This document shows positions 1 to 64,000 of a stretch of DNA of 64,000 nt, in pieces. The stretch covers positions 2,912,001-2,976,000 of the forward strand of contig CAWCKH010000004.1 in NCBI GenBank assembly GCA_963796055.1. The letters run 5' to 3'. The first letter of the stretch is position 1, and each line of letters begins with the position of its first letter. Made by a program: the position numbers and the translations under genes. The DNA comes from an uncultured delta proteobacterium. Its GTDB lineage: Bacteria; Myxococcota; Myxococcia; Myxococcales; Myxococcaceae. The notes under the pieces are model-generated. The model was not told where the DNA came from. It made no database searches and was given only the letters and a program-made list of their open reading frames with translations.

Positions 1-54
1 GGCAGCCGTCAACGGCCGCGGCAACCCCGCGCCGCTGTTAGGGTCCGCCCCGCC

Positions 55-2193
55 ATGGCCGAGACCCGGGTCCATCACCGCGCGTGCAACCTCTGCGAGG
101 CCATGTGCGGCCTTCGCATCGAGGTGGAAGGCGACGCCATCCGGTCCATCCGCGGCGACCCGGACGACCCGTTCAGCAAGGGGTTCCTCTGCCCGAAGGC
201 CACCGCGCTGGAGGACGTGCATCTCGACCCGGACCGCCAGAAGCATCCACTCCGCCGCACCGGCGAGGCATGGGCGCGCATCGGCTGGGACGAGGCGCTG
301 GATGCGGTGGCGGACCGCATCGCCGACATCCAGGCGCGCCACGGGTCCGACGCGGTGGCCATCTACCTCGGCAACCCCAACGTCCACAGCCTCGGCGCGT
401 TGACCCACGGGGTCCCATTCATCCGCGCGCTCCGGACCCACAACCGCTACTCGGCGACCTCGGTCGATCAGCTGCCGCATCACCTCGCGGCCACCACGAT
501 GTTCGGGCACATGCTGCTACTGCCCGTCCCCGACATCGACCGGACGGCCTTCTTCCTCGCGCTCGGCGCCAATCCGCTGGCCTCCAACGGCAGCATGATG
601 ACCGCGCCCGGCATGCCGATTCGGCTCAAGGCGCTGAAGGCCCGCGGCGGACGGCTGGTGGTCGTGGACCCGCGCCGCACCGAGACCGCCGAGGTCGCCG
701 ACACGCACCTCTTCATCCGTCCCGGGACCGACGCCCTCCTGGTCGCCGCGCTGGTGCGCGCCGTCCTCGAGGAGAAGCTCGAGCGGCCGGGCCGCCTCGC
801 CGAGTTCATGGACGGGCTCGAGCAGGTCCGTACCGCCGTCGCCCCGTTCGCGCCCGAGCGGGTCACCGGCCCCACCGGCATCTCCGCCGAGCAGATCCGC
901 ACGCTCGCCCGGGAGTTCGCCCGCGCCGAGTCGGCCGTGGCCTACGGGCGGGTCGGCCTCTCCACCCAGGCCTATGGCGGCGTCGCCCAGTGGCTCCTTC
1001 AAGTTCTCAACGCCATCACCGGCAACCTGGACCGCCCGGGCGGCGCGCTCTTCACCCGGCCCGCGGTGAACCCGATGGGGCTCACCCCGCGAGGCGGATA
1101 TGCGCGCCACCACACCCGGGTCCGCAAGCTGCCATCGTTCGGCGGCGAGTTCCCGGTGGCTGCGCTCGCCGAGGAGATCCTCACCGACGGGCCCGGCCGC
1201 ATCCGTGCGCTGGTCGTGGTCGGCGGCAACCCCGTGCTCTCCTCGCCCAACGGCGCGCAGCTGGAGCGAGCGCTGGGGACGCTGGACTTCATGGTGGCGG
1301 TGGACCCCTACCTCAACGAGACCACCCGCCACGCCCACGTGCTGCTTCCCCCGACCACCGCGCTGGAGCGCGAGCACTACGACGTCGTCTTCCACCTGCT
1401 CGCGGTGCGGAATACCGCCAAGTGGTCGCCGGCGCTGTTCCGCCCTGCGCCCGGGGCGAAGCACGACTGGGAGATTCTCCAGGCGCTCACCCGAAGGCTG
1501 AAGTCACGCGGCTCGAGTCGGCTCCTCCGCCCGATCCGCGCGGTGGTGGATCGCCTCGCCACGCCACGCCGACTCATCGACTTCGCCCTGCGCACCGGCC
1601 CGTACGGCATGCGCTCGCCCCACCGGCTCTCGGTGGGCAAGCTGGAGAGGCACCCGCACGGGCTGGACCTCGGTCCGCTGGAGCCCTCGATGCCCGGGCG
1701 GCTCATGACCCCCGGCAAGCGCATCCAGCTCGCCCCGGAGCTGCTGGTCCGGGACCTGGCCCGGGTCGAGTCCGAGCTGCTCGTCTCCCCGCCCGCGCGG
1801 AACGGTGAGCTGCTGCTCATCGGCCGCCGAGATCTCCGCAGCAACAACTCCTGGATGCACAACAGCCAGCGCCTGGTGAAGGGACCGGAGCGCTGCACCC
1901 TCCTCATGCACCCCGACGACGCCCGAGCACGCGGCCTGAGCACGGGTCAGACGGTCCAGATACGCTCGCGGGTGGGCAGCGTCCCGGTGCGGCTCGAGCT
2001 CACCGACGCGGTGATGCCCGGCGTGGTGAGCCTGCCGCATGGGTGGGGACATGGCCGCCCCGGTGTCCAGCTCAGGGTGGCCTCGACCCACGCCGGTGTG
2101 AGCCTCAACGACCTCACCGACGACCGTGCGGTGGACGCGCTCCTGGGAACGGCGGCCTTCAGCGGCACGCCGGTGCACGTGACGCCGACCTGA
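55..2193 (+). CDS. Molybdopterin-dependent oxidoreductase (DMSO reductase/MopB family), catalytic subunit
   Basis: N-terminal 4Fe-4S motif CNLCEAMC...CPK, GANPLASNGS, VVVDPRRTETA, and C-terminal molybdopterin dinucleotide-binding region (NNSWMHN...MHPDDA...PGVVSLPHGWG); 712 aa. Confidence 0.93.
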   Translation: MAETRVHHRACNLCEAMCGLRIEVEGDAIRSIRGDPDDPFSKGFLCPKATALEDVHLDPDRQKHPLRRTGEAWARIGWDEALDAVADRIADIQARHGSDAVAIYLGNPNVHSLGALTHGVPFIRALRTHNRYSATSVDQLPHHLAATTMFGHMLLLPVPDIDRTAFFLALGANPLASNGSMMTAPGMPIRLKALKARGGRLVVVDPRRTETAEVADTHLFIRPGTDALLVAALVRAVLEEKLERPGRLAEFMDGLEQVRTAVAPFAPERVTGPTGISAEQIRTLAREFARAESAVAYGRVGLSTQAYGGVAQWLLQVLNAITGNLDRPGGALFTRPAVNPMGLTPRGGYARHHTRVRKLPSFGGEFPVAALAEEILTDGPGRIRALVVVGGNPVLSSPNGAQLERALGTLDFMVAVDPYLNETTRHAHVLLPPTTALEREHYDVVFHLLAVRNTAKWSPALFRPAPGAKHDWEILQALTRRLKSRGSSRLLRPIRAVVDRLATPRRLIDFALRTGPYGMRSPHRLSVGKLERHPHGLDLGPLEPSMPGRLMTPGKRIQLAPELLVRDLARVESELLVSPPARNGELLLIGRRDLRSNNSWMHNSQRLVKGPERCTLLMHPDDARARGLSTGQTVQIRSRVGSVPVRLELTDAVMPGVVSLPHGWGHGRPGVQLRVASTHAGVSLNDLTDDRAVDALLGTAAFSGTPVHVTPT

Positions 2194-2205
2194 GCCCGTT
2201 GACCG

Positions 2206-2430
2206 TCAGGCGTCGAAGGGGTGCCAGAACGCGTCGGCCGGTGGCGGCGGCGCGTCGGGTGCGAGCTCTCGCCATGCCTCGGCCTCGGCGGTGTCGGCGG
2301 GCTCGCGCGTCTCGATGAGCCGGAGGCTGCGGGGGTCCCGGAAGCGGGTCGCCCGCACCGGGTGCGGGATGCCTTGCCAGTAGTACACGGGCCCGAGGTT
2401 CTCCATCTCCACCAGGTCTGTGCGCTTCAC
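2206..2430 (-). CDS. Small hypothetical protein (74 aa)
   Basis: GTG start preceded by GAAGGGAG; VKRTDLVEMENLGPVYYWQGIPHPV... has natural composition, unlike the upstream part of ORF 2206..3132. Confidence 0.6.
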   Translation of the reverse strand: MKRTDLVEMENLGPVYYWQGIPHPVRATRFRDPRSLRLIETREPADTAEAEAWRELAPDAPPPPADAFWHPFDA

Positions 2431-2516
2431 GGAGCAGCTCCCTTCGCGGCGGGAGATAGCGGGTGAACGTTCCCATGACAATGCCGTGTCGGTCTGACAT
2501 CCGGACGGTCGATGGC

Positions 2517-2831
2517 TCACGCACGGGCCGAGACGGGGGCGTAGACCTCCACTGGCTCGATGCCGAGACTCCGGCCGGCCAGTTGCACCAGGGCCCGGGC
2601 GATGGGGACTCCCCGGTTGGAGGCGTGGCAGGACAGCTCGGGCTCCAGGTCCCGCAGGTCGGACTCCAGCTCCAGGGCGAACGTGAGCAGCCGCGCGATG
2701 GCCTCGGACTTCCGGAGCCCGCTCTCTTCGACCCGTGCCCGGAGGCGCTCCTCCAGCTCCGGGGACAGCCGGACGGTCACGCTCTTGCCTCTGCCGCGGG
2801 GGGCGCGGGGATGGGTGGGGAGCACGGGCAT
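2517..2831 (-). CDS. Ribbon-helix-helix (CopG/Arc-like) DNA-binding protein
   Basis: ATG with GAGGAGG RBS; KSVTVRLSPELEERLRARVEESGLRKSEAIARLL fits the RHH beta-alpha-alpha pattern. Confidence 0.72.
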   Translation of the reverse strand: MPVLPTHPRAPRGRGKSVTVRLSPELEERLRARVEESGLRKSEAIARLLTFALELESDLRDLEPELSCHASNRGVPIARALVQLAGRSLGIEPVEVYAPVSARA

Positions 2832-2995
2832 GGTTGCCTCCTCGGACCAGGACAGAGGGGAGGTGCGCACGGTCCCCGTGTGCGCCAAGCGCCCTCTCCG
2901 AGTACGGCGTTCTTTCGGGCACTTCTCCGCGGAGGGCTGGGCGCCCAATGTGTTGCGTGTCGCCGGGCGGACCCCGGGCGTCGGAGGTCTGTTGC

Positions 2996-4393
2996 GTGCG
3001 TTGGGCGTGGGGGATGGCGGTGGGGCTGGTGCTGAGCGTGGCCTGCTCGGACACGGTGTGGCTGTCGCGGTCGCATCCAGCGGACGCCGGTCCGGTCACA
3101 GACGCGGGACCAGCGGACGCCGGTTCGGTCACCGACGCGGGACCCGCAGACGCCGGCCCGGGCGATGCCGGGGAGAGCGATGGCGGCCCCGTCGACAGCG
3201 GTGTCCCCGACGGGGGCTGGGCAGGGACGTGGGAGCTGCTCGGGCCGCCGCTCGGCCACGAGGCGCAGGTCTTCCCGGCGATGGCGCTGGACGCCTCGGG
3301 CGCCCCGCTGGTCGCCTATGTCGAGCTGGTCGAGTCTCCCGGCATCGTCGCGACCGAGCTGCACGTGGTGCGGTGGTCCGGGTCGGCGTGGGAGCCTCTC
3401 GGCGGCACGGTGGCCAGCTCGACCCAGCGGCTCCCGTACAGCGCCCCGCTCTGGGTACGGCTTGCCACGCAGCAGAGCGGCCGTCCGGTGCTCGCCTTCG
3501 GCGACTCGGGCCCGGGCGCCACGATCGGCATCTTCCCGCTCCAGACCTGGGCCTTCGATGGCATGTCGTGGCAGCCGCTCCCGGTGCCCCTGACCGCACC
3601 GAACCTGAGCGGCGTCGCCCTGGGCCAGGGCGCCGATGGACAGGTGCGGCTCGCGCTGTCGACGGGCCGGGAGCTCGACGTCTTCGTCCTCGGCGCCGGC
3701 GGATGGGCGACGGCCGTGCCGCCCCTGGTGCATGAGGCTGGGGTGAGCGAGCCCGACCTGGCCCTCGCGCCGGACGGAGCGCCGCTGGTCGCGTTCTCCG
3801 AGGCGGCGTCGCCGGGCAGCTTCGGCACGCTGCACGCGGTTCGCTGGACCGATGGCGGCTGGACGGACCTGGAGTTGCCATCGCCCGTGGCCCAAGGGCT
3901 CCTCTTCCACACCCCACGGGTGGGAGCGCGCAGCGACGGAGGGGTGGTGGTGGCAGCCAGCGAATGGCAATACGACCCGCTCAGCAAGGTCCAGGTCGGG
4001 GTAGCGGTGCCGGTGTTCTCGCTCGGCGACGGAGGCTGGTCGCTCCTGGATGCCGACGGCGCGCCTGGTGGCTCCGCGCTCAGCGAGCCCATCCCCGGCG
4101 CCCCGGTGGGACTGCAGCTCGCGGAGAACGTCCCGGTGGTGGTCTCCACCGGTGCCGATGGCGGCGTGTCCCTCCGCGCCATCCGCCCATCGGGCGGGAC
4201 GGTCATCGCGCCGGTGCTGGGCGGATACGGCGCCGGAACGCTGCTCCTGATGCCGGACGGGACGCCGGTGGTCGGAGCGGTGATGCCGGTGAGCAACGAG
4301 CCGGGGCCCGAACAGGCCGACGGGGGGCAGGTGCAGCTCCTCCACTTCACCGGGGTACCGGCCAGCGCGAGCCGGACCGGACCTGCACGCTGA
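2996..4393 (+). CDS. Lipoprotein with D-A-G repeat linker and beta-rich (propeller-like) domain
   Basis: GGAGG then GTG; lipobox LSVAC; PADAGPVTDAG repeats; recurring PxVAy/fxE...hvvRWxgxxW units. Confidence 0.75.
   Translation: MRWAWGMAVGLVLSVACSDTVWLSRSHPADAGPVTDAGPADAGSVTDAGPADAGPGDAGESDGGPVDSGVPDGGWAGTWELLGPPLGHEAQVFPAMALDASGAPLVAYVELVESPGIVATELHVVRWSGSAWEPLGGTVASSTQRLPYSAPLWVRLATQQSGRPVLAFGDSGPGATIGIFPLQTWAFDGMSWQPLPVPLTAPNLSGVALGQGADGQVRLALSTGRELDVFVLGAGGWATAVPPLVHEAGVSEPDLALAPDGAPLVAFSEAASPGSFGTLHAVRWTDGGWTDLELPSPVAQGLLFHTPRVGARSDGGVVVAASEWQYDPLSKVQVGVAVPVFSLGDGGWSLLDADGAPGGSALSEPIPGAPVGLQLAENVPVVVSTGADGGVSLRAIRPSGGTVIAPVLGGYGAGTLLLMPDGTPVVGAVMPVSNEPGPEQADGGQVQLLHFTGVPASASRTGPAR
3077..3175 (+). 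repeat. 33-bp tandem repeat (2 copies plus degenerate tail) encoding PADAG(P/S)VTDAG
   Basis: ccagcggacgccggt(c/t)cggtcac(a/c)gacgcggga at 3077 and 3110. Confidence 0.85.
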
Positions 4394-4561
4394 GCGCCCG
4401 GCCGCTGCCGAAGGTCCGACCGTCCGCCTGTCGACTCCAAGTCCACTCGCATGCGTTCACTCCCGGGCTGAGCTCGCACGCCCGCCTGGCTGCCGTCGGA
4501 ACGGTGTGTTGCGCGGCCAGAGCCGTGCCTGATGGCCAGGTGAGGGTGCGGAGGAGACGAC

Positions 4562-5065
4562 ATGGACATCGGACTTCTGGTGTTGCGACTGGCAGTGGGT
4601 CTGACGATGGCCGCGCACGGCGGTCAGAAGCTGTTCGGGTGGTTCGGCGGGTACGGCCTCGCTGGCACCGGCGGCTTCATGGAGAGCCTCGGGTTCCGCC
4701 CCGGCCGCGTGCATGCCGCGCTGTCGGGCAGCGCAGAGCTCCTGGGCGGGCTGTTGATCGCGCTCGGGCTGTTCACGCAGGTCGGCGCGGCACTGGTGAT
4801 CGCGGTGATGGTGGCCGCCATCGGAAGCGTGCACCTGCCGAAGGGCTTCTTCGTGAGCGACGGTGGCTTCGAGTACAACCTGGTCATCATGGCGGCGGTG
4901 GCCGCGCTGGCCTTCACCGGTCCGGGCGCATACTCGCTCGATGCGGCGGAGGGGCTCGCCGTCTCGGGCTGGCTCCCGGGCGTGATCGCCGTGGGCGCCG
5001 GGCTGGTGCTCGGCAGCGGTGCGCTGGCAGCCCGCCGCACGGCGCCCGTCGCGCGGCAGGGTTGA
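4562..5065 (+). CDS. DoxX family membrane protein
   Basis: GLLVLRLAVGLTMAAHGGQKLFGWFGG...GGFEYNL...GPGAYSLD signature; GGAG RBS. Confidence 0.93.
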   Translation: MDIGLLVLRLAVGLTMAAHGGQKLFGWFGGYGLAGTGGFMESLGFRPGRVHAALSGSAELLGGLLIALGLFTQVGAALVIAVMVAAIGSVHLPKGFFVSDGGFEYNLVIMAAVAALAFTGPGAYSLDAAEGLAVSGWLPGVIAVGAGLVLGSGALAARRTAPVARQG

Positions 5066-5250
5066 GCCGCCGAGGCCGGCGCGGGGCGGTTGGATGCCCG
5101 AGACGCCCGGCCGGGCCGGCGGGCGCCCGCACATCTCCTCGGAATGTGCGGAGTTTCCACCGTGGCGGGGGACGCAACACGCGCCCTCCGGTTCACCGCC
5201 CGCGCCACACCCGCGATCTCCAAGGTTTCGAAATCACTCGGACCGGGACC

Positions 5251-5266
5251 TGGTTCGCCCGGTGCA
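5251..5266 (+). promoter_or_regulatory. Possible sigma54 -24/-12 promoter
   Basis: TGGTTCGCCCGGTGCA (GG-N10-GC), about 45 bp upstream of micro-ORF 5312. Confidence 0.35.
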
Positions 5267-5311
5267 TCCCTCCCGACCGCCGCGTGATGTCGGCGCGAAG
5301 GAGCCACAGCA

Positions 5312-5503
5312 ATGCAGGTCACCGGGTCCGTCTCTCCCTCATCCCCTCAGCGTGGCGGCGACGTCCTTTCCCGCCTTCTCCGGGCCTTCCGGAGCCTGGC
5401 CGTGGCCGGGCGGCCGGCGATGCGCTGGGCCGAGATGAGGCCGATCGATTTCGAGGGCGAGGACACGAGCCTCACGCAGGAGCAACTCGACGTCCTCCGC
5501 TGA
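5312..5503 (+). CDS. Small hypothetical protein, copy 1 (ends WAEMRPIDFEGEDTSLTQEQLDVLR)
   Basis: AAGGAG RBS before ATG; C-terminal motif repeated at 5698-5775. Confidence 0.6.
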   Translation: MQVTGSVSPSSPQRGGDVLSRLLRAFRSLAVAGRPAMRWAEMRPIDFEGEDTSLTQEQLDVLR

Positions 5504-5601
5504 CGGGGCGGGGCACCGGACACGGGCGTCAGCGGCGCAACGCAACCCGTGTCCGGTGTCCTGAGCTTAGGTCCCCGGAGTCGTACCGATGCCGAGCTTG
5601 A

Positions 5602-5775
5602 ACCCTGCGCGGTCCTCGTCGTGGCGCACCCGCGCACGCGATTCTGCTGTTCCGCCTCGTCCGCCGATCGGCGCGCGAGCCAGGAAGGTTCGTCGTCTGG
5701 GCGGAGATGAAGCCCATCGACTTCGAGGGCGAGGACACGAGCCTCACCGAGACGGATCTTCGACGCCTGAAGTGA
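5602..5775 (+). CDS. Small hypothetical protein, copy 2 (ends WAEMKPIDFEGEDTSLTETDLRRLK); start uncertain or frameshifted
   Basis: Open frame from 5602 to TGA at 5773-5775; paralogous to copy 1 with mostly synonymous changes. Confidence 0.45.
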   Translation, partial: TLRGPRRGAPAHAILLFRLVRRSAREPGRFVVWAEMKPIDFEGEDTSLTETDLRRLK

Positions 5776-5848
5776 GCATCGGCCCCCGGCGCGCCCTGGC
5801 GCGACCGGGTCCTCGTCGCTAGCGTGAGCAGCTGGAGGGACGACCATC

Positions 5849-6382
5849 GTGCTCCATCTCGCCCGTTCGACCTTCGCCACCGTCCTCGTCGCCACGGCCA
5901 CGGCGGCCATCGCCCAGGAGCCCGATGCGCAGGGGGTGCAGCAGAAGGTCGTCGAGCTCCGCGACGTCAAGGGCAAGACCGTGGGGACGGTGAGGCTGCT
6001 GGAGGCTCCGCACGGGTTGCTCGTTCACGGTGCGCTCACCGGGGTTCCCCCTGGCACCCACGCCATTCATTTCCACGAGACCGGGAAGTGCGAACCTCCG
6101 TTCAAGACCGCCGGAGGGCACTTCAATCCGGAGAAGAAGGCGCACGGCGTGCTCGATCCGGGCGGGAGCCACGCGGGGGACTTGCCCAACCTGGTCGTTC
6201 CGGTGAGCGGCAAGCTCGAGTTCGAGCTCTTCGCGCCTGGGCTCACCCTGGGCGCGGGTCCCGAGAGCGTCCTCGACCCGGACGGCACGGCGCTGGTGAT
6301 CCACGCCAAGGCGGACGACTACCGGACCCAGCCGGCGGGCGATTCCGGGGACCGCATCGCCTGCGGCGTCATCCCCCGCTGA
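5849..6382 (+). CDS. sodC: Cu/Zn superoxide dismutase, periplasmic
   Basis: Signal peptide; [37 protein letters not shown] motifs. Confidence 0.92.
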
Positions 6383-6456
6383 TGCGCGGGGCTCGCGACC
6401 TCGCGAACGATGGGCTTGCGCGCCAGGGCGTTGCCTCGCACGATGCCCGGTCGTTC

Positions 6457-7179
6457 ATGACCACGACTCAGGGCGACGAGCTGAAGCGGGTCGCGGCCGA
6501 GGCTGCGGCGCAGCGGGTGACCTCGGGCATGGTGGTGGGCCTGGGGACGGGCTCGACGGCGATCCATGCCGTCCCCTTCCTCGCTCGACGCCTGCGTGCC
6601 GGCGAGCTCCGCGACATCCGTGGCGTCCCCACCTCGTACCAGTCCACCATGCTGGCCCGCGAGCTGGGCATCCCCCTGGTGGGGCTGGAGGAGATCGAGC
6701 GCATCGACCTCGCCATCGACGGCGCAGACGAGGTGGGTCCCGACCTGACGCTCATCAAGGGCGGCGGCGCGGCGCAGACGCGGGAGAAGATCATCGCCGC
6801 CCTCGCCGATGACTTCAGCGTCGTGGTCGACGAGACCAAGCTGGTCGATCGCCTCGGGTCGCGTTACCCGGTCCCGGTCGAGGTCCTTCCCTTCGCCGTC
6901 GCTCCGGTCTCCCGGGCCATCGCGCGGCTCGGGGGAGAGCCCACCGTGCGAATGGCGGTGAGAAAGGCGGGTCCGGTGGTCACCGACCAGGGGAATCTGG
7001 TGATCGACGTCCGGTTCGCCGCCATCCCCGACCCGGCGAGGCTGGAACGGGAGCTGAGGATGATTCCCGGCACGCTGGAGAACGGGCTCTTCGTCGGGCT
7101 GACCCGGCGGGTGTTCGTCGCCAGCCTGGTTCAAGGCGTTCCGACGGTGCGGGAGATCCTGCCGGGAGGAAGGTCGTAG
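6457..7179 (+). CDS. rpiA: Ribose-5-phosphate isomerase A
   Basis: [32 protein letters not shown] motifs; start reassigned to ATG 6457. Confidence 0.96.
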
Positions 7180-7271
7180 CTCGCCGGCGCTGACTGCGGC
7201 CGCCCGGACCTCGCCGACTGCAGCCCACCTAACGACACCTTGACCCGGACCTCGACTGCGGCCGCCCTGAC

Positions 7272-8042
7272 CTAGAGGCTGGTGGAAACCTGCCGGCGCA
7301 CCTCATCGGCGAGCGGGTGGAGGACTTCCGGCGGGGCCGGCCCGACCAGGCTGTAGCCGACTCCCTTGTCCGCCCAGGTGAAGCCCCGGACCGACCCATG
7401 CGAATGCGGCGCCATCGGCGCGTTCTCGCCGACCGCCATCGGGCGGCTGAGGAGGACCAGGCGCACGCCGTGATCGTCGTCGTACATGAAGAGCACGGCC
7501 GGGCCATGAGACGTCGCCACCACCCGTCCCCCCATGAAGCGATATCCCGACGCGGAGAGGTCCGGGACCGTGACGTGACGTCCTACCCGTTCTGAAGCCC
7601 ACTGAACCAGCGCCGGTTGATCATTGGCGCGAAGCTCGACGGGCCGGATGCGATCGGGTGCATAGACCTCGTAGCTGTCGGTCGCTTCGCGGGCGAGCGC
7701 GACGATCCCTCTGCGTCCCGGCTCCGTCGTCGCGTGGAGGGACCAGCCACCTGCGCCTCCGATGCACACCAGCACAGCGGCGGCAGCGGCCATCCGCCAC
7801 ACGGGCGAGCGACGCCGTGCCTCGATCATCCGGGGGAGATAGAGCTCGGGAGGCAGGGGTTCCTCGGCGATTGGCCTCAGGGCCGCTCGCAGCGCCTCTC
7901 GCTGCGCCCGGTACCCCTCGATGCGCTTGGCCTCCTCCGGGTGCGCCAGGAGATAGTCGGACACCGCAACTCGCCGGGCAGGATCGAGCGCGTCGTCGAC
8001 GAAGGCGTGGAGTTCATCTTCGGTGATGGGACGAGAGCTCAT
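7272..8042 (-). CDS. Transmembrane anti-sigma factor (PrtR/RsiW-like)
   Basis: PITEDELHAFVD N-terminus, TM AAAAAVLVCIGGAGGW, periplasmic PDLSASGYRFMGGRV...LFMYDD pattern. Confidence 0.85.
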   Translation of the reverse strand: MSSRPITEDELHAFVDDALDPARRVAVSDYLLAHPEEAKRIEGYRAQREALRAALRPIAEEPLPPELYLPRMIEARRRSPVWRMAAAAAVLVCIGGAGGWSLHATTEPGRRGIVALAREATDSYEVYAPDRIRPVELRANDQPALVQWASERVGRHVTVPDLSASGYRFMGGRVVATSHGPAVLFMYDDDHGVRLVLLSRPMAVGENAPMAPHSHGSVRGFTWADKGVGYSLVGPAPPEVLHPLADEVRRQVSTSL

Positions 8043-8187
8043 TGGATTCGGCGAGCTGCCGATCGGCGGAGGCAGCGGACGTTCCAGGGTGATGGGAGGC
8101 CTCGCCTGCCGATGCAACCAGGGCGGCTCCCAGCAGGAGTGCCAGCACCATGGGGCGCCCGATTGCTGTCACTGGATGAGCACGCAT
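8014..8187 (-). CDS. Possible small secreted protein (57 aa)
   Basis: GAAGGAC-ATG; MRAHPVTAIGRPMVLALLLGAALVASA signal-like N-terminus; overlaps the anti-sigma start. Confidence 0.3.
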   Translation of the reverse strand: MRAHPVTAIGRPMVLALLLGAALVASAGEASHHPGTSAASADRQLAESNELSSHHRR

Positions 8188-8537
8188 GTCCTTCGGACCT
8201 CCGGGGATGAGCTCGCTTCTCGGTGGGTAGACCGGGTCGGAGGTCCGCTATTCCATCGGGCCGTGGAGCCGCCACGCTCTGGGCAAAGGGGCGTGTTTCC
8301 GAGGCACACGACGGCGCTCCGATGTTCGGTTCAGGACCATGGACGGGTCACCGGACGAGACCAGGGCCCCCTCGGAGTCGTGGGCACGGCCGCGAACGCC
8401 CAGGCAGGTGCGAAAGCTCGCGCCGGTGATGGGCCCGGCGTGGTGCCTGCTCTCCCGGCCCGTCCGGGGGCTCGCCGTGGCAGCAGAGCTCCAGGCGGAA
8501 TCCCCCGGATGCGATCTTCCGTAGCGGGAATGGTCCG

Positions 8538-8553
8538 ACTGGCACGTGCCAGT
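8538..8553. promoter_or_regulatory. Perfect 16-bp palindrome, possible operator
   Basis: ACTGGCACGTGCCAGT in the divergent intergenic region about 100 bp upstream of 8650. Confidence 0.4.
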
Positions 8554-8649
8554 TCACCTATTGGAGCTGCTCTCACGGAATAAACTTGAGCGGAACTCCA
8601 TCTACCGTGGGCGCGGGCCAATGACGGCTCGTCCAAGTGGAGAACGAAG

Positions 8650-8916
8650 ATGAACAGCTGGATGAAGAAGTGGATCCCGATTCTTTCGCTGGCGGTGGTG
8701 CCGATCGCGCAGGCGCAGGACACCGTCGCCTTCAAGACCACCAGCGAGGCGACCGCGGACACCGTGCGCGGCGCCGCCGAGACGAAGCAGGGGGAGCAAC
8801 AGATCCAGGAGCTGAAGAAGGAAGTCGACGCCATCCGCAGTGAGCTCGCCGCCGAGCGAGATCTGCGCAACGTGCGGGAATTCGTTGACCAGGATTCGCA
8901 CCCGCTCTGGCCGTAG
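8650..8916 (+). CDS. Small secreted coiled-coil protein
   Basis: GGAG RBS; signal peptide ending AQA; helical QQIQELKKEVDAIRSEL. Confidence 0.75.
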   Translation: MNSWMKKWIPILSLAVVPIAQAQDTVAFKTTSEATADTVRGAAETKQGEQQIQELKKEVDAIRSELAAERDLRNVREFVDQDSHPLWP

Positions 8917-9153
8917 GTGCTCGTCGCTGTGGGGGGTCTCGAGGTCAGCTGGGGCGGGGAATTTGCCCCAGCGAGGGCAGGTGCTGACGTTGGTCCGGAA
9001 CCCTGGTCCTCGGATGAAATCCTGACAAGCACAGTCTGACCTCATTCGAGACTGGCGAAATTACATCATCAATCGTCACTGGCCTGAGCTCGTTCGGCGT
9101 CACCGCCCACTCCATCTGGTTGTCCCCTCGAAATTCGGCCATCCGACAGCGAC

Positions 9154-9489
9154 TCAGATGCAGGTCTGGTTGCAGATCGCGGGATGGCTTCCGTTCAATA
9201 GGTCGTCGCAGGACTCGTTCCTGTAGCCGTCGACGCACTGGCTGGCATTGCCCGAGCTGAAGCTCCGTCCTCCGGGGCAGGTGGTCAGGGCGAGCGTGCA
9301 GCTCTGGTTCGACACGAGCGTCTTGCAGTCCGACAAGCTTCCATAGATGTGCTGCGATTCCGTCGGAAAACACTGGAAGGACTTGTCACACAGGGCGTTG
9401 GTGGCGTCCTTGCACGCAGAGACGGGGTCACCACCACCGCAGCCGGATAGAGCGGCAACCATCAACAGCAGGAGGAATGCTCGGAACAT
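9154..9489 (-). CDS. Cysteine-rich lipoprotein
   Basis: MFRAFLLLLMVAALSGC lipobox followed by 10 further Cys; 3' part of ORF 9154..10524. Confidence 0.8.
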   Translation of the reverse strand: MFRAFLLLLMVAALSGCGGGDPVSACKDATNALCDKSFQCFPTESQHIYGSLSDCKTLVSNQSCTLALTTCPGGRSFSSGNASQCVDGYRNESCDDLLNGSHPAICNQTCI

Positions 9490-9548
9490 GGACGACCCCG
9501 TCAAGGTCGTAGTCATCGAACGCTGCGCGCGACATTCAGGCTGGGTAC

Positions 9549-10277
9549 TCATCCGAACTTGTAGGCAAGACCAAGCAGGGCTTGAAACGTAAAATCGGTT
9601 CCATACTTGGTAAAGATCATCGGCCCGGTGCGAAGGTTGAAGGTCACCGCCAGGGACCTGTCCAGAAAATACTCGACCCCTGCGCCGAAGAGGATGGGAA
9701 CAGTCAGGGTGCCGTAGTCGCCAAAGGTCACGAACACAGGGAGATCCAGATTGAGGGCAACATTGAAATTTCCCGCCACCGCTACGCCGAAGACCAGACC
9801 GGCGGGAAATGCAATGCCGAACTGCGTCCCTCCGACACTGCTGCAGACGTTGGCGGCGGAATAGACGCTGACATCGACGGTGTGCGTACCCAAGATCACG
9901 GGCATACAGAACGACTGACCCAAGAAATACGTGAGCATCCCCGGCGCGAACCAGAGGCCGAGGTTGTACCGCGGGGTCTTCAGCAGCGTGCCCTTGAGGT
10001 AGGCCAGCAGCTTGATGCCCTTGTAGGAGGCCCTGACATCGCCCTCGTAGTTGTAGTTGAAGGTGAAGACCCCGCCGAAATCGAAGTTGGGACTGCCGCC
10101 GTGAAGCACGCTGATTGAGAGTCCCGGCCAGGCCGCCTGCACGTGAACGGACGTTGCTCCTCCGCCGACTGTCTCCCCGGTCACCACCGACCACTCCTGG
10201 CCGCCAGCTGCCACTGCGTGACAGGGCGCGAACGCCAGCACGCCCAGGACCGCGCACCGCTGAAGAACTTTCCTCAC
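9549..10277 (-). CDS. Putative outer-membrane beta-barrel protein
   Basis: GGGAGG then GTG; signal peptide; amphipathic beta strands; C-terminal LLGLAYKFG. Confidence 0.75.
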   Translation of the reverse strand: MRKVLQRCAVLGVLAFAPCHAVAAGGQEWSVVTGETVGGGATSVHVQAAWPGLSISVLHGGSPNFDFGGVFTFNYNYEGDVRASYKGIKLLAYLKGTLLKTPRYNLGLWFAPGMLTYFLGQSFCMPVILGTHTVDVSVYSAANVCSSVGGTQFGIAFPAGLVFGVAVAGNFNVALNLDLPVFVTFGDYGTLTVPILFGAGVEYFLDRSLAVTFNLRTGPMIFTKYGTDFTFQALLGLAYKFG

Positions 10278-10438
10278 TCGAGACCTCCCGAAGCCCACTG
10301 AAGCAGCGCCCAAGGAGGCGCCGATGGTGATACGCACGAAGCCGGCGCGGTTTCTCACCAGGCGCTTCCGGAGAGGCCGGCAGGGAAGTGCGTTGTCTTC
10401 GCCTGGCCCGCCGCGTACGTTGAGCACCGCTTGATTCC

Positions 10439-10993
10439 ATGTCTTCAGCACTGGACAGGTTCTCCTCCGAGCTGGAAGCGGCGGTGGGAAGGTTCGCGGC
10501 GCTGGTCCGTCGGGTCGGGCTCAAGCATCGGCTGTCCGAGGCGGACCTAGAGGATGTGCTTCAGGAGGTCCGGATTCGCCTCTGGCGCGCGCGTTCTCGC
10601 CCGCAAAGTGAGAGAACCGAGCAGGTCTCTGCGTCCTACGTGTATCGGGTAGCGGTGTCGGCGGCGGTGGATCTCCTGCGCCGTCGGCGTGCCCGTGGCG
10701 CGGAGCAAACTGTGGCTTTGGACGAAACGGAGGAGCTCGTCGCCGACCACTCGGATCCGGCCCGATCGGTCGAGCAGGCCGAGCTGTCAGCGCAGCTGGC
10801 CCGGGCGATCGAGGCGATCACGCCCTCGCGCCGTCCGGTGGTTCGGATGTACCTCGCCGGCTACTCCGGTGAGGAGGTCGCCAAGGTGATGGGGTGGTCC
10901 GAGCCGAAGACCCGCAACCTGCTCTACCGCGGGCTCGCGGATCTGCGTGAGCGACTGACAGAAATGGGCATCGGATGGGAGACCAGACCGTGA
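10439..10993 (+). CDS. ECF-family RNA polymerase sigma factor
   Basis: Region 2 DLEDVLQEVRIRLW...YVYRVAVSAAVDLLR; region 4 GYSGEEVAKVMGWSEPKTRNLLYRG. Confidence 0.92.
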   Translation: MSSALDRFSSELEAAVGRFAALVRRVGLKHRLSEADLEDVLQEVRIRLWRARSRPQSERTEQVSASYVYRVAVSAAVDLLRRRRARGAEQTVALDETEELVADHSDPARSVEQAELSAQLARAIEAITPSRRPVVRMYLAGYSGEEVAKVMGWSEPKTRNLLYRGLADLRERLTEMGIGWETRP

Positions 10994-11637
10994 CCGACGA
11001 GGCACTGCGAGAGGCGTACCAGCGGGCGCTCGAAGCGCGCCGGGTCAGCAGCCGGGAGCCCTGCGTGGCCCCGGAGGCGATGGTGTCGCTGCTGAGGGGC
11101 GAGGGCGCCGAGGAGCAGCGGCTGGAGGCGCTCGACCACGTGATGGGCTGCGGTGCGTGCCGCTCCGAGTTCGAGCTGCTGCGCTCGATGGAGCAGGCCG
11201 GCGCCGGGACAGCGGAGCGGGCGAGGCCCGCAGTCCTGCAGATTCCTCGGCGGATTGCGGTCCCCCTCGCTCTGGCCGCCTCACTCATCCTGCTGGTCAC
11301 GGTCGGGCAACGGCTCAGGTCGCCGGAGGGCACCGATGTCGAACGCGGAAGCATGGACGGGGTCACGCTCCTCGGGCCGCCGGCCGAGATCGCGGCGGGG
11401 ACTTCTCCGACGTTCACCTGGAAGCCCGTGCCCGGCGCACAGAGCTACGAGCTCGAGGTGCTCGACGAGAAGGGCGCCGTCGTCTGGGGCGCGAAGACGA
11501 CCGAGACCTCAGTGACCATGTCCGGTCCTGTCTTGATGGTGCCCGGCAAGAGCTACCGCTGGTGGGTGCGAACCACGACCGCCTCGGGCAATCAGCGGGC
11601 GTCCGCGGTCCGGAGCTTGCGCATCCGGATGAAATAG
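10990..11637 (+). CDS. Putative zinc-binding (ZAS/zf-HC2) membrane anti-sigma factor with extracytoplasmic beta-sandwich domain
   Basis: GTGA coupling to the sigma stop; HVMGCGAC (HxxxCxxC); TM IAVPLALAASLILLVTVG; FTWKPVPGAQSYELEV...GKSYRWWV Ig/FN3-like C-terminus. Confidence 0.8.
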   Translation: MTDEALREAYQRALEARRVSSREPCVAPEAMVSLLRGEGAEEQRLEALDHVMGCGACRSEFELLRSMEQAGAGTAERARPAVLQIPRRIAVPLALAASLILLVTVGQRLRSPEGTDVERGSMDGVTLLGPPAEIAAGTSPTFTWKPVPGAQSYELEVLDEKGAVVWGAKTTETSVTMSGPVLMVPGKSYRWWVRTTTASGNQRASAVRSLRIRMK

Positions 11638-14576
11638 GCCGCCGCACCCGCTGCGGCCACCACCGGAAGCGCCAGGAGCAAGCCCACCCACCCGGAAGCC
11701 ACCAGCGGCGTCCGCAGCGGGACGCGGACGAGAGGGTCGCCCACTGCCGTGAACACCGCCCATTCATTCGGTGCAGCGCCCCGCCCAAGCGCATCGAGCT
11801 TCGCCGCGCGCAGCGCATCCGCGACCGGCAGATCTCGTGCGAGTGCATCGTAGAACGATTTCACGAATGCGACCGTGGCCTGGTCGCGGATCCGCCAGCT
11901 GGTCGCGACCACGGAGCGCGCGCCGGCCTGCAAGAGCGGGGCGGTGAGGCCCATCACCCCCTCTCCTTCCACCACTACGCCCCGCGCGGTGCGGCACGCC
12001 GAAAGCACCACCAGGTCCGCGTCGAGACGGAGCGCGGCCAGCTCTCCGGGACTGACGAAGCCGCTCTCGCCCTCGCCGGGCGCGAGCGCAAGGGCAGTGC
12101 GCGCAGCGGTGCCCTCGTCCACCAGGGCATGCGTGGCGAAGTGCAGAATCCGGAATCGAGCGAGGTCGGCATGCTTCAGATAGGCCGCGCTTGCCGCCTC
12201 GCGGAGCCTGACCTCGGCCTCCGGCGCGTAGCCTGCGACGAGCTGGATCTCGCGAGCACTGGCCTGAAGACGCGGTAGTCCACCGCTGACCTTGAATGCG
12301 GATCGGAAGACCTCTGCGTCGTCGTTCGCCGACGGGACCTCGCCACCCTCGCCAGCGCGGGGGAAGGTGGGATCCCCGAAAGCGAGAAGCCGCATCGGAC
12401 GGGCAGAGGTGCCAGCCTCGCGAGATCTTCGCCAGAGCGCCGACACCACTGCCGCAGAGGGCGCGACGCTCACCGAATAATGCTGAACGACGTGCCGGCC
12501 ATCGGCCAGGCGGAGGGCGTCCCAGGGTAGGCGATGCAACGGGCCGTCCGGGACGATCACCAGTCGGGTGACGTTGGGGCCAAGGCCCGCGAGCGCCGGC
12601 TGGAGCAAGGCCTCTCCGAGGGCACCTGCAAGCTCGCCGGCGTCGGCCCCGCCTTCCAGGAGCGCGACGAAGCGCGCCACCTGGGTCGACAACTCCTTCG
12701 GCACCTCCAGGGAGTGGACCTGCAAGCCGGAGCGCTGGACCACGAACAGCGTCGCCGGACCATCCTGGTTGCCGACGATGTACTCGAGCAAGGCAGTCCT
12801 CTCGTCGGGGATCGAGGTGGCGATGGCGTCCGCGGTGACCGGGCCGGAACCCCGCGCTTGCAGCGACTTCGCGTCGGCCTTGGCGCCGATACGCAGCGCC
12901 TCGGCCTGGAGCAGCGCTTCCATCAGCTCGCGAGCGCGGCGGCGTTCCGCAAGCTCGAAGGCGGAGGCGGCCCGACCACCCGCCGCGAGCAATCCCAGCA
13001 AGCGCGCCACGCTGGCGTCCTGATCGCTCTTGCCAACCGTCTTCAGCTCCGCTGGGGAGGTCTGAAAGGCGAGTAGCCGCAGCTCGCGGTCGCCGAGGCC
13101 GGCTCTCCAGCGATCCAGGTCATCCCAGGCGGACATCGCCTCCTGCTCGGCGCCACCGACCTCCCCGCGGAGGGCATGAATTTCGGCGAGCCTGAGGCGC
13201 GTCTCGTAGCGCGCGACGGGCTGGGATGCGTCAGCAGTGGCCAGGTATGACTTCAGGGAGGATTCGGCTTCGGCCAGATCGCCGCGAAAAAGCGCGAGAA
13301 GCCCGAAATCGAGCTTGAGCTGGTCGGTCCACCGCTGCATCCGAAGCCGGTGGGCGAGCTGCTCGGCATCACCGAGCGCCCGGGCGGCGGCTGCCCAGTC
13401 GGCCTCGCGCATGTCGATGGCGGCGAGCATGCGGTGAAGCTCGAAGACGTCGGTCGCCTCGCGGGTGGAGCGGTAGAACTCCAGGACCTCGAGCACCTGG
13501 CGCCTCGCCTCTTCCGGCTTTCCGGCGGCCAGCGAGAGGAAGGCCAGGTACCTGCGGGGGATGGTTGTGCTGGACGGATCGCCCTGGGCCTCGTACATGG
13601 CCACGGAGCGCTCCAGGTGTTCTCGGGCAGTCGCCAGGTCGTTGACGTGCATCGCGACGTCGGCAAGCCCGTTGTGGGCTCCGGCGATGGCGAATAGGTT
13701 GTGCGACCTCTCGGCCTCTGCGAGCCCCACGCGCAGTGCTTCCAACGCCTCTCCGAAATCGCCATACGACAGATGAGCTCCCGCGCGGTCGGTGATGGTG
13801 ACCGCGAGCCAGCTGACGTCGCGCGCTCTGCGGAATCTCTCCTCTGCCTGCCGGAAGAAGGCGACCGCCGACGGGTACTCCGAGCGGTAGAAGTGCACCT
13901 TCGCCGCAGAGCGCAGCGCCTGCGCCTCGGCCCTCAAGTCGCCCGCCCGGCGCGCGATGGCAATGCTCGCCTCCGCGTCCGCCATTGCTTCCGGAGCGCC
14001 GGAAACACCACGGAGGCCCGCACGATGACTCAACAGATGCGAATGCAAATCGAGCGCGCCCTCCGGGATCAATTGCAGCGCCCGATCCAGGAGTGCCAGG
14101 CCAGCCGGCACGCCGCTCACTCGCCCGGCGACGAAGGACAGAGCGATCAGCGCCTCTGCCTCCGCGGCTCTGTCGCGCGCCGCGTGCGCTGCCTTCCGGA
14201 CAGCTTCGAACTCCGCTTCGGCGCCGTTGCTGAACCCGCGCTCCTCGAGTGCCCAGGCCTGGCCAAGACGGGCATAGATCGCAAAGCCGTCCGCCGGAGA
14301 GGAGGTGGGATCACTCAGGCGGCGATAGAGGGCCTCCGCGTTCGGATAGTCGTAGGTGAGTCGCGAGAGCGTGGCGAGACCGAGAAAGGCTCCCCGGTTC
14401 GTGGAGTCGCGCGCGAGCCTCTCCTGCCAGAGCCCTCGCAGTCCCGCCCCGCCGTCGTTCTCGATGGCTCGCGTCGCTTCGCGCACGACGGCTCGGGGGT
14501 CATCCAGCGCACCCGCCGGGGTTGAGGTCACCGCCAGCGTCTGCGCAATGGCCAGAGTGCAGAGCAGCGGCAGCAT
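11592..14576 (-). CDS. TPR-repeat CHAT-domain (caspase/HetF-like) cysteine protease, exported and C-terminally membrane anchored
   Basis: Signal-like N-terminus; TPR helices; IVPDGPLHRLPWDAL, ILHFATHA (catalytic His), LVVLSACRT (catalytic Cys), AGARSVVATSW; C-terminal TM followed by a basic tail. Confidence 0.93.
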   Translation of the reverse strand: MLPLLCTLAIAQTLAVTSTPAGALDDPRAVVREATRAIENDGGAGLRGLWQERLARDSTNRGAFLGLATLSRLTYDYPNAEALYRRLSDPTSSPADGFAIYARLGQAWALEERGFSNGAEAEFEAVRKAAHAARDRAAEAEALIALSFVAGRVSGVPAGLALLDRALQLIPEGALDLHSHLLSHRAGLRGVSGAPEAMADAEASIAIARRAGDLRAEAQALRSAAKVHFYRSEYPSAVAFFRQAEERFRRARDVSWLAVTITDRAGAHLSYGDFGEALEALRVGLAEAERSHNLFAIAGAHNGLADVAMHVNDLATAREHLERSVAMYEAQGDPSSTTIPRRYLAFLSLAAGKPEEARRQVLEVLEFYRSTREATDVFELHRMLAAIDMREADWAAAARALGDAEQLAHRLRMQRWTDQLKLDFGLLALFRGDLAEAESSLKSYLATADASQPVARYETRLRLAEIHALRGEVGGAEQEAMSAWDDLDRWRAGLGDRELRLLAFQTSPAELKTVGKSDQDASVARLLGLLAAGGRAASAFELAERRRARELMEALLQAEALRIGAKADAKSLQARGSGPVTADAIATSIPDERTALLEYIVGNQDGPATLFVVQRSGLQVHSLEVPKELSTQVARFVALLEGGADAGELAGALGEALLQPALAGLGPNVTRLVIVPDGPLHRLPWDALRLADGRHVVQHYSVSVAPSAAVVSALWRRSREAGTSARPMRLLAFGDPTFPRAGEGGEVPSANDDAEVFRSAFKVSGGLPRLQASAREIQLVAGYAPEAEVRLREAASAAYLKHADLARFRILHFATHALVDEGTAARTALALAPGEGESGFVSPGELAALRLDADLVVLSACRTARGVVVEGEGVMGLTAPLLQAGARSVVATSWRIRDQATVAFVKSFYDALARDLPVADALRAAKLDALGRGAAPNEWAVFTAVGDPLVRVPLRTPLVASGWVGLLLALPVVAAAGAAAYFIRMRKLRTADAR

Positions 14577-14769
14577 GAGATCCCTCGTGCTCGTGCGTCT
14601 GGAGGAGCCAGCGGGACATTAGGCTCCTGCTGAAACGGGTGCAACGAAGGGCTGGGAGCTGGCGAACTTCTCATGTCAGATCCGATGCTGCGGCGCATGT
14701 GCCCTGGCTTGCGCTACGGGGCCAAGCCTGCGTCTCCGCACGTGTCAGGCCACCTCAGGGCTCTACCAG

Positions 14770-15051
14770 GTGCTTGAAGGTCACGAGCTCGACGAGGGCA
14801 TCGAGCAGATGGTGGCGTTCCTGGAGCACTTCCCGTCGTTCCCTTACGCACAGACCATTCGGCTCCGGCTGGCCACCGAGCTCGCCATCGTCGGCAGGAC
14901 GTGCGAGGCACTGATGCAGTTGCGTCAAATCACCGGCACGCCGCAGGAGCCTTTCGTGCTCGAGGACGCGCGGAGACTCATTGCGGCAATCAACGCACCA
15001 GATGCCGGAACAATGCGGCCCCGGCATGACGCGAGAATCCTCGAACCGTAG
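14770..15051 (+). CDS. Hypothetical helical (TPR-like) protein, probably an N-terminally truncated fragment
   Basis: FLEHFPSFPYAQTIRLRLA resembles YfiO/TPR-type FPxSxY segments; start unclear. Confidence 0.4.
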   Translation: MLEGHELDEGIEQMVAFLEHFPSFPYAQTIRLRLATELAIVGRTCEALMQLRQITGTPQEPFVLEDARRLIAAINAPDAGTMRPRHDARILEP

Positions 15052-15444
15052 ACAGACGACTGGTCGAGCTGGCCCGTTGCTCATTCTGCACCGGCGTGCT
15101 CGCGGCAGTGCCTTTACTGGAAATTATCAATCTTGAGCCTCTTAGTTCCTGGACCGAAACGACGGTGTGGACCAGGGTCGCAGGGTGCGCCGGCCATCTC
15201 GCGCGGCGCGCCTCGAAGGAGGGACGACGATGCCGTCGGAACCTGCCCGCAACCTGGTGAACGGGCTCCTGCTCGCCGTCTGCTTGGCGGGGCTGGTGGT
15301 CACGCTCAGCCCCCTCGCCCACCCCGCGGCGCTATTCGCAGTGGCGACCACCCTGCTGGTCAAGCGGACCGGAAGCCCACTGTGGGGGTGAGGTCTACAA
15401 CTGGGGAGCCTGAAGGCGCGTGGCCCGGTCCGAGGCGAACCGGG

Positions 15445-16425
15445 ATGTGGGGGGGATTTGTGGGCTGCCTCCTGGCGGCCGGGGTGGGGGCAGTGCTCGA
15501 CTACACCGCCATCAGCCGCTCGACGATTTCAACGGCGGCCGTGGGCCTCATCTTCGAGCTACCCATCGTGGCTCTTCTTTGGGGCATCCAGGGCGGGCTG
15601 ATTGGATTCTGCACCGGGTACTTGGTGGCCGCCCGTCGAGCAGGTTGGGGCTGGAGAGGGACAGGTACCTTGGTCGCCGGGCTCGTCCTGCTCGCGGTTG
15701 GCGGCCGGCTCGCCCTCGAGGTGGTCACCGGGATCGTCGTCGGTGCCGAGGTCCGGCGGGTGGGTAGAATGGACGAGCCTCAGCTTCGAGGAGTCCTCGA
15801 TTCACGACTGTTCGGACGCAACCTCTTCGTTCTCGCCGCGGTGGCCGGAAACGAGCGAGCCAGCGCGGACATTCTTCGACAGATTGCCTCCCGTTCCGAC
15901 CCGGAGCTGCACCGGAAGCTCGGGAGCATCTACGACGTGATGGGCACCAACACGCACGGGTTGGCGGTCATGCGCCTCGTGGCGAGGAATCCTCACGTCG
16001 ACGGGGAAACCTTGGAGATTCTGTCCCGGAGCCCGGACCCCGCCGTGTTGGGAGACGTGGCGATGAACTCAAAACTGCCCGAGGAGGCCTTGGCCCGCCT
16101 CCTCGGGCGAGAAGAGCGGATGGTGAGCTGGGGCGTGGCTCTCAACCCGAAGACTCCCCCGTGGGCGCTGTCGCGACTCTCGGGGAGCCCGGATGAGTAC
16201 ATTCGTTCCAACGTGGCCAGGAACCCGAGCACGCCACCAGATGAGCTCCGCCAGCTGGCACGCGACTCCCAGTGGCACGTGAGGCGAGACGTGGCGACGA
16301 ATCCGAAGACTCCACCCGACATCCTCGAACTCCTCAGGAGAGACCCTGATGAGAGAGTTCGAGGGGTGGCTGCAAGTTCGCCGACACACTGGGTGGTGCC
16401 GTTCCGCAGCGAACAGGGGCGTTGA
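15445..16425 (+). CDS. Membrane protein with C-terminal leucine-rich-variant/HEAT-like repeats
   Basis: Three N-terminal hydrophobic segments; about 24-aa repeats VAxNPxTPxxxLxxLxxD; true start uncertain. Confidence 0.78.
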   Translation: MWGGFVGCLLAAGVGAVLDYTAISRSTISTAAVGLIFELPIVALLWGIQGGLIGFCTGYLVAARRAGWGWRGTGTLVAGLVLLAVGGRLALEVVTGIVVGAEVRRVGRMDEPQLRGVLDSRLFGRNLFVLAAVAGNERASADILRQIASRSDPELHRKLGSIYDVMGTNTHGLAVMRLVARNPHVDGETLEILSRSPDPAVLGDVAMNSKLPEEALARLLGREERMVSWGVALNPKTPPWALSRLSGSPDEYIRSNVARNPSTPPDELRQLARDSQWHVRRDVATNPKTPPDILELLRRDPDERVRGVAASSPTHWVVPFRSEQGR

Positions 16426-16723
16426 TGGCGATGGGGTGCAGGCAATCGAGTGCCCGCCGTTCTTCCGCCCGTGGCGACAGAATCTTGCAAGGATTCGTTG
16501 GTCCTTTCCGACCACCTCGAGGATCACGAACGTGGGGAGAAACCAGAGGCCAACCAGGCCCAGCCCGATGGAGAGCCGGCGCATCGCCGATGGCTACGGA
16601 CCTGGCTCCACGGGCGCGTCCATGCGATCGCATTCTAGGGCGGCTGTCGGAGCCCCGTCGCGGGCACCGGTGGCGTCGACGCATCGCCTCGACCAAGAAG
16701 CCTTGGGGTACGGCAGCGACGTT

Positions 16724-16792
16724 CCGGCGGCGGCATCAGTGGGTACGCCACCGGCGCGAGGCTCCTCGTCCGAGAGGAGTCCCCCTGGCCGC
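16724..16792 (-). repeat. Degenerate repeat family A, copy 1
   Basis: ccggcgcgaggctcctcgtccgagaggagtccccctggccgc, similar to 17628 and 18830. Confidence 0.75.
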
Positions 16793-16896
16793 GGCGTCGC
16801 CCGCGGCGAAGAGCCCTCCGCGAGGAAGGCCGAGTGCGGAGGACGAGACAGAAGGCCGCCGTGTCGTCGGCTATCAACCCGAGGGGCGCCGGCGAT

Positions 16897-17475
16897 TCAT
16901 CCGGTCCTGAGGCGACGTTCCAGGAGCACATCAGCCGATTTGACGCCCGCACCGACCAGCAACAAGAACGCCGCGGCAAGGAGCATCGAAAAGTCGGTTC
17001 TCGCTTCGTGCAGCATGCTCCACAGCCCGGTCTTGGTGCCCGACGGACTTGCGAAGAGAAAGTAGCCGCGGCCAATCAGGATCGGCACCTTCGTCGACGC
17101 GATTGCGACGAGCATGTCGATGACGAGCAGCACCGCCGCGAGACGGGTGAAGAGCCCGGCCAGGATAAGCAGCCCGCAGACGACCTCCACGGCCCCGACG
17201 AATGGCCCCATCACTCCGGGCGCGGGAATGCCGATCTTCGCAAACCGGCCGGCGCCGAGTGCGGCCGGATAGAGGAACTTTTGGATGCCCTCCGACACGA
17301 ACACGATCGCGACGGCAAAGCGGATCAGGAACGTCGCTGCTGGAGCTTTGCTCTCGAGCACCCTACGCCGGAAGCTGGCGTGTTCCGCTGACGAGGTCAT
17401 GGCGTGCTTCGCGTTGGTCAGGGCTGCCTCACTGCTGTGAATCTCGACGAGCTCCGCTCTTGGGTCTGCTTTCAT
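16897..17475 (-). CDS. DoxX family membrane protein
   Basis: IRFAVAIVFVSEGIQKFL...GRFAKIGIP...HEARTDFSML...GAGVKSAD; GGAGAGG RBS. Confidence 0.9.
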   Translation of the reverse strand: MKADPRAELVEIHSSEAALTNAKHAMTSSAEHASFRRRVLESKAPAATFLIRFAVAIVFVSEGIQKFLYPAALGAGRFAKIGIPAPGVMGPFVGAVEVVCGLLILAGLFTRLAAVLLVIDMLVAIASTKVPILIGRGYFLFASPSGTKTGLWSMLHEARTDFSMLLAAAFLLLVGAGVKSADVLLERRLRTG

Positions 17476-17627
17476 CGTCCTCTCCCGGGGGGTGTTCTTT
17501 CATCAGACACGGCGCTTGCGCGCGGTTGCAGGCTCGCGTCTGCGGATAATTGGTGCGCGGTGGCCGTGTTCGGGCATGGACTGAGTAACCCCCCCACGAG
17601 CGTCTCGTGCAGCCTCAGCCCCGCCAG

Positions 17628-17679
17628 GGCGAGGCCTTCGTCCGAGAGCGAGGATCCCTGGCCGGACCGGGCCCTCGCC
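17628..17679 (-). repeat. Degenerate repeat family A, copy 2
   Basis: ggcgaggccttcgtccgagagcgaggatccctggccggaccgggcc. Confidence 0.7.
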
Positions 17680-17706
17680 TCTCATCGAAGGCTTCTCCCG
17701 ACTGCC

Positions 17707-17805
17707 TTCCAAACGCTTTGAGCTTCGGCGAAGGCGGGTGGCCGTCCAGCCCTCGCGGGAGGCGTGTCCACCGCAGTGCCCGAGGTTGCTCGTAGAGGAC
17801 GCGAG
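17707..17805. repeat. Degenerate ~100-bp repeat family B, copy 1
   Basis: Core gcgggtggccgtccagccc(t/c)cg(c/t)gggaggcgtgtc shared with 18170-18265. Confidence 0.8.
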
Positions 17806-18169
17806 TAGAGGAATAGCGCGCTCGGTGGGAGCGCCCCTTCCTTGCGCAGCAGCGTGAGTTCGCAAACCTGGTCCGCTCAGATGCACCGGGGCGACCAGCT
17901 ACTGCGTCTTATCGAGAGCCATCGGCAGGGCCGCCGAAACGGGCAACTGCAAGGCCGGACGGCCAGCAGCGCATGTCGAAGCCGCGGCGTCCGGTAGGCT
18001 GTACAGAGCAAGCGGTGGCGACGTTTGCTCTCGATGGCCCCGGTCGAGGGACCCAGGGGTCGTGCGAGGCGTGTGGACCCGGTGGCGGTGTTGCTTGTAG
18101 GGGACGTGAGTGGAGTGAGGAGGCCTCCGCGGTGAGACTGCCCCAGTGGGGAGGGCTGCTCCTGACGGT

Positions 18170-18265
18170 CTCCCGAACGCTTCGAGCGTCGGACGCGGGT
18201 GGCCGTCCAGCCCCCGTGGGAGGCGTGTCGAGCTCAGTGCCGAGTTTGCTCTGCCAGGACGCGAG
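18170..18265. repeat. Degenerate ~100-bp repeat family B, copy 2
   Basis: Direct repeat of 17707-17805, both ending aggacgcgag. Confidence 0.8.
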
Positions 18266-18288
18266 CACCCTGGCGTTGGGGACTCGGG

Positions 18289-18726
18289 CTACTTTGCTGG
18301 GATGAGATCTTCGGCCGCGATGATCTGCCACCGTCCGTTGCGCTTGAGCCAGGTGTCAGTCCAGATGAGGGTCTCGACGTAATCCATGCCGTCCTTGGAG
18401 GTCTTTACCTGGCTTTCGCTGCCGTAGGCGATGGCGAGTTTGTCTCCGAAGAAGCGGATCTTCACCTCTCCGAGCTTGCAGTCGCGCGCGGAGGGCTTCT
18501 CCGCCGTGGTCGGCTTCGAATAGCGCTTGCCGGAGGGGCTGGTGCCCTGGAAGTCGTCGGCGAGGAGCGTATGCACGACGTCGTTGCCGTCACAGGCGCT
18601 TTCCGCCCAACGGCGCTCCTGCGAAATCATCCAGACGGCGGTCTTGTCGTCGGCGGATGCCCAGCGGGAGGTTTGGGCGGACGCGGCGGCGGCGGAAAGC
18701 AGCAGGAGTACGGAGAGTAGGCGCAT
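18289..18726 (-). CDS. Secreted NTF2-like (DUF4440/SnoaL-like) protein
   Basis: Signal peptide; LLADDFQGTSPSG...WTDTWLKRNGRWQII pattern. Confidence 0.85.
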   Translation of the reverse strand: MRLLSVLLLLSAAAASAQTSRWASADDKTAVWMISQERRWAESACDGNDVVHTLLADDFQGTSPSGKRYSKPTTAEKPSARDCKLGEVKIRFFGDKLAIAYGSESQVKTSKDGMDYVETLIWTDTWLKRNGRWQIIAAEDLIPAK

Positions 18727-18829
18727 GGCCGGAAAGAGTACCAAGTTGGCGGCTGGGCACTCCCTGGCCTCGGCGGCGACAAAGCTCCCGCGCTGCGCTT
18801 TCTCCCCGTCGGAGAAAAGGTGAGCTCCA

Positions 18830-18910
18830 CCGGGGGGTAGCAGGGGGTAGGCGACCGGCGCGAGGCCCTCGTCCGAGAACGAGTCCCCCTGGCCGCACCG
18901 GGCCAGCGCC
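18830..18910 (-). repeat. Degenerate repeat family A, copy 3
   Basis: ccggcgcgaggccctcgtccgagaacgagtccccctggccgc. Confidence 0.75.
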
Positions 18911-19213
18911 TTGATGGCGGGGTCCCGTGCAGCGAGCGTTGAAGAGGTAGTGGCCGCCTGCGACAAGATGGGTGAGAAGAAACCCGGCAGCTGTAACTAC
19001 GTGGCGGACGACAAGGGGCTTGGCGGGTGCACGCGAAACGGCTGCTTCTACTGCCCTGCGGACGGCAGTCGGCAGTGTCACGCAACGCGAGCTGGTGGCA
19101 AGAGCGGGAAGGGTGACGTCGTCGTGAAGGTCGGGGACATCCAGTTCGCCTGCGACAAGCAGGACGAGGGCTGGTGCAGGAAGCAGGCTGCTGACGCCCA
19201 GACTGGAAGATAG
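18911..19213 (+). CDS. Cysteine-rich small protein, probably missing its N-terminus; bounded by 15-bp direct repeats
   Basis: 8 Cys in 100 aa with natural composition; agcgccttgatggcg at 18905-18919 and 19243-19257. Confidence 0.6.
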   Translation: MMAGSRAASVEEVVAACDKMGEKKPGSCNYVADDKGLGGCTRNGCFYCPADGSRQCHATRAGGKSGKGDVVVKVGDIQFACDKQDEGWCRKQAADAQTGR

Positions 19214-19604
19214 ACGGCCGAGGCTCGCGCCATTGCGGCGCGAGCGCCTTGATGGCGTTCGGGTGGAGGCGGTAAGGCCTCGACGAGCCGTGACGAGGCG
19301 TTCCCGGTGGCGAGGCTGGTCAGGAGCGCCCCTCGGTCTTGCAGTGCGCATCCGCGGAGCGTCTTAACGCCTCGCGCGCCGTGTCCTCCACGGCACCCAC
19401 CTCGGCAACGCCAGAGCTCAACTCGACGGGCTTCCCATTCTCGAACTCAGCCACCTTTCGGAACGGGTGGGCCAGGTCGCTGTTGTCGAACACCAGGACG
19501 TGAGGCAGCTCGTGGATGGCGTGGCGTAGGATTTCGAAGATCCGACCAAATCCCGCCTGCGCTCCTCAGTGCGATGTTAGGAGGTTCGGAGGGAGAGTAT
19601 CGTC

Positions 19605-20363
19605 ATGAGCTTTGACGTCGCCGCGGACGCATACGACTCCTTCATGGGTCGGTATTCGGCGTTGCTTGCGCCAGGCTTCGCCGACTTCGGTGGGGTGCGC
19701 GCGGGGCAGACGGTGCTGGATGTTGGGTGCGGTCCCGGAGCTCTAACCTCCGAGCTCGTTCGCCGGTTAGGGACGAAGGCGGTAGCGGCAGTGGACCCTT
19801 CAGAGTCGTTCGTTGTTGCCGCTCGAGCTCGGCTTCCCGGGGTAGACGTACGCAAAGGAACGGTCGAGCGACTGCCGTTTGAGCCAGCAACGTTCGATGT
19901 CACGCTGGCGCAGCTCGTCTTCCATTTCTTGGGCGATCCCATCGCGGGAGTACGCGAAATGGCGCGCGTCACCCGGAAGGATGGAATCGTCGCGGCATGT
20001 GTTTGGGACTTCGCAGGGGGACGCGCGCCGGTCTCCATCTTCTGGACCGTTGCGCGCGAGCTCGATGCAACCGTGCAGGGCGAGTCCTTGCTGCCCGGTG
20101 CTCGGCGCGAGCACCTCTCCGAGCTGTTTCGGACCGCTGGGCTGCGTGAAATTGAGTTCACGGAAATCTCACTGATCATCTCCTTCGAGAAGTTCGAGGA
20201 ATGGTGGCAGCCGTTCACTCGCGGCGTAGGCCCGGCAGGCGCGTACGCTCAACGGGTCGGCGAAGCGCGACTATCAACCATCCGGGACCGATGTCGCGCC
20301 ATCTTAGGGGAGGGGCCTTTTGCCATCAGGGCAGTCACCTGGGCAGCGCGGGGGACCGTCTGA
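19605..20363 (+). CDS. Class I SAM-dependent methyltransferase
   Basis: YDSFMGRYS, VLDVGCGPGALT, LPFEPATFD, AACVWD; GGAGAG RBS. Confidence 0.93.
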   Translation: MSFDVAADAYDSFMGRYSALLAPGFADFGGVRAGQTVLDVGCGPGALTSELVRRLGTKAVAAVDPSESFVVAARARLPGVDVRKGTVERLPFEPATFDVTLAQLVFHFLGDPIAGVREMARVTRKDGIVAACVWDFAGGRAPVSIFWTVARELDATVQGESLLPGARREHLSELFRTAGLREIEFTEISLIISFEKFEEWWQPFTRGVGPAGAYAQRVGEARLSTIRDRCRAILGEGPFAIRAVTWAARGTV

Positions 20364-20587
20364 GAACCACGAGCGTCGAGATGGTCCTGCTCCGAGCGGG
20401 AGGTTCTGACGAGCACGAGAGGCCGTCCCTTGCAAGCTGGCTCGAGGACGCCACCCCGAGTGGAAGCGCCAGCAAACGCTTGAAAGTCTCTCGCGATCCT
20501 CGCTCCGGGGAATCACCCGCCGCGCTTCCGTGCAACGGCGGCAGCTTGGGACTGCCACGTCCTCCAGACAGGACCCGCCGGTCTTCT

Positions 20588-20956
20588 TCAGAGCCCGCTG
20601 AGATTGCTGCTCCAGATCGGGCTGTGCGAGCGCCGCTCGTCGCGCGCGGTGATGAATCGGGACTTCACCAGGCCGAGGGCGACCTTTCCGATGACGTCCT
20701 TGGCCACCGTTCCCCGGTAGTGGGGGACGGCGCGTCCGAGCCGCAGCGCGTGCTCGAAGAGCACGACCGGTTCCCAGCTCGAGGTGGCTGTCTCGGGCGC
20801 TCCCTCGACCGATTCGGTGAGGGTGGCCCAGGCTACAATCGGGTGGAACGAGACGTGGCCGTCACTTCCGTCCGCGGTCTCGCAGAGGAGCAATTTCAGC
20901 CCGAGGTCTCCAGCGGTGAGTTGGCTACAAACGATCCGGCGCGCGGGCTCCGTCAC
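20588..20956 (-). CDS. Hypothetical protein (122 aa)
   Basis: GTG start overlapping the upstream TGA (GTGA at 20953-20956). Confidence 0.5.
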   Translation of the reverse strand: MTEPARRIVCSQLTAGDLGLKLLLCETADGSDGHVSFHPIVAWATLTESVEGAPETATSSWEPVVLFEHALRLGRAVPHYRGTVAKDVIGKVALGLVKSRFITARDERRSHSPIWSSNLSGL

Positions 20957-21165
20957 GCTGCGCTCTTCCAGCGGAAGGACAGGCGTGCCCCCTGTTGCAG
21001 GGTCTCGCGCTTGAAGCGAGCCAGTACAGGCGCACTGCCGAAGTCGTCGGCGACGGGCACCTGGATCACGCCATTCCGCGTCCCCTCGGGACACCCGGGC
21101 CAGGCACAGATGAGGAGCGCTTGGTCGTGGAGCGGGTGCCGCTGCCGGAGATGAGCACAATGCAC
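20953..21165 (-). CDS. Hypothetical protein with Cys/His motif (70 aa)
   Basis: VHCAHLRQRH...ICAWPGCP; translationally coupled to the downstream ORF. Confidence 0.45.
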   Translation of the reverse strand: MHCAHLRQRHPLHDQALLICAWPGCPEGTRNGVIQVPVADDFGSAPVLARFKRETLQQGARLSFRWKSAA

Positions 21166-21385
21166 CGCATCGCGCCCCCACAAGGACGCTGAAGCATCGG
21201 AACCGGACATTTGAACTCCCAGACCTCGGGTTGCCCGGCAACCGGGTCGGGAAGTCTCTTTTCGTTTAACACCTCCGACGGGACGCGGCAAACGTGGCCA
21301 GCCGAGTCGAGCCGATGCGTTCGGGGTCTTCGGCTCGCTGCGCGGCGCGACTGGCCTCACCTCGAGGGAGCCGCTGGCCGAACGT

Positions 21386-24300
21386 TCACCGGATGCGGAA
21401 CACCGCGGTGTGCGGACGGCCGTCGTCCACAAGGGGAATCGCGCTGCCCTCGATGCTGCCTCCATCGAGCGTGATGCCCGGCGCGCCGCCGCCCCGCTCG
21501 ACGCGAAGTGAATAAAGGCTTCCCCCGAAGCGGTAGTCGATGGCGTATTCACGCCACGCGGCTGGAACACAGGGGAGCAGCTGGAGCGAGTCTCCCCGCC
21601 GGGTGAATCCCAGGATGGCCTCGAGGCCCACGCGGTACATCCAGCTCGCCGAGCCGGTGTACCAGGTCCACCCCCCGCGCCCGCGCTGGCCCTCCGCGGT
21701 GTACACGTCCGCCGCCACCACGTAGGGCTCCACCTTGTACGTCGCTACTTCCGCCGCGGTCCGTGCGTGGTTCAGCGGGTTGAGCATCTGGAAGAGCTCC
21801 AGCGCCCCCTCCCCGTCGCCGGCCATCGCCCGGGCGAGCACCGCCCACACCGCGGCGTGGGTGTACTGCGCGCCGTTCTCGCGCACCCCGGGGAGGTAAC
21901 CCTTGATGTAGCCCGGATCCTGCGGCCCGTGGTCGAAGGGCGGCGCGAGCAGGCGCACCAGCCGAGCCTCTCTATCCACCAGGTGCTCCTCCAGGGAGCG
22001 CATCGCCTGCAGCCGCCGCTCGGGTCGTCCGCCGCCGCCGATGACGCTCCAGCTCTGGGCGATGGAATCGATGCGGCACTCCTCGCTGGTGCTGGACCCG
22101 AGCGGCACACCGGCGTCGTCATATGCCCGCCGGTACCAGGCGCCGTCCCAGCCGTGCTCCTCGACCGCGGCGAGGTAGCCCTCCGCGTGCTCCCGGAGCT
22201 CGGAGGCGACCGTGCCGTCGCCTCGCCCCGCGGCCTGCTCCGCGAACGACCGGAGCGTCGCCGCCAGGAACCAGGCCAGCCAGACGCTCTCTCCCCGGCC
22301 CTCCGCGCCCACCCGGTTCATCCCGTCGTTCCAGTCACCCCCGCCGATCAGCGGGATCCCGTGAACGCCCCGGGTGCTGGCCTTCCTGAGCGCGCGGAGA
22401 CAGTGCTCGTAGAGGCTCCCCACCTCGGCGGAGGTCTGTGGCAGGTCGTACGCCTCCTGCTCGCCCGGCTGGAGCGTGCGCATGGTCAGGAACGGCACCG
22501 GCTCGTCGAGCACCCCGCGGTCGCCGGTGACGTTCACGTAGTGGTCCACCGCGAAGGGCAGCCAGGCGAGATCGTCGGAGAACCGCGTGCGCACGCCCCG
22601 ACCGCTCTCCGGATGCCACCAGTGCTGCACGTCACCCTCCACGAACTGCCTGCTGGCAGCACGGAGGAGGTGGGCCCGTGCGACGTCCGGGGCGGCGTGG
22701 AGGAAGGCCATCGAATCCTGGAGCTGATCGCGAAAGCCGTAGGCCCCGCTGCTCTGGTACAGGGCCGAGCGGCCCCACATCCGGCAAGAAAGCGCCTGGT
22801 ACAGGAGCCAGCGGTTCAGCAGGGCGTCGAAGGCAGGCTCAGGCGTGTGCACCTGGACGATCGAAAGCCGCTGCTCCCAGCCGTCCACCGTCTGGTGGAT
22901 CGCCGCCGCCGCCCGCGCCGGATCGCGGAGCCCATCCACCGTCCCCCGCGCCCGCTGCGCCGACGGCGCCGCCCCGAGGAGAACCACCACCTCCCGGCTC
23001 TCTCCGGGCCCGATGGTCAGCGCGCAGTGGAGCGCCGCGCACGGGTCGAGCGCTGCACCCGTGCGACCGCTGAGGCGCCCGATGCCCGCCGGAGCCTCGA
23101 TGCTCCCATGGCGGCCGAGGAACTCGCGCCGATCGGCCGTGTGGCCCTGCACCTCGGGGGCGAGCGCACAGAACGCCACCCAGCCGGCGAACTGGGGGTC
23201 GAAGGTGTTCCGCGCGAAGAGCGTCCCCCGGGCGACGTCGAATTCGGTCCGGATCTGATGCTGGGTGTGCTCGCGCTGGCTCCCCAGCGTCCACTCGACG
23301 TAGCTGGTCACCCCGATGCGGCGCGTCCGGGGGCTGTGGTTGGTCAGGCGCAGTCGCGAGATCCGCGTCGCCGAGCCGTCGGCAAGGCCCACCGTCAGGA
23401 GGCTCTCCACGTCGGAGTGCCGGTGCTCGAAGGTGGACGCGCCGGCGTCGTGGCGGATGAGGTAGGCCGAGGCGTGACGGATGGGCGCGGGAGTCGGGGT
23501 CCACAGCTCGCCCGTCTCCTCGTCCCGGAGGTAGAGGACGTCACTCACCGGGTCCGTGACCGGGTCGTTGTGCCAGGGCGTCAACCGGTAGAAGAAGCTG
23601 CTACCGGCCCAGGTGAAGCCGGCTCCCCGTTCCGAGACGAGGAAACCTCCTTCCGGACTGGCCACCACGTTTGCCCACGGCGCCGGGGGGAGGGCCGAGC
23701 CACGAAGGCGGATCCGGTATCTCCCCTCGGCGTCCAGGCTCCCGAGCCCGTTGTCCAGAAGCAGGGGCGTGGGGGCCGGCGCATCCTCGCCCGCCGCCGC
23801 CAGGTCCACGGGCCCGGCTCGCGCGGGCGCCCGTCCGACGCTCGCCACCGGCGTTGGGACGCGCAGCCGTTCCACCAGACCGGCGAAGGTGCGCTGCAGG
23901 GGCCGGCGCGGAGGAAGCCGGAGCTCCTTCACCTCCTCGGTGGCATCGGTCAGCGATTCCAGGATCGGCCCGAGGCGACGGCCGTCGCAGGGCAGGTGCA
24001 CCCGCGCAGTGGCGCGGAGCATGCGTAGCTCGGCCGGGCCGAGGAGATCGCGGCGGCGGACGAAGACCCCGCCCGGACGGTCGACCATTCCCGCCTCGCT
24101 GGAGGAGAGAACGGTCGCCGTCACCTGGTCGCCGAGGGCCTCCAGATAGGAGGAGGCCCGGGTGTTCAGGATGACCAGGTCCACCATCATCCCGCGCCGG
24201 CGCCAGTACTGGTGCGCGGAGAGGAGCTGCCGCAGGGTGGGCAGCCCCTCCGTCGAGTCGATCGTGGCCAAGAGAATCGGCCAGTCCCCCGAGAGCCCGA

Positions 24301-27300
24301 CGGCCCAGAGCATGGGCTGGGAACCCTGGTTGGCGAGGAGCTCCGCCTCCGGCGCGCGCAGCTGGGGATCGGAGAAGAAGAGCGCGCCCGCGAGCTGCTG
24401 GAAGACGCCTGCGTCCACCGACGAGGTGTTCAGCTCGCGCAGCTCGATCTGCGCCGCCGTCCAGGCGAGATCCAGGGCACGGTGCGCCGAGCGGGGATCG
24501 CGATAGCGGTCGGCCAGCTCGAAGGCTCGCTCGGCGCTGGTGGTGACCAAGGTGGTGAAGGCCGCCGAGGCCGAGCGTCCGGGCTCCACCCGGAGGCGGC
24601 AGCGGAGCGCGAAGATGGGGTCGATCACCGCCCCCGTGCTCCCGCTCAGCTCCGCACCATGGTCGAGCGCCGCCGGAGCGCGGGTGGACCGGCCCCGCCC
24701 GAGGAACCGGCTCCGATCGGTCTCGCAGGTGATCTCACCCACGCGTTCCTCCCCGGTCGCCAGGACGTGGGTGCACCACACCCGCTGCTCGGAGGGAGCA
24801 CGGGGCCGCCGCGTTCCGGTGACCGCCGAGCACCAGGCATGCCACGCGGTCTCGACGAAGAGGCTCCCGAAGGCGGGGTGGGCGCGGTCGGCGCCGGGCG
24901 GAGCCAGGACCAGCTCGCCGTAGCTGGTGAGCTCGATCTCGCAGGGAGCGCCGCCGTTGTTGGTGACGGTCACCCGCCGCACCTCCGCCGCATCGTCGGG
25001 GACGGTGGTGATCTCGGTCCGGGTCTCGATCGGGCCGTCGGTCCGGTGGAAGACGGCCCGGTCGGTGGCCAGGGAGACGTGGTAGGTGTCGGCCCGCGCG
25101 CAGACGGGCTGGTGGGCGGTGGACCAGATGCGCCCACGCGTCACGTCCTTCACGTAGCAGTGCTGCCCCGTGGAATCGGCGGTCCCATCGGCGCGCCAGC
25201 GGGTGACGGCGAGGTCCTCGTACCGGCTGTAACCCGAGCCGCCGTTGGTGAGCATCACCGTGTACGGGAGCCGCCCCAGCAGCGCCACCCGGGGCTGCGG
25301 GGTGAACGGGGTGTCGAGCTCTCGCACCGCCGGCGCCTCCAGCTCGGGGTTGGGGAGCGAGGCCTCGGGGCGCGCGGTCTGCGGCTCCTGGAGCATGAGC
25401 CGGCGCGGGATGCGCTCGTAGAGCAGGAGCTCCGCAGCGCGCACCAGCGGATCGGCGTGGAAGCGGCGCTGCCAGATCAGGCCGCTCAGGGCGTTGGTGA
25501 GCGCACCGAGGCCCATGCCGAGGTGGTGGGCCATGAAGGTCTCCACCACCGAGCAGGCCTTCCCCGGTTCCGGCCGGGTGTAGTCCAGGGCGTCCCGGAG
25601 GCCGTATGGCCCGAGCGCGCCCCTGCGTTCCAGCGAACGCAAGTTCGCCAGCGCGCGTTTCGGATCGACCATCGCCGCCAGCGCCGAGGCGTAAGGGGCG
25701 ATGACCAGATCGCTGTCCAGGCCCCGCTTGAGCGCCAGGTCGGGCACCCCGAAGGCCCGGTACTGGTACGTCCCGAAGCGATCGCGGACGTTGTAGGCGC
25801 TCTCGCTGATCCCCCAGGGCACCGCGTGGCCCGCTGCGTAGGTCATCTGACGCCGGACCGCTCCCCGGTAGGTCTGGTCGAGGAGCGTTTCGGGGAACGA
25901 GCGCATCAAGAGAAGCGGCATCAGGTACTCAAACATCGTCCCGCTCCAGGACATCAGGGCGGTCTCTCCGGCGACACGCGACAGCTCGCGTCCGAGATGG
26001 AACCAGTGGTCGACCGGGACGTCGTCCTTGGCGATGGCCACGTAGCTGGCCAGCCGCGCCTCGGAGGCCAGGAGGTCGTAGTACGACGGGTCCAGGGTGT
26101 GACTGGTCAGCTGGTATCCGATGGAGAAGAGCGCGCGCTGCCGGTCGTAGAGGAAGCTGAAGTCCATCGCGCTCGCGTGGCGGCTGGCGGTGGCAGCCAG
26201 CGCCTCGAGGCGAGCGATCAGCTCCGCGGCCCGTGGCGTGCTGGACGAGAGCTCGCGAAGCGTCGGGAAGATGCGGGTCGCTTCGCCCAGCCGGCCGACG
26301 CCCGCCCGCGTCTCGAGCCCTTCCACCCGGCGGCGCTGCTCGCCGACAAGCCGGCGCGTCCAGGCCGTCCACTCCCTCGCCTCACCCAGCGGCACGCGCC
26401 GCTCGGCCACCCCTGCAATCGCTTGCTCCAGCTCGTCCAGCCGTGCGAGGACGACATCGAGCCCGGCCGCGACATGACTCACCCGCTCCGCCGCCGCCAG
26501 GGCCGAGCGAGCCTGGCGGAGCTTCGGCTCGATCCTGGCGCTGGCGGTCGTTCCAACCATGCCCAGGGCGGTCTCGGCGGCCCGCCACGCGCGGCGATCG
26601 AAGACCGGCTCGTCGGGGATGGCCAGACAAGCCTGGCGCACGGCGATGAGCAGACCGGCCAGGTTGCCGCTGTCGACCGTCGAGACGTACGCCGGGGTGA
26701 GCTCCCGGAGATCGCGGAGATCGTACCAGTTGTAGAAGTGGCCCCGAAACCGGGGCAGGCGCTCGAGCGTGGCGAAGACCCGCTCGAGCTGGGAGATCAT
26801 CTCCTCGAGCGGAAGAAAGCCCAGGTCATGGGCGCTGGTGACCGCCAGGAGCTGCAGGCCGATGTTGGTGGGCGAGGTGCGCATCGCCACCACCGGCCAC
26901 GGGCCTTCCTGGACGTTGTCGGGCGCCAGCCAGTGCGTCTCGGCGGTGACGAAGCGCTCGAAGAACCTCCAGTGCAGGAGTGCGTACCGGAGCGCATCGG
27001 CCCTCAGCGCGGGGGCGAGCCTGCGCTCGCGACGCCTCGGAGACTGGTCGAGCCAGTGGGCGACCTGGGGCGCGCAGATCCACGCCCCGGTGAGCACGCT
27101 GCACGCCAGGATCCAGGCCCAGCGCTGTGGGCCAGTCTCTCCCACCTGCCCGAAGGGGTGACGGAGGAGCAAGGCGAGGAAGAGCCCTGCCGAGAGGAGC
27201 ACCGAGGGCCACATGGCCCGCCAGACGGCGCGCGCCGAGCCCGAGCGAAAGCGCTCGGACTGAAACGCGGTTTGCCATTCGAGCAGGTGCCGCCGGGAGA

Positions 27301-30046
27301 TCCCCATCCGCCACAGCGTCCGGATGATGGCGTCGGCGGAGATCCACGCCTGGTGGGGAAGAAAGACCAGCGCCAGGCCCAGCTGCCGCGCGCTGGTCAC
27401 CGCGTCACGGCCGATGGCCGCGTAGTAGGCCCGCCAGGAGCGGTCGAGCGGCGGGCGGAGCGCGCCGAGGAGGAGGGTGACGATCCACGGCGCAGCGACG
27501 GCCAGGATCCACAGCGCCGTCCAGCGCAGGGGAGAGCCTGGGACCACCGTCCAGCCCGCGACCAGGAACGCCAGCTGGGCGAGCTCGACCACGCTGCGGC
27601 GCAGGTTGTCGATGACCTTCCACAGCGAGATTGCCGGGAGCGGGTTGGGCGACGGGCCGCCGGGACCGGGGATGGTGCGCCGGGTCCAGGGAAGGAGCTG
27701 CCAGTCGCCGCGGATCCACCGGTGCTTGCGCCGGGTCCAGGTGAGGTAGCTCGACGGATAGTCGTCGTACACCTGGATGTCGGTCGCCAGCCCGGCGCGC
27801 GCGAAGCAGCCCTCGATCAGATCGTGCGAGAGGAGGGTGTTGGGCGGGAATCGACCGTGGATCGCGCGCTCGAAGGCGTCGACGTCGTAGATGCCCTTCC
27901 CGGTGAAGCTGCCCTCGCCGTAGAGGTCCTGGTACATGTCCGAGACCGCGGTGGTGTAGGGATCCACGCCCGGGTGGCCGGAGTAGATGGCGGCGAAGCG
28001 GGTGCGGTTGGCGCTGGGCAGCGAGACCCCGACGCGCGGCTGGAGGATGCCGTAGCCACGCGCAACTCGCGCGCCGGCCGCATCGAAGCCGGGTCGGTTG
28101 AGGGGGTGGGCCATGGCCCCCACCAGGAGCGGGGCGGTCTCCGGGGGGAGGACGGTGTCGGCGTCGAGGGTGATGACATACCGGACATCCCGCAGCACCG
28201 CGAGGTCCCCCAGCACGACCGAGAACGCGCCCTCCGCGCCTCCCCGCACGAGGTGATTGAAGTCGGCGAGCTTTCCCCGCTTCCGTTCCCAGCCCATCCA
28301 CACCCCTTGCTGGGGGTTGAAGCGTCGGGGGCGGTGGAGAAGGTAGAAGGCGTTCTCGCCCGGGCCGTAGCGCGCGTTGAGGGCTTTCACTCCGACGACT
28401 GCGGCCTGCACGATGGCGGCGTCGTCCTCCCCTACCTCCGTGGGCGCGTCGGTGAAGTCCCCCAGCACGACGAAGTGGAGGTTCGCTCCCCGGTTGGCGA
28501 GGAACTGGACCTCGAGGTTCTCCAGGGCGTGCTCCACCGACTCGACGCTCGCCAGGAGCGTGGGGATCACCACCGCGGTGCGTGACTCGGCGGGGACGCC
28601 GCTCTTGCGAAAGTCGAGCTTGGGCAGGCGCTGCGGCCGGAGGAAGCTGGTGAGCAGTTGCTGGATGACGTTGAGCGCGACCTCGTTGCCCGGGAGCAGG
28701 GCGATGAGGACGAGCAGGGGCCAGGCGGGGCGGGCCTGCGCTCCGGCCATCCACAGGACTGCCATCAGGGCTGCGACGGTGCCGAGCATCGCGCTTCCGG
28801 CCAGCGCCAGGTCCGGGTGGCGGCGGGCGGCCCGGAGCAAGCGCTCGCCCAGCGGAGGCCGGTAACCGACGGCCTCCTCGAGCGTCGTCCGGCCGGCTCC
28901 GAGCAGGAAGAAGCCCACGTGGGCACTGGCAGGCGGCCTTTCTTGCGGCAGGCGCTGGGCGAGTTCCACCGCGGCCCTCGCGACCTGCTCCTCGGGCCGT
29001 CCGGTCCTGCGAGCGAGACGCTCGACCACGTGTCGGTACTGGTCGCGCGTCTCGAACGTCATCCGGGAATAGATCTCCGCCGGGTCCTTGCGGAGCGCTG
29101 CCTCGAGCACGCTCTGCGCTTCGACGAACTCGGGCCAGTCCATCCCGCCCAGGGTGCGGAGGCTGGTGATGCTGTTGGCCATCATCACCTGGGTGAGGGC
29201 GAGCCTTTGGGTGGCGCGGGCGGTGGACTCCTCGGCGCCGTGACCCTCGTCGTCGAGCCAGCGGTCGAGCCAGGTCATCGCGGTGGCGCTGCCGCCGAGC
29301 TGCCGGAGCTGGGCGCGCAGCCGGGAGACGAGTTCGGCGGTCAGGGCAGGGTGGTCGCCGATGAAGCCCTCGAACGCGGCGACCAGCTCCACCGGCCCCG
29401 CGGCGTCGGCAGCGTGGAGGCGGCTTGCCCAGTCGTCGGCCAGCGCGAGCTGCTCGAGGCGCTGGACGGTGCGCAGGGTCATGCGCCGCACGTTCTCCAC
29501 CAGCCCGAGCCGGAACATCGCCGGCAGCGCCCACAGCTCGCCGATCGCGAGCGGCGTCACTTCCTGAAACGCGGTGGTGAAGGCGCCGATGTTCTCCGCG
29601 TCGAGCCGGCCCTCGGAGTGGGAGATGAGGCCGATCGCCAGGTCGTACACCCTGGGGTAGCCGGCGAGCGGGCCGTCCGACAGGTCGGGCAGCTCCCCGT
29701 AGTACCCGCGCGGAAGATTCTGGCGGACGTCGGCGATGTGATCCCGGACGACGTAGAAGTTGTCGAGCAGCCATTCCCCTGCCGGACCGATGTCGAGCGC
29801 CGACGACTGGGCGGCGATGCGGGCGTGCGCGTCCTCGAGGATGGAGAGCGTGCCGTCCAGCCGGCTCAGCAGCGGGCCGATGCGCCCGATGCGGCGGCGA
29901 GGCCGGAGGTGCTGGTGACGGGCGACGGAGCGGGCGTGGTCGGCGAGCCCCTCGGCCCCGAGCAGCTCGCCCCGGATCGGGCCGGAGAGAAGGTCAGACC
30001 GCCCGCGATGGCGCGAGAACCCGCCGAGCAGTGTCCCCCAGGCCAT
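21386..30046 (-). CDS. ndvB: Cyclic beta-1,2-glucan synthase (GT84 plus C-terminal GH94 phosphorylase domain)
   Basis: About 2890 aa; EWLLDNFY, WMGWERKRGKL, YVITLDADT, LLSHDLIEG, HRWIRGDWQL, YYDLLASEAR, SWSGTMFEY, YQSSGAYGFRDQLQD, GDWNDG, GWTWYTGSA (Cgs/NdvB/ChvB family). Confidence 0.95.
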   Translation of the reverse strand: MAWGTLLGGFSRHRGRSDLLSGPIRGELLGAEGLADHARSVARHQHLRPRRRIGRIGPLLSRLDGTLSILEDAHARIAAQSSALDIGPAGEWLLDNFYVVRDHIADVRQNLPRGYYGELPDLSDGPLAGYPRVYDLAIGLISHSEGRLDAENIGAFTTAFQEVTPLAIGELWALPAMFRLGLVENVRRMTLRTVQRLEQLALADDWASRLHAADAAGPVELVAAFEGFIGDHPALTAELVSRLRAQLRQLGGSATAMTWLDRWLDDEGHGAEESTARATQRLALTQVMMANSITSLRTLGGMDWPEFVEAQSVLEAALRKDPAEIYSRMTFETRDQYRHVVERLARRTGRPEEQVARAAVELAQRLPQERPPASAHVGFFLLGAGRTTLEEAVGYRPPLGERLLRAARRHPDLALAGSAMLGTVAALMAVLWMAGAQARPAWPLLVLIALLPGNEVALNVIQQLLTSFLRPQRLPKLDFRKSGVPAESRTAVVIPTLLASVESVEHALENLEVQFLANRGANLHFVVLGDFTDAPTEVGEDDAAIVQAAVVGVKALNARYGPGENAFYLLHRPRRFNPQQGVWMGWERKRGKLADFNHLVRGGAEGAFSVVLGDLAVLRDVRYVITLDADTVLPPETAPLLVGAMAHPLNRPGFDAAGARVARGYGILQPRVGVSLPSANRTRFAAIYSGHPGVDPYTTAVSDMYQDLYGEGSFTGKGIYDVDAFERAIHGRFPPNTLLSHDLIEGCFARAGLATDIQVYDDYPSSYLTWTRRKHRWIRGDWQLLPWTRRTIPGPGGPSPNPLPAISLWKVIDNLRRSVVELAQLAFLVAGWTVVPGSPLRWTALWILAVAAPWIVTLLLGALRPPLDRSWRAYYAAIGRDAVTSARQLGLALVFLPHQAWISADAIIRTLWRMGISRRHLLEWQTAFQSERFRSGSARAVWRAMWPSVLLSAGLFLALLLRHPFGQVGETGPQRWAWILACSVLTGAWICAPQVAHWLDQSPRRRERRLAPALRADALRYALLHWRFFERFVTAETHWLAPDNVQEGPWPVVAMRTSPTNIGLQLLAVTSAHDLGFLPLEEMISQLERVFATLERLPRFRGHFYNWYDLRDLRELTPAYVSTVDSGNLAGLLIAVRQACLAIPDEPVFDRRAWRAAETALGMVGTTASARIEPKLRQARSALAAAERVSHVAAGLDVVLARLDELEQAIAGVAERRVPLGEAREWTAWTRRLVGEQRRRVEGLETRAGVGRLGEATRIFPTLRELSSSTPRAAELIARLEALAATASRHASAMDFSFLYDRQRALFSIGYQLTSHTLDPSYYDLLASEARLASYVAIAKDDVPVDHWFHLGRELSRVAGETALMSWSGTMFEYLMPLLLMRSFPETLLDQTYRGAVRRQMTYAAGHAVPWGISESAYNVRDRFGTYQYRAFGVPDLALKRGLDSDLVIAPYASALAAMVDPKRALANLRSLERRGALGPYGLRDALDYTRPEPGKACSVVETFMAHHLGMGLGALTNALSGLIWQRRFHADPLVRAAELLLYERIPRRLMLQEPQTARPEASLPNPELEAPAVRELDTPFTPQPRVALLGRLPYTVMLTNGGSGYSRYEDLAVTRWRADGTADSTGQHCYVKDVTRGRIWSTAHQPVCARADTYHVSLATDRAVFHRTDGPIETRTEITTVPDDAAEVRRVTVTNNGGAPCEIELTSYGELVLAPPGADRAHPAFGSLFVETAWHAWCSAVTGTRRPRAPSEQRVWCTHVLATGEERVGEITCETDRSRFLGRGRSTRAPAALDHGAELSGSTGAVIDPIFALRCRLRVEPGRSASAAFTTLVTTSAERAFELADRYRDPRSAHRALDLAWTAAQIELRELNTSSVDAGVFQQLAGALFFSDPQLRAPEAELLANQGSQPMLWAVGLSGDWPILLATIDSTEGLPTLRQLLSAHQYWRRRGMMVDLVILNTRASSYLEALGDQVTATVLSSSEAGMVDRPGGVFVRRRDLLGPAELRMLRATARVHLPCDGRRLGPILESLTDATEEVKELRLPPRRPLQRTFAGLVERLRVPTPVASVGRAPARAGPVDLAAAGEDAPAPTPLLLDNGLGSLDAEGRYRIRLRGSALPPAPWANVVASPEGGFLVSERGAGFTWAGSSFFYRLTPWHNDPVTDPVSDVLYLRDEETGELWTPTPAPIRHASAYLIRHDAGASTFEHRHSDVESLLTVGLADGSATRISRLRLTNHSPRTRRIGVTSYVEWTLGSQREHTQHQIRTEFDVARGTLFARNTFDPQFAGWVAFCALAPEVQGHTADRREFLGRHGSIEAPAGIGRLSGRTGAALDPCAALHCALTIGPGESREVVVLLGAAPSAQRARGTVDGLRDPARAAAAIHQTVDGWEQRLSIVQVHTPEPAFDALLNRWLLYQALSCRMWGRSALYQSSGAYGFRDQLQDSMAFLHAAPDVARAHLLRAASRQFVEGDVQHWWHPESGRGVRTRFSDDLAWLPFAVDHYVNVTGDRGVLDEPVPFLTMRTLQPGEQEAYDLPQTSAEVGSLYEHCLRALRKASTRGVHGIPLIGGGDWNDGMNRVGAEGRGESVWLAWFLAATLRSFAEQAAGRGDGTVASELREHAEGYLAAVEEHGWDGAWYRRAYDDAGVPLGSSTSEECRIDSIAQSWSVIGGGGRPERRLQAMRSLEEHLVDREARLVRLLAPPFDHGPQDPGYIKGYLPGVRENGAQYTHAAVWAVLARAMAGDGEGALELFQMLNPLNHARTAAEVATYKVEPYVVAADVYTAEGQRGRGGWTWYTGSASWMYRVGLEAILGFTRRGDSLQLLPCVPAAWREYAIDYRFGGSLYSLRVERGGGAPGITLDGGSIEGSAIPLVDDGRPHTAVFRIR

Positions 30047-30386
30047 GCGACGGCTCGGCCTCAGCACTCGCCCGTGACGGGCAATGCGAGGGCGATGTTG
30101 CGAGGCGCGGCCATCAGGGGGGGACTGTGGGGGGTCGAGGCTCCAGTCTCAAGCCGCATTCTCCCGACAATCCCCCATCTGTTGCCTCGCGGCGACATGG
30201 GACCAAGGGCCAACGTCGCGCACGGACTCGACCCTTCCGAGTCGTCGATCTCCGATCTTGCGGCGCGGACGCCCCGGGTCCTTCGCTCGCCGGTCTCCGC
30301 GAGGAATGATCCAGCGAGCATGTCTCCGAGCAGCACCCTGCCCATGGTGCTACACCTTCCATGGTCCTGGCTGGCTGAGGCGTCTC

Positions 30387-30680
30387 GTGCTCCACGATTT
30401 CATCGAGCTGAATCGCGACGAGCTGATCGCGCGCAGGAGCGGAAAGGTCGCCTCGCGCCCGTTCGAATCGAGGGAGCCCCGGGAGATCGAATTTGGGGTC
30501 CCCCTGTTCCTGAGCCAGCTCACGGAGACGCTCCGACGCGAGAAGACGGGCTCGCCCTTCCCACCGAACGCGATCGGATCGGCCGCGGCGAAGCATGGCC
30601 AGGAGCTGCTGGGAATGGGCTTCACCGTGGCGCAGGTGGTGAACGACTACGGTGACATGTGCCAGGCGATCACCGACTGG
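30387..30680 (+). pseudogene. N-terminal (RsbRD-N-like) fragment of a sensor histidine kinase
   Basis: VLHDFIELNRDELIAR...GVPLFLSQL...HGQELLGMGFTVAQVVNDYGDMCQAITD, then frameshift; no HisKA/HATPase follows. Confidence 0.72.
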
Positions 30681-30868
30681 CAATCGCCGCTGCGATCGAG
30701 CGACCCCGGGGGCTTCGAGCGGGTCCAGCGCTGGCGTCGTAACACGCCCGGGGGCGCGCGGGAGCCTGCGTCACCAGGGGTTCTCGACCAAGGCTCTCCG
30801 TTCGTGCCGGCTCGGCACGACGGGGTACCACGGAGGGCAGGTCCTCCCGCGCCCTCAACCCGTGTCGC

Positions 30869-31027
30869 TCAGGCGATCCGGCGGCCGGAGATGATCCGGA
30901 CCAGGACAGCGATGACCGCCAGCACCAGGAGCACATGGATGAAGCCGCCGACCGTGACATTGGCCACCAGCCCCAGCACCCACAGGGCGGCGAAGACGAT
31001 CGCCAGGACCCACAAGAGATTGCCCAT
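30869..31027 (-). CDS. lmo0937-family (DUF5670) small membrane protein
   Basis: MGNLLWVLAIVFAALWVLGLV...GGFIHVLLVLAVI...ISGRR; GGAGG RBS. Confidence 0.9.
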   Translation of the reverse strand: MGNLLWVLAIVFAALWVLGLVANVTVGGFIHVLLVLAVIAVLVRIISGRRIA

Positions 31028-31105
31028 GACTCGACCCTCCAGTTGTTTCAGCGCGTCGCATCGGTGAACGTAATGCCGTCCATCGACTCCTTCAGTGGTC
31101 ACGGT

Positions 31106-31121
31106 TGCATCGAACGTGCCT
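31106..31121 (-). promoter_or_regulatory. Putative sigma54 -24/-12 promoter
   Basis: AGGCACGTTCGATGCA on the minus strand, about 80 bp upstream of the lmo0937 gene. Confidence 0.55.
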
Positions 31122-31242
31122 GCAGGCCTCCCTCTCGAACGCCGCGCGAGCGACTACGGAACGCGCAACGCAAAGAGTCATCCGCACGGCGGTGACCGAG
31201 CGCACTTAGTGCGGCGCCACGGGCGTGCCGTGGGGAGCAGTC

Positions 31243-31518
31243 TCAGGCGGGGCGATGGCGGCCCGAGCGCACCACCCGTAGCAGGGCGAGCAGGAGCACT
31301 GCTCCCACGAACGCCACGGTGATCGTCCCGGCGATTCCGGCGAATGGCGCGTGCCAGCCGAGTGAGCGGAAGAGCAATCCTCCGATGAACGCACCCGCCA
31401 CGCCGATCACGATGTCGCCAACGAGCCCCAGGCCACCGCCGGCGACGAGGGAAGCGAGGTACCCGGCAACGGCTCCGATGGCAACCCACAGCAGGAATGT
31501 CTCGAGCGTCATGTTCAC
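31243..31518 (-). CDS. GlsB/YeaQ/YmgE family stress-response membrane protein
   Basis: WVAIGAVAGYLA...GLVGDIVIGVAGAFIGG...AFVGAVLLL. Confidence 0.9.
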   Translation of the reverse strand: MNMTLETFLLWVAIGAVAGYLASLVAGGGLGLVGDIVIGVAGAFIGGLLFRSLGWHAPFAGIAGTITVAFVGAVLLLALLRVVRSGRHRPA

Positions 31519-31774
31519 ACCTCAGGGCCTGAAGACTTCCGCGCCCTCTCCTAACGTAGCCATGCGAGAGCGCGGCGCGAGGCGTTCCGTCCGCACGCGC
31601 AAGCTGCGTCCCTGACAGCGTCGTCCGGCGAATGCCACACGAACAATTGCGAGGGGATGGATGTGAGCCGGGCGAGGTTGCGGCAGAACGTCGCTTCCAG
31701 GCGCAATCGATGCGCGGCAGGGTCTGGCGGCCAAGGGGACAGAGGTAAGCTGTACTCCCTTTCGAGGAGCCACC

Positions 31775-32515
31775 GTGTCCGTGAAACAGGCCCTGGTCAC
31801 CGGAGCGAGTCGAGGGATCGGAGCTGCGGCCGCAATCGCTCTGGCCCAGAGCGGGTTTCGAGTGTGGCTTCACTACCGTGCGCGCGAGGACGCTGCCCAA
31901 CAGGTGGCCCGAACCATCGTCGAGAGGGGAGGGCCAGAGCCCATTCTCGTTCGCTTCGACCTCGCCGATCGGAAGGCCACGAGCGAGGCAGTGCAAGCTT
32001 TGACCGAGCAGCACGGAGCCCCGGACGCGCTCGTCCTCGCCGCCGGGGTCACGCACAACGCGCTCTTCGCCTTCACCTCCGACAAGGAATGGGATGAGGT
32101 CATCGCGACGAATCTGGGTGGACTGCTCGCCGTCGGGCGGCCAATCGTCAAGTCGATGCTCCGTGTTCGTGCCGGTCGGATCGTCGTGGTCTCCTCGGTG
32201 GTCGCACACATCGGAAACGCCGGACAGGTCGCCTACGCATCCACGAAGGGCGGACTGAACTCGGCAGCGCTCTCTCTGGCCAGAGAACTTGCGCCACGGG
32301 GCATCACCGTCAACGTCGTCGCGCCGGGGCTCGTGGACACGGAGATGCTTCGAGGAGCTCCGATCGAGCAGCTCCTCGACGGCGTCCCCGCCCGAAGGCT
32401 CGGTCGTCCCGCGGAGGTGGCCCACGTCATCCGGTACCTCTGCAGCGAGGAGTCGGGCTGCCTGACCGGGCAGATCTTTCACGTCGATGGCGGGATGGCC
32501 CTCCAGACCTCATGA
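31775..32515 (+). CDS. fabG: 3-oxoacyl-ACP reductase (FabG-like SDR), cluster ketoreductase
   Basis: VTGASRGIG, GNAGQVAYASTK (YxxxK), VNVVAPG. Confidence 0.92.
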   Translation: MSVKQALVTGASRGIGAAAAIALAQSGFRVWLHYRAREDAAQQVARTIVERGGPEPILVRFDLADRKATSEAVQALTEQHGAPDALVLAAGVTHNALFAFTSDKEWDEVIATNLGGLLAVGRPIVKSMLRVRAGRIVVVSSVVAHIGNAGQVAYASTKGGLNSAALSLARELAPRGITVNVVAPGLVDTEMLRGAPIEQLLDGVPARRLGRPAEVAHVIRYLCSEESGCLTGQIFHVDGGMALQTS

Positions 32516-32976
32516 CCGAACACCCGGGTGCGTTTCCGCCGGTCTCCAACGTCCTTCCGCACCGGGCACCGTTCCTGTTCATCGAGCAGGTCGTCGAGCT
32601 CACCGAGGAGAGGGTGGTCGCGGTTCGGACCTTTCACCCCGATGAGCCCTTCTTCCTCGGGCACTTTCCTGGTCGCCCCGTGGTACCGGGAGTGGTGCTC
32701 ATCGAAGGCCTCGCCCAGGCGATGGCCTATCACTCGTTGTTTCATCATCCGTCCCGGGAGATCTTTCTCGTTGGGATCGACCACGCCCGCTTTCGGTCTC
32801 CCGTCGGGTTCGGAGTCGAAGTGAGATTCGACCTCCGCGTGGGGGAACAGCGATTCGGAATGGCGAAGGGGGTGGGGGAAGTCAGGACCGCCACCCGGCA
32901 GGTCGCCCGTGCAACGCTGCTTGGATACAGCGCGGACCCCCGCGCGAGCCCCCCCGACGCTGGAGGTTCGCCGTGA
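32512..32976 (+). CDS. fabZ: 3-hydroxyacyl-ACP dehydratase (FabZ-like)
   Basis: LPHRAPFLFI, FFLGHFPGRPVVPGVVLIEGLAQ; ATGA coupling. Confidence 0.9.
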   Translation: MTEHPGAFPPVSNVLPHRAPFLFIEQVVELTEERVVAVRTFHPDEPFFLGHFPGRPVVPGVVLIEGLAQAMAYHSLFHHPSREIFLVGIDHARFRSPVGFGVEVRFDLRVGEQRFGMAKGVGEVRTATRQVARATLLGYSADPRASPPDAGGSP

Positions 32977-32993
32977 AGGGCTCCGGACCTTGA

Positions 32994-33687
32994 TCACCGT
33001 CCGAGCTCGAGCAGCTCGTCGGGGACCGCGAATCCAGGCTGATAGTCCGTGACGGCGAGCTCGAGGCTGAACCCTCGCACGTCGGTCAGAACGACCCGGC
33101 GGGCGATGAGCTGGCCCTGCATGACCTGCCGCTGGTCATAGACGATCTCCAGCACCAGCCGGTCCTTGCGGAAGAAGCGTTTCCGGAAGACGGCGAGATC
33201 GTCGACGTCATGCCAGACCTCGACCGCATCGACGTCCTCCTCGTCCAGAGATCGTCGACTCACCCAGGCACCCTCCGAGAACTTCAGCGGCCCTCGTCCC
33301 TCGAGGAAGTAGATCCGCTCGACCGAGCGACCGATCTCCGAGGGGGTCGACCCGTGCGGCAACGTCCGGTAGGTAGATCCTCGACTCCCAGTGACCAGAA
33401 AGTCTCGCGACGTCGAAGAGCTTCGGTCCCACCGGGGTGTTCGCCGACACACGGAACGAGCCATCGCGGCGTCCCAGGAGGTACCCGGTCATCGGGAAGC
33501 TCCGTCCCTGGAACCGGGCAACCACCTGATGGAGCATCTTGAACGTCTCCGGCGCGGCCGAATCCAGCCGCTTCAGCTGCAGGGACGCCGCTTCCGCCGA
33601 AGAAGGAGGCGTGGGCACGTTGGAGGTGGTCGCACAGCCCGCGGCAGCGACCAGCGCGCAGAGCATTGAGGTGTGATGCGCTCTCAT
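32994..33687 (-). pseudogene. Lipoprotein (DUF3261/ApeN-like) split by a frameshift
   Basis: Lipobox AAAGC in ORF 33208..33687; sensible sequence continues in ORF 32994..33464 after the G5 run at 33342-33346. Confidence 0.7.
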
Positions 33688-36113
33688 CCGGGCGTGCTCG
33701 CCACTCCGTGCGTGGGCGACCGGAGGCGGGGAACGAGAAACAGAGCGACGAGGGCACTGATGCCGATGCCCAGACCCACCGCGACACCCATCGTCTGAAT
33801 GGCTCGATACGAGGCGAGCGAGAGCGTACCGAATCCGGCCAGAGTCGTGCTCGACGTCAGCAGCACTCCAGTGAACTCGACACCCGAGGTCCGCGTCGGG
33901 TTGGTCAGTCCTTGCACCGCAAAGATTCCGTAATCGACGCCGCAGCCGAGGATCAGCACCAGCGCGCTGGCTGAGACGAGGTTCAAGGGAACGTGCGTCA
34001 GAGACAGGATGGTGAGGGTCCCCAGCAACCCGAGTGCCCCCGGGGCGCAGGCGAGCAGAGCCAATCTCGCAGATCGAAAGGCGAACACCAGCAGCACCAG
34101 ATTCGACAGCAAACCGACACCACTGAGCAAAGTCATTTGTCTCGGGATCGCGGCGACCGTCTCCGCCGCCAGCGCTCCTCCGTCGATGACCGTGACCTCG
34201 GGAGGGAGGCGACTCTTGAGCTCGGGAATGACCGAGGGACGGGCTGGATCGAAGGGGGTGACGGCGATGCAGCCCGAGCTGGAGCAGCGCAGCAGCCGGC
34301 GCACCAGGGGGCCCAGTGAGGTCTGAGCCAGATCCCCCGGTTCCAGGGGAGAAGTCTCGCCTGAACGAGCCGCCTCGACACCACGCCAGAACGGTTCGAA
34401 CGCGTTCTCGGCGAATCCGAATCTCCCGGCGGCGTCCTTCAGCGCCGTCCTGCCGGCAGAGACGTCGAGGTCTTGAAGACGCTTCTGCCGCTCCTTCTGA
34501 GTCATCGAGGAAGGCAGGAACGAGCTCAGGCTCAGGACATGCGACACCTCACCCACGCGCTGGGCTCGATGGAGAACGCTTCCGACGGCATCCGAAAGGC
34601 GCAGTGCATCCTCCACCGTCGCCGCGCGGGCCACCACGAGGGAGTCGGAGCTCTGCAGACCGAAACGCTTCCGGACCTCCTCGTACTCGGCGAGCGTCGC
34701 CGGTCGCTGTGCGTCGAGGTGGCGAAGCTCGCCGTCGAACCGAAGTCGCGACAAGGACACCGCCGAGACGGCGACCACCAGGATGACGATGCTCCAGGCG
34801 AGAAGGGGTGGAAGCCGCAACGCCTGAAGGCTGAGCATCCAGCGAGGAATCGGCGAGAAATCCCGTAGCCCCCAGCGGGCACCGAGTGCCACGACCAGGG
34901 TCAGTGTGGCGGCGAACGCGAAGGCGATCCCTGTTCCTGCAAACAGGGCGAGCTCACGAAGCCCGGGGAACCGCGAGAAGAGCATCAGGGCGAACGCCAT
35001 CATCGTGGTGAGAAACCCGAGCCAGAGAGAACGACGGCTCTCCCTCAGTCCAGCGGCGAGGCGCTCGAGTGGCGAGCCTGCGTGCACGGAGGACGCGTTG
35101 AGCAGATACATCGGATAGTCGATCGCAATCCCGACCAGCACCGACCCAAAGGCGAAGGTCAGGGGGTGGATTCGACCCTGGATCGAAGCGACCGACAGCA
35201 ATCCGCCCACCATCCCGAAAGCCAACGTGACAGACGCCAGCGCGAGCAAGCGGAGGCTTCGGAACCTGAGCATGAAGATCGCCACTAGGGCGGCGACCGA
35301 GGTGACCATCGTCACGAGGATGTCTCGCTTGACGGTTGCGGCGCTCTCGGATGCGAACCGTGGTCCGCCGACCACCTGCAACCTGGCCACTCGACCGGCC
35401 TCCAGGGGAAGCTTCGTCGCGTCGTCTTCGAGCCGAGCGAGGAGCGAGGCCGAGGCTTCGGTCTCCAGGGCCGATGCCTTCGTGACCCCGATCAGCAAAA
35501 GATGCGTCTGGTCCGGAGAGAGGAGCTGACCGGCGTAGGACTTCACACTGACCGTACCGCTCAACCCCGAGAGGATCTCTTCGTCGAGATCGAGCGGGTC
35601 CTGGAGCAGGTCGCTCTTGGTCACGATCGCCTGTGGGGCGGAGAGCTTGGCCCTGAGGGTGGCCAGCAACCCTGGGAGCCGGGAGGCAGAGAGGCGGTCC
35701 TCGATCGCGGCGCGTGGGTCCTCGAGTAGATAGAACCGACGGGGGAAGAGGACTCGCCCCACCTTCATCATCTCCTCGGTGGTCTGTCCGGCGACGATCT
35801 CGGAGAACGCTCCGGAGGACCGAAGACGGGTTGCCAGCGCCTCACCCGCCCGGGCGAGCTCCGCCGGGCTCGCACCGGGGATCTCCAGATCCAGGAGCAG
35901 CACATTGAGGGCACCAAACTCCTCCAGAAGCTTGGCCGCCTCGCGCGGAGAGCCAGGCCCCTCCGGAAGCATGGCCCCGATGTCCTGCTCGACGACCGTG
36001 CTCCTCGCCAGCCAGAGGCCGGTGGTCAGGAAACAGAGAGAAAGAGCCAAGGAGAGAGCGAGATGCGAGGTCAGCCAGAGCTGAAGCCGTGTCAGACCAG
36101 GCTGCCCCTGCAT
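33684..36113 (-). CDS. MMPL/RND-family exporter (ApeM-like)
   Basis: Two TM bundles, GIAIDYPMY and ILGCGVDYGIF motifs, TTLAGFGTL. Confidence 0.9.
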   Translation of the reverse strand: MQGQPGLTRLQLWLTSHLALSLALSLCFLTTGLWLARSTVVEQDIGAMLPEGPGSPREAAKLLEEFGALNVLLLDLEIPGASPAELARAGEALATRLRSSGAFSEIVAGQTTEEMMKVGRVLFPRRFYLLEDPRAAIEDRLSASRLPGLLATLRAKLSAPQAIVTKSDLLQDPLDLDEEILSGLSGTVSVKSYAGQLLSPDQTHLLLIGVTKASALETEASASLLARLEDDATKLPLEAGRVARLQVVGGPRFASESAATVKRDILVTMVTSVAALVAIFMLRFRSLRLLALASVTLAFGMVGGLLSVASIQGRIHPLTFAFGSVLVGIAIDYPMYLLNASSVHAGSPLERLAAGLRESRRSLWLGFLTTMMAFALMLFSRFPGLRELALFAGTGIAFAFAATLTLVVALGARWGLRDFSPIPRWMLSLQALRLPPLLAWSIVILVVAVSAVSLSRLRFDGELRHLDAQRPATLAEYEEVRKRFGLQSSDSLVVARAATVEDALRLSDAVGSVLHRAQRVGEVSHVLSLSSFLPSSMTQKERQKRLQDLDVSAGRTALKDAAGRFGFAENAFEPFWRGVEAARSGETSPLEPGDLAQTSLGPLVRRLLRCSSSGCIAVTPFDPARPSVIPELKSRLPPEVTVIDGGALAAETVAAIPRQMTLLSGVGLLSNLVLLVFAFRSARLALLACAPGALGLLGTLTILSLTHVPLNLVSASALVLILGCGVDYGIFAVQGLTNPTRTSGVEFTGVLLTSSTTLAGFGTLSLASYRAIQTMGVAVGLGIGISALVALFLVPRLRSPTHGVASTPG

Positions 36114-36114
36114 C

Positions 36115-36705
36115 TCAGCGCCCGTCTTTTTCGATGACGTGGTCACGGAAGGCGATGTCGGTCCGATCGCCATCGGGCTCCTGTAGGGAAACGTGCCGCA
36201 AGCGGTACTCCAGATCGAAGTCGAGATCGATTGCCTGGATCGAGTGAGAGAGCCCTTCGGAGCGCGGCTTCAGAGAGACCCTGAGTGGCCGGGCTCGATC
36301 AATCCTCAGCTCGAACAGCGGTGTGAGACGTTCGAGATCTGCTTCGAGCACGGCCCGGAGGGTCTCGAAGACCTTCCCCATGCCGGGCTCGGACGTGAGG
36401 TCGAAGCTCTGGGGCGACGACATGCCGGACATCGTCAGCGTGGCGGTCGTTCCCTGGAGGACGAGCTCGCTCTCGCTCGGTGGGTCGGTGTGCCAGACGA
36501 GTCGACCGCCGCGGTGGTAGCTAAGTCGCCCGGTGGTCACCAGCGTGTCCCGGAGTGCCTTGAGGTGCTTCGTCTGTTCGAAGCGCGCCGAGAGCGACCG
36601 GGTACGCTGCAGGGACTCGCGAAGCGGAGCCAGCTCCGGAGGCACGCCTTTCGGTGCGGGACTGGCAGAGAGGACCACCGGCAGGAGCACGGCAAGCAGG
36701 TCCAT
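36115..36705 (-). CDS. LolA-family periplasmic carrier (ApeL-like)
   Basis: SLSARFEQTKHLKAL...GRL...LVWHTDPP...EPDGDRTDIAF. Confidence 0.88.
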   Translation of the reverse strand: MDLLAVLLPVVLSASPAPKGVPPELAPLRESLQRTRSLSARFEQTKHLKALRDTLVTTGRLSYHRGGRLVWHTDPPSESELVLQGTTATLTMSGMSSPQSFDLTSEPGMGKVFETLRAVLEADLERLTPLFELRIDRARPLRVSLKPRSEGLSHSIQAIDLDFDLEYRLRHVSLQEPDGDRTDIAFRDHVIEKDGR

Positions 36706-36802
36706 CGGAGCGCGAGGCTATCACGCTGGCGCAGGAGCATCGTAGGCCAACGACTGGACTTGCTTCTCCTGGACATGGGAAGAAACGTGGTCAGGGAATC
36801 AC

Positions 36803-37966
36803 GTGCCTGCAGTCATCACCTCCGTGGGCGCCGTCACCGGACACGGGATCGGATGCGCCAAGCTCTTCTCGGCGCTGCTTCGCGGCGACACGGCGATCCG
36901 CTCGGTCTCTCGTTTCCCTGTCGACGGCCTGTGCAGCACCTTGGCTGCCGAGGCCCCCGTGGACGAGGAGCTGGAGGCGGCCTCCTCGGGGCTTCACCAG
37001 GGGCCAGCGGAGGACCGGGCCACCCGCCTTCTCCTGGCGGCCGCCGCCGAGGCCCTGGAAGGCCGGGAGCTCGAGGCATCGCCGCGCCGTGGGGTGCTCG
37101 TCGGAACCACCAAGGGAGCTTTCGAGCGCCTCGGACGCCGGACAGGAAGCGATGACCTCCTCGGGGCTCCCGCCCGCGCGCTGGCCGGCGCAGCCCACGC
37201 GCGTGGCCCGACCCTGGGCATCAGCGCTGCGTGCTCGTCGGGCGCAGCGGCGCTCGGTGAGGCGCTGGCTCTGATCGAGGACGGGATCTGTGATGAGATT
37301 CTGGTGGGGGGGACCGAGGCGCTCCATGCCTTCGTCTACCGCGGCTTTCACGCGCTGCGTGCCCTCTCTCCGCGACCGGCGATGCCTTTCGACGCCGCGC
37401 GCAGTGGGCTCTCGCTCGGCGAGGGTGCGGCGGTCCTGATCACCGAGTCCATCGCTCATGCGAGACGACACGGTCGTCGACCGATCGCAGTGCTGGAGGG
37501 CTTCGGTGCAAGCAGTGATGCGCATGACCAGGTCGCACCTGAGCCCGGCGGACGTGGGTTGCTCGCTGCCAGCCGGATGGCCCTCGCCAGCGCAGGCGTC
37601 ACGGCGAACGAGGTCGATGGCTACCACGCACACGGCACCGGTACGGTCCAGAACGACCGGATGGAGGCCACGGTCTTCGCCGGGCTGTTCTCCGGGCGCG
37701 CGGTGACCGTCTCGGCGATCAAGGGTTCCCTGGGGCACACGCTCGGCGCGGCAGGTGCACTCGATGCGCTCGTCTGCGCTCTCATCCTGCGGGCCGGGAC
37801 CGTACCGCCGGTCACCAATCTGAGGACGCTGGATCCGCGGGCGCACGTCCCTGCAGTCATCGGAGGGCCGAAGCCGCTCACCGGAAGCCGGATCCTGATG
37901 GCCAGCGCCGGCTTCGGCGGCATCAACGCCGCTCTCGTTCTCCGTACCGCTGAGGGAAGCGCATGA
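36803..37966 (+). CDS. Beta-ketoacyl-ACP synthase (KS, FabB/F-like) 1
   Basis: Catalytic C-H-H in SAACSSG, HAHGTGT, KGSLGHTLG; ends AGFGGIN. Confidence 0.93.
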   Translation: MPAVITSVGAVTGHGIGCAKLFSALLRGDTAIRSVSRFPVDGLCSTLAAEAPVDEELEAASSGLHQGPAEDRATRLLLAAAAEALEGRELEASPRRGVLVGTTKGAFERLGRRTGSDDLLGAPARALAGAAHARGPTLGISAACSSGAAALGEALALIEDGICDEILVGGTEALHAFVYRGFHALRALSPRPAMPFDAARSGLSLGEGAAVLITESIAHARRHGRRPIAVLEGFGASSDAHDQVAPEPGGRGLLAASRMALASAGVTANEVDGYHAHGTGTVQNDRMEATVFAGLFSGRAVTVSAIKGSLGHTLGAAGALDALVCALILRAGTVPPVTNLRTLDPRAHVPAVIGGPKPLTGSRILMASAGFGGINAALVLRTAEGSA

Positions 37967-38766
37967 TCTCGGAGGTCGGGGTCACCTCCTGGGCGATCTG
38001 GAACGCAGGTGGCGTCTCCATCAACGCGGCGCCCGCCCCCGGGGCGGGCGCCGGGTTGGGCCTCTGGCCGGAACGCCCACCTTCGACCCCTGGTGCCCGC
38101 GGACTGCCTGTTCCCGCGAGCGCCTCTGCACTCGTTTCGCTCGCTCGGCAGGTCCTGGCCGCTCGTCGCGTGGGCTCCCTCCCCGAGTTGCCGCCCCTGA
38201 TCGGCGTGAGGCTTGGAACGATGAGCGGCTCCAGAGAGAACGATCTCGCATTTCTCGAGAGTCTGGCCGAGCGCGGCGAGTCCCTCGGCTCACCGTCGCT
38301 CTTCGTCTACACCCTCTCGACTGCCGCCCTTGCCGACGTCTCGCTCGCTCTGGGCTGTCGGGGGGGCCTCTCCACCGTGAGCAACGGTGAGGCCAGTGGC
38401 CTGCTCGCAGTGGCGCTCGAAGCGGGAGCGGTCGCCGCCGGTCGTTCTGCAGCCTGCCTCTGCGGGGCGATGGACGTTTGTGGCTCGGACTCGGACGTCA
38501 TCGCCCTGTTCCTGCTCGAGCCCGCCCGGTCAGACATCGCGGTCCCTCGGCTGTCGGGCTGGGAATTCACCTTCGACACCACGAGCCCTCCGAGCCCCGG
38601 CTCGTTGCGGTCGAGCATGGAACGGCTGGTCCTCGCGCTCTGCAGCAACGAGGGCGGACCGGTCAGCGCCTCGTCCGGGACCGGCGAGTCCGTCCGCCTC
38701 TCCGTCGTTCCGGCGGGGCGGAGTGCCTGGAGTGGGCAGCGCGCTGGTAGCGCGGAGCGCGCGTGA
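37963..38766 (+). CDS. KS-like chain-length-factor partner 1 (no catalytic Cys)
   Basis: SPSLFVYTL motif of the KS N-domain; NGEASG in place of xACSSG; ATGA coupled to KS1. Confidence 0.7.
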   Translation: MISEVGVTSWAIWNAGGVSINAAPAPGAGAGLGLWPERPPSTPGARGLPVPASASALVSLARQVLAARRVGSLPELPPLIGVRLGTMSGSRENDLAFLESLAERGESLGSPSLFVYTLSTAALADVSLALGCRGGLSTVSNGEASGLLAVALEAGAVAAGRSAACLCGAMDVCGSDSDVIALFLLEPARSDIAVPRLSGWEFTFDTTSPPSPGSLRSSMERLVLALCSNEGGPVSASSGTGESVRLSVVPAGRSAWSGQRAGSAERA

Positions 38767-39335
38767 TGGGCGGGGGACGGAAGGCCGTGGTGCTGGGGGG
38801 CGTGAGTGATCTACAGCGGGTCATCACCGAGCGCCTCGCCAGCGCCGGGCACAGGGTCACCCAGCTGGAGGCGGGCGCTGCCGCGGCCGAGCTCGACGCC
38901 GAGATCCTCGTCCACCTGGATGCGAGCCTCGCGCGCTCTCCGGGGCTCGTCGACCCGGATCAACCCTTGCTCGAGGCACGGGCGTCGTTCAGGGTGATCG
39001 AGCATGCCGCGCGGTCCATGGAGCTCGTGGGGTTCGGTCGAATCGTCCATCTCCGGGCGGCCCCGGACCCGGCCACGACCAAGTTCTCGTCAGCAGCCGC
39101 AGCGATGGCGACCTTCGAGCTGGCCGGGACGCTCGGGGTGCTCCAGGAGACGGCGCGGCGCCTGGCCCCCCTGGGTATCACCCTCAACGTGGTCACCCTC
39201 ATGACATCGTCTGTCGTGCCCACCCAGCGGAAGGCGACGTCCTCCGAGGTTGCCGCCCTCGTGGAAATGCTGTGCGACGACCAGGCCGGCTTCATCACCG
39301 CCCAGTCCTTTTCAATGGTGATCGGGCTGGGTTAG
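38763..39335 (+). CDS. Degenerate SDR-fold protein
   Basis: AVVLGG Rossmann start, FGRIV, ARRLAPLGITLNVV, AGFITAQ; no YxxxK. Confidence 0.7.
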   Translation: MMGGGRKAVVLGGVSDLQRVITERLASAGHRVTQLEAGAAAAELDAEILVHLDASLARSPGLVDPDQPLLEARASFRVIEHAARSMELVGFGRIVHLRAAPDPATTKFSSAAAAMATFELAGTLGVLQETARRLAPLGITLNVVTLMTSSVVPTQRKATSSEVAALVEMLCDDQAGFITAQSFSMVIGLG

Positions 39336-39343
39336 ATCGGCCC

Positions 39344-39646
39344 GTGCCCGCGCCCGCCCCCACCGACCCCTCGACCGAAGACGCGCTGCGGACGCTTCGG
39401 GAGGAGCTCAAGCAGCTCCTGGTGACCACCCTTCGACTGGAGAACGTCCGTCCCGAGGACATCGGTGACACCGAACCTCTGTTCTCTCCCGACGCTCGGC
39501 TGGGGCTCGATTCCCTGGCCGCGCTCGAGCTGCTCTCGGCAATCGAGTTCACCTACAAGGTTCGGTTCGGGGACGATGGCTCGGCACGTGAGCACTTCGA
39601 GTCCATCTCCACGCTCGCCACGTTCGTGGCGTCCGCTCGGACCTGA
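39344..39646 (+). CDS. Acyl carrier protein
   Basis: PLFSPDARLGLDSLAALEL (phosphopantetheine Ser), typical of APE-type ACPs. Confidence 0.92.
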   Translation: MPAPAPTDPSTEDALRTLREELKQLLVTTLRLENVRPEDIGDTEPLFSPDARLGLDSLAALELLSAIEFTYKVRFGDDGSAREHFESISTLATFVASART

Positions 39647-39649
39647 GCC

Positions 39650-40816
39650 GTGCGTGGGGTTGCGATCACCGGCGTTGGCATCGTCTCGGCGCTGGGTTCT
39701 GGTTTCGCCGCTCATCTGGCGGGACTGCGGGAAGGAAGGTCGGGCCTGAGGCCACTCACCCTGTTTCCTGCCGAGGATCTGGGTGGGCCCCCGGTCGGCG
39801 AGGTCGCCGCCGGGCTCGTCCCGAGGAGCCGCGGTCCTCGCTGCATCCGTCTGGCCCTGCTTGCGGCTCGTCAGGCGCTGGCCGGGCGCAGGCTCGAGGG
39901 CGAGGGTGTGCTCTCCGTCGGCACGACCACCGGAGGCATCTTCGAGTCGGAGGCCCATTACTTGAAGCACCGGGGAGGCGTGGGTGCGGAGGACAGGGAT
40001 CTCCTTCTTCACCACCCGATCGGCGCAGTGACGGGGGTCTTGAGCCGGGCCCTGCGGCTTTCCCCTTCGCAGCACACGTTCTCCACCGCCTGTTCATCCA
40101 GCGCCAATGCCATCGGCTTCGGGGCGTCGATGGTGGAGCGGGAGGGCACGTGGGCCCTCGTGGGTGGGGTGGATTCGCTCTCTCGCATCACCTATTGCGG
40201 GTTCCACGCGCTCAAGCTGCTGGCGAGCGCGCCCTGCCGCCCGTTCGACCTGAACCGCCGCGGTGTGTCGCTGGGCGAGGGTGCCGCGTTCCTCTTGCTC
40301 GAACCGGAAGCAGAGGCTCGCCGACGGGGAACGCCCATCCTCGGCTTCGTGAGAGGATGGGGCAGCACCTCCGACGCTCACCATCCAACCGCCCCTCACC
40401 CCCGGGGTGAGGGTGCCGCGGCGGCCTCGCTTTCTGCTCTGGCCGACGCGGGACTGGACCCGGCGCAGGTGGATTACGTGAACGCCCATGGGACGGCGAC
40501 GGCGGCCAACAATCTCGCGGAAGGACTGGCCCTGGAACGGGTGTTCGGAGCAAGGCCTCCGCTGACCAGCTCGACCAAGGGGCTGACCGGGCACACCCTC
40601 GGCGCTGCCGGTGCGATCGAGGCGGTGCTGAGCCTGGCGGCGCTCTCCGGCGGTTTCGTCCCGGCCACCACCGGACTGGAACAGCCCGACCCCGAGATTC
40701 ACCTCCGGCACGTTCCACCGGGAGGGGTGAACCGACCTCTGTCGGTCGTGGTCTCCAACTCCTTCGGATTCGGGGGAAACAACGCGGTCCTCGTTCTTTC
40801 TCGGACGGCTGCATGA
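39650..40816 (+). CDS. Beta-ketoacyl-ACP synthase (KS, FabF-like) 2
   Basis: STACSSSANA, VNAHGTAT, KGLTGHTLGAAG, SNSFGFGGNN. Confidence 0.94.
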   Translation: MRGVAITGVGIVSALGSGFAAHLAGLREGRSGLRPLTLFPAEDLGGPPVGEVAAGLVPRSRGPRCIRLALLAARQALAGRRLEGEGVLSVGTTTGGIFESEAHYLKHRGGVGAEDRDLLLHHPIGAVTGVLSRALRLSPSQHTFSTACSSSANAIGFGASMVEREGTWALVGGVDSLSRITYCGFHALKLLASAPCRPFDLNRRGVSLGEGAAFLLLEPEAEARRRGTPILGFVRGWGSTSDAHHPTAPHPRGEGAAAASLSALADAGLDPAQVDYVNAHGTATAANNLAEGLALERVFGARPPLTSSTKGLTGHTLGAAGAIEAVLSLAALSGGFVPATTGLEQPDPEIHLRHVPPGGVNRPLSVVVSNSFGFGGNNAVLVLSRTAA

Positions 40817-41691
40817 AGCCCACTGTCCACGGCCTGGGCACGGCGGACGCGCCCAGGACGGACATGGATCCACGGGTCAACCGACTTCCGCGTCTGGAGC
40901 GCATGGCGTTCGCCGCGGTGCGAGAGGCCCTCGGTGGGCGATCCCTTCCCGACTCACTCGCCCTCGTCTTCGGGACCGGATACGGAGGGTTGGCGGCCAC
41001 GGAGGCCTTCCTCCAGAGCATCGCCTCCCGGGGGATGGCTCACGGGAGCGCGACCGCATTTCACCAGTCCGTCCATCACTCCCCGGCCGGACAGCTCTCT
41101 CTCCTGCTCGGGATCCGCGGTCCGGTCCTCACCGTCTCACAGCGGGAACTCTCCGGCGAAGCAGCGCTGCGGGTCGGACTCACCCTGCTGGACCGCTTTG
41201 AGTTCGTGCTGGTCGTCGCTGCCGACGAGAAGACCGCCGTGCTCGAGGCGGCATACCGCGCGTTCGGCGGGCTGTTCCGGGCCGGAGAAGGGGCGAGCGC
41301 CATCCTGCTCGGCCGCGGCGAAGGGCCACTCTGGATCGAGCGATGCGAGCTGTTCTCGCATCCCACCTCGGTACGTCGCTTTGCGTCGCCGATCCGCTTC
41401 GGACCTCGGCTCGCCGCGGCGCTCACCAGCTCGCGCAGCCGGGTGGTCTCGATCGCTGCTCCCACGGGCGATGTCGAGCGCAACGAACGGGCACTGGTCG
41501 GTCGCCAAGCTCAGATCCTTCAGGACCAGGTCGCTCCGGGCGAGGTGACCTTTCATCCCTCGGCTGGGCTGGTGCGCAGTGTCCTGGCGGCGCGTCATCT
41601 ACTGACGAGCCCTGGCGCGTCGGCGTGCGTTCTGCACGGGCTCGCCCTCGGCGGTGCTCAGTCCATCACGGTCCTGCGGCGTGACTCCTGA
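40813..41691 (+). CDS. Beta-ketoacyl synthase chain-length factor 2
   Basis: SATAFHQSVHHSPAGQLS (ApeC-type F-x-x-SVH motif); no catalytic Cys; ATGA coupled to KS2. Confidence 0.8.
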   Translation: MKPTVHGLGTADAPRTDMDPRVNRLPRLERMAFAAVREALGGRSLPDSLALVFGTGYGGLAATEAFLQSIASRGMAHGSATAFHQSVHHSPAGQLSLLLGIRGPVLTVSQRELSGEAALRVGLTLLDRFEFVLVVAADEKTAVLEAAYRAFGGLFRAGEGASAILLGRGEGPLWIERCELFSHPTSVRRFASPIRFGPRLAAALTSSRSRVVSIAAPTGDVERNERALVGRQAQILQDQVAPGEVTFHPSAGLVRSVLAARHLLTSPGASACVLHGLALGGAQSITVLRRDS

Positions 41692-42406
41692 GGCCTTCGT
41701 CGGCAGCGGCTTGCTTGGTCTGGGGGGACTGGCGGCGCTGACTGGCACGTGGGCCGTGTTTCACCCTCGATCGACCCTGTTCGGTCCGGTGTTGTGGCGA
41801 GGCCTTCGAGATCGGCCTTGGGCGGCCCTGACGTTCGATGATGGTCCGCATCCGGAGTACACGGAACGGATCGCCGAGATTCTGGCCAAGGAAGGGGTGC
41901 CGGCGACCTTCTTCTGTGTGGGAAGGTGCATCGAGCAGAATCCACGCATCGCCCGCGAGCTCCACCGGGCCGGCCATGCGCTGCAGAACCACACCTTCTC
42001 GCACGACACCGGGCGCCACCTCTTTCATGCCGACTTGCTCCGTGCCGACCTGCAGCGGTGTCAGGACACGCTCGTCGGGATCGGCTCGGCGCCCCCACGC
42101 TACTACAGGCCGGCGGTGGGTATCCGGAACCCAGTCGTTCACCGTGCGGCGCGCGAGGTTGGACTGGAGATCGTCACCTGGACCCATTCTGCCCGTGACG
42201 GCCTCCTTGCCCTGAACGGAAGAAGGGCCGAGCGGCTCGCTGCTCGGGCGGGACCGGGGAGCATCCTGGCCTTGCACGATGGGGCCCTCTCCGCTCGCTC
42301 GACGCTTCGGGAGCAAACGGTGCAGCACCTTCCCGAGCTGCTCCGCACATTGAAGCGACAGGGGCTTCAGCTGGTAACGCTCGACCAGCTGCTCACACCA
42401 TCTTGA
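41681..42406 (+). CDS. Polysaccharide deacetylase (CE4/NodB) family protein
   Basis: N-terminal TM; ALTFDDGP, ATFF, NHTFSH, YRP, ILALHD. Confidence 0.92.
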   Translation: MTPEAFVGSGLLGLGGLAALTGTWAVFHPRSTLFGPVLWRGLRDRPWAALTFDDGPHPEYTERIAEILAKEGVPATFFCVGRCIEQNPRIARELHRAGHALQNHTFSHDTGRHLFHADLLRADLQRCQDTLVGIGSAPPRYYRPAVGIRNPVVHRAAREVGLEIVTWTHSARDGLLALNGRRAERLAARAGPGSILALHDGALSARSTLREQTVQHLPELLRTLKRQGLQLVTLDQLLTPS

Positions 42407-43604
42407 CGAGTGCAGCGAGCGTCTTCTCGGGCTCCCGGACGAAAGGGTTGCCCTGGTCGGTCACGTATCCACCGAGCACCGCAGTGATGGCCTGTCTGAT
42501 CTCGGCGTTCCTCTTCGGACCGAAGATGAGACGCGGCAGCTCTCCCGCATACCAACTCCGGACGAAGGCCTTGAAGACGCCAACGGCTCGACCGACCGGG
42601 CCATCGTACTCGCGATCCCAGTCGACCGACTCTCCGGAGAGCGAACGATCAATCAGCGACGCCGCAATGCTTGAGGACTCGAGCGCGAGCGTGACCCCGG
42701 AGGATAAGACCGGATCCAGAAACTCGGAGGCGTTTCCGGCCACTGCCCAGCGTGGCCCATGGAACCGCGTCACGGCTGCGGCCCAACCGGAGAGCTTGCC
42801 GGTCCTCAGCACCGGGGTCGCGCTCCGCAGCCTTCGGTGGACGTTCGGGTCCTCATGAAGCAAGGCAAAGAGGCGTTCGCGGTCGGATCCGCCAACGCTC
42901 TCGTAGTCACTCTGCGGCATGACCAGGCCCACCGAGGTGCGCCCGTTGGAGAACGGGATGATCCAGGCCCAGGACCCGCGGGGATGGATGCAGATCCAGA
43001 TATCCCCCTCCAGGTCTCCAGTCGGGCGTGCGTCCCCCTCGACCCAGGTGAAAAGCGCCATTCTCGGGGGGACCTCGGAGGGCTTCTCCAGCGAGAGGAG
43101 ACGGGGCAAGACGCGACCGTACCCGCTGCAGTCGAGCACGAAGGACGCCCGCAACTCGAGCCGGCGCTCGGCCTCCACGTCCAGGACGGTCAAGGAGACC
43201 GAGTCAGGACGAAGATCGACCGCTTCGACCCGATGATTGTAGCGAACCTCCACCCCCTGGCTCCGGGCCGCGGTGGAGAGGGTCTGATCGAAGTCGTCTC
43301 GCGGAACCTGGTAGGTCTGGGTCGCTTGCCCGGGGAAGACGTCGGCAAAGCAGAACCGCTCGTGGCGCTCGCCCGCGAGGAAGAGAGCTCCTCTCTTGGG
43401 CTGGTACCCTCGAGCGACCACCGCATCGAGCAGCCCCGCCGCGGCAAGGAGGTCGTTGCATCGAGGAAGGAGCGACTCGCCAATCTGAAAGCGAGGCAAG
43501 GTGCCCGCCTCCAGGGTGATGACACGCCGGCCCTTCCGCGCGAGCAGCGCGCCGGCAACACTCCCTGCCGGGCCCGCTCCGATGATGAGAACGTCGGCAT
43601 CCAT
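42393..43604 (-). CDS. FAD-dependent oxidoreductase, flavin-dependent halogenase-like
   Basis: IIGAGPAG, FQIGESLLP, GYQPKRG, WAWIIPF (WxWxIP), FLDPVLSSGV. Confidence 0.88.
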   Translation of the reverse strand: MDADVLIIGAGPAGSVAGALLARKGRRVITLEAGTLPRFQIGESLLPRCNDLLAAAGLLDAVVARGYQPKRGALFLAGERHERFCFADVFPGQATQTYQVPRDDFDQTLSTAARSQGVEVRYNHRVEAVDLRPDSVSLTVLDVEAERRLELRASFVLDCSGYGRVLPRLLSLEKPSEVPPRMALFTWVEGDARPTGDLEGDIWICIHPRGSWAWIIPFSNGRTSVGLVMPQSDYESVGGSDRERLFALLHEDPNVHRRLRSATPVLRTGKLSGWAAAVTRFHGPRWAVAGNASEFLDPVLSSGVTLALESSSIAASLIDRSLSGESVDWDREYDGPVGRAVGVFKAFVRSWYAGELPRLIFGPKRNAEIRQAITAVLGGYVTDQGNPFVREPEKTLAALVKMV

Positions 43605-43606
43605 CG

Positions 43607-44134
43607 CTAGGCCGGTCGGGGCGCCCGACGCCATCGACGAATCACGAAGGTCGTCGCCAGTCCGGTCACGACGGCCAGGACAGCGCCGACGATTGCCCCA
43701 CCGAGCACCAGCACGCCGAGGAGGTCGGCGACCTCTCTGAAGCTCCGGACCGCGCGCATCGCCTCCACGGACAGTGGAAGCCACCGGCCACGGAGCGACA
43801 GGGCGCCCACCTGGGCATCGGCGAAGAGCACGAACGCAGTGAGGGGCGGCACCGAGACCTGGAGCCCGAGCAGCACCGCCACGCGGTTGAGGCGGAGGAT
43901 CCACGCGAGCCCGAGCCCGACCAGGGTCTGGACCCCCAAGAAAGGGCTGCAGCCAATCAAGACCCCGAGGCCCACCGCCACACCCAGCTGGACGGGGTCG
44001 GTGTGTTCGTGGATGAGGCGACGGGTCGAGGTTCGCAGCGCTCCGCCCAGTGCGCGAGCACGCTCCGTGACCTGCGACCACGGAGCACACCGAGAGGCGG
44101 TCGCGCCAGACCCGGCTGGTTGACGTCCGGGCAT
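43607..44134 (-). CDS. DUF2062-family membrane protein
   Basis: TDPVQLGVAVGLGVLIGCSPFLGVQT...LRLNR pattern. Confidence 0.82.
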   Translation of the reverse strand: MPGRQPAGSGATASRCAPWSQVTERARALGGALRTSTRRLIHEHTDPVQLGVAVGLGVLIGCSPFLGVQTLVGLGLAWILRLNRVAVLLGLQVSVPPLTAFVLFADAQVGALSLRGRWLPLSVEAMRAVRSFREVADLLGVLVLGGAIVGAVLAVVTGLATTFVIRRWRRAPRPA

Positions 44135-44154
44135 CGATTCGGCATCACCCAAGC

Positions 44155-46155
44155 GTGGCCCAGCCACCTGTCCCACTCCTGTGCGACGAAGCACGGGCTT
44201 GCGTCATCATCCCAGTCTACAACAACGTCTCCACCGTCGGAGACGTGGTGCGGGGCGTGCTCGGCCACTGCTCCGCGGTGCTGGTCTGCGACGACGGCTC
44301 GACGGACGGCTCGGGGGACGTTGCCGAGGCGGCGGGGGCGATGGTCCTCCGGCATCCGCGAAACGAAGGCAAGGGTGTCGCGCTGCGGACCCTGCTGGCC
44401 GAGGCGCACCGGCAAGGGTTCCGTCATGCGATCTCGATGGACGCCGATGGCCAGCACCTCCCCGGCGACCTTCCGGTGCTCGCCGCCGCGCTCATCGACG
44501 AACCCGGCTCGATGGTGCTGGGAGTGAGGGACCTCGTGGCTGCCGGAGCCCCGCCCTCGAGCGAATTCGGTCGGCGCTGTTCGAACTGGTGGATCTGGTT
44601 CGAAACGGGACTCCACCTGCCCGACACCCAGTCCGGATTCCGCGGATACCCGGTCCCGGAGGTGAGCGAGCTCGGGGCAGGACACCGCCGCTACGAATTC
44701 GAGACCGACGTGCTGCTCCGGGCGGCGTGGGCAGGCATCCCAATCCGCTCCCGGCCGATCACGGTTCTGTACTCGGCGAACCGGACTTCGCATTTCCGGC
44801 TGGTCCTCGACAACGTCCGGATCGTGGCCTTGAACACGGTTGCAGTCCTCCGGCATCCGCTGCCGCTCCCGCTCGGGAAGTCGTTGTTCCGCGTCCCACG
44901 CCGCCCCGGATGGTCTCTGTTCGAGATCCGAAGGTGGGCCTGGCTGGGCGGCTCCGGACCCCTCTGGCGTGGTCTGGCTGCGCTGGCGGGAATCCTGGGC
45001 GCCGGCTCATTCGCCGGGACTCACTCCGGGGCGCTCGCCTGGGCGACCTGCGCGGTGGCGGGGATCGGCGCCCTCCCCGCGCTGCTCGCGACCCATGGAT
45101 ACCGCTGGCTTCTGGGGAAGCAGGTCTCGCCGGTCTGGAGCACCGTCTTGGTGGTGGGGTGCTGTGTCGCCTTCGGAGTCGGAGAGCTGGCGCGGGCGCC
45201 GAGGCGGGCGAGGCCCACGGGCTGGACGGGAAGGAGCCGGGGCGGCGTCTTCGGACACTGGTTCTTCCTCACCCTCACCCGCGCGTTCGGCAGGTCGGTG
45301 GCCTACTGGGTCCTCTACCCGGTCACGCTCTACTTCCTCTTCGCCGCCCCCGCGGCGAGGACCGCCTCGCGCCAGTTCCTCGATCGGGCCGTGGGTCCGA
45401 CCGGATGGTGGGGTTCGATGGCCCGCTCCTATCGCCACCTTCTGGCCTTCGCCCGGACGATGGTGGATCGGGCACTGCTGCGAACGCGTGGGAAGACCGC
45501 CTTCCGGTACGTCGAGCAAGGCCTGCACCACATTCACCAGGCGGCCTCGGAGGGAAGGGGTGCCGTCCTCCTGACGGCCCACGTGGGCAACTGGGAACTT
45601 GCCGCAGGGCTGTTGAGCGGCGACCTCGGGGAGAAGCTGGCGGTCGCCGCTTACCAGGGGGAGCGGGAGGCCATCGCTCAGTTCATGAGGCGTTCCGGCG
45701 GCCCCGACCTCAGGGTCATCGACGTCGGGCGCGACGTGCTCGCAACGCTGGAGATGATCCGGGAGCTCCGTGGAGGGACCTTACTCGCGGTGCATGGAGA
45801 CCGCGCCATCGGCGAGCAAACGGTGTCCATTCCTTTTCTGGGCCGGGAAGCGCGCTTTCCCATCGGCCCCTTCCTGCTGGCCGCGGTCAGTGGTGCTCCG
45901 CTGATCGCCACCTTCTCGCTGCAGGTGGGACCAGCGGAGTACCGCTTCTTCGCCCAGGAGCCCCAGCATCTGAGCTTCAGCGCGGGCCAGGACCGAGCGA
46001 CCCAGCTCGCGGCCTGGGTCCGGCAGTACGTGTCCTTGCTCGAGTCTCTGGTGAGGCAGTACCCCTACCAGTGGTTCAACTTCTACGATTTCTGGGACGC
46101 GTCGCCTCCGCCGCTGGTGTCGCAGACGCAGTTCGCCACCGGGGAAGCTGCCTAG
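44155..46155 (+). CDS. GT2 glycosyltransferase fused through TM segments to an LpxL-like acyltransferase
   Basis: IIPVYNN, DDGSTDG, MDADGQH, DTQSGFRGY; then GAVLLTAHVGNWE, VHGDR, YPYQWFNFYDFW. Confidence 0.92.
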   Translation: MAQPPVPLLCDEARACVIIPVYNNVSTVGDVVRGVLGHCSAVLVCDDGSTDGSGDVAEAAGAMVLRHPRNEGKGVALRTLLAEAHRQGFRHAISMDADGQHLPGDLPVLAAALIDEPGSMVLGVRDLVAAGAPPSSEFGRRCSNWWIWFETGLHLPDTQSGFRGYPVPEVSELGAGHRRYEFETDVLLRAAWAGIPIRSRPITVLYSANRTSHFRLVLDNVRIVALNTVAVLRHPLPLPLGKSLFRVPRRPGWSLFEIRRWAWLGGSGPLWRGLAALAGILGAGSFAGTHSGALAWATCAVAGIGALPALLATHGYRWLLGKQVSPVWSTVLVVGCCVAFGVGELARAPRRARPTGWTGRSRGGVFGHWFFLTLTRAFGRSVAYWVLYPVTLYFLFAAPAARTASRQFLDRAVGPTGWWGSMARSYRHLLAFARTMVDRALLRTRGKTAFRYVEQGLHHIHQAASEGRGAVLLTAHVGNWELAAGLLSGDLGEKLAVAAYQGEREAIAQFMRRSGGPDLRVIDVGRDVLATLEMIRELRGGTLLAVHGDRAIGEQTVSIPFLGREARFPIGPFLLAAVSGAPLIATFSLQVGPAEYRFFAQEPQHLSFSAGQDRATQLAAWVRQYVSLLESLVRQYPYQWFNFYDFWDASPPPLVSQTQFATGEAA

Positions 46156-47626
46156 CGAGGTGCTGGACCTCCTCGGCGAGCGAACGGTCCGGGTTCACCG
46201 GGGTCACCTGCTCACACAGGAAGTCCAGAAGGGCAGACCCCGCCGCGGAGCTGGGCGCCGGGCCTCCGAGCGAAGCGGCCTGCCGGAGCCCAAGCGCGAG
46301 CGAGGCCTGGACCAGCGCGAGCCTCTCGCTCTGCCGGAGCGCCTCCAGGGCTGCCTGGGTGCCAAACGGAACGATGTCCTGATTGTGTCCGTTGGTCGGC
46401 AGGCTCTGTGTGCTGGCCGGCGCGGCGTAGCGTCGCATCGAGGCGACGATGGAGGTCGCGGCCAGGTTCACCCCTGCGAGCCCCGACTGCGCCCCGGGCT
46501 GCGCAGAGAGCATCGGCGAACGCCCGCCGTTCCGGTTCGGGTCCATCAAGAGATCCAGCTGGCGTTCGGCGAGATTGGCCAGCTGGGTCAGGGCGAGATT
46601 CAGGGAATCGCTCGCAAACGCCACCTGCTGCCCGAAGAAGTTCCCGCCGTGAACCACCTGTCCCTTGTCGGGGAAGAACACCGGATTGTCGCTCACTCCA
46701 TTGAGCTCCGCCGTCACCACGCGCTCGACGTGCCCCACGGTCTCCTCGACTGCTCCGACCAGCTGGGGCACACAGCGAAGGGTGTAAGCCTCTTGCAGTG
46801 GCCGGCCGGTCCCGGCGGTCGAGCCGCTCAGAAGTGCGGAGAGCGTTCTTGCCGTCGCGTGAGCGGACGCGTGGCCTGAGAGGCGCAGCAGCTCGGGCGA
46901 GGTGAACTCGCTGGATGCTCCCAGGAGCTCCACCAGGAGTCCGGTCAGCTCGAGCGCAAGCTCGACCGAGGCGCGCGCGGAGTTGACCGCGAGGCCGGCC
47001 GCTGCGGCGCTGAGCGAGGTCCCGTTGACCAGAGCGAGCGCATCCCGCCCGCGGAGACGCAAGGGACGGAGGCCGGCCCGGTGGAGGGCGGTGGGCGCCG
47101 GAAGTCGCTCCCCGTCGCAAAAGGCCTCGCCCTCACCGCAGAGCGCTCCGATGGCGTGCGCCAGCGGAGCGAGATCCCCGCTGGCTCCGACCGACCCCCA
47201 CTCTGGAACCGCCGGAGCGAAGCTCGTGCCGAGTGAGGCCGCGAGGAGATCGAGCACCTCGGGGCTGATCCCGGAATGGCCCTTGGCCAGGGTCCAGAGC
47301 CGGGCGAGAAGCATTGCCCTGACCACGCGTGGAGCAAGAAGCTCTCCCTGTCCCGCGCGCAGATGGTTGAGCAGCCCGAGCCCGTGCGTCTCGAGGTCGG
47401 CGGCCGCTCCGTGGGTCACCAGGGGTCCGAAGCCCGTGGACATTCCATACACGGGCCGTCCGCTGACGATGAGTGCACGGACGAACTCGGCGCAGCGGAT
47501 GACCGCGGACCGGGCAGCATCGGAGAGGGCGACGCCCAGCGGCCGTTCTGCCGCTTCGAGATCCACCGGAGCAAGGACGCGCTCGGCGTCCACGACCAGG
47601 TTGAGGGAGGGGCTCGGAGAGGTCAC
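46076..47626 (-). CDS. Aromatic amino acid ammonia-lyase (MIO enzyme), tyrosine ammonia-lyase-like
   Basis: VYGMSTGFG, GSVGASGDL (MIO Ala-Ser-Gly), LVNGT, QEAYTLRC, DNP, HGGNF, NQD; GTGA coupling at 47623-47626. Confidence 0.92.
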   Translation of the reverse strand: MTSPSPSLNLVVDAERVLAPVDLEAAERPLGVALSDAARSAVIRCAEFVRALIVSGRPVYGMSTGFGPLVTHGAAADLETHGLGLLNHLRAGQGELLAPRVVRAMLLARLWTLAKGHSGISPEVLDLLAASLGTSFAPAVPEWGSVGASGDLAPLAHAIGALCGEGEAFCDGERLPAPTALHRAGLRPLRLRGRDALALVNGTSLSAAAAGLAVNSARASVELALELTGLLVELLGASSEFTSPELLRLSGHASAHATARTLSALLSGSTAGTGRPLQEAYTLRCVPQLVGAVEETVGHVERVVTAELNGVSDNPVFFPDKGQVVHGGNFFGQQVAFASDSLNLALTQLANLAERQLDLLMDPNRNGGRSPMLSAQPGAQSGLAGVNLAATSIVASMRRYAAPASTQSLPTNGHNQDIVPFGTQAALEALRQSERLALVQASLALGLRQAASLGGPAPSSAAGSALLDFLCEQVTPVNPDRSLAEEVQHLARQLPRWRTASATPAAEATRPRNRRS

Positions 47627-48933
47627 GAGGATTGGAAGAGTTCCTCGGCGCGCCGGCGTGACACCTTCCCAGAAGGAGTCGTGCACGCGACCCAGAAGCT
47701 CTCGGGCATGGTCCGCGGCGGTCGGTGAGGAACGGGCAGGTGGAAGTCGGGTGGAATGTCTCCGCGGACCAGGGGCTGGACCATCGATTGTCCTGTCCCG
47801 ATGAGAAGGACTCGGTCACCGAAGGATAGCTCCAAAGGAACGGGGTTCACCATGCGCCCGTTGTCGAGCTTGAAGCGCTCGTCGGAGCGGCCCTGGAAGA
47901 CGAAGCCGCCGTCATCCGTCGGGATCGCCAGGTCACCCGTCGCGAGCCAGCCCTGTGCATTCACCACCGGTCTCACGCTTCCCTCGGAGAGCTGGCCCAG
48001 GGCGGTGTTCTTCCCGCGGACCAGCAGCTCCGTTTCACCGTCATCGTCGGGCGCTCCGAGCATCACCTCGCACCCCAGTGGTCGACCGAGGAAGTCGTCG
48101 CACTCCCACTCTCCGGGCCTGCCGAGGGTCACTCCCGGTGAGCATTCGGTCTGGCCGTAGCCTACGCACAGCCTGGTGCGCTTCAGCCTCTCTCGCAGCA
48201 GCCCTCTGACGGGAGCGCCACCAACAATCCCTCCGTGAAGAGAGGTCAGAACTGGATCCGGAATGACAGACAGCGTCCGGGGGACGCCAAAGAGGACCTC
48301 CGGACGGTCGGCGGTCAGAATCTCATGGAACGATGCGGGGGGAACCGAGCGCAGACGGGCCCCGTTCAATACGCCCATCAGGAATTCGAGCGTGAACCCG
48401 AACGCGTGCGTCCAGGGGAGACAGCCCAGGATCCGGGTCCCCTTGGGATAGCCGAGCGCAGCGTGGTGGCTGTCCACGACGCTCAAGAGGCCGCGCTCGC
48501 CGAGCGCAATCGCTCGTGCACCTCCCGATGTTCCGCTGGTGAAGAGGACGAGGGTTGGCCACGGGCCACCTGGCTGGCGGTTCGGCCGTCGGCGAACGAG
48601 GGATCCGCCCGCCGAGAGGACCCCGGTCGCGTCCGCCGCCCTGACCCTGTCGTGGAGCGCGGATGGTGCGAGACACGGATTGATCGCAGCGAACGTGACC
48701 CCGAGTCGAACACAGGCGATGAAGGAGGCGGCGAACTCCGGGCCATTGGGGAGGGCCACGGCGAGGACTTCGCCTGGACCGAAATCGCCGGCACGGAGTC
48801 GGGAGACAAATTCTTCGGCCAGCGCGCGGGGATCTCCTGGCGCTCGACCAGCGGAGTCGAACACGTCCAGCCGCACGACGGCGTCCAACCTCGAGTTGAG
48901 CTGCGAAGCCAAGGGTGTGGAAGAGTCAGTCAT
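47623..48933 (-). CDS. AMP-dependent acyl-CoA/ACP ligase (4-coumarate:CoA ligase-like)
   Basis: LFTSGTSG, LPWTHAFG, GYGQTEC, WLATGDL, FQGR. Confidence 0.88.
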   Translation of the reverse strand: MTDSSTPLASQLNSRLDAVVRLDVFDSAGRAPGDPRALAEEFVSRLRAGDFGPGEVLAVALPNGPEFAASFIACVRLGVTFAAINPCLAPSALHDRVRAADATGVLSAGGSLVRRRPNRQPGGPWPTLVLFTSGTSGGARAIALGERGLLSVVDSHHAALGYPKGTRILGCLPWTHAFGFTLEFLMGVLNGARLRSVPPASFHEILTADRPEVLFGVPRTLSVIPDPVLTSLHGGIVGGAPVRGLLRERLKRTRLCVGYGQTECSPGVTLGRPGEWECDDFLGRPLGCEVMLGAPDDDGETELLVRGKNTALGQLSEGSVRPVVNAQGWLATGDLAIPTDDGGFVFQGRSDERFKLDNGRMVNPVPLELSFGDRVLLIGTGQSMVQPLVRGDIPPDFHLPVPHRPPRTMPESFWVACTTPSGKVSRRRAEELFQSS

Positions 48934-49117
48934 TCGCTCGCGATGCTGTCTTTGATTCGACCGGGCTGAGAAGAGACAGCCTACTTCGGCTCGGCCGAGG
49001 ACGCCGCCCGGCATCTTCTCCTGGGCCCGACCGGCAATCAGCTCGACCACGCCCTTGGCCTCTCGGGCAAGCGCGTGCGCAAGAACCGTCATATGATTGC
49101 TTCTCGAGGAAGCATTC

Positions 49118-49459
49118 ATGATGAAGCTGCTCTGTGCCGTGCTGCTGATCACCGGAACCGATGTCTTCGCTGAGGATACGATGAAGAGTGCGGGCGCAGA
49201 CATCGACAAGGCGGCTCATGCCACCAAAGGGGTCGTGAAGAAGGCGGCAAGGGACATCGCAGACGGAAGCAAGAAAGCGGCGAGCGAGACCGCAGACGGG
49301 AGCAAGAAGGTGGTGAGCGACGTCTCCACCGCCACCAAGAAGGCCGGCTCGGGCGGCGCGGACGCGAGCGAGAAGGCCGCGCATGCGACCACGAAGGCGG
49401 CCTCGAAGACCGAGGATGCTGCGAAGAAGGCGGCGAGCGACGTGTCGCCCGAGAAGTAA
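49118..49459 (+). CDS. Secreted low-complexity Ala/Lys-rich (LEA-like) protein
   Basis: GAGGA RBS; signal peptide; 11-mer repeats ADGSKKAASET/ADGSKKVVSDV. Confidence 0.8.
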   Translation: MMKLLCAVLLITGTDVFAEDTMKSAGADIDKAAHATKGVVKKAARDIADGSKKAASETADGSKKVVSDVSTATKKAGSGGADASEKAAHATTKAASKTEDAAKKAASDVSPEK

Positions 49460-49536
49460 CCTGCGGCTCCGATCCTGCCCGGCCCTGGGAGTTGCGCCCG
49501 ACATCAGCGGTGACCTGCTCCTGCTTCTCGGCGGCT

Positions 49537-52500
49537 TCAGTCCGAGAACGCGGCGGGCGCCGCGGGCGCCCAGCACGAGAGTTCGGCCACGGCCTGGGCG
49601 AGGTCATCGATGTCGACGGGCTTCGTGAGGTAATTCTGGAACCCGGCGGCGAGTGCGTGTCGCCGGTCTCCGACCCTGGCCAGCGCCGTGAGGGCGACGG
49701 CAGGAACATCGCCTCCTCGCTCCGCGCCCAGGGCTCTCACCCGGCGAATCAGCGAGTACCCGTCCTCTCCGGGCATCGCGATGTCGCACACGAGGACCTC
49801 CGGACGAAACTCCTCGAGGGTCAGCAGGGCGTCGCTGGCGGAACCGGACGCTCGAACCTCCGCTCCCATCACGCTCAGCATCTCGACCACCGCCTCACGG
49901 CTTCCCGGATCGTCCTCGACCACCAGGACTCGCACGCCGCGCAACACGTCTCTCGACCTGGCCCTAGTGGACCCAGACTTCGACGCTGGGTTTCCGGAGG
50001 AGGTCGATGCGCCCTCGGCTGCGTCGGACGCGGCGTCCCTGATCGGAAGGAAGACCGAAAAGGTCGAACCTTTTCCCTTGCCCCCGCTCTCACCGCACAC
50101 GGTCCCACCGTGCGCCTCGACGAGATCGCGGACGATGGCCAGTCCCAGACCGAGCCCGCCGTGCTTCCGGACGGTCGTTCCATCTTCCTGGGCGAATCGC
50201 CGGAAGACGTGCGGGAGGAACTCGGGCTCGATCCCGACCCCGGTGTCCCCGACCCGAAGGCGGGCGTGTCCGTCATGCCTGTCCAGGAGAACCGTCACCT
50301 TCTCGTTCTCGAAGCTGAACTTGACGGCATTGGCCAGCAGATTGGTCACCACCTGCTGGAGGCGCGTCTGGTCGCCCGAGACGGGCCCGACGGTCTCATC
50401 GAGCACGACGTGGAAGGTCACCGCCTTCGCCTCGGCGACTCCTGCGACCCCCTCCACCGCCGCCCGGACGACCGCGCAGAGGTCGACGGGCCCCTGGTCG
50501 AGCTTGAGCTTGCCACTCACGATGCGCGAGACGTCGAGGAGGTCGTCGACGAGCCTGACCTGCATCCTCGTGCCCCGCTCGATGGCGTCGGCCGCACGCT
50601 TGATCTTCACCGGGTCAAGGCTTCCCCGTCCCAGCAGCTGGGCATGCATCAACATCGAGGAAAGCGGCGTCCGGATCTCGTGCGACAGCGTCGCGAGGAA
50701 CTCGTCCTTCGCCAGATTGGCTCGCTCGGCCTCGCCCCGTGCCCGCTCGGCCTCGTTGACGTGGTGCTTCAGCGCGTCGATGTCGATCAGCGACAGCGTG
50801 GCGCCGTCGATCTTGTTCTCGATCGTCTTGTAGGGCCGGATCTGCATGCGGTACCAGCGTCCGCTCCTGTCCTGCACCTCGGACTCGTGCATCTGGTTGG
50901 TCTCGATGACCTCGGAGATCTGCTCGTCCAGGTTGTCCAGCCGGAGATTCGACTTGATGTCCTCCAGCGGCCGCCCGAGATCCGTGGGGAGGACGTTCAG
51001 GATGGTCCGCGCCTTTGGCGTGAAGCGCCGGATCCGGCGTTCCCGGTCAAGGATCAGGATCGGCACGTCGACGGTGGCGAGGATGTTCATCAGATCGCTA
51101 TTGATCTCCCGGACCTCCTGATTCCGGGTGTTGAGCTCATCGTTGACGGTCGTCAGCTCCTCGTTGGTCGACTGGAGCTCTTCCTTGGCCGTCTCCAGCT
51201 CCTCGTTCATGCTCTGGAGCTCTTCGTTGCCCGAGACCAGCTCCTCGTTGGCCGCGTTGAGATCGTCGTTGGTGCGTTCTCGCTCGTCGATGAGCGAGTG
51301 CAGGTACTGCTGGGTCGCCTCCAGCTCGCTTTCGAGCTTGAGGACCCGGTGTCGCCCCGCGCCGACCGTCGAGCGGCGGGACGTCCTCTGCAGCTTCGAC
51401 GCGCTCGGCCGTCCGGCGATCTCCTCGAACAGAACGGCGAAGAGCTGCTCCTTGGCCTCGGGCGGTACCGCGAAGGGCACGACGACGACGTCACAGGTGC
51501 CGGGGGCCGCGCCGCGCTCGACTTCGACCTCGACTCCCTTGGTCCTGACCGGCTCCCGCCCCCGCTTCGCTTTCGCGATGGTCGTGCGCAGCGCGCTCAG
51601 CAACCCCCCCCGCGCCATCTTCAGGAGGTTGTGCTGAGGGTCGCCGGGCGGGTCCTGGAGATACCGCCCCGTGTTGCCGACGAACTGGAGGATCTGCATC
51701 CTCTCGTCGACGAGAACGCCAGGCGGCGCGTAGCGCGTCAGGAGCAGCCGATCGAGGTGCCTGGCCACGTCGACGGCGCGCACGGGAGGCGTTGTGCCGG
51801 GGGAGGCGTTCGTTCGGGAGGTGACCGGATGCACCTCGGTCCGGGGAGCGAAGTGGAGCGTGCTCACCGCCGTGGTCCGGACGAAGATCTTGTTGTTCTT
51901 GTCGATCGGGGAGAAGTGCTGTCTGAAGCCGGGGAGGCTCTCCGCGCGGCCGAGGAGAAGGAACCCACCCTGCCGCAAGGCGTAGTGCAAGGTCGGCAGG
52001 ACCCGACGCTGGAGCGCTTGTCCGAAGTAGATGAGTACGTTCCGGCAGGACACGAGATCGAGCTTCGAGAACGGCGGGTCCCGGGCGAGATCGTGCCGGA
52101 CGAAGACGCACAGCTCTCGGACGTTCTTGTTGATGCGATACCCCGACTCGACCTTGGTGAAGAAGCGCCGGCGCCGCTCCTCGCTGACGTCGCGCATGAC
52201 CGCATCGGAGTAGGCGCCCTTGCGGGCGCTCTGGACGGCGCGCTCGCTGATGTCCGAGCCGAAGATCTGGATGGGATGGTGTCGGGCCGAGTCGTCCAGG
52301 AACTCGAGCAGAGCGATGGCGAGCGAGTAGAGCTCTTCCCCGGTCGAGCACCCGGCGACCCAGAGGCGGATGGGGTCTCCGGGCGCTTTGGTCTTCAGGA
52401 TGTCCGGAAAGACCGCGGACTTCAGACTCTCGAAGACGTCTGGATCCCGAAAGAACGAGGTGACATGGATGAGAACCTCCTCGTATAGACGACCGGCTTC

Positions 52501-53328
52501 CTCGGGGTGGTCGCGGAGCAGCGCGAGGTAGTCGCGCAGATTCTCGATCCGCAGCAAGGCCATCCGGCGCGCGAGCCGCCGCTGGAGCGACGAAGCCTTG
52601 TACTCGCCGAAGTCGACGCCGAGCGCGCTCCGCACCAGGCCGAAGATCTCGTTGACGGCGTTGTCGTCGCTGGCAGATGGCCTTGAGGCCGCCCCCGAAA
52701 GGTACGGATGGCGGCTCAGGCGATGGAGCTCACGCGCGATCTCGGGGACTGGTGAGACGTAGTCGACGACGCCCGCTTCGATGGCGCTGCGCGGCATGCC
52801 ATCGAACTTCGCCGACTTGGGATCCTGCGCGAAGGTGATCCCGTCTTCCCGCTTGATGGCCCTCAACCCTTCGGTGCCGTCCGAGCCCGTCCCGGAGAGT
52901 ACGACACCAATCGCCTGCTTCCCCAGCTCCTCCGCGAGAGACGCGAGGAAGTAGTCCACGGGCAGGTGTAGTTTGCGCGCTTCGGTCTTCCGGGTCACGA
53001 GCCTCAGGACGCCGGACCGGATTGCGACGTCGGCGTCCGGAGGGATGACGTAGACGCGGTCGGGAACGACGCGCTCGCCGTCCTTGGCCTGCCCGACCAC
53101 CATCTTCGTCGCCCTGGCCAGGGCATCGGCCAGGAAACTGGGATGTGTCGGGTCGAGATGCTGGATGACCACGAACGCCATTCCCGTGTCGGACGGCAGC
53201 TCCGCGAGGAGCTGCGTCAAGGCTTCGAGCCCCCCGGCAGAGGCGCCCACGCCGACGACGGGAAACGGCACGTTCGGACGGATGGAGGTCGACTTCCTCT
53301 GCGCCCGCGCTCGGGTCTTCGTCATCAC
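49537..53328 (-). CDS. CheB/CheR fusion with PAS, histidine kinase and receiver domains
   Basis: GASAGG/IQHL/GTGSDG (CheB); VTSFFRD, GCSTGEE, SCRNVLIY (CheR); NEELQS coiled coil; SHEIRTPL, NAVKF, GLGLGLAI (HK); VEDD, CDIAMP (REC). Confidence 0.95.
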   Translation of the reverse strand: MMTKTRARAQRKSTSIRPNVPFPVVGVGASAGGLEALTQLLAELPSDTGMAFVVIQHLDPTHPSFLADALARATKMVVGQAKDGERVVPDRVYVIPPDADVAIRSGVLRLVTRKTEARKLHLPVDYFLASLAEELGKQAIGVVLSGTGSDGTEGLRAIKREDGITFAQDPKSAKFDGMPRSAIEAGVVDYVSPVPEIARELHRLSRHPYLSGAASRPSASDDNAVNEIFGLVRSALGVDFGEYKASSLQRRLARRMALLRIENLRDYLALLRDHPEEAGRLYEEVLIHVTSFFRDPDVFESLKSAVFPDILKTKAPGDPIRLWVAGCSTGEELYSLAIALLEFLDDSARHHPIQIFGSDISERAVQSARKGAYSDAVMRDVSEERRRRFFTKVESGYRINKNVRELCVFVRHDLARDPPFSKLDLVSCRNVLIYFGQALQRRVLPTLHYALRQGGFLLLGRAESLPGFRQHFSPIDKNNKIFVRTTAVSTLHFAPRTEVHPVTSRTNASPGTTPPVRAVDVARHLDRLLLTRYAPPGVLVDERMQILQFVGNTGRYLQDPPGDPQHNLLKMARGGLLSALRTTIAKAKRGREPVRTKGVEVEVERGAAPGTCDVVVVPFAVPPEAKEQLFAVLFEEIAGRPSASKLQRTSRRSTVGAGRHRVLKLESELEATQQYLHSLIDERERTNDDLNAANEELVSGNEELQSMNEELETAKEELQSTNEELTTVNDELNTRNQEVREINSDLMNILATVDVPILILDRERRIRRFTPKARTILNVLPTDLGRPLEDIKSNLRLDNLDEQISEVIETNQMHESEVQDRSGRWYRMQIRPYKTIENKIDGATLSLIDIDALKHHVNEAERARGEAERANLAKDEFLATLSHEIRTPLSSMLMHAQLLGRGSLDPVKIKRAADAIERGTRMQVRLVDDLLDVSRIVSGKLKLDQGPVDLCAVVRAAVEGVAGVAEAKAVTFHVVLDETVGPVSGDQTRLQQVVTNLLANAVKFSFENEKVTVLLDRHDGHARLRVGDTGVGIEPEFLPHVFRRFAQEDGTTVRKHGGLGLGLAIVRDLVEAHGGTVCGESGGKGKGSTFSVFLPIRDAASDAAEGASTSSGNPASKSGSTRARSRDVLRGVRVLVVEDDPGSREAVVEMLSVMGAEVRASGSASDALLTLEEFRPEVLVCDIAMPGEDGYSLIRRVRALGAERGGDVPAVALTALARVGDRRHALAAGFQNYLTKPVDIDDLAQAVAELSCWAPAAPAAFSD

Positions 53329-53858
53329 ACCCTCCGAGCCACGCCCCTGCGCCGGCCAGTCGAGCCGCCAAGGGGACGTCCACTGCGATGGGCTGTGTGT
53401 GACGACCAGAGTCCAGCGACCGAGACGGCCCCGAGGGGACGTTCCACACGCTTGTCGAGCTTTTATGGCCGTGGAGTCAATCGGAACGACCGGAATCGAC
53501 GGAATTCCAGCGAGGACGAATTCTCTTCCCGAGGTGGCCCAGTGATGCGGGGTGGCGAACGTTCCAGGACGCTCGTCTCATTCTCTGGCTCCGAACGCAG
53601 CGTGAGCGTTGCGTCCGGCTCCGCGGCGAGTGGCCCTCCTCGCGAGCGTCACTCCAAGACTCGAGGCTCGTGAGAAGATGCAAGGTGGATCGCTGCTGAG
53701 CGAACCCGCGAGGTGGCGCCTCTCTCGATCCCGTTCGTCCTCACGGTGGCAGCGAACTCGGTCGGCGTTCAGCGCGGGCCGGGATGGCGTCAGCCTTCGC
53801 GGCCTTCTTGTCGGCCTGTCCTGCGCCTTGTACGTCTTTCTGGCGCGCGCCCCACGAA

Positions 53859-54164
53859 CTAGACGCTGGGCGACTTTCCCGGGCGAAACTGGCCAGCTGC
53901 TTCGGGTGACATCGACGGGGAGGGCGAAGCGGATGGCGGGGGGTGGAGCACTTTGTCCACGCGGCGCGCGAGACCCTGCCGCCGCTCGGCCCCCGACGTT
54001 TTCGTGAAGAGCAGCGCGACCACGGCGCCCACCATGGCGCCGAACACCAGGCCACCGACCGCGGGGGCGACCCAGTCCGCAGTTCGCTTACGCTGAACCC
54101 CGAGGGCGCCAAGGATGGTGTCTGCGTCGAGGTTCTTGAGATCGTTCAGGTGAGACATGACCAT
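53859..54164 (-). CDS. YtxH-like membrane protein
   Basis: GAMVGAVVALLFTKTSGAERR matches the YtxH GxxxGAxxALLxAPxSGxExR pattern; GAGGAG RBS. Confidence 0.78.
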   Translation of the reverse strand: MVMSHLNDLKNLDADTILGALGVQRKRTADWVAPAVGGLVFGAMVGAVVALLFTKTSGAERRQGLARRVDKVLHPPPSASPSPSMSPEAAGQFRPGKSPSV

Positions 54165-54298
54165 CGCTCCTCTTGTTGGGCCGCGAGCCGGGAACTCCGT
54201 TCCACACGGACTCGACATCGGGCCTCCTCCCTACCGGCCTCGTCTGCTCCAGTAGTAGCCACCGCCCCCGCCGAACCCGGGGGTGGTGTTGTCTGTCG

Positions 54299-54520
54299 CT
54301 ATTTCTTCGCGGATTCCTTGATGGCCTCCGTTGTGTCCTTCACCGCGTTCTTCACGTCCTCCGTCGTATCCTTCACCGCGTTCTTCACGTCCTTGACGGT
54401 ACGTTCGACTTGGCCCTTGACCTGGTCCCTCTCGCCCTCTCGCTTGAGCCCCTTGTTGCCCGTCACGTCACCTACGACTTCCTTGATGATGCCTTTGGCC
54501 TTGTCAGTGAACTCGCCCAT
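54299..54520 (-). CDS. CsbD-family general stress protein
   Basis: DKAKGIIKEVVGDVTGN...EGERDQVKG; AGGAG RBS. Confidence 0.92.
   Translation of the reverse strand: MGEFTDKAKGIIKEVVGDVTGNKGLKREGERDQVKGQVERTVKDVKNAVKDTTEDVKNAVKDTTEAIKESAKK
54325..54390 (-). repeat. 33-bp tandem repeat inside csbD encoding DVKNAVKDTTE
   Basis: cctccgt(t/c)gt(g/a)tccttcaccgcgttcttcacgt twice. Confidence 0.9.
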
Positions 54521-54576
54521 TTTCGTCTCCTACGCTGGTCCAGAGGCCCACGGTGATGCGAGCCGAGAGGCAGGCA

Positions 54577-54592
54577 GGCACGATGTGTGCCG
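54577..54592 (-). promoter_or_regulatory. Possible sigma54 promoter upstream of csbD
   Basis: CGGCACACATCGTGCC (GG-N10-GC) about 57 bp upstream; the same site also reads GG-N10-GC on the plus strand. Confidence 0.4.
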
Positions 54593-55216
54593 TCCGTCAC
54601 CCAAATTCGGGAAGGGGAGGCACACAGGCCGGAAGGCGGCCTCTGTAGGTCGTAGGAGAGTCGCGTTCGACGCATCACTTGCGGGCGCGGCGCATTGATT
54701 GCGCCGGGCGTCATTGTCTCCTCTCCTCGGCTCGACGCCGAGGAAGCCGTGGCGCTCGGTCACGGTTTCCACCTCGAGCAGCTCGCAGCGAGGCGACGGA
54801 GGAAGGCCACGGGCTCCTGGACGAGATGCGGCTCTCCCGACGGAGACGCTCGCGCGACTTCGTCGCCGAAGAGGGCCACTTGATGGGGCGGCTCGGCACG
54901 GTCGACGCTCACCTCGAGGGGCCGCCCGAAGGACGTCCGCTCGAGGTCGGTCGCCCTGGCCGCCCTCCCGGCGGACGTTCGACGTTCCGGCGTTCCCCCG
55001 TTCCGGCGCAAGCAGCAGCCGGTCCTCCGCCGCGGCCCGGGTCAGCGGCTCGAGTCCGGCTCACGTCCATGCCCTTGGAATCGCTCGCGTGGGGACGGAA
55101 GGCGCGCGTACGCCTCGCGCCATGCCTTGGCATGGCTACCCAGTCTCTTGCCAGAGCAACGTTACTCCGCTAGGGAGCCGGGCCTGACGAGAACTCCTCA
55201 CCGCCGGAGGTTCATC

Positions 55217-55819
55217 GTGAGATTCTGGGCGCCCGTTCTTCTGCCGCTCGCAGCTCTCGGTTGCGCAGCCTCACTCAACGAAGGCGCGTCGTTTCCCCCC
55301 AAGTACTATGCCTCGGGCCCCCTGCCGCGGACCGTCCCAGCTTGCGCTGGACCGATCGCGGTGACGGTGGCGGACGGTCGGGACAACCCCAGTGAGGCGG
55401 GTCGACGCTTCGAGGAACAGAAGCCGGCCACCGACTACCCCATCAAGATGACGGGGGACAACGCAGCCTTCGTGCAGAGCGCCCTCGAGGGCATTCTCAA
55501 GCGGGCCGGCAATCCCGGGCCCGGACCCACCGCGACCAAGCTCGCAGTCACGCTGGACGATCTGTATCTCGAAGAGAAGACCTACGTGAACGCCGAGTTC
55601 TCGGGCGGCGTGACACTCGAGGTCGTCGTCAGCGGGGCGAACTCTTCGACTCCCTGCTGGAAGGGCGAGATCACGGGCCAGGGGAACAACTACGGCAAGG
55701 TGGGGAGCACGGAAAGCTATCAGCAGACGGTGAACCGGGCTCTCGAGAACGCCGTCTTCAATATGTTCCGCCAGAAGAAGTTCCGGGAAGCGCTCTGCGG
55801 GAAGTGCGCCTCCTCCTGA
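55217..55819 (+). CDS. Lipoprotein (YajG-like)
   Basis: GGAGG then GTG; lipobox ALGC; IAVTVADGR...FVQSALEGIL alpha/beta pattern. Confidence 0.75.
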   Translation: MRFWAPVLLPLAALGCAASLNEGASFPPKYYASGPLPRTVPACAGPIAVTVADGRDNPSEAGRRFEEQKPATDYPIKMTGDNAAFVQSALEGILKRAGNPGPGPTATKLAVTLDDLYLEEKTYVNAEFSGGVTLEVVVSGANSSTPCWKGEITGQGNNYGKVGSTESYQQTVNRALENAVFNMFRQKKFREALCGKCASS

Positions 55820-55920
55820 ACCTCAGTGGTGAACCTGGAGGTCCGCGTCCTCCGCCTCAGGAATGCGTGGGCCGGGTGAGGTCAGGGAGCGTCGGGGTGT
55901 GCCCGGGCCGTCCTGATCCA

Positions 55921-56178
55921 AGCGTTGGCGGTTATGCGGCAGCACGCATGAAGCACTTGCCGACGAACGAATCGCTCGGCGTTGCGATCATCATGAACGC
56001 GCGCGGCGTTATGGAGATGGTGGTGGTGAGCATCGCTTATCGAGAGGGTCTAGTTGATCAGGAACTGTTTTCCGCGTTGCTGGTGGTTGGCATCGTCACG
56101 ACGGTGGTGACGCCGTCGATGCTCAAGCGTTGGCTTGCCAGGCCGTTCAACGCCAGAATTCGCGAGGCCGGCGAGTAG
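55921..56178 (+). pseudogene. C-terminal remnant of a cation:proton antiporter (CPA2/Kef-type)
   Basis: ESLGVAIIMNARGVMEMVV...GLVDQELFSALLVVGIVTTVVTP; N-terminal TM helices absent. Confidence 0.8.
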
Positions 56179-56344
56179 ATGTCTCCGCTCGAGCCCACTC
56201 CTCTTACTTCGCGGGGTCTCGGGGCGCAGCGAGTGGAGTGAGCGCTCTCAACGAGGGCCGGAGCAGGGGTCCGGTGGGGCTGGAGCGTCGCAGGACGTCA
56301 GGGACGCGCGATGTCCCCGCCGGCGGAGGCGTACACTTCTGCCG

Positions 56345-57478
56345 ATGCGCGGATTCACCCACCGAGGGAAGAGGTCGTCACGCCCTCGTGGCCCGGCGCT
56401 CCTTCGGGCGTCGTTCCTGGTGCCGGCCTCGCTGGCGTTGCTGGTCGTCGTCGTGGCGGTGTCGCTTCACCCGCTCGCTCGGAGCAGGACCCGCGCGGCG
56501 CTCGACCGCCTCGAGGGCGCGCATGGGGAGTTCCTCGACGCCCGACTGTCGCTCTTCCCGCTCCGCTACACGGTGACCCACCTCAAGATCCGAAATCTAG
56601 AGACTCGAGTGCAGGAACCGTTCTTCTATGCCGAGAGCGTGGCGGTGGATCTCCGCTGGGCGAGCCTCTTCCGGGGCCGCCTCATCGGCAGCATCGACGC
56701 CCGCGGGGTGAAGATGGTCATCGAGCAACCGAAGCCAGGTGCGAAGCTCCGACTGCCCTCTCCGTCGGACCTCGTGCCCGTGGCCGCGGTCGTCGAGCGG
56801 CTCCAGCTGACGAAGGGGGAGGTGCTCTACGCCTGGGTGCGGGAGGAAAACCAGCCCACCCTCTGGTTTCACGAGATCGAAGCGACGCTCGAGAACCTCG
56901 GGTCGCGGCCCGGGCTCACCGAGGGGCCGCTGGTGCTCGCCGCGCGGGGCCAGTTCGCCAGACAGGGGACGATGCGGGTCACCGTCACCGCCCAGCCGTA
57001 CGCCACGCCGCTCGTCTTCGCCGGGGAAGCCGTCGCTGAGAACCTGGACCTCTCCCAGATGAACCCCTACATCGCGGCGACGAAGGGGGTAGAACTCACG
57101 CCGGGGGCGTTCTCGATGCGGATGAGCTTTGCCTCCAGGAACGGTCGGCTGACCGGAACCATCGATCCCCACCTCACCGGAACGAAGATCCAGTCCGCCG
57201 ACGAGGATCTCGGCAGCAAGCTGAAGGTACTCCTGGGCAAGATCAGCCTGAGCGTCTCCGGCCCGACGGAGGGGACAAGCTCCTCGGGCCGCATTGCGGT
57301 GAGCGACGACTTCCGTGACCCTTCGCTGCAGCTCGCGCCGGTGCTGGAGAAGACCATCGAGAACGGGTTCCTCCTCGGGATGCAGGAATGTCTCAAGCGG
57401 GCTTACTCCGGGCCGCCGGGGAAGCAGCCCGATCAGGCCAAGCCGGAGGCGACCCCGCTCAAGACCCAGCAGAAGTGA
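56345..57478 (+). CDS. DUF748-like (AsmA-related) membrane-anchored protein
   Basis: N-terminal TM then beta-rich region; LDLSQMNPY...NGRLTGTIDP pattern. Confidence 0.7.
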   Translation: MRGFTHRGKRSSRPRGPALLRASFLVPASLALLVVVVAVSLHPLARSRTRAALDRLEGAHGEFLDARLSLFPLRYTVTHLKIRNLETRVQEPFFYAESVAVDLRWASLFRGRLIGSIDARGVKMVIEQPKPGAKLRLPSPSDLVPVAAVVERLQLTKGEVLYAWVREENQPTLWFHEIEATLENLGSRPGLTEGPLVLAARGQFARQGTMRVTVTAQPYATPLVFAGEAVAENLDLSQMNPYIAATKGVELTPGAFSMRMSFASRNGRLTGTIDPHLTGTKIQSADEDLGSKLKVLLGKISLSVSGPTEGTSSSGRIAVSDDFRDPSLQLAPVLEKTIENGFLLGMQECLKRAYSGPPGKQPDQAKPEATPLKTQQK

Positions 57479-57563
57479 GGGGACGAGCCGGGCTCTCGAC
57501 TTGGGTTGTCTAGGCACGACGGTCCTGCGCTCCGCGCGGGCGGTGGGCTTCGCATGAGCCCAT

Positions 57564-58145
57564 CTAGTGGGTCGCATGCTGGCGGACGTATGTCAGCGTG
57601 AACTCCACGGGTCCGGGCAGTTTCGGGCTCTTCATGACGCGCGTCACGATCAGCGTCTTGCCGTCGGGCTGCAGCTTGAACTGCGTTGAACCGCTCCCAT
57701 CGTCCGTCCGGCCCTGTTGCAGAAGCGCGCCTCCGACGAAGTGCTGGCTGTTCTGGCTCTCGTCTCCATACTTGTTCGTGTGCTTCACTTCCGTGCCACT
57801 GGTCGGCGAAAACTCTGGTGGATAGCCGGGCGTATCGACGCTCACATCTCCCTTGCCGTCGAAGCTGATGGTGTAGGTCGGACGGATTTCCGACCGCTTC
57901 ATCAGTGCACTACGAGCGAACCCCGTGGCGATGCCCATCCCGTCCGTGGCTCTATCGACCGCCGCTTGAACGGCTGCGCGTTCTGCATCGGTTCCAGCGT
58001 ACACGTACGTTCCGGCATAGCGCTTCTCGAGACTGTGCGAGGGTGGCCGCGACGTTCCCTTCGCGGGGACGCTCGTCTCCACTGGAGTGGAGTGGGCGCA
58101 CCCCAACGCGGCGATGGAGAATGCCGTCCAAGCCCAATGTTTCAG
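57564..58145 (-). CDS. Hypothetical lipoprotein; start uncertain
   Basis: Lipobox ALGC; beta-rich C-terminus SPKLPGPVEFTLTY. Confidence 0.7.
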   Translation of the reverse strand: MKHWAWTAFSIAALGCAHSTPVETSVPAKGTSRPPSHSLEKRYAGTYVYAGTDAERAAVQAAVDRATDGMGIATGFARSALMKRSEIRPTYTISFDGKGDVSVDTPGYPPEFSPTSGTEVKHTNKYGDESQNSQHFVGGALLQQGRTDDGSGSTQFKLQPDGKTLIVTRVMKSPKLPGPVEFTLTYVRQHATH

Positions 58146-58405
58146 CGTCTTCGTTGGAGAATACCCAACCGTATCGGCGCGGCGGTCATCGCAGTGCAAT
58201 CCATGCGGTTCGAACCACGGGAAGCATTTCTCGGACCGCGGCCTCGATCCGAATTGAGCCAGGCCTTCTTCGCTCGGCCCGGGGGGAGGAGCGCAGATTC
58301 TGCGCCCAGAGTCAGTTCCCCAGCTGGGCGTCGAGCGTCTCGCCAGGCATCTCGCCCGAGCCGAGCCGGAGGTCCCCCGCGCCTGCAGGGGGTATCCTGC
58401 CGGCA

Positions 58406-59545
58406 ATGCGCCGTGCGGACCACGTCCTGCTGGTGCCCGGCTTCTTCGGGTTCGGGAGCTTCGGCCAGCCGGGCGGGCCGCGCATCGTCTACTTCGACCG
58501 CGTGATGAAGGCGCTCGTGTCCGCCCGGCGCGAGTTGCGCGGGCGGATCCACGTCCACGAGCCGCCGCCGATAGGGTCGCTCGAGGTGCGCGTCCGGAGC
58601 CTGCAGGACGCCCTGCTGCAGCTCCTCGGCGGCGCCCTCTTGCGCGGCGAGTCCCGCCGCGGCCACCCGCGCATCCACATCATCGGTCACTCCACGGGCG
58701 GGCTCGACGCGCGCCTGCTCCTGAACCTGCGCTACCACTTCAAGGGCGAGGACCCCGCGCTGCGCGAGCGGCTCGCCGAGCGCGTCGGCACGGTGGTGAC
58801 CCTCTCGGCCCCCCATCACGGCACGCCCATCGCGGGCAGCTTGGTGCACGGGCTCTCCCACCTCGTGCTCGAAGGGATGTCGCTCGCGACCATCCTGGCC
58901 GCCGCGGGGCAGCTCCGGAGACGGTTGGGGCTCCCGGGCTTGAGCTTCCTCGTGACCCTCATCGAGGCAGTCGCGCCCAGGCGCAACGTGAACCTTCCCG
59001 CCATGGCGCTGCTCGCTGGCATGGACGAGGAGACGGCGCGCCAGATCTCCCGCTTCCGCGGGATGGTCATGTCCGACACGCGGCTCCTGCACGACCTCGC
59101 ACCGGAGCGAATGGCGCAGCTGAACGCGCGCATCGGCGAAGGTGACCTGGAGCGGCTCGTCCAGATCGTGACCGTCGCGCCGCGTCCGACGCTCTGGGGC
59201 GGCCTCCACGGGCTGGACCGCCGGGCGGCGTACGCGCTCTGCTACGCCGCCACCGCCAGCGAGGCGTTCCGGCCGGACCGCTTCCCCGACGGACCCTGGA
59301 TCGCAGCGCGCCCGCCCGGCACCGAGCGCGCAGCGGTGGAAGACGCTCCCCGGGCCAACGACGGGATCGTACCGGCGTCGTCGCAGACGCTCACCAGCAG
59401 CGCCGAGCGGCTCGTCCTCGCCGACCACCTCGACGTGATCGGGCATTTCGAGTGGCGCTGGAACACGACCATCTTCAAGTCGGGCGCGGGGTTCGCCCGG
59501 CGCGAGTTCATGGCGCTCTGGCGGTTCGTCGCCGAGGCGCTTTGA
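58406..59545 (+). CDS. Alpha/beta-hydrolase, triacylglycerol lipase-like
   Basis: LVPGFFGF, IIGHSTGG (GxSxG), PHHGTP, NDGIVP, DHLDVIGH. Confidence 0.9.
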   Translation: MRRADHVLLVPGFFGFGSFGQPGGPRIVYFDRVMKALVSARRELRGRIHVHEPPPIGSLEVRVRSLQDALLQLLGGALLRGESRRGHPRIHIIGHSTGGLDARLLLNLRYHFKGEDPALRERLAERVGTVVTLSAPHHGTPIAGSLVHGLSHLVLEGMSLATILAAAGQLRRRLGLPGLSFLVTLIEAVAPRRNVNLPAMALLAGMDEETARQISRFRGMVMSDTRLLHDLAPERMAQLNARIGEGDLERLVQIVTVAPRPTLWGGLHGLDRRAAYALCYAATASEAFRPDRFPDGPWIAARPPGTERAAVEDAPRANDGIVPASSQTLTSSAERLVLADHLDVIGHFEWRWNTTIFKSGAGFARREFMALWRFVAEAL

Positions 59546-59660
59546 ATAGGAACCCGGGTCGGAGGGAGCGCACGCCGCCCGGCGAGTCGAGTTTCATTGC
59601 GGCAAGGGCCCGTCCCTGGTCTGAATGTCCCCCGGGACCGTCACTGAGGAGCGAGGGGCG

Positions 59661-61025
59661 ATGGCTCGGGTCTGGAGGCGGGGCGTGGTCCTCCTGGGCT
59701 GCATGGCCGGACTCCAGTCCGCGCGGGCGCAGCAATTCGTGCTTCCGCAGACGCTGGCTGTGAGCAACCGCGACCGGATCTTCCCCGGCCTCTACGAGTT
59801 CAGCGAAGCGGGCGCGGTGGTAGCCCGGGTTCGGGATGCTTCCGCCACCTGGTACAACCCTGCCGGCCTCGCGCTGTCCGAGCGGACCACGTTCAACGTC
59901 AGCTCTGCCGCGTACCAGCTCACCAAGCTGGGGAGCGACAACGCGCCCGCCGAGTTCACGCGGACGGCCAGCTTCCAGCCCATCCCCAGCGCTCTGGGCG
60001 TTGCCTTCGGAAGGGAGGTCCTCGAGTGGCACGGGATGCGCCTGGGACTGGGGATCTACAACCAGGCCAACTGGGACGCCGCGGTGCGTATCGAGAGCAA
60101 CCCCAGCCCGGACACCCGCGTGAGCTACGTGATGAAGTCCTTGTTTCGCTCGACCGTCTTCACTGCCGGAGGCGGGTGGGCGCTCGATCCCCGCTACCGC
60201 TTCGGCGCCGCGCTGCTCTTCGACTACACCGAGACCGGTGACATCGGGCAGACCTCGGGGGACACCCAGGACGGAACCGCGCTGCAGACGGTGATCCAGT
60301 CGCTGGATTTCAGCGGGAACACACTCCACCTCATGGCCACGCTCGGTGCCCAGGCCGAGCCCTTGCCCTGGCTGTCGCTGGGACTGGTGCTCCAGACCCC
60401 GGGAATTGCCCTGCTCCGCGGAGGCTCGGTTCGCTACGAGGCCCAGACCTCCACGCTCCAGACCCACCAGCTGGCCCTGCTCGACGACAGCAACTCCGAG
60501 TTCGACCTCCGCAAGACCTTCAAGGCCACCCTGGGCATCGGAGTGCGGTTCTGGAAGATCGAGCTGGAGGGAGACATCCGCTGGTACCCGGCCAGCGCGA
60601 CGTACACCCTGCTCGCCACCTCGGTGCCGATCCAAATCAGCACCCAGCTGCCCGGGCAAGCGCCGGTGGTGACCGAGCAGCAGTTCGCGTCGATTTCCTT
60701 TGCCACCCGCAAGGTGTGGAGCGGCAGCGTCGGGCTCCGGCTCCGGCTCAGCGACCTGGTCACGTTCCACGGCGGGTTCTACGTCGACCCCTCTCCGGTG
60801 AGCACCGCAGTCAACGGTCTCTTCCAGAAGGCGGATTTCGCAGGGTTCCGGGGCGGAGTCTCCTTCACCGCCCGGCAAGGGGTCTCCGGGTCGATCAGCT
60901 TGGGCTACGAGCGGGGAACGGCCGATACCACCGTCGGCGTGGGGGGGCTGGCGGTGACTCCGCTGCCCGTGGAGGTTTCGTTCACCACCTTCAACCTGAG
61001 CTTTGCGATCGGCTACAAGTTCTGA
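59661..61025 (+). CDS. FadL/OmpP1/TodX-like outer-membrane transporter
   Basis: Signal peptide; GAVVARVRDASATWYNPAGL motif; C-terminal IGYKF. Confidence 0.82.
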   Translation: MARVWRRGVVLLGCMAGLQSARAQQFVLPQTLAVSNRDRIFPGLYEFSEAGAVVARVRDASATWYNPAGLALSERTTFNVSSAAYQLTKLGSDNAPAEFTRTASFQPIPSALGVAFGREVLEWHGMRLGLGIYNQANWDAAVRIESNPSPDTRVSYVMKSLFRSTVFTAGGGWALDPRYRFGAALLFDYTETGDIGQTSGDTQDGTALQTVIQSLDFSGNTLHLMATLGAQAEPLPWLSLGLVLQTPGIALLRGGSVRYEAQTSTLQTHQLALLDDSNSEFDLRKTFKATLGIGVRFWKIELEGDIRWYPASATYTLLATSVPIQISTQLPGQAPVVTEQQFASISFATRKVWSGSVGLRLRLSDLVTFHGGFYVDPSPVSTAVNGLFQKADFAGFRGGVSFTARQGVSGSISLGYERGTADTTVGVGGLAVTPLPVEVSFTTFNLSFAIGYKF

Positions 61026-61031
61026 GGGCGT

Positions 61032-61125
61032 GCGCCGCCTGCCCCCGCAGCGTGGGCAGGCGAGGACGTCGGTGCGGAACGTCCGCCCGAGGAGCTCGGC
61101 CCGGGGGACGGGGCGCCGAGGTCGG
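61032..61125 (-). mobile_element. Short remnant of an IS91-family (Y2) transposase
   Basis: VPRAELLGRTFRTDVLACPRCGGRRR, close to the consensus-like WAxLLxRxFxxDxLxCPxCGG. Confidence 0.7.
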
Positions 61126-61221
61126 CGGGGACGATGCCCGACCTGTCCTTCGCACCGGTGTCGCGCATGATGTTGCTGCCATTCGTTGAAGCAACCCTCG
61201 GCTGAGTTGCGCGGGTGGCGA

Positions 61222-62898
61222 CTACGAACGCTCCTCCCGGTGTGGGGGTCCGGCGAGCGGGCGCTTTCCGCCGACCACACCGTAAGCCTTGAGCTTCCGG
61301 TACAAGGTGGCCGACCCAATGTGGAGCTGGCTGGCGGTGTGGGTCTGGTTCCCGCCGTTCAGCTTCAGCGCGGCGAGGATGTACTCCTTCTCGACGTCCG
61401 CCAGGGCCCGCACCGCTCCCTCGCTGACCGTGGGTCTGGGGATGGCCCGTCGGACCTCCTCCGGCAGGTCCTCCGCCTCCACCCTGCTCCCCGGCGCCAG
61501 CGCCACGGCTCGCTCCATGGCGTTCTCCAGCTCGCGAACGTTTCCCGGCCAGTCGTACCGGAGGAGCTGGTCGGCTGCGCCCATCGCCAGTCCGGAGACC
61601 TTCCGCTTCATCCTCAGTGCGGCGTCCGCCAGCAGGACCCGGGCCAGGGGCAGGACATCATCCCGGCGCTCACGGAGCGGTGGCACGTGGAGCTCGACGA
61701 CCTTCAGCCGGTAGTAGAGGTCCTGCCGAAAGTTGCCTCCGGCGACCCCGCTGGCCAGGTCGCGGTTGGTGGCCGCCAGGACCCGCACGTCGACCCGTCG
61801 GTTCTTGTTCTCCCCGACTCGACGGATCTCCCTCTCCTGAAGGACGCGCAGGAGCTTGACCTGCATCCCCGGCGAGACCTCCCCCACCTCGTCCAGGAGC
61901 AGGGTGCCGCTGCTGGCCGCCTCGAAGAGACCTGGACGGTCGGCCGTCGCTCCGGTGAAGGCGCCGCGGGCGTGACCGAAGAGCTCTGATTCGAGGAGCG
62001 TCTCGGCGATTGCCCCGCAGTTGACCGCGATGAACGGACCGAGCGCTCGGGTGGACTCGTCGTGGACCAGCTGGGCGATCCGCTCCTTCCCCGACCCGCT
62101 CTCGCCGGTGATCAGCACCGTGGAGTCGACCCTGGCAACCCTGCGCGCCAGGTCCACCACCTGTTGCATCATCCGGCTCCGGGCGACGATGCCCAGCGGC
62201 TCGACGTCGTCGCGGGCCACCCGGACCAGCGCCCGTCGGCGCTCGCGGAGCTTCCGCTCAGCCGCCTTGAGTGTTTCGGTGACGCGATGGAGCGAGACGT
62301 CGAGGCACTCCTTCAGCCGCTTGGGCTCGAAGAAGTGCAGCTCGTCGGCTCGCGCCTCGCCCCACTCCTCCCGGGTCCGGCCGAAGAGGTGACAGGCAGC
62401 GTCGCCCTTTCCCACGCAACGATTCTCGAGCACCGAGATCACCCTTCCGCTGCTCCGGCTGAGGTATCCGCTGGTCAGCCCACCGATGGTCCAGCACACC
62501 GGAACGTCCAATCGACCGAAGTGTAGGAGGTGCTGCTCGGCCTCGTAGGAGGCGTCGAGCATCACTCCGTCGTCGGAGAGGGGTCCGGTACTTCCTGGTC
62601 CCAGCCGAAAGAGTCCTTCCAGGGAGGCGATGTGTGTGCCGGCGCGGAGCCAATCCTCTTCGGACTCCCATTTGAACTCTGAATGCATGGCTTCGGCCAT
62701 CCGCCAGCCGTGGGCGAAGCCGAACTGGGTGAGCACGGTGCGCGCGGCGGTCAGGCCGAAGTTCTCGACCAGGTACTTGCGGAGGAGTCCCATTGCCACC
62801 GCGTCGAGGAGCAGCGCCCGCTGACCGGCGAAGCGGATAACTCCTCCTTCCGGATCCAGCTCGAGCAACTCCCTGTGGTGGAGCTCGTCGGCACGCAT
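61222..62898 (-). CDS. Sigma54-dependent activator with XylR-N/V4R sensor domain
   Basis: [61 protein letters not shown]-terminal HTH. Confidence 0.94.
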
Positions 62899-63009
62899 CA
62901 GTCGCCCCTCTCCATCGAAATGAGCGACCGGTACGTCAGAACGATGGGGAAGGCCAGGACGCTCCGCACCTCCAGCTTCAAGTGTGCGCCGTTGCTCATC
63001 GGCGTCGCC

Positions 63010-63025
63010 TGGCCCGGAAGGTGCT
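63010..63025 (+). promoter_or_regulatory. Putative sigma54 -24/-12 promoter
   Basis: TGGCCCGGAAGGTGCT, divergent from the sigma54 activator gene. Confidence 0.6.
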
Positions 63026-63112
63026 CTCCAGTGTGGTGCACCACCCTCGGGGCCTCAGGGCGCTGGAGATGGCCGCGCATCCTGCGCGTCCTTCGGTGCG
63101 CGAAAGGCAACC

Positions 63113-63643
63113 GTGCTCTGGACAATTGCAGGCGTCCTCGCTGCCTTGTGGCTCCTGGGGATAGTCACCTCGTACACGATGGGGGGACTAATCTACCTCC
63201 TCCTGGTCATGGCGGCGGTGGTCGTCCTCCTCCGGTTCATGTCCCGGCGCGGCCCTTTCCTGGCCTCCCCTTCCCTCACCCGAGGTACTACCAGCCAGAC
63301 GACATTCCTACTGTCTCTGGCCGCGCTCGTCCTCGGAGCGGGTGCCTCGTCACCAATCAACAGCGAGAAGCTGGCCAGCTCCGAATTGAGCGTGCGCGGG
63401 GCGGAGGAGGTCGGCGCCTCGGGCGTTCCTGCGGCCAAGCTCCACCTGCAGCTGGCCCGTGACGAGAGCACCGAAGCAAAGAAGCTCGCTGCTGGCGGGG
63501 ACCCACGGTCCGAGGCGCTCTTCGCCCGGTCCGAAGCCGACGCCGAGCTGGCGCTCGGGCTCGCCCGGGAGGCCACCATGCACAACGAGGCGCTGAAGGC
63601 CACAGAGGACCTGAACGCCGTCAAGTCAAAGGGAGCTCCGTGA
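63113..63643 (+). CDS. In-frame fusion of an lmo0937-family peptide and a DUF4398-like protein (likely decaying)
   Basis: VLWTIAGVLAALWLLGIV...GGLIYLLL, read through into AKLHLQLARDE...RSEADAELAL. Confidence 0.72.
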   Translation: MLWTIAGVLAALWLLGIVTSYTMGGLIYLLLVMAAVVVLLRFMSRRGPFLASPSLTRGTTSQTTFLLSLAALVLGAGASSPINSEKLASSELSVRGAEEVGASGVPAAKLHLQLARDESTEAKKLAAGGDPRSEALFARSEADAELALGLAREATMHNEALKATEDLNAVKSKGAP

Positions 63644-64000
63644 GAGCGATGAAGGACCTGGCCACGGTCGCGACGGTCAAGGAGGGGACCCGCGGAGTGG
63701 TCGTCTCCCTCTCTGGGAGCGGCCTCTTCGCCTCGGGGCAGTACGCACTCCTGAACACCGCCATGGCCAGGCTCGATCAGGTGGCCAGCGCGCTGATTGC
63801 ACAGGACGCCGACAAGCGATCGGTGGTCGAAGGGCACACCGACAGCCGGGGTTCGGATGCCATCAACCAGCCGCTGTCGGTCAACCGGGCGAACGCGGTG
63901 CGCGACTACCTGGTCGCCCGCGGAGTGGACCCGGCGAAGATCAGCGCCATCGGTCTGGGTTCGAGCCGGCCGATCGTGGACAACAACACCTCCGAGAACC
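63640..64000 (+). CDS. OmpA-like peptidoglycan-binding protein, lacking an N-terminal export region; runs off the window end
   Basis: VEGHTDSRG...NQPLSVNRANAVRDYL...GLGSSRPI; GTGA coupling. Confidence 0.88.
   Translation, partial: MRAMKDLATVATVKEGTRGVVVSLSGSGLFASGQYALLNTAMARLDQVASALIAQDADKRSVVEGHTDSRGSDAINQPLSVNRANAVRDYLVARGVDPAKISAIGLGSSRPIVDNNTSEN

Follow-up and report, generated by a model that had tools for sequence, protein, structure and literature searches.

A separately encoded TPR-CHAT protein beside an ECF sigma/zinc anti-sigma pair: a predicted two-protein version of the DdvA/DdvS switch

Gene layout and predicted domain architecture

The locus lies in a 64,000-nucleotide stretch of DNA (the window), and its nearest named relatives are Myxococcaceae. 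All three open reading frames of the original prediction, encoding an ECF sigma factor, a zinc anti-sigma factor and a TPR-CHAT protein, were found again at the same coordinates (Table 1). The same holds for the GTGA at 10990-10993, in which the sigma stop codon overlaps the GTG start of the anti-sigma gene, and for the 46-bp overlap of the convergent (tail-to-tail) anti-sigma and CHAT genes. Many anti-sigma homologues are annotated with a start corresponding to the alternative ATG in Table 1. As in DdvA-like systems, the cognate ECF sigma gene lies immediately 5′ of the anti-sigma gene and is coupled to it. In DdvA/DdvS of Myxococcus xanthus, according to the relevant passages of the published work, a transmembrane zinc anti-sigma factor solved by cryo-EM is fused to a periplasmic TPR-CHAT part (PMC11506125; also PMC6061681; PDB 8rot, 8rw5, 8rlz). 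The original prediction knew of no characterised periplasmic module of this kind and used Csx29/Csx30 as its comparator; both points had to be revised, as DdvA/DdvS had already been described and is the appropriate comparator (PMC11506125).

Table 1. Positions of the genes and predicted sites at the locus (numbering of the window)
Feature	Position	Strand	Remarks
Cys-rich lipoprotein-like protein, 111 aa	9154..9489	-	59 nt behind barrel gene; lipobox read by eye
Predicted outer-membrane beta-barrel protein, 242 aa	9549..10277	-	likely output gene
Promoter-like GTGAGA-N16-TGCGTA	10331..10358	-	predicted sigma target; 54 nt before barrel gene
ECF sigma factor, 184 aa	10439..10993	+	Pfam Sigma70_r2/r4_2 and TIGR02937 over cut-off
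Second motif copy, GTGAGA-N16-TGCGTC	10608..10635	+	inside sigma gene; predicted anti-sigma promoter
Zinc anti-sigma factor, 215 aa	10990..11637	+	220 aa if ATG 10975 is used
Arg119-Gly120 codons	11344..11349	+	predicted cut site, from conservation and disordered linker
TPR-CHAT protease, 994 aa	11592..14576	-	predicted signal, TPR solenoid, protease domain, C-terminal TM

The anti-sigma protein contains only four Cys and His residues (C25, H50, C54 and C57). They form a C-x24-H-x3-C-x2-C motif, a predicted zinc site of the CHCC type as in DdvA, and each is kept in 86-92 of 93 homologues. Residues 3-77 are modelled as helical, and a single TM helix is predicted from the hydrophobic peak at 89-107; a CHCC zinc domain followed by one TM helix is also the DdvA-like arrangement. 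Beyond the membrane, a linker (107-121) predicted to be disordered (pLDDT <50) leads to an FN3-like domain (127-213). The original description as an HxxxCxxC protein with one TM and a beta domain held for the TM and the domain, and the zinc site proved to be fuller. A likeness to DUF928 was seen in 3 of the 93 members only (best E 0.001), and our literature search found no paper on such a link. The TPR-CHAT part is not fused to the anti-sigma factor, as the two are encoded by separate genes on opposite strands. Searching longer proteins for an anti-sigma fusion returned three FN3-only matches and no fusion, which is weak evidence.

The TPR-CHAT protein has TPR matches and a match to the Pfam CHAT domain PF12770 (residues 648-947, E 1e-63, 215.8 bits against a cut-off of 24). 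The intact His/Cys dyad that had been noted originally corresponds to H816, assigned from its likeness to ATHG/H862 of DdvA, and C861. Both are invariant in 111/111 aligned homologues, and the Cys motif is kept in 34/34 trios. D898 is also invariant in the CHAT alignment and presumably corresponds to the separase S1 Asp. As had been described, the protein carries a signal-like N-terminus, which is short, atypical and without a basic n-region, and a C-terminal TM (958-976) followed by the basic tail RMRKLR. Among 120 CHAT homologues, a set that includes partial proteins, the N-terminal hydrophobic stretch was present in 111 and the TM with basic tail in 105. Together these features suggest a tail-in, domain-out orientation. 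Export to the periplasm is thus predicted from hydropathy and conservation, in support of the extracytoplasmic system proposed originally.

Searches of the PDB gave nothing at E 0.001 with the protein sequence and only TPR matches with the CHAT alignment, and we therefore compared folds. DdvA was the top Foldseek match of the CHAT protein model. The separase-like protease domain spans residues ~533-955, and its match to Chaetomium separase (Z 27.0, rmsd 3.1, 316 residues) was the best among isolated domains. The structural match to Csx29 reached Z 28.3, and the TPR solenoid showed middling matches to peptide-binding solenoids. Separase (PDB 5fby, 5fc2) likewise combines a TPR-like solenoid with a clan CD protease domain, but is eukaryotic and cytoplasmic, with 16% identity, and the common fold does not fix specificity. 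Proteolytic activity of the CHAT protein and its P1 preference are predictions.

Co-occurrence and distribution of the three genes

The gene-neighbourhood survey that the original prediction had called for revealed that the trio is co-conserved. Our metagenome set consisted of the best 80 of 220 loci, and the sigma gene lies 5′ of the anti-sigma gene in 72 of these 80, contig ends explaining most misses. At least 300 nt of downstream sequence was available for 61 loci; a CHAT gene was found in 56 (55 convergent, one upstream) and none in five. The latter five, orphan sigma/anti-sigma pairs with no adjacent CHAT gene in the DNA examined, come from about two organisms. Sixteen genome loci were fetched, 14 of them with a full-length anti-sigma gene. 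Twelve of these 14 have the sigma and CHAT genes within 2 kb, convergent or divergent, and two end at a contig edge. In the host genome, all five CHAT ORFs adjoin a sigma and zinc anti-sigma gene, one as a DdvA-like fusion, and all five lie within ~0.8 kb of one of 43 sigma-like ORFs, which is more than expected by chance. Since the loci are related and partly redundant, the counts overstate independence. CHAT and the pair stay linked when the genes are rearranged, in several distinct types of anti-sigma factor and when fused. Distance correlations among the three proteins were 0.85-0.91 over 34 trios; these were not counted as evidence for interaction, as they show co-inheritance only.

Among 301 genomes of the phylum, only two contained the close version of the locus. 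The anti-sigma profile matched 175/301 genomes, mostly through FN3 alone, and this tally was therefore not used; the matches followed up were those spanning the zinc motif to FN3. By name, close homologues belong to Gemmatimonadales/Gemmatimonadaceae and Haliangiales, and no relatives were found in viral contigs.

The system had been proposed to be independent of CRISPR. In agreement with this, we found no Cas1 in the host genome (98.5% complete) and no CRISPR array in positions 1-30000 of the window, and PADLOC, run on seven proteins, gave one weak CHAT-region match and no match to Csx30 or Cas proteins. In the type III-E craspase, as the relevant passages of PMC10028731 describe it, the TPR-CHAT protein Csx29 cuts a separate anti-sigma-like protein, Csx30, bound to the ECF-like CASP-sigma. 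A separate TPR-CHAT protease and an ECF-like sigma factor are thus common to both systems, but the craspase is cytoplasmic and activated by Cas7-11 and target RNA, and Csx30 is unrelated to the anti-sigma factor studied here. Type III-E is marked by Cas7-11, Csx30, an array and a cytoplasmic protease, and by the above searches for Cas1, an array, Csx30 and PADLOC Cas proteins our locus falls outside it.

Promoter-like motif and neighbouring genes

Both local sites share the consensus GTGAGA-N16-YGCGT. In a PWM scan of the genome they score 29.0 and 23.0, above all other sites. The first rank of the barrel-side site is partly circular, and the sigma-internal site, ranking second, was absent from the training set. 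The barrel-side site is kept in relatives down to ~47% sigma identity. For the internal site, GTGAG was found in 49 of 52 distinct sigma segments, and the wobble base is T in 50/52 segments versus 91/968 Ser/Gly codons elsewhere, the motif being kept through rare codons. Its -10 half overlaps conserved Ala/Thr-Ser codons. Of nine further sigma genes examined, mainly from other clades, eight gave no internal site, and a paralogous trio clade has an altered GTGAGGG both within and outside its sigma genes. Upstream of the CHAT gene, the motif was not found. Judging from these patterns, the barrel-side site is likely a target promoter of the sigma factor and the internal site a feedback promoter for the anti-sigma gene. 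A precedent is rpoE, which contains a sigma-dependent promoter driving rseA.

The exact motif occurs six times in the genome compared to 5-15 times in shuffles, and PWM sites above 13.5 number 31 compared to 47-60. As neither count exceeds the shuffles, a genome-wide regulon defined by the motif was rejected. The barrel and lipoprotein genes are likely co-transcribed, and a comparison of 48 loci showed their cluster in 15, which all belong to the closest clade (L001 and L038 are one place). Exported proteins are encoded behind the motif in the loci read, and the output genes differ between loci while the trio stays constant. Control of CBASS/CRISPR is a feature of a subset of DdvA-like pairs, whereas the predicted targets here are the barrel and the lipoprotein. 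Two RNA runs, with 5% of words shared, contained short pieces of related strains only and gave no information on expression.

Arg119 and the proposed cleavage of the anti-sigma factor

Arg119 is invariant in all 93 anti-sigma homologues, exceeding every zinc ligand. Gly120 is kept in 83/93, and the flanking positions are variable. The residue lies in the predicted-disordered linker on the predicted outer side of the TM, ~12 residues from the membrane. R-[GS] occupies one alignment column in 16/16 divergent FN3-type anti-sigmas, and in fused DdvA-like proteins one linker column holds Arg in 16 of 17; the remaining protein has RG seven residues further along. This column of the fused proteins aligns within V129-P140 of DdvA, the segment nearest its dyad (PMC11506125). 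DdvA itself has Met-Gly in the aligned column, with R137-S138-G139 nearby. Separases cleave after Arg, and craspases after Met or Leu (PMC11506125); as CHAT specificities vary, membership of the family does not in itself imply a preference for Arg. We consider Arg119 the likely cut site of the separate CHAT protease. The lack of Arg in the aligned column of DdvA speaks against this, and an invariant Arg could alternatively be a docking or structural residue. Another point against it is that two orphan-pair anti-sigmas read (L110, L112) keep Arg-Gly without an adjacent CHAT gene. In L165 the post-Cys Asp seemed to change together with the missing linker Arg; as DdvA retains this Asp, the idea was abandoned.

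On balance, we think it fairly probable that the conserved trio is a two-protein version of DdvA/DdvS whose membrane-anchored protease, predicted to be periplasmic, cuts the anti-sigma factor after Arg119; a site-1-protease role for CHAT, with this candidate scissile Arg, is our best reading. In the resting state, the sigma factor would be kept at the membrane by the CHCC zinc domain, with FN3 shielding the membrane helix of the anti-sigma factor. Activation of the protease would come from an envelope signal acting via the TPR solenoid, and cutting would then strip off the FN3 cap outside the membrane. RseP, a gene for which is present in the host genome (over cut-off), would then cut the helix and free the sigma factor. 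The latter would read the GTGAGA-N16-YGCGT promoters, one driving the divergent barrel and lipoprotein genes, and the other, inside the sigma gene, resupplying anti-sigma factor without sigma factor and so shutting off the response.

This scheme resembles DdvA/DdvS, as far as the passages of PMC11506125 describe it, in the ECF sigma factor coupled to a single-pass anti-sigma factor with a CHCC zinc domain, the TPR-CHAT part with its His/Cys dyad (periplasmic there, predicted to be so here), the flexible linker after the TM and the CGT end of the promoter (GTAA-n16-CGT for DdvS). Unlike in DdvA, the protease is a separate gene product that carries a signal and a C-terminal anchor of its own, the anti-sigma factor ends in an FN3 domain, and the alignment of the protease domain with separase begins at residue 533, which suggests that this domain probably has helices that DdvA lacks. 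The predicted outputs are surface proteins rather than CBASS/CRISPR, a predicted target promoter lies inside the sigma gene, and the close homologues have the names given above, whereas the fused form was reported in those passages from Myxococcota and one Comamonas. As for RseA (cut by DegS and RseP) and RsiW, two steps are predicted, a site-1 cut outside and RseP in the membrane (PMC10028731, PMC11506125), but here a dedicated cysteine protease of clan CD, with its gene next to each pair, would make the site-1 cut. RseP degrades DdvA after removal of TPR-CHAT (PMC11506125).

The TPR-CHAT protein could instead act by binding to the ectodomain of the anti-sigma factor, as an RseB-like shield or co-sensor, with Arg-Gly as docking site or pseudo-substrate and another protease cutting first. 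Co-conservation and the invariant Arg suit binding equally well, and the DdvA site was described as resting and incomplete, its dyad mutants still repressing (PMC11506125). An invariant dyad and Cys motif, however, would be needless in a pure scaffold, and we regard this explanation as unlikely. Slightly less likely again, in our view, is that the protease acts on an incoming peptide or protein, or on the barrel and lipoprotein outputs, with FN3 sensing the product and the anti-sigma factor not being cleaved directly. The exported proteins behind the motif and the solenoid's likeness to peptide-binding solenoids would fit, but outputs vary by locus around a constant trio, and the Arg-small motif recurs in fusions, whose corresponding linker faces the active site.

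It is quite improbable that the pair is self-contained, responding through zinc-site redox or a generic site-1 protease, with the CHAT gene as a passenger on an acquired block. Orphan pairs, the convergent rather than single-operon layout and the occurrence in 2/301 genomes point that way; the linkage, however, outlasts gene-order changes, several anti-sigma types and fusion, and each of the five host CHAT genes adjoins such a pair. A cytoplasmic, tail-anchored CHAT protein, acting on the zinc domain or sigma factor like Csx29 on Csx30, seems hardly credible: the N-terminal signal is weak and Csx29 is among the best VIA scores, but the hydrophobic stretch (111/120) and basic tail (105/120) indicate tail-in, domain-out, and the invariant Arg lies beyond the anti-sigma TM.

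ECF54 of Actinobacteria (PMC7826278) and the EACC2-caspase/ECF/DUF1822 neighbourhoods (PMC8195603) also have an ECF gene next to a conserved CHAT/caspase-TPR gene, and no CRISPR. The passages concerned mention no TM zinc anti-sigma factor with an exported protease, and ECF54 is described there as being without an anti-sigma factor. By this description our locus, with its anti-sigma factor and Myxococcaceae relatives, is set apart from ECF54. No description of a split periplasmic trio was found in the literature searched, which covered few subscription papers. We read the locus as a probable two-protein variant of the known DdvA-type switch and add to it a candidate Arg cut site and a promoter-like motif before the barrel gene and inside the sigma gene.

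Self-cleavage of DdvA is a proposal. Its dyad mutants behaved like wild-type, and phage Mx4 led to no autoproteolysis (PMC11506125). Whether a periplasmic CHAT domain is a site-1 protease is left open in the passages on DdvA, because signal and cut site were not established (PMC11506125). As the split system separates enzyme from substrate, cleavage could be tested in trans, and the predicted promoter offers a ready reporter for sigma activity. The Arg-small motif common to split and fused forms points to R137 of DdvA. We tentatively propose, as a possibility at somewhat less than even confidence, a widespread class of trans-envelope signalling in which each ECF sigma factor has its own periplasmic separase-like protease cutting the anti-sigma factor after a conserved Arg close to the outer face of the membrane; the same Arg rule would hold in fused DdvA-type proteins (R137 in DdvA), and the off-switch of the clade would be a self-recognised promoter within the sigma coding sequence. 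If true, Myxococcota and Gemmatimonadota would commonly use caspase/separase-like proteolysis for signalling at the envelope, separately from phage defence.

Genes, products and conservation

The original prediction had the three genes in the right place (Table), with an ECF-type sigma factor (profile matches), an anti-sigma gene overlapping the sigma gene at GTGA and, tail-to-tail, the CHAT gene by 46 bp, and TPRs plus a CHAT domain in the 994-aa protein; all of this was borne out. Many homologue calls choose an alternative anti-sigma start, ATG at 10975. The anti-sigma has four Cys/His residues in all (C25-H50-C54-C57), and its AlphaFold model comprises helices (3-77), a helix (95-108), a low-confidence stretch (107-121) and a beta sandwich (127-213) that matches FN3 domains.

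Table. Features of the window, of retrieved loci (L-numbers) and of the source genome (G000:C4)
Feature	Coordinates	Match
ECF sigma (+)	window 10439-10993	
Zinc anti-sigma (+)	window 10990-11637	
TPR-CHAT protein (-)	window 11592-14576	
C-terminal VxLxxP-TM-basic tail of protease	window 11592-11720 (C-terminus within 11480-14576)	
Motif ahead of barrel gene (-)	window 10331-10358	
Motif inside sigma gene (+)	window 10608-10635	
Second anti-sigma-like ORF, TM + periplasmic domain (-)	window 7272-8600	
51-nt direct repeat, 92% identity, 272 nt apart	window 5425-5475 and 5697-5747	
2893-aa ORF	window 21386-30067 (-)	
Paralogous sigma/anti-sigma/TPR-CHAT trio, divergent order	L055:8009-11920 = G000:C4:2020008-2023919	
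Fused DdvS/DdvA-like pair	L054:7527-11032 = G000:C4:773526-777031	DdvA, E 4e-41
Two more sigma + zinc anti-sigma + TPR-CHAT sets	L056:5613-11239; L057:6918-11538	
Orphan anti-sigma, same type, VVRG	L058:8073-8792 = G000:C4:1054072-1054791	

By hydropathy, an N-terminal hydrophobic stretch is present in 111 of 120 CHAT homologues and a C-terminal TM with basic tail in 105, some of those missing these segments being partial proteins. This predicts a periplasmic CHAT domain anchored by its C-terminus, so that the protease domain (end ~955) would adjoin the membrane. Since basic residues precede the anti-sigma TM, its FN3 domain is likewise predicted to lie outside. The protease tail resembles a C-terminal sorting signal; NCBIfam gave no match to it.

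Of 220 metagenome loci the best 80 were compared, and 61 of them had at least 300 nt behind the anti-sigma. In those 61 the CHAT gene was convergent in 55, upstream in one and absent in five, which represent roughly two organisms and for the most part lie on short contigs; the other 19 were too short to judge, with CHAT still visible in six. The phylum search gave 16 genome loci, 14 with a full-length anti-sigma. In twelve of these, sigma and CHAT (one split) lie no more than 2 kb away, arranged convergently or divergently; two end at contig edges. In the source genome, with 43 sigma-like ORFs, 5/5 CHAT ORFs lie within ~0.8 kb of one with a zinc anti-sigma: besides the window trio and its paralogue, these comprise two trios whose CHAT is of another type and one DdvA-like fusion. 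As the loci are related and partly redundant, these counts are not independent trials. Five sigma/anti-sigma pairs (L110, L112, L108, L114, L120) have no adjoining CHAT gene in the DNA examined and offer a natural test of a partner acting in trans.

The anti-sigma linker of the paralogous trio carries VERG, and its relatives L045 and L046 each have two tandem CHAT genes. The CHATs of L056 and L057 are without C-terminal TM, and their anti-sigmas have a coiled-coil-like stalk with TTRG ahead of the beta domain. The orphan anti-sigma has an apparently frameshifted FN3 part and no sigma or CHAT nearby. Near the fused pair, reading by eye recognised no CBASS or CRISPR genes.

Among named sequences, the locus is closest to Myxococcaceae MAGs. 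Named protein homologues (~50% identity) come from Gemmatimonadales/Gemmatimonadaceae and atlas neighbours of the anti-sigma are mostly Gemmatimonadota. The close version turned up in 2/301 genomes searched in the phylum, which hints at transfer.

The promoter motif and its genes

Upstream of sigma, on the opposite strand, GTGAGA-N16-YGCGT is conserved with ECF-like spacing, also at ~47% sigma identity with different neighbours. DdvS, the sigma factor partnering DdvA in Myxococcus xanthus, recognises GTAA-n16-CGT (PMC6061681). In the window the motif lies 54 nt ahead of a gene for a 242-aa protein that has outer-membrane barrels as its atlas neighbours; a Cys-rich lipoprotein-like gene comes next. 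In other loci read, differing exported proteins lie behind it, presumably including OmpA-like and peptidase families.

A second copy lies within the sigma gene, at 10608. Its GTGAG is kept in 49/52 distinct sigma segments, and the wobble base is T in 50/52 compared to 91/968 Ser/Gly codons at other places in these genes; the encoded residue alternates between Ser and Gly with the DNA unchanged. When 5.5 Mb were scanned with a matrix of 25 non-coding sites, the two local sites ranked first and second, the first being circular (matrix training) and the second not. In the paralogous clade (sigma 48/136 identical) the corresponding codon carries GTGAGGG, a variant that also occurs there outside genes; in 8/9 further sigma genes, most of other clades, the internal site was not found. 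We read the sites as marking a putative regulon that is small and local and would feed back negatively on the anti-sigma.

In L055, the outside GTGAGGG copy is followed by a GC-rich hairpin-like stretch and by a gene that we take to be NifU-like. ORF 7272-8600, 1-2 kb from the lipoprotein gene, had no Pfam match at E 0.1, and the DNA upstream of it may be a broken sigma gene. A short ORF similar to one at the 51-nt repeat occurs in three related loci. The 2893-aa ORF presumably resembles the cyclic beta-1,2-glucan synthase NdvB.

A candidate cut site in the anti-sigma linker

Six columns are invariant in an alignment of 93 anti-sigmas (mean column identity 37%), and R119 is one of them; Gly follows it in 83/93 and Asp stands at -3 in 71/93, while the linker columns around it vary. 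It lies ~12 residues beyond the TM in a predicted-disordered stretch. Divergent FN3-type anti-sigmas have R-G or R-S in this column (16/16, excluding two of another type whose TTRG sits further on). DUF928, which we take to be a CHAT neighbour in cyanobacteria, matched 3/93 sequences weakly (best E 0.001) and might represent the Arg-linker/FN3 module in free-standing form.

Among 17 fused DdvA-like proteins from 27 loci, 16 have Arg in one and the same linker column, usually as R-S-G, and the lone exception has RG seven residues further. By alignment this column falls within DdvA V129-P140, the segment nearest to the dyad in the structure (PMC11506125); DdvA itself has Met-Gly there, and R137-S138-G139 within the segment. 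As a rough control with small numbers, at most 1/5 TM zinc anti-sigmas of the source genome that lack a neighbouring CHAT gene have RG/RS within 58 residues after the TM. Structurally, the protease domain matches separase (Z 27.0), and its invariant D898 may be equivalent to the S1 acid there. Separase cuts after Arg, and craspases cut after Met or Leu (PMC11506125), so specificity is not settled by family membership.

Comparison with DdvA and the proposed mechanism

The model of the TPR-CHAT protein (mean pLDDT 86) has DdvA as its top Foldseek match; VIA puts Csx29 and separase above DdvA (Z 27-28 vs 21). DdvA combines a CHCC zinc domain, a TM and a periplasmic TPR-CHAT, binds DdvS and is, per its authors, the sole characterised anti-sigma with TPR-CHAT (PMC11506125). 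This contradicts the earlier view that no such periplasmic module had been characterised, and gives the proposed mechanism a direct precedent, in fused form; for the split form, the literature searched, of limited coverage, yielded no description. The trio is not a DdvA family member, because the defining fusion is absent, and would work like DdvA/DdvS as proposed. ECF54 is described as having CHAT neighbours and no anti-sigma (PMC7826278), whereas the trio has one.

We consider it probable that the exported protease acts as site-1 enzyme on its neighbour, which it would cut after R119; RseP, whose gene is present in the source genome, would act next, and the freed sigma would yield surface proteins as output. 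Searches of seven proteins with PADLOC, of the genome for Cas1 and of window 1-30000 for CRISPR arrays showed no defence genes beyond one weak PADLOC match in the CHAT region. According to PMC11506125, DdvA without TPR-CHAT is degraded by RseP, and linker self-cleavage is proposed, but dyad mutants had no effect. A TPR-CHAT protein acting as a non-cutting shield seems unlikely to us, and a protease directed at some other substrate slightly more so. With the neighbourhood counts as they stand, we regard a hitch-hiking CHAT gene as very improbable, and, with the hydropathy of its homologues, a cytoplasmic enzyme as still less likely.

The trio matters chiefly because it offers a way to test the DdvA question, site-1 cleavage by the CHAT protease, through a specified residue and a reporter.
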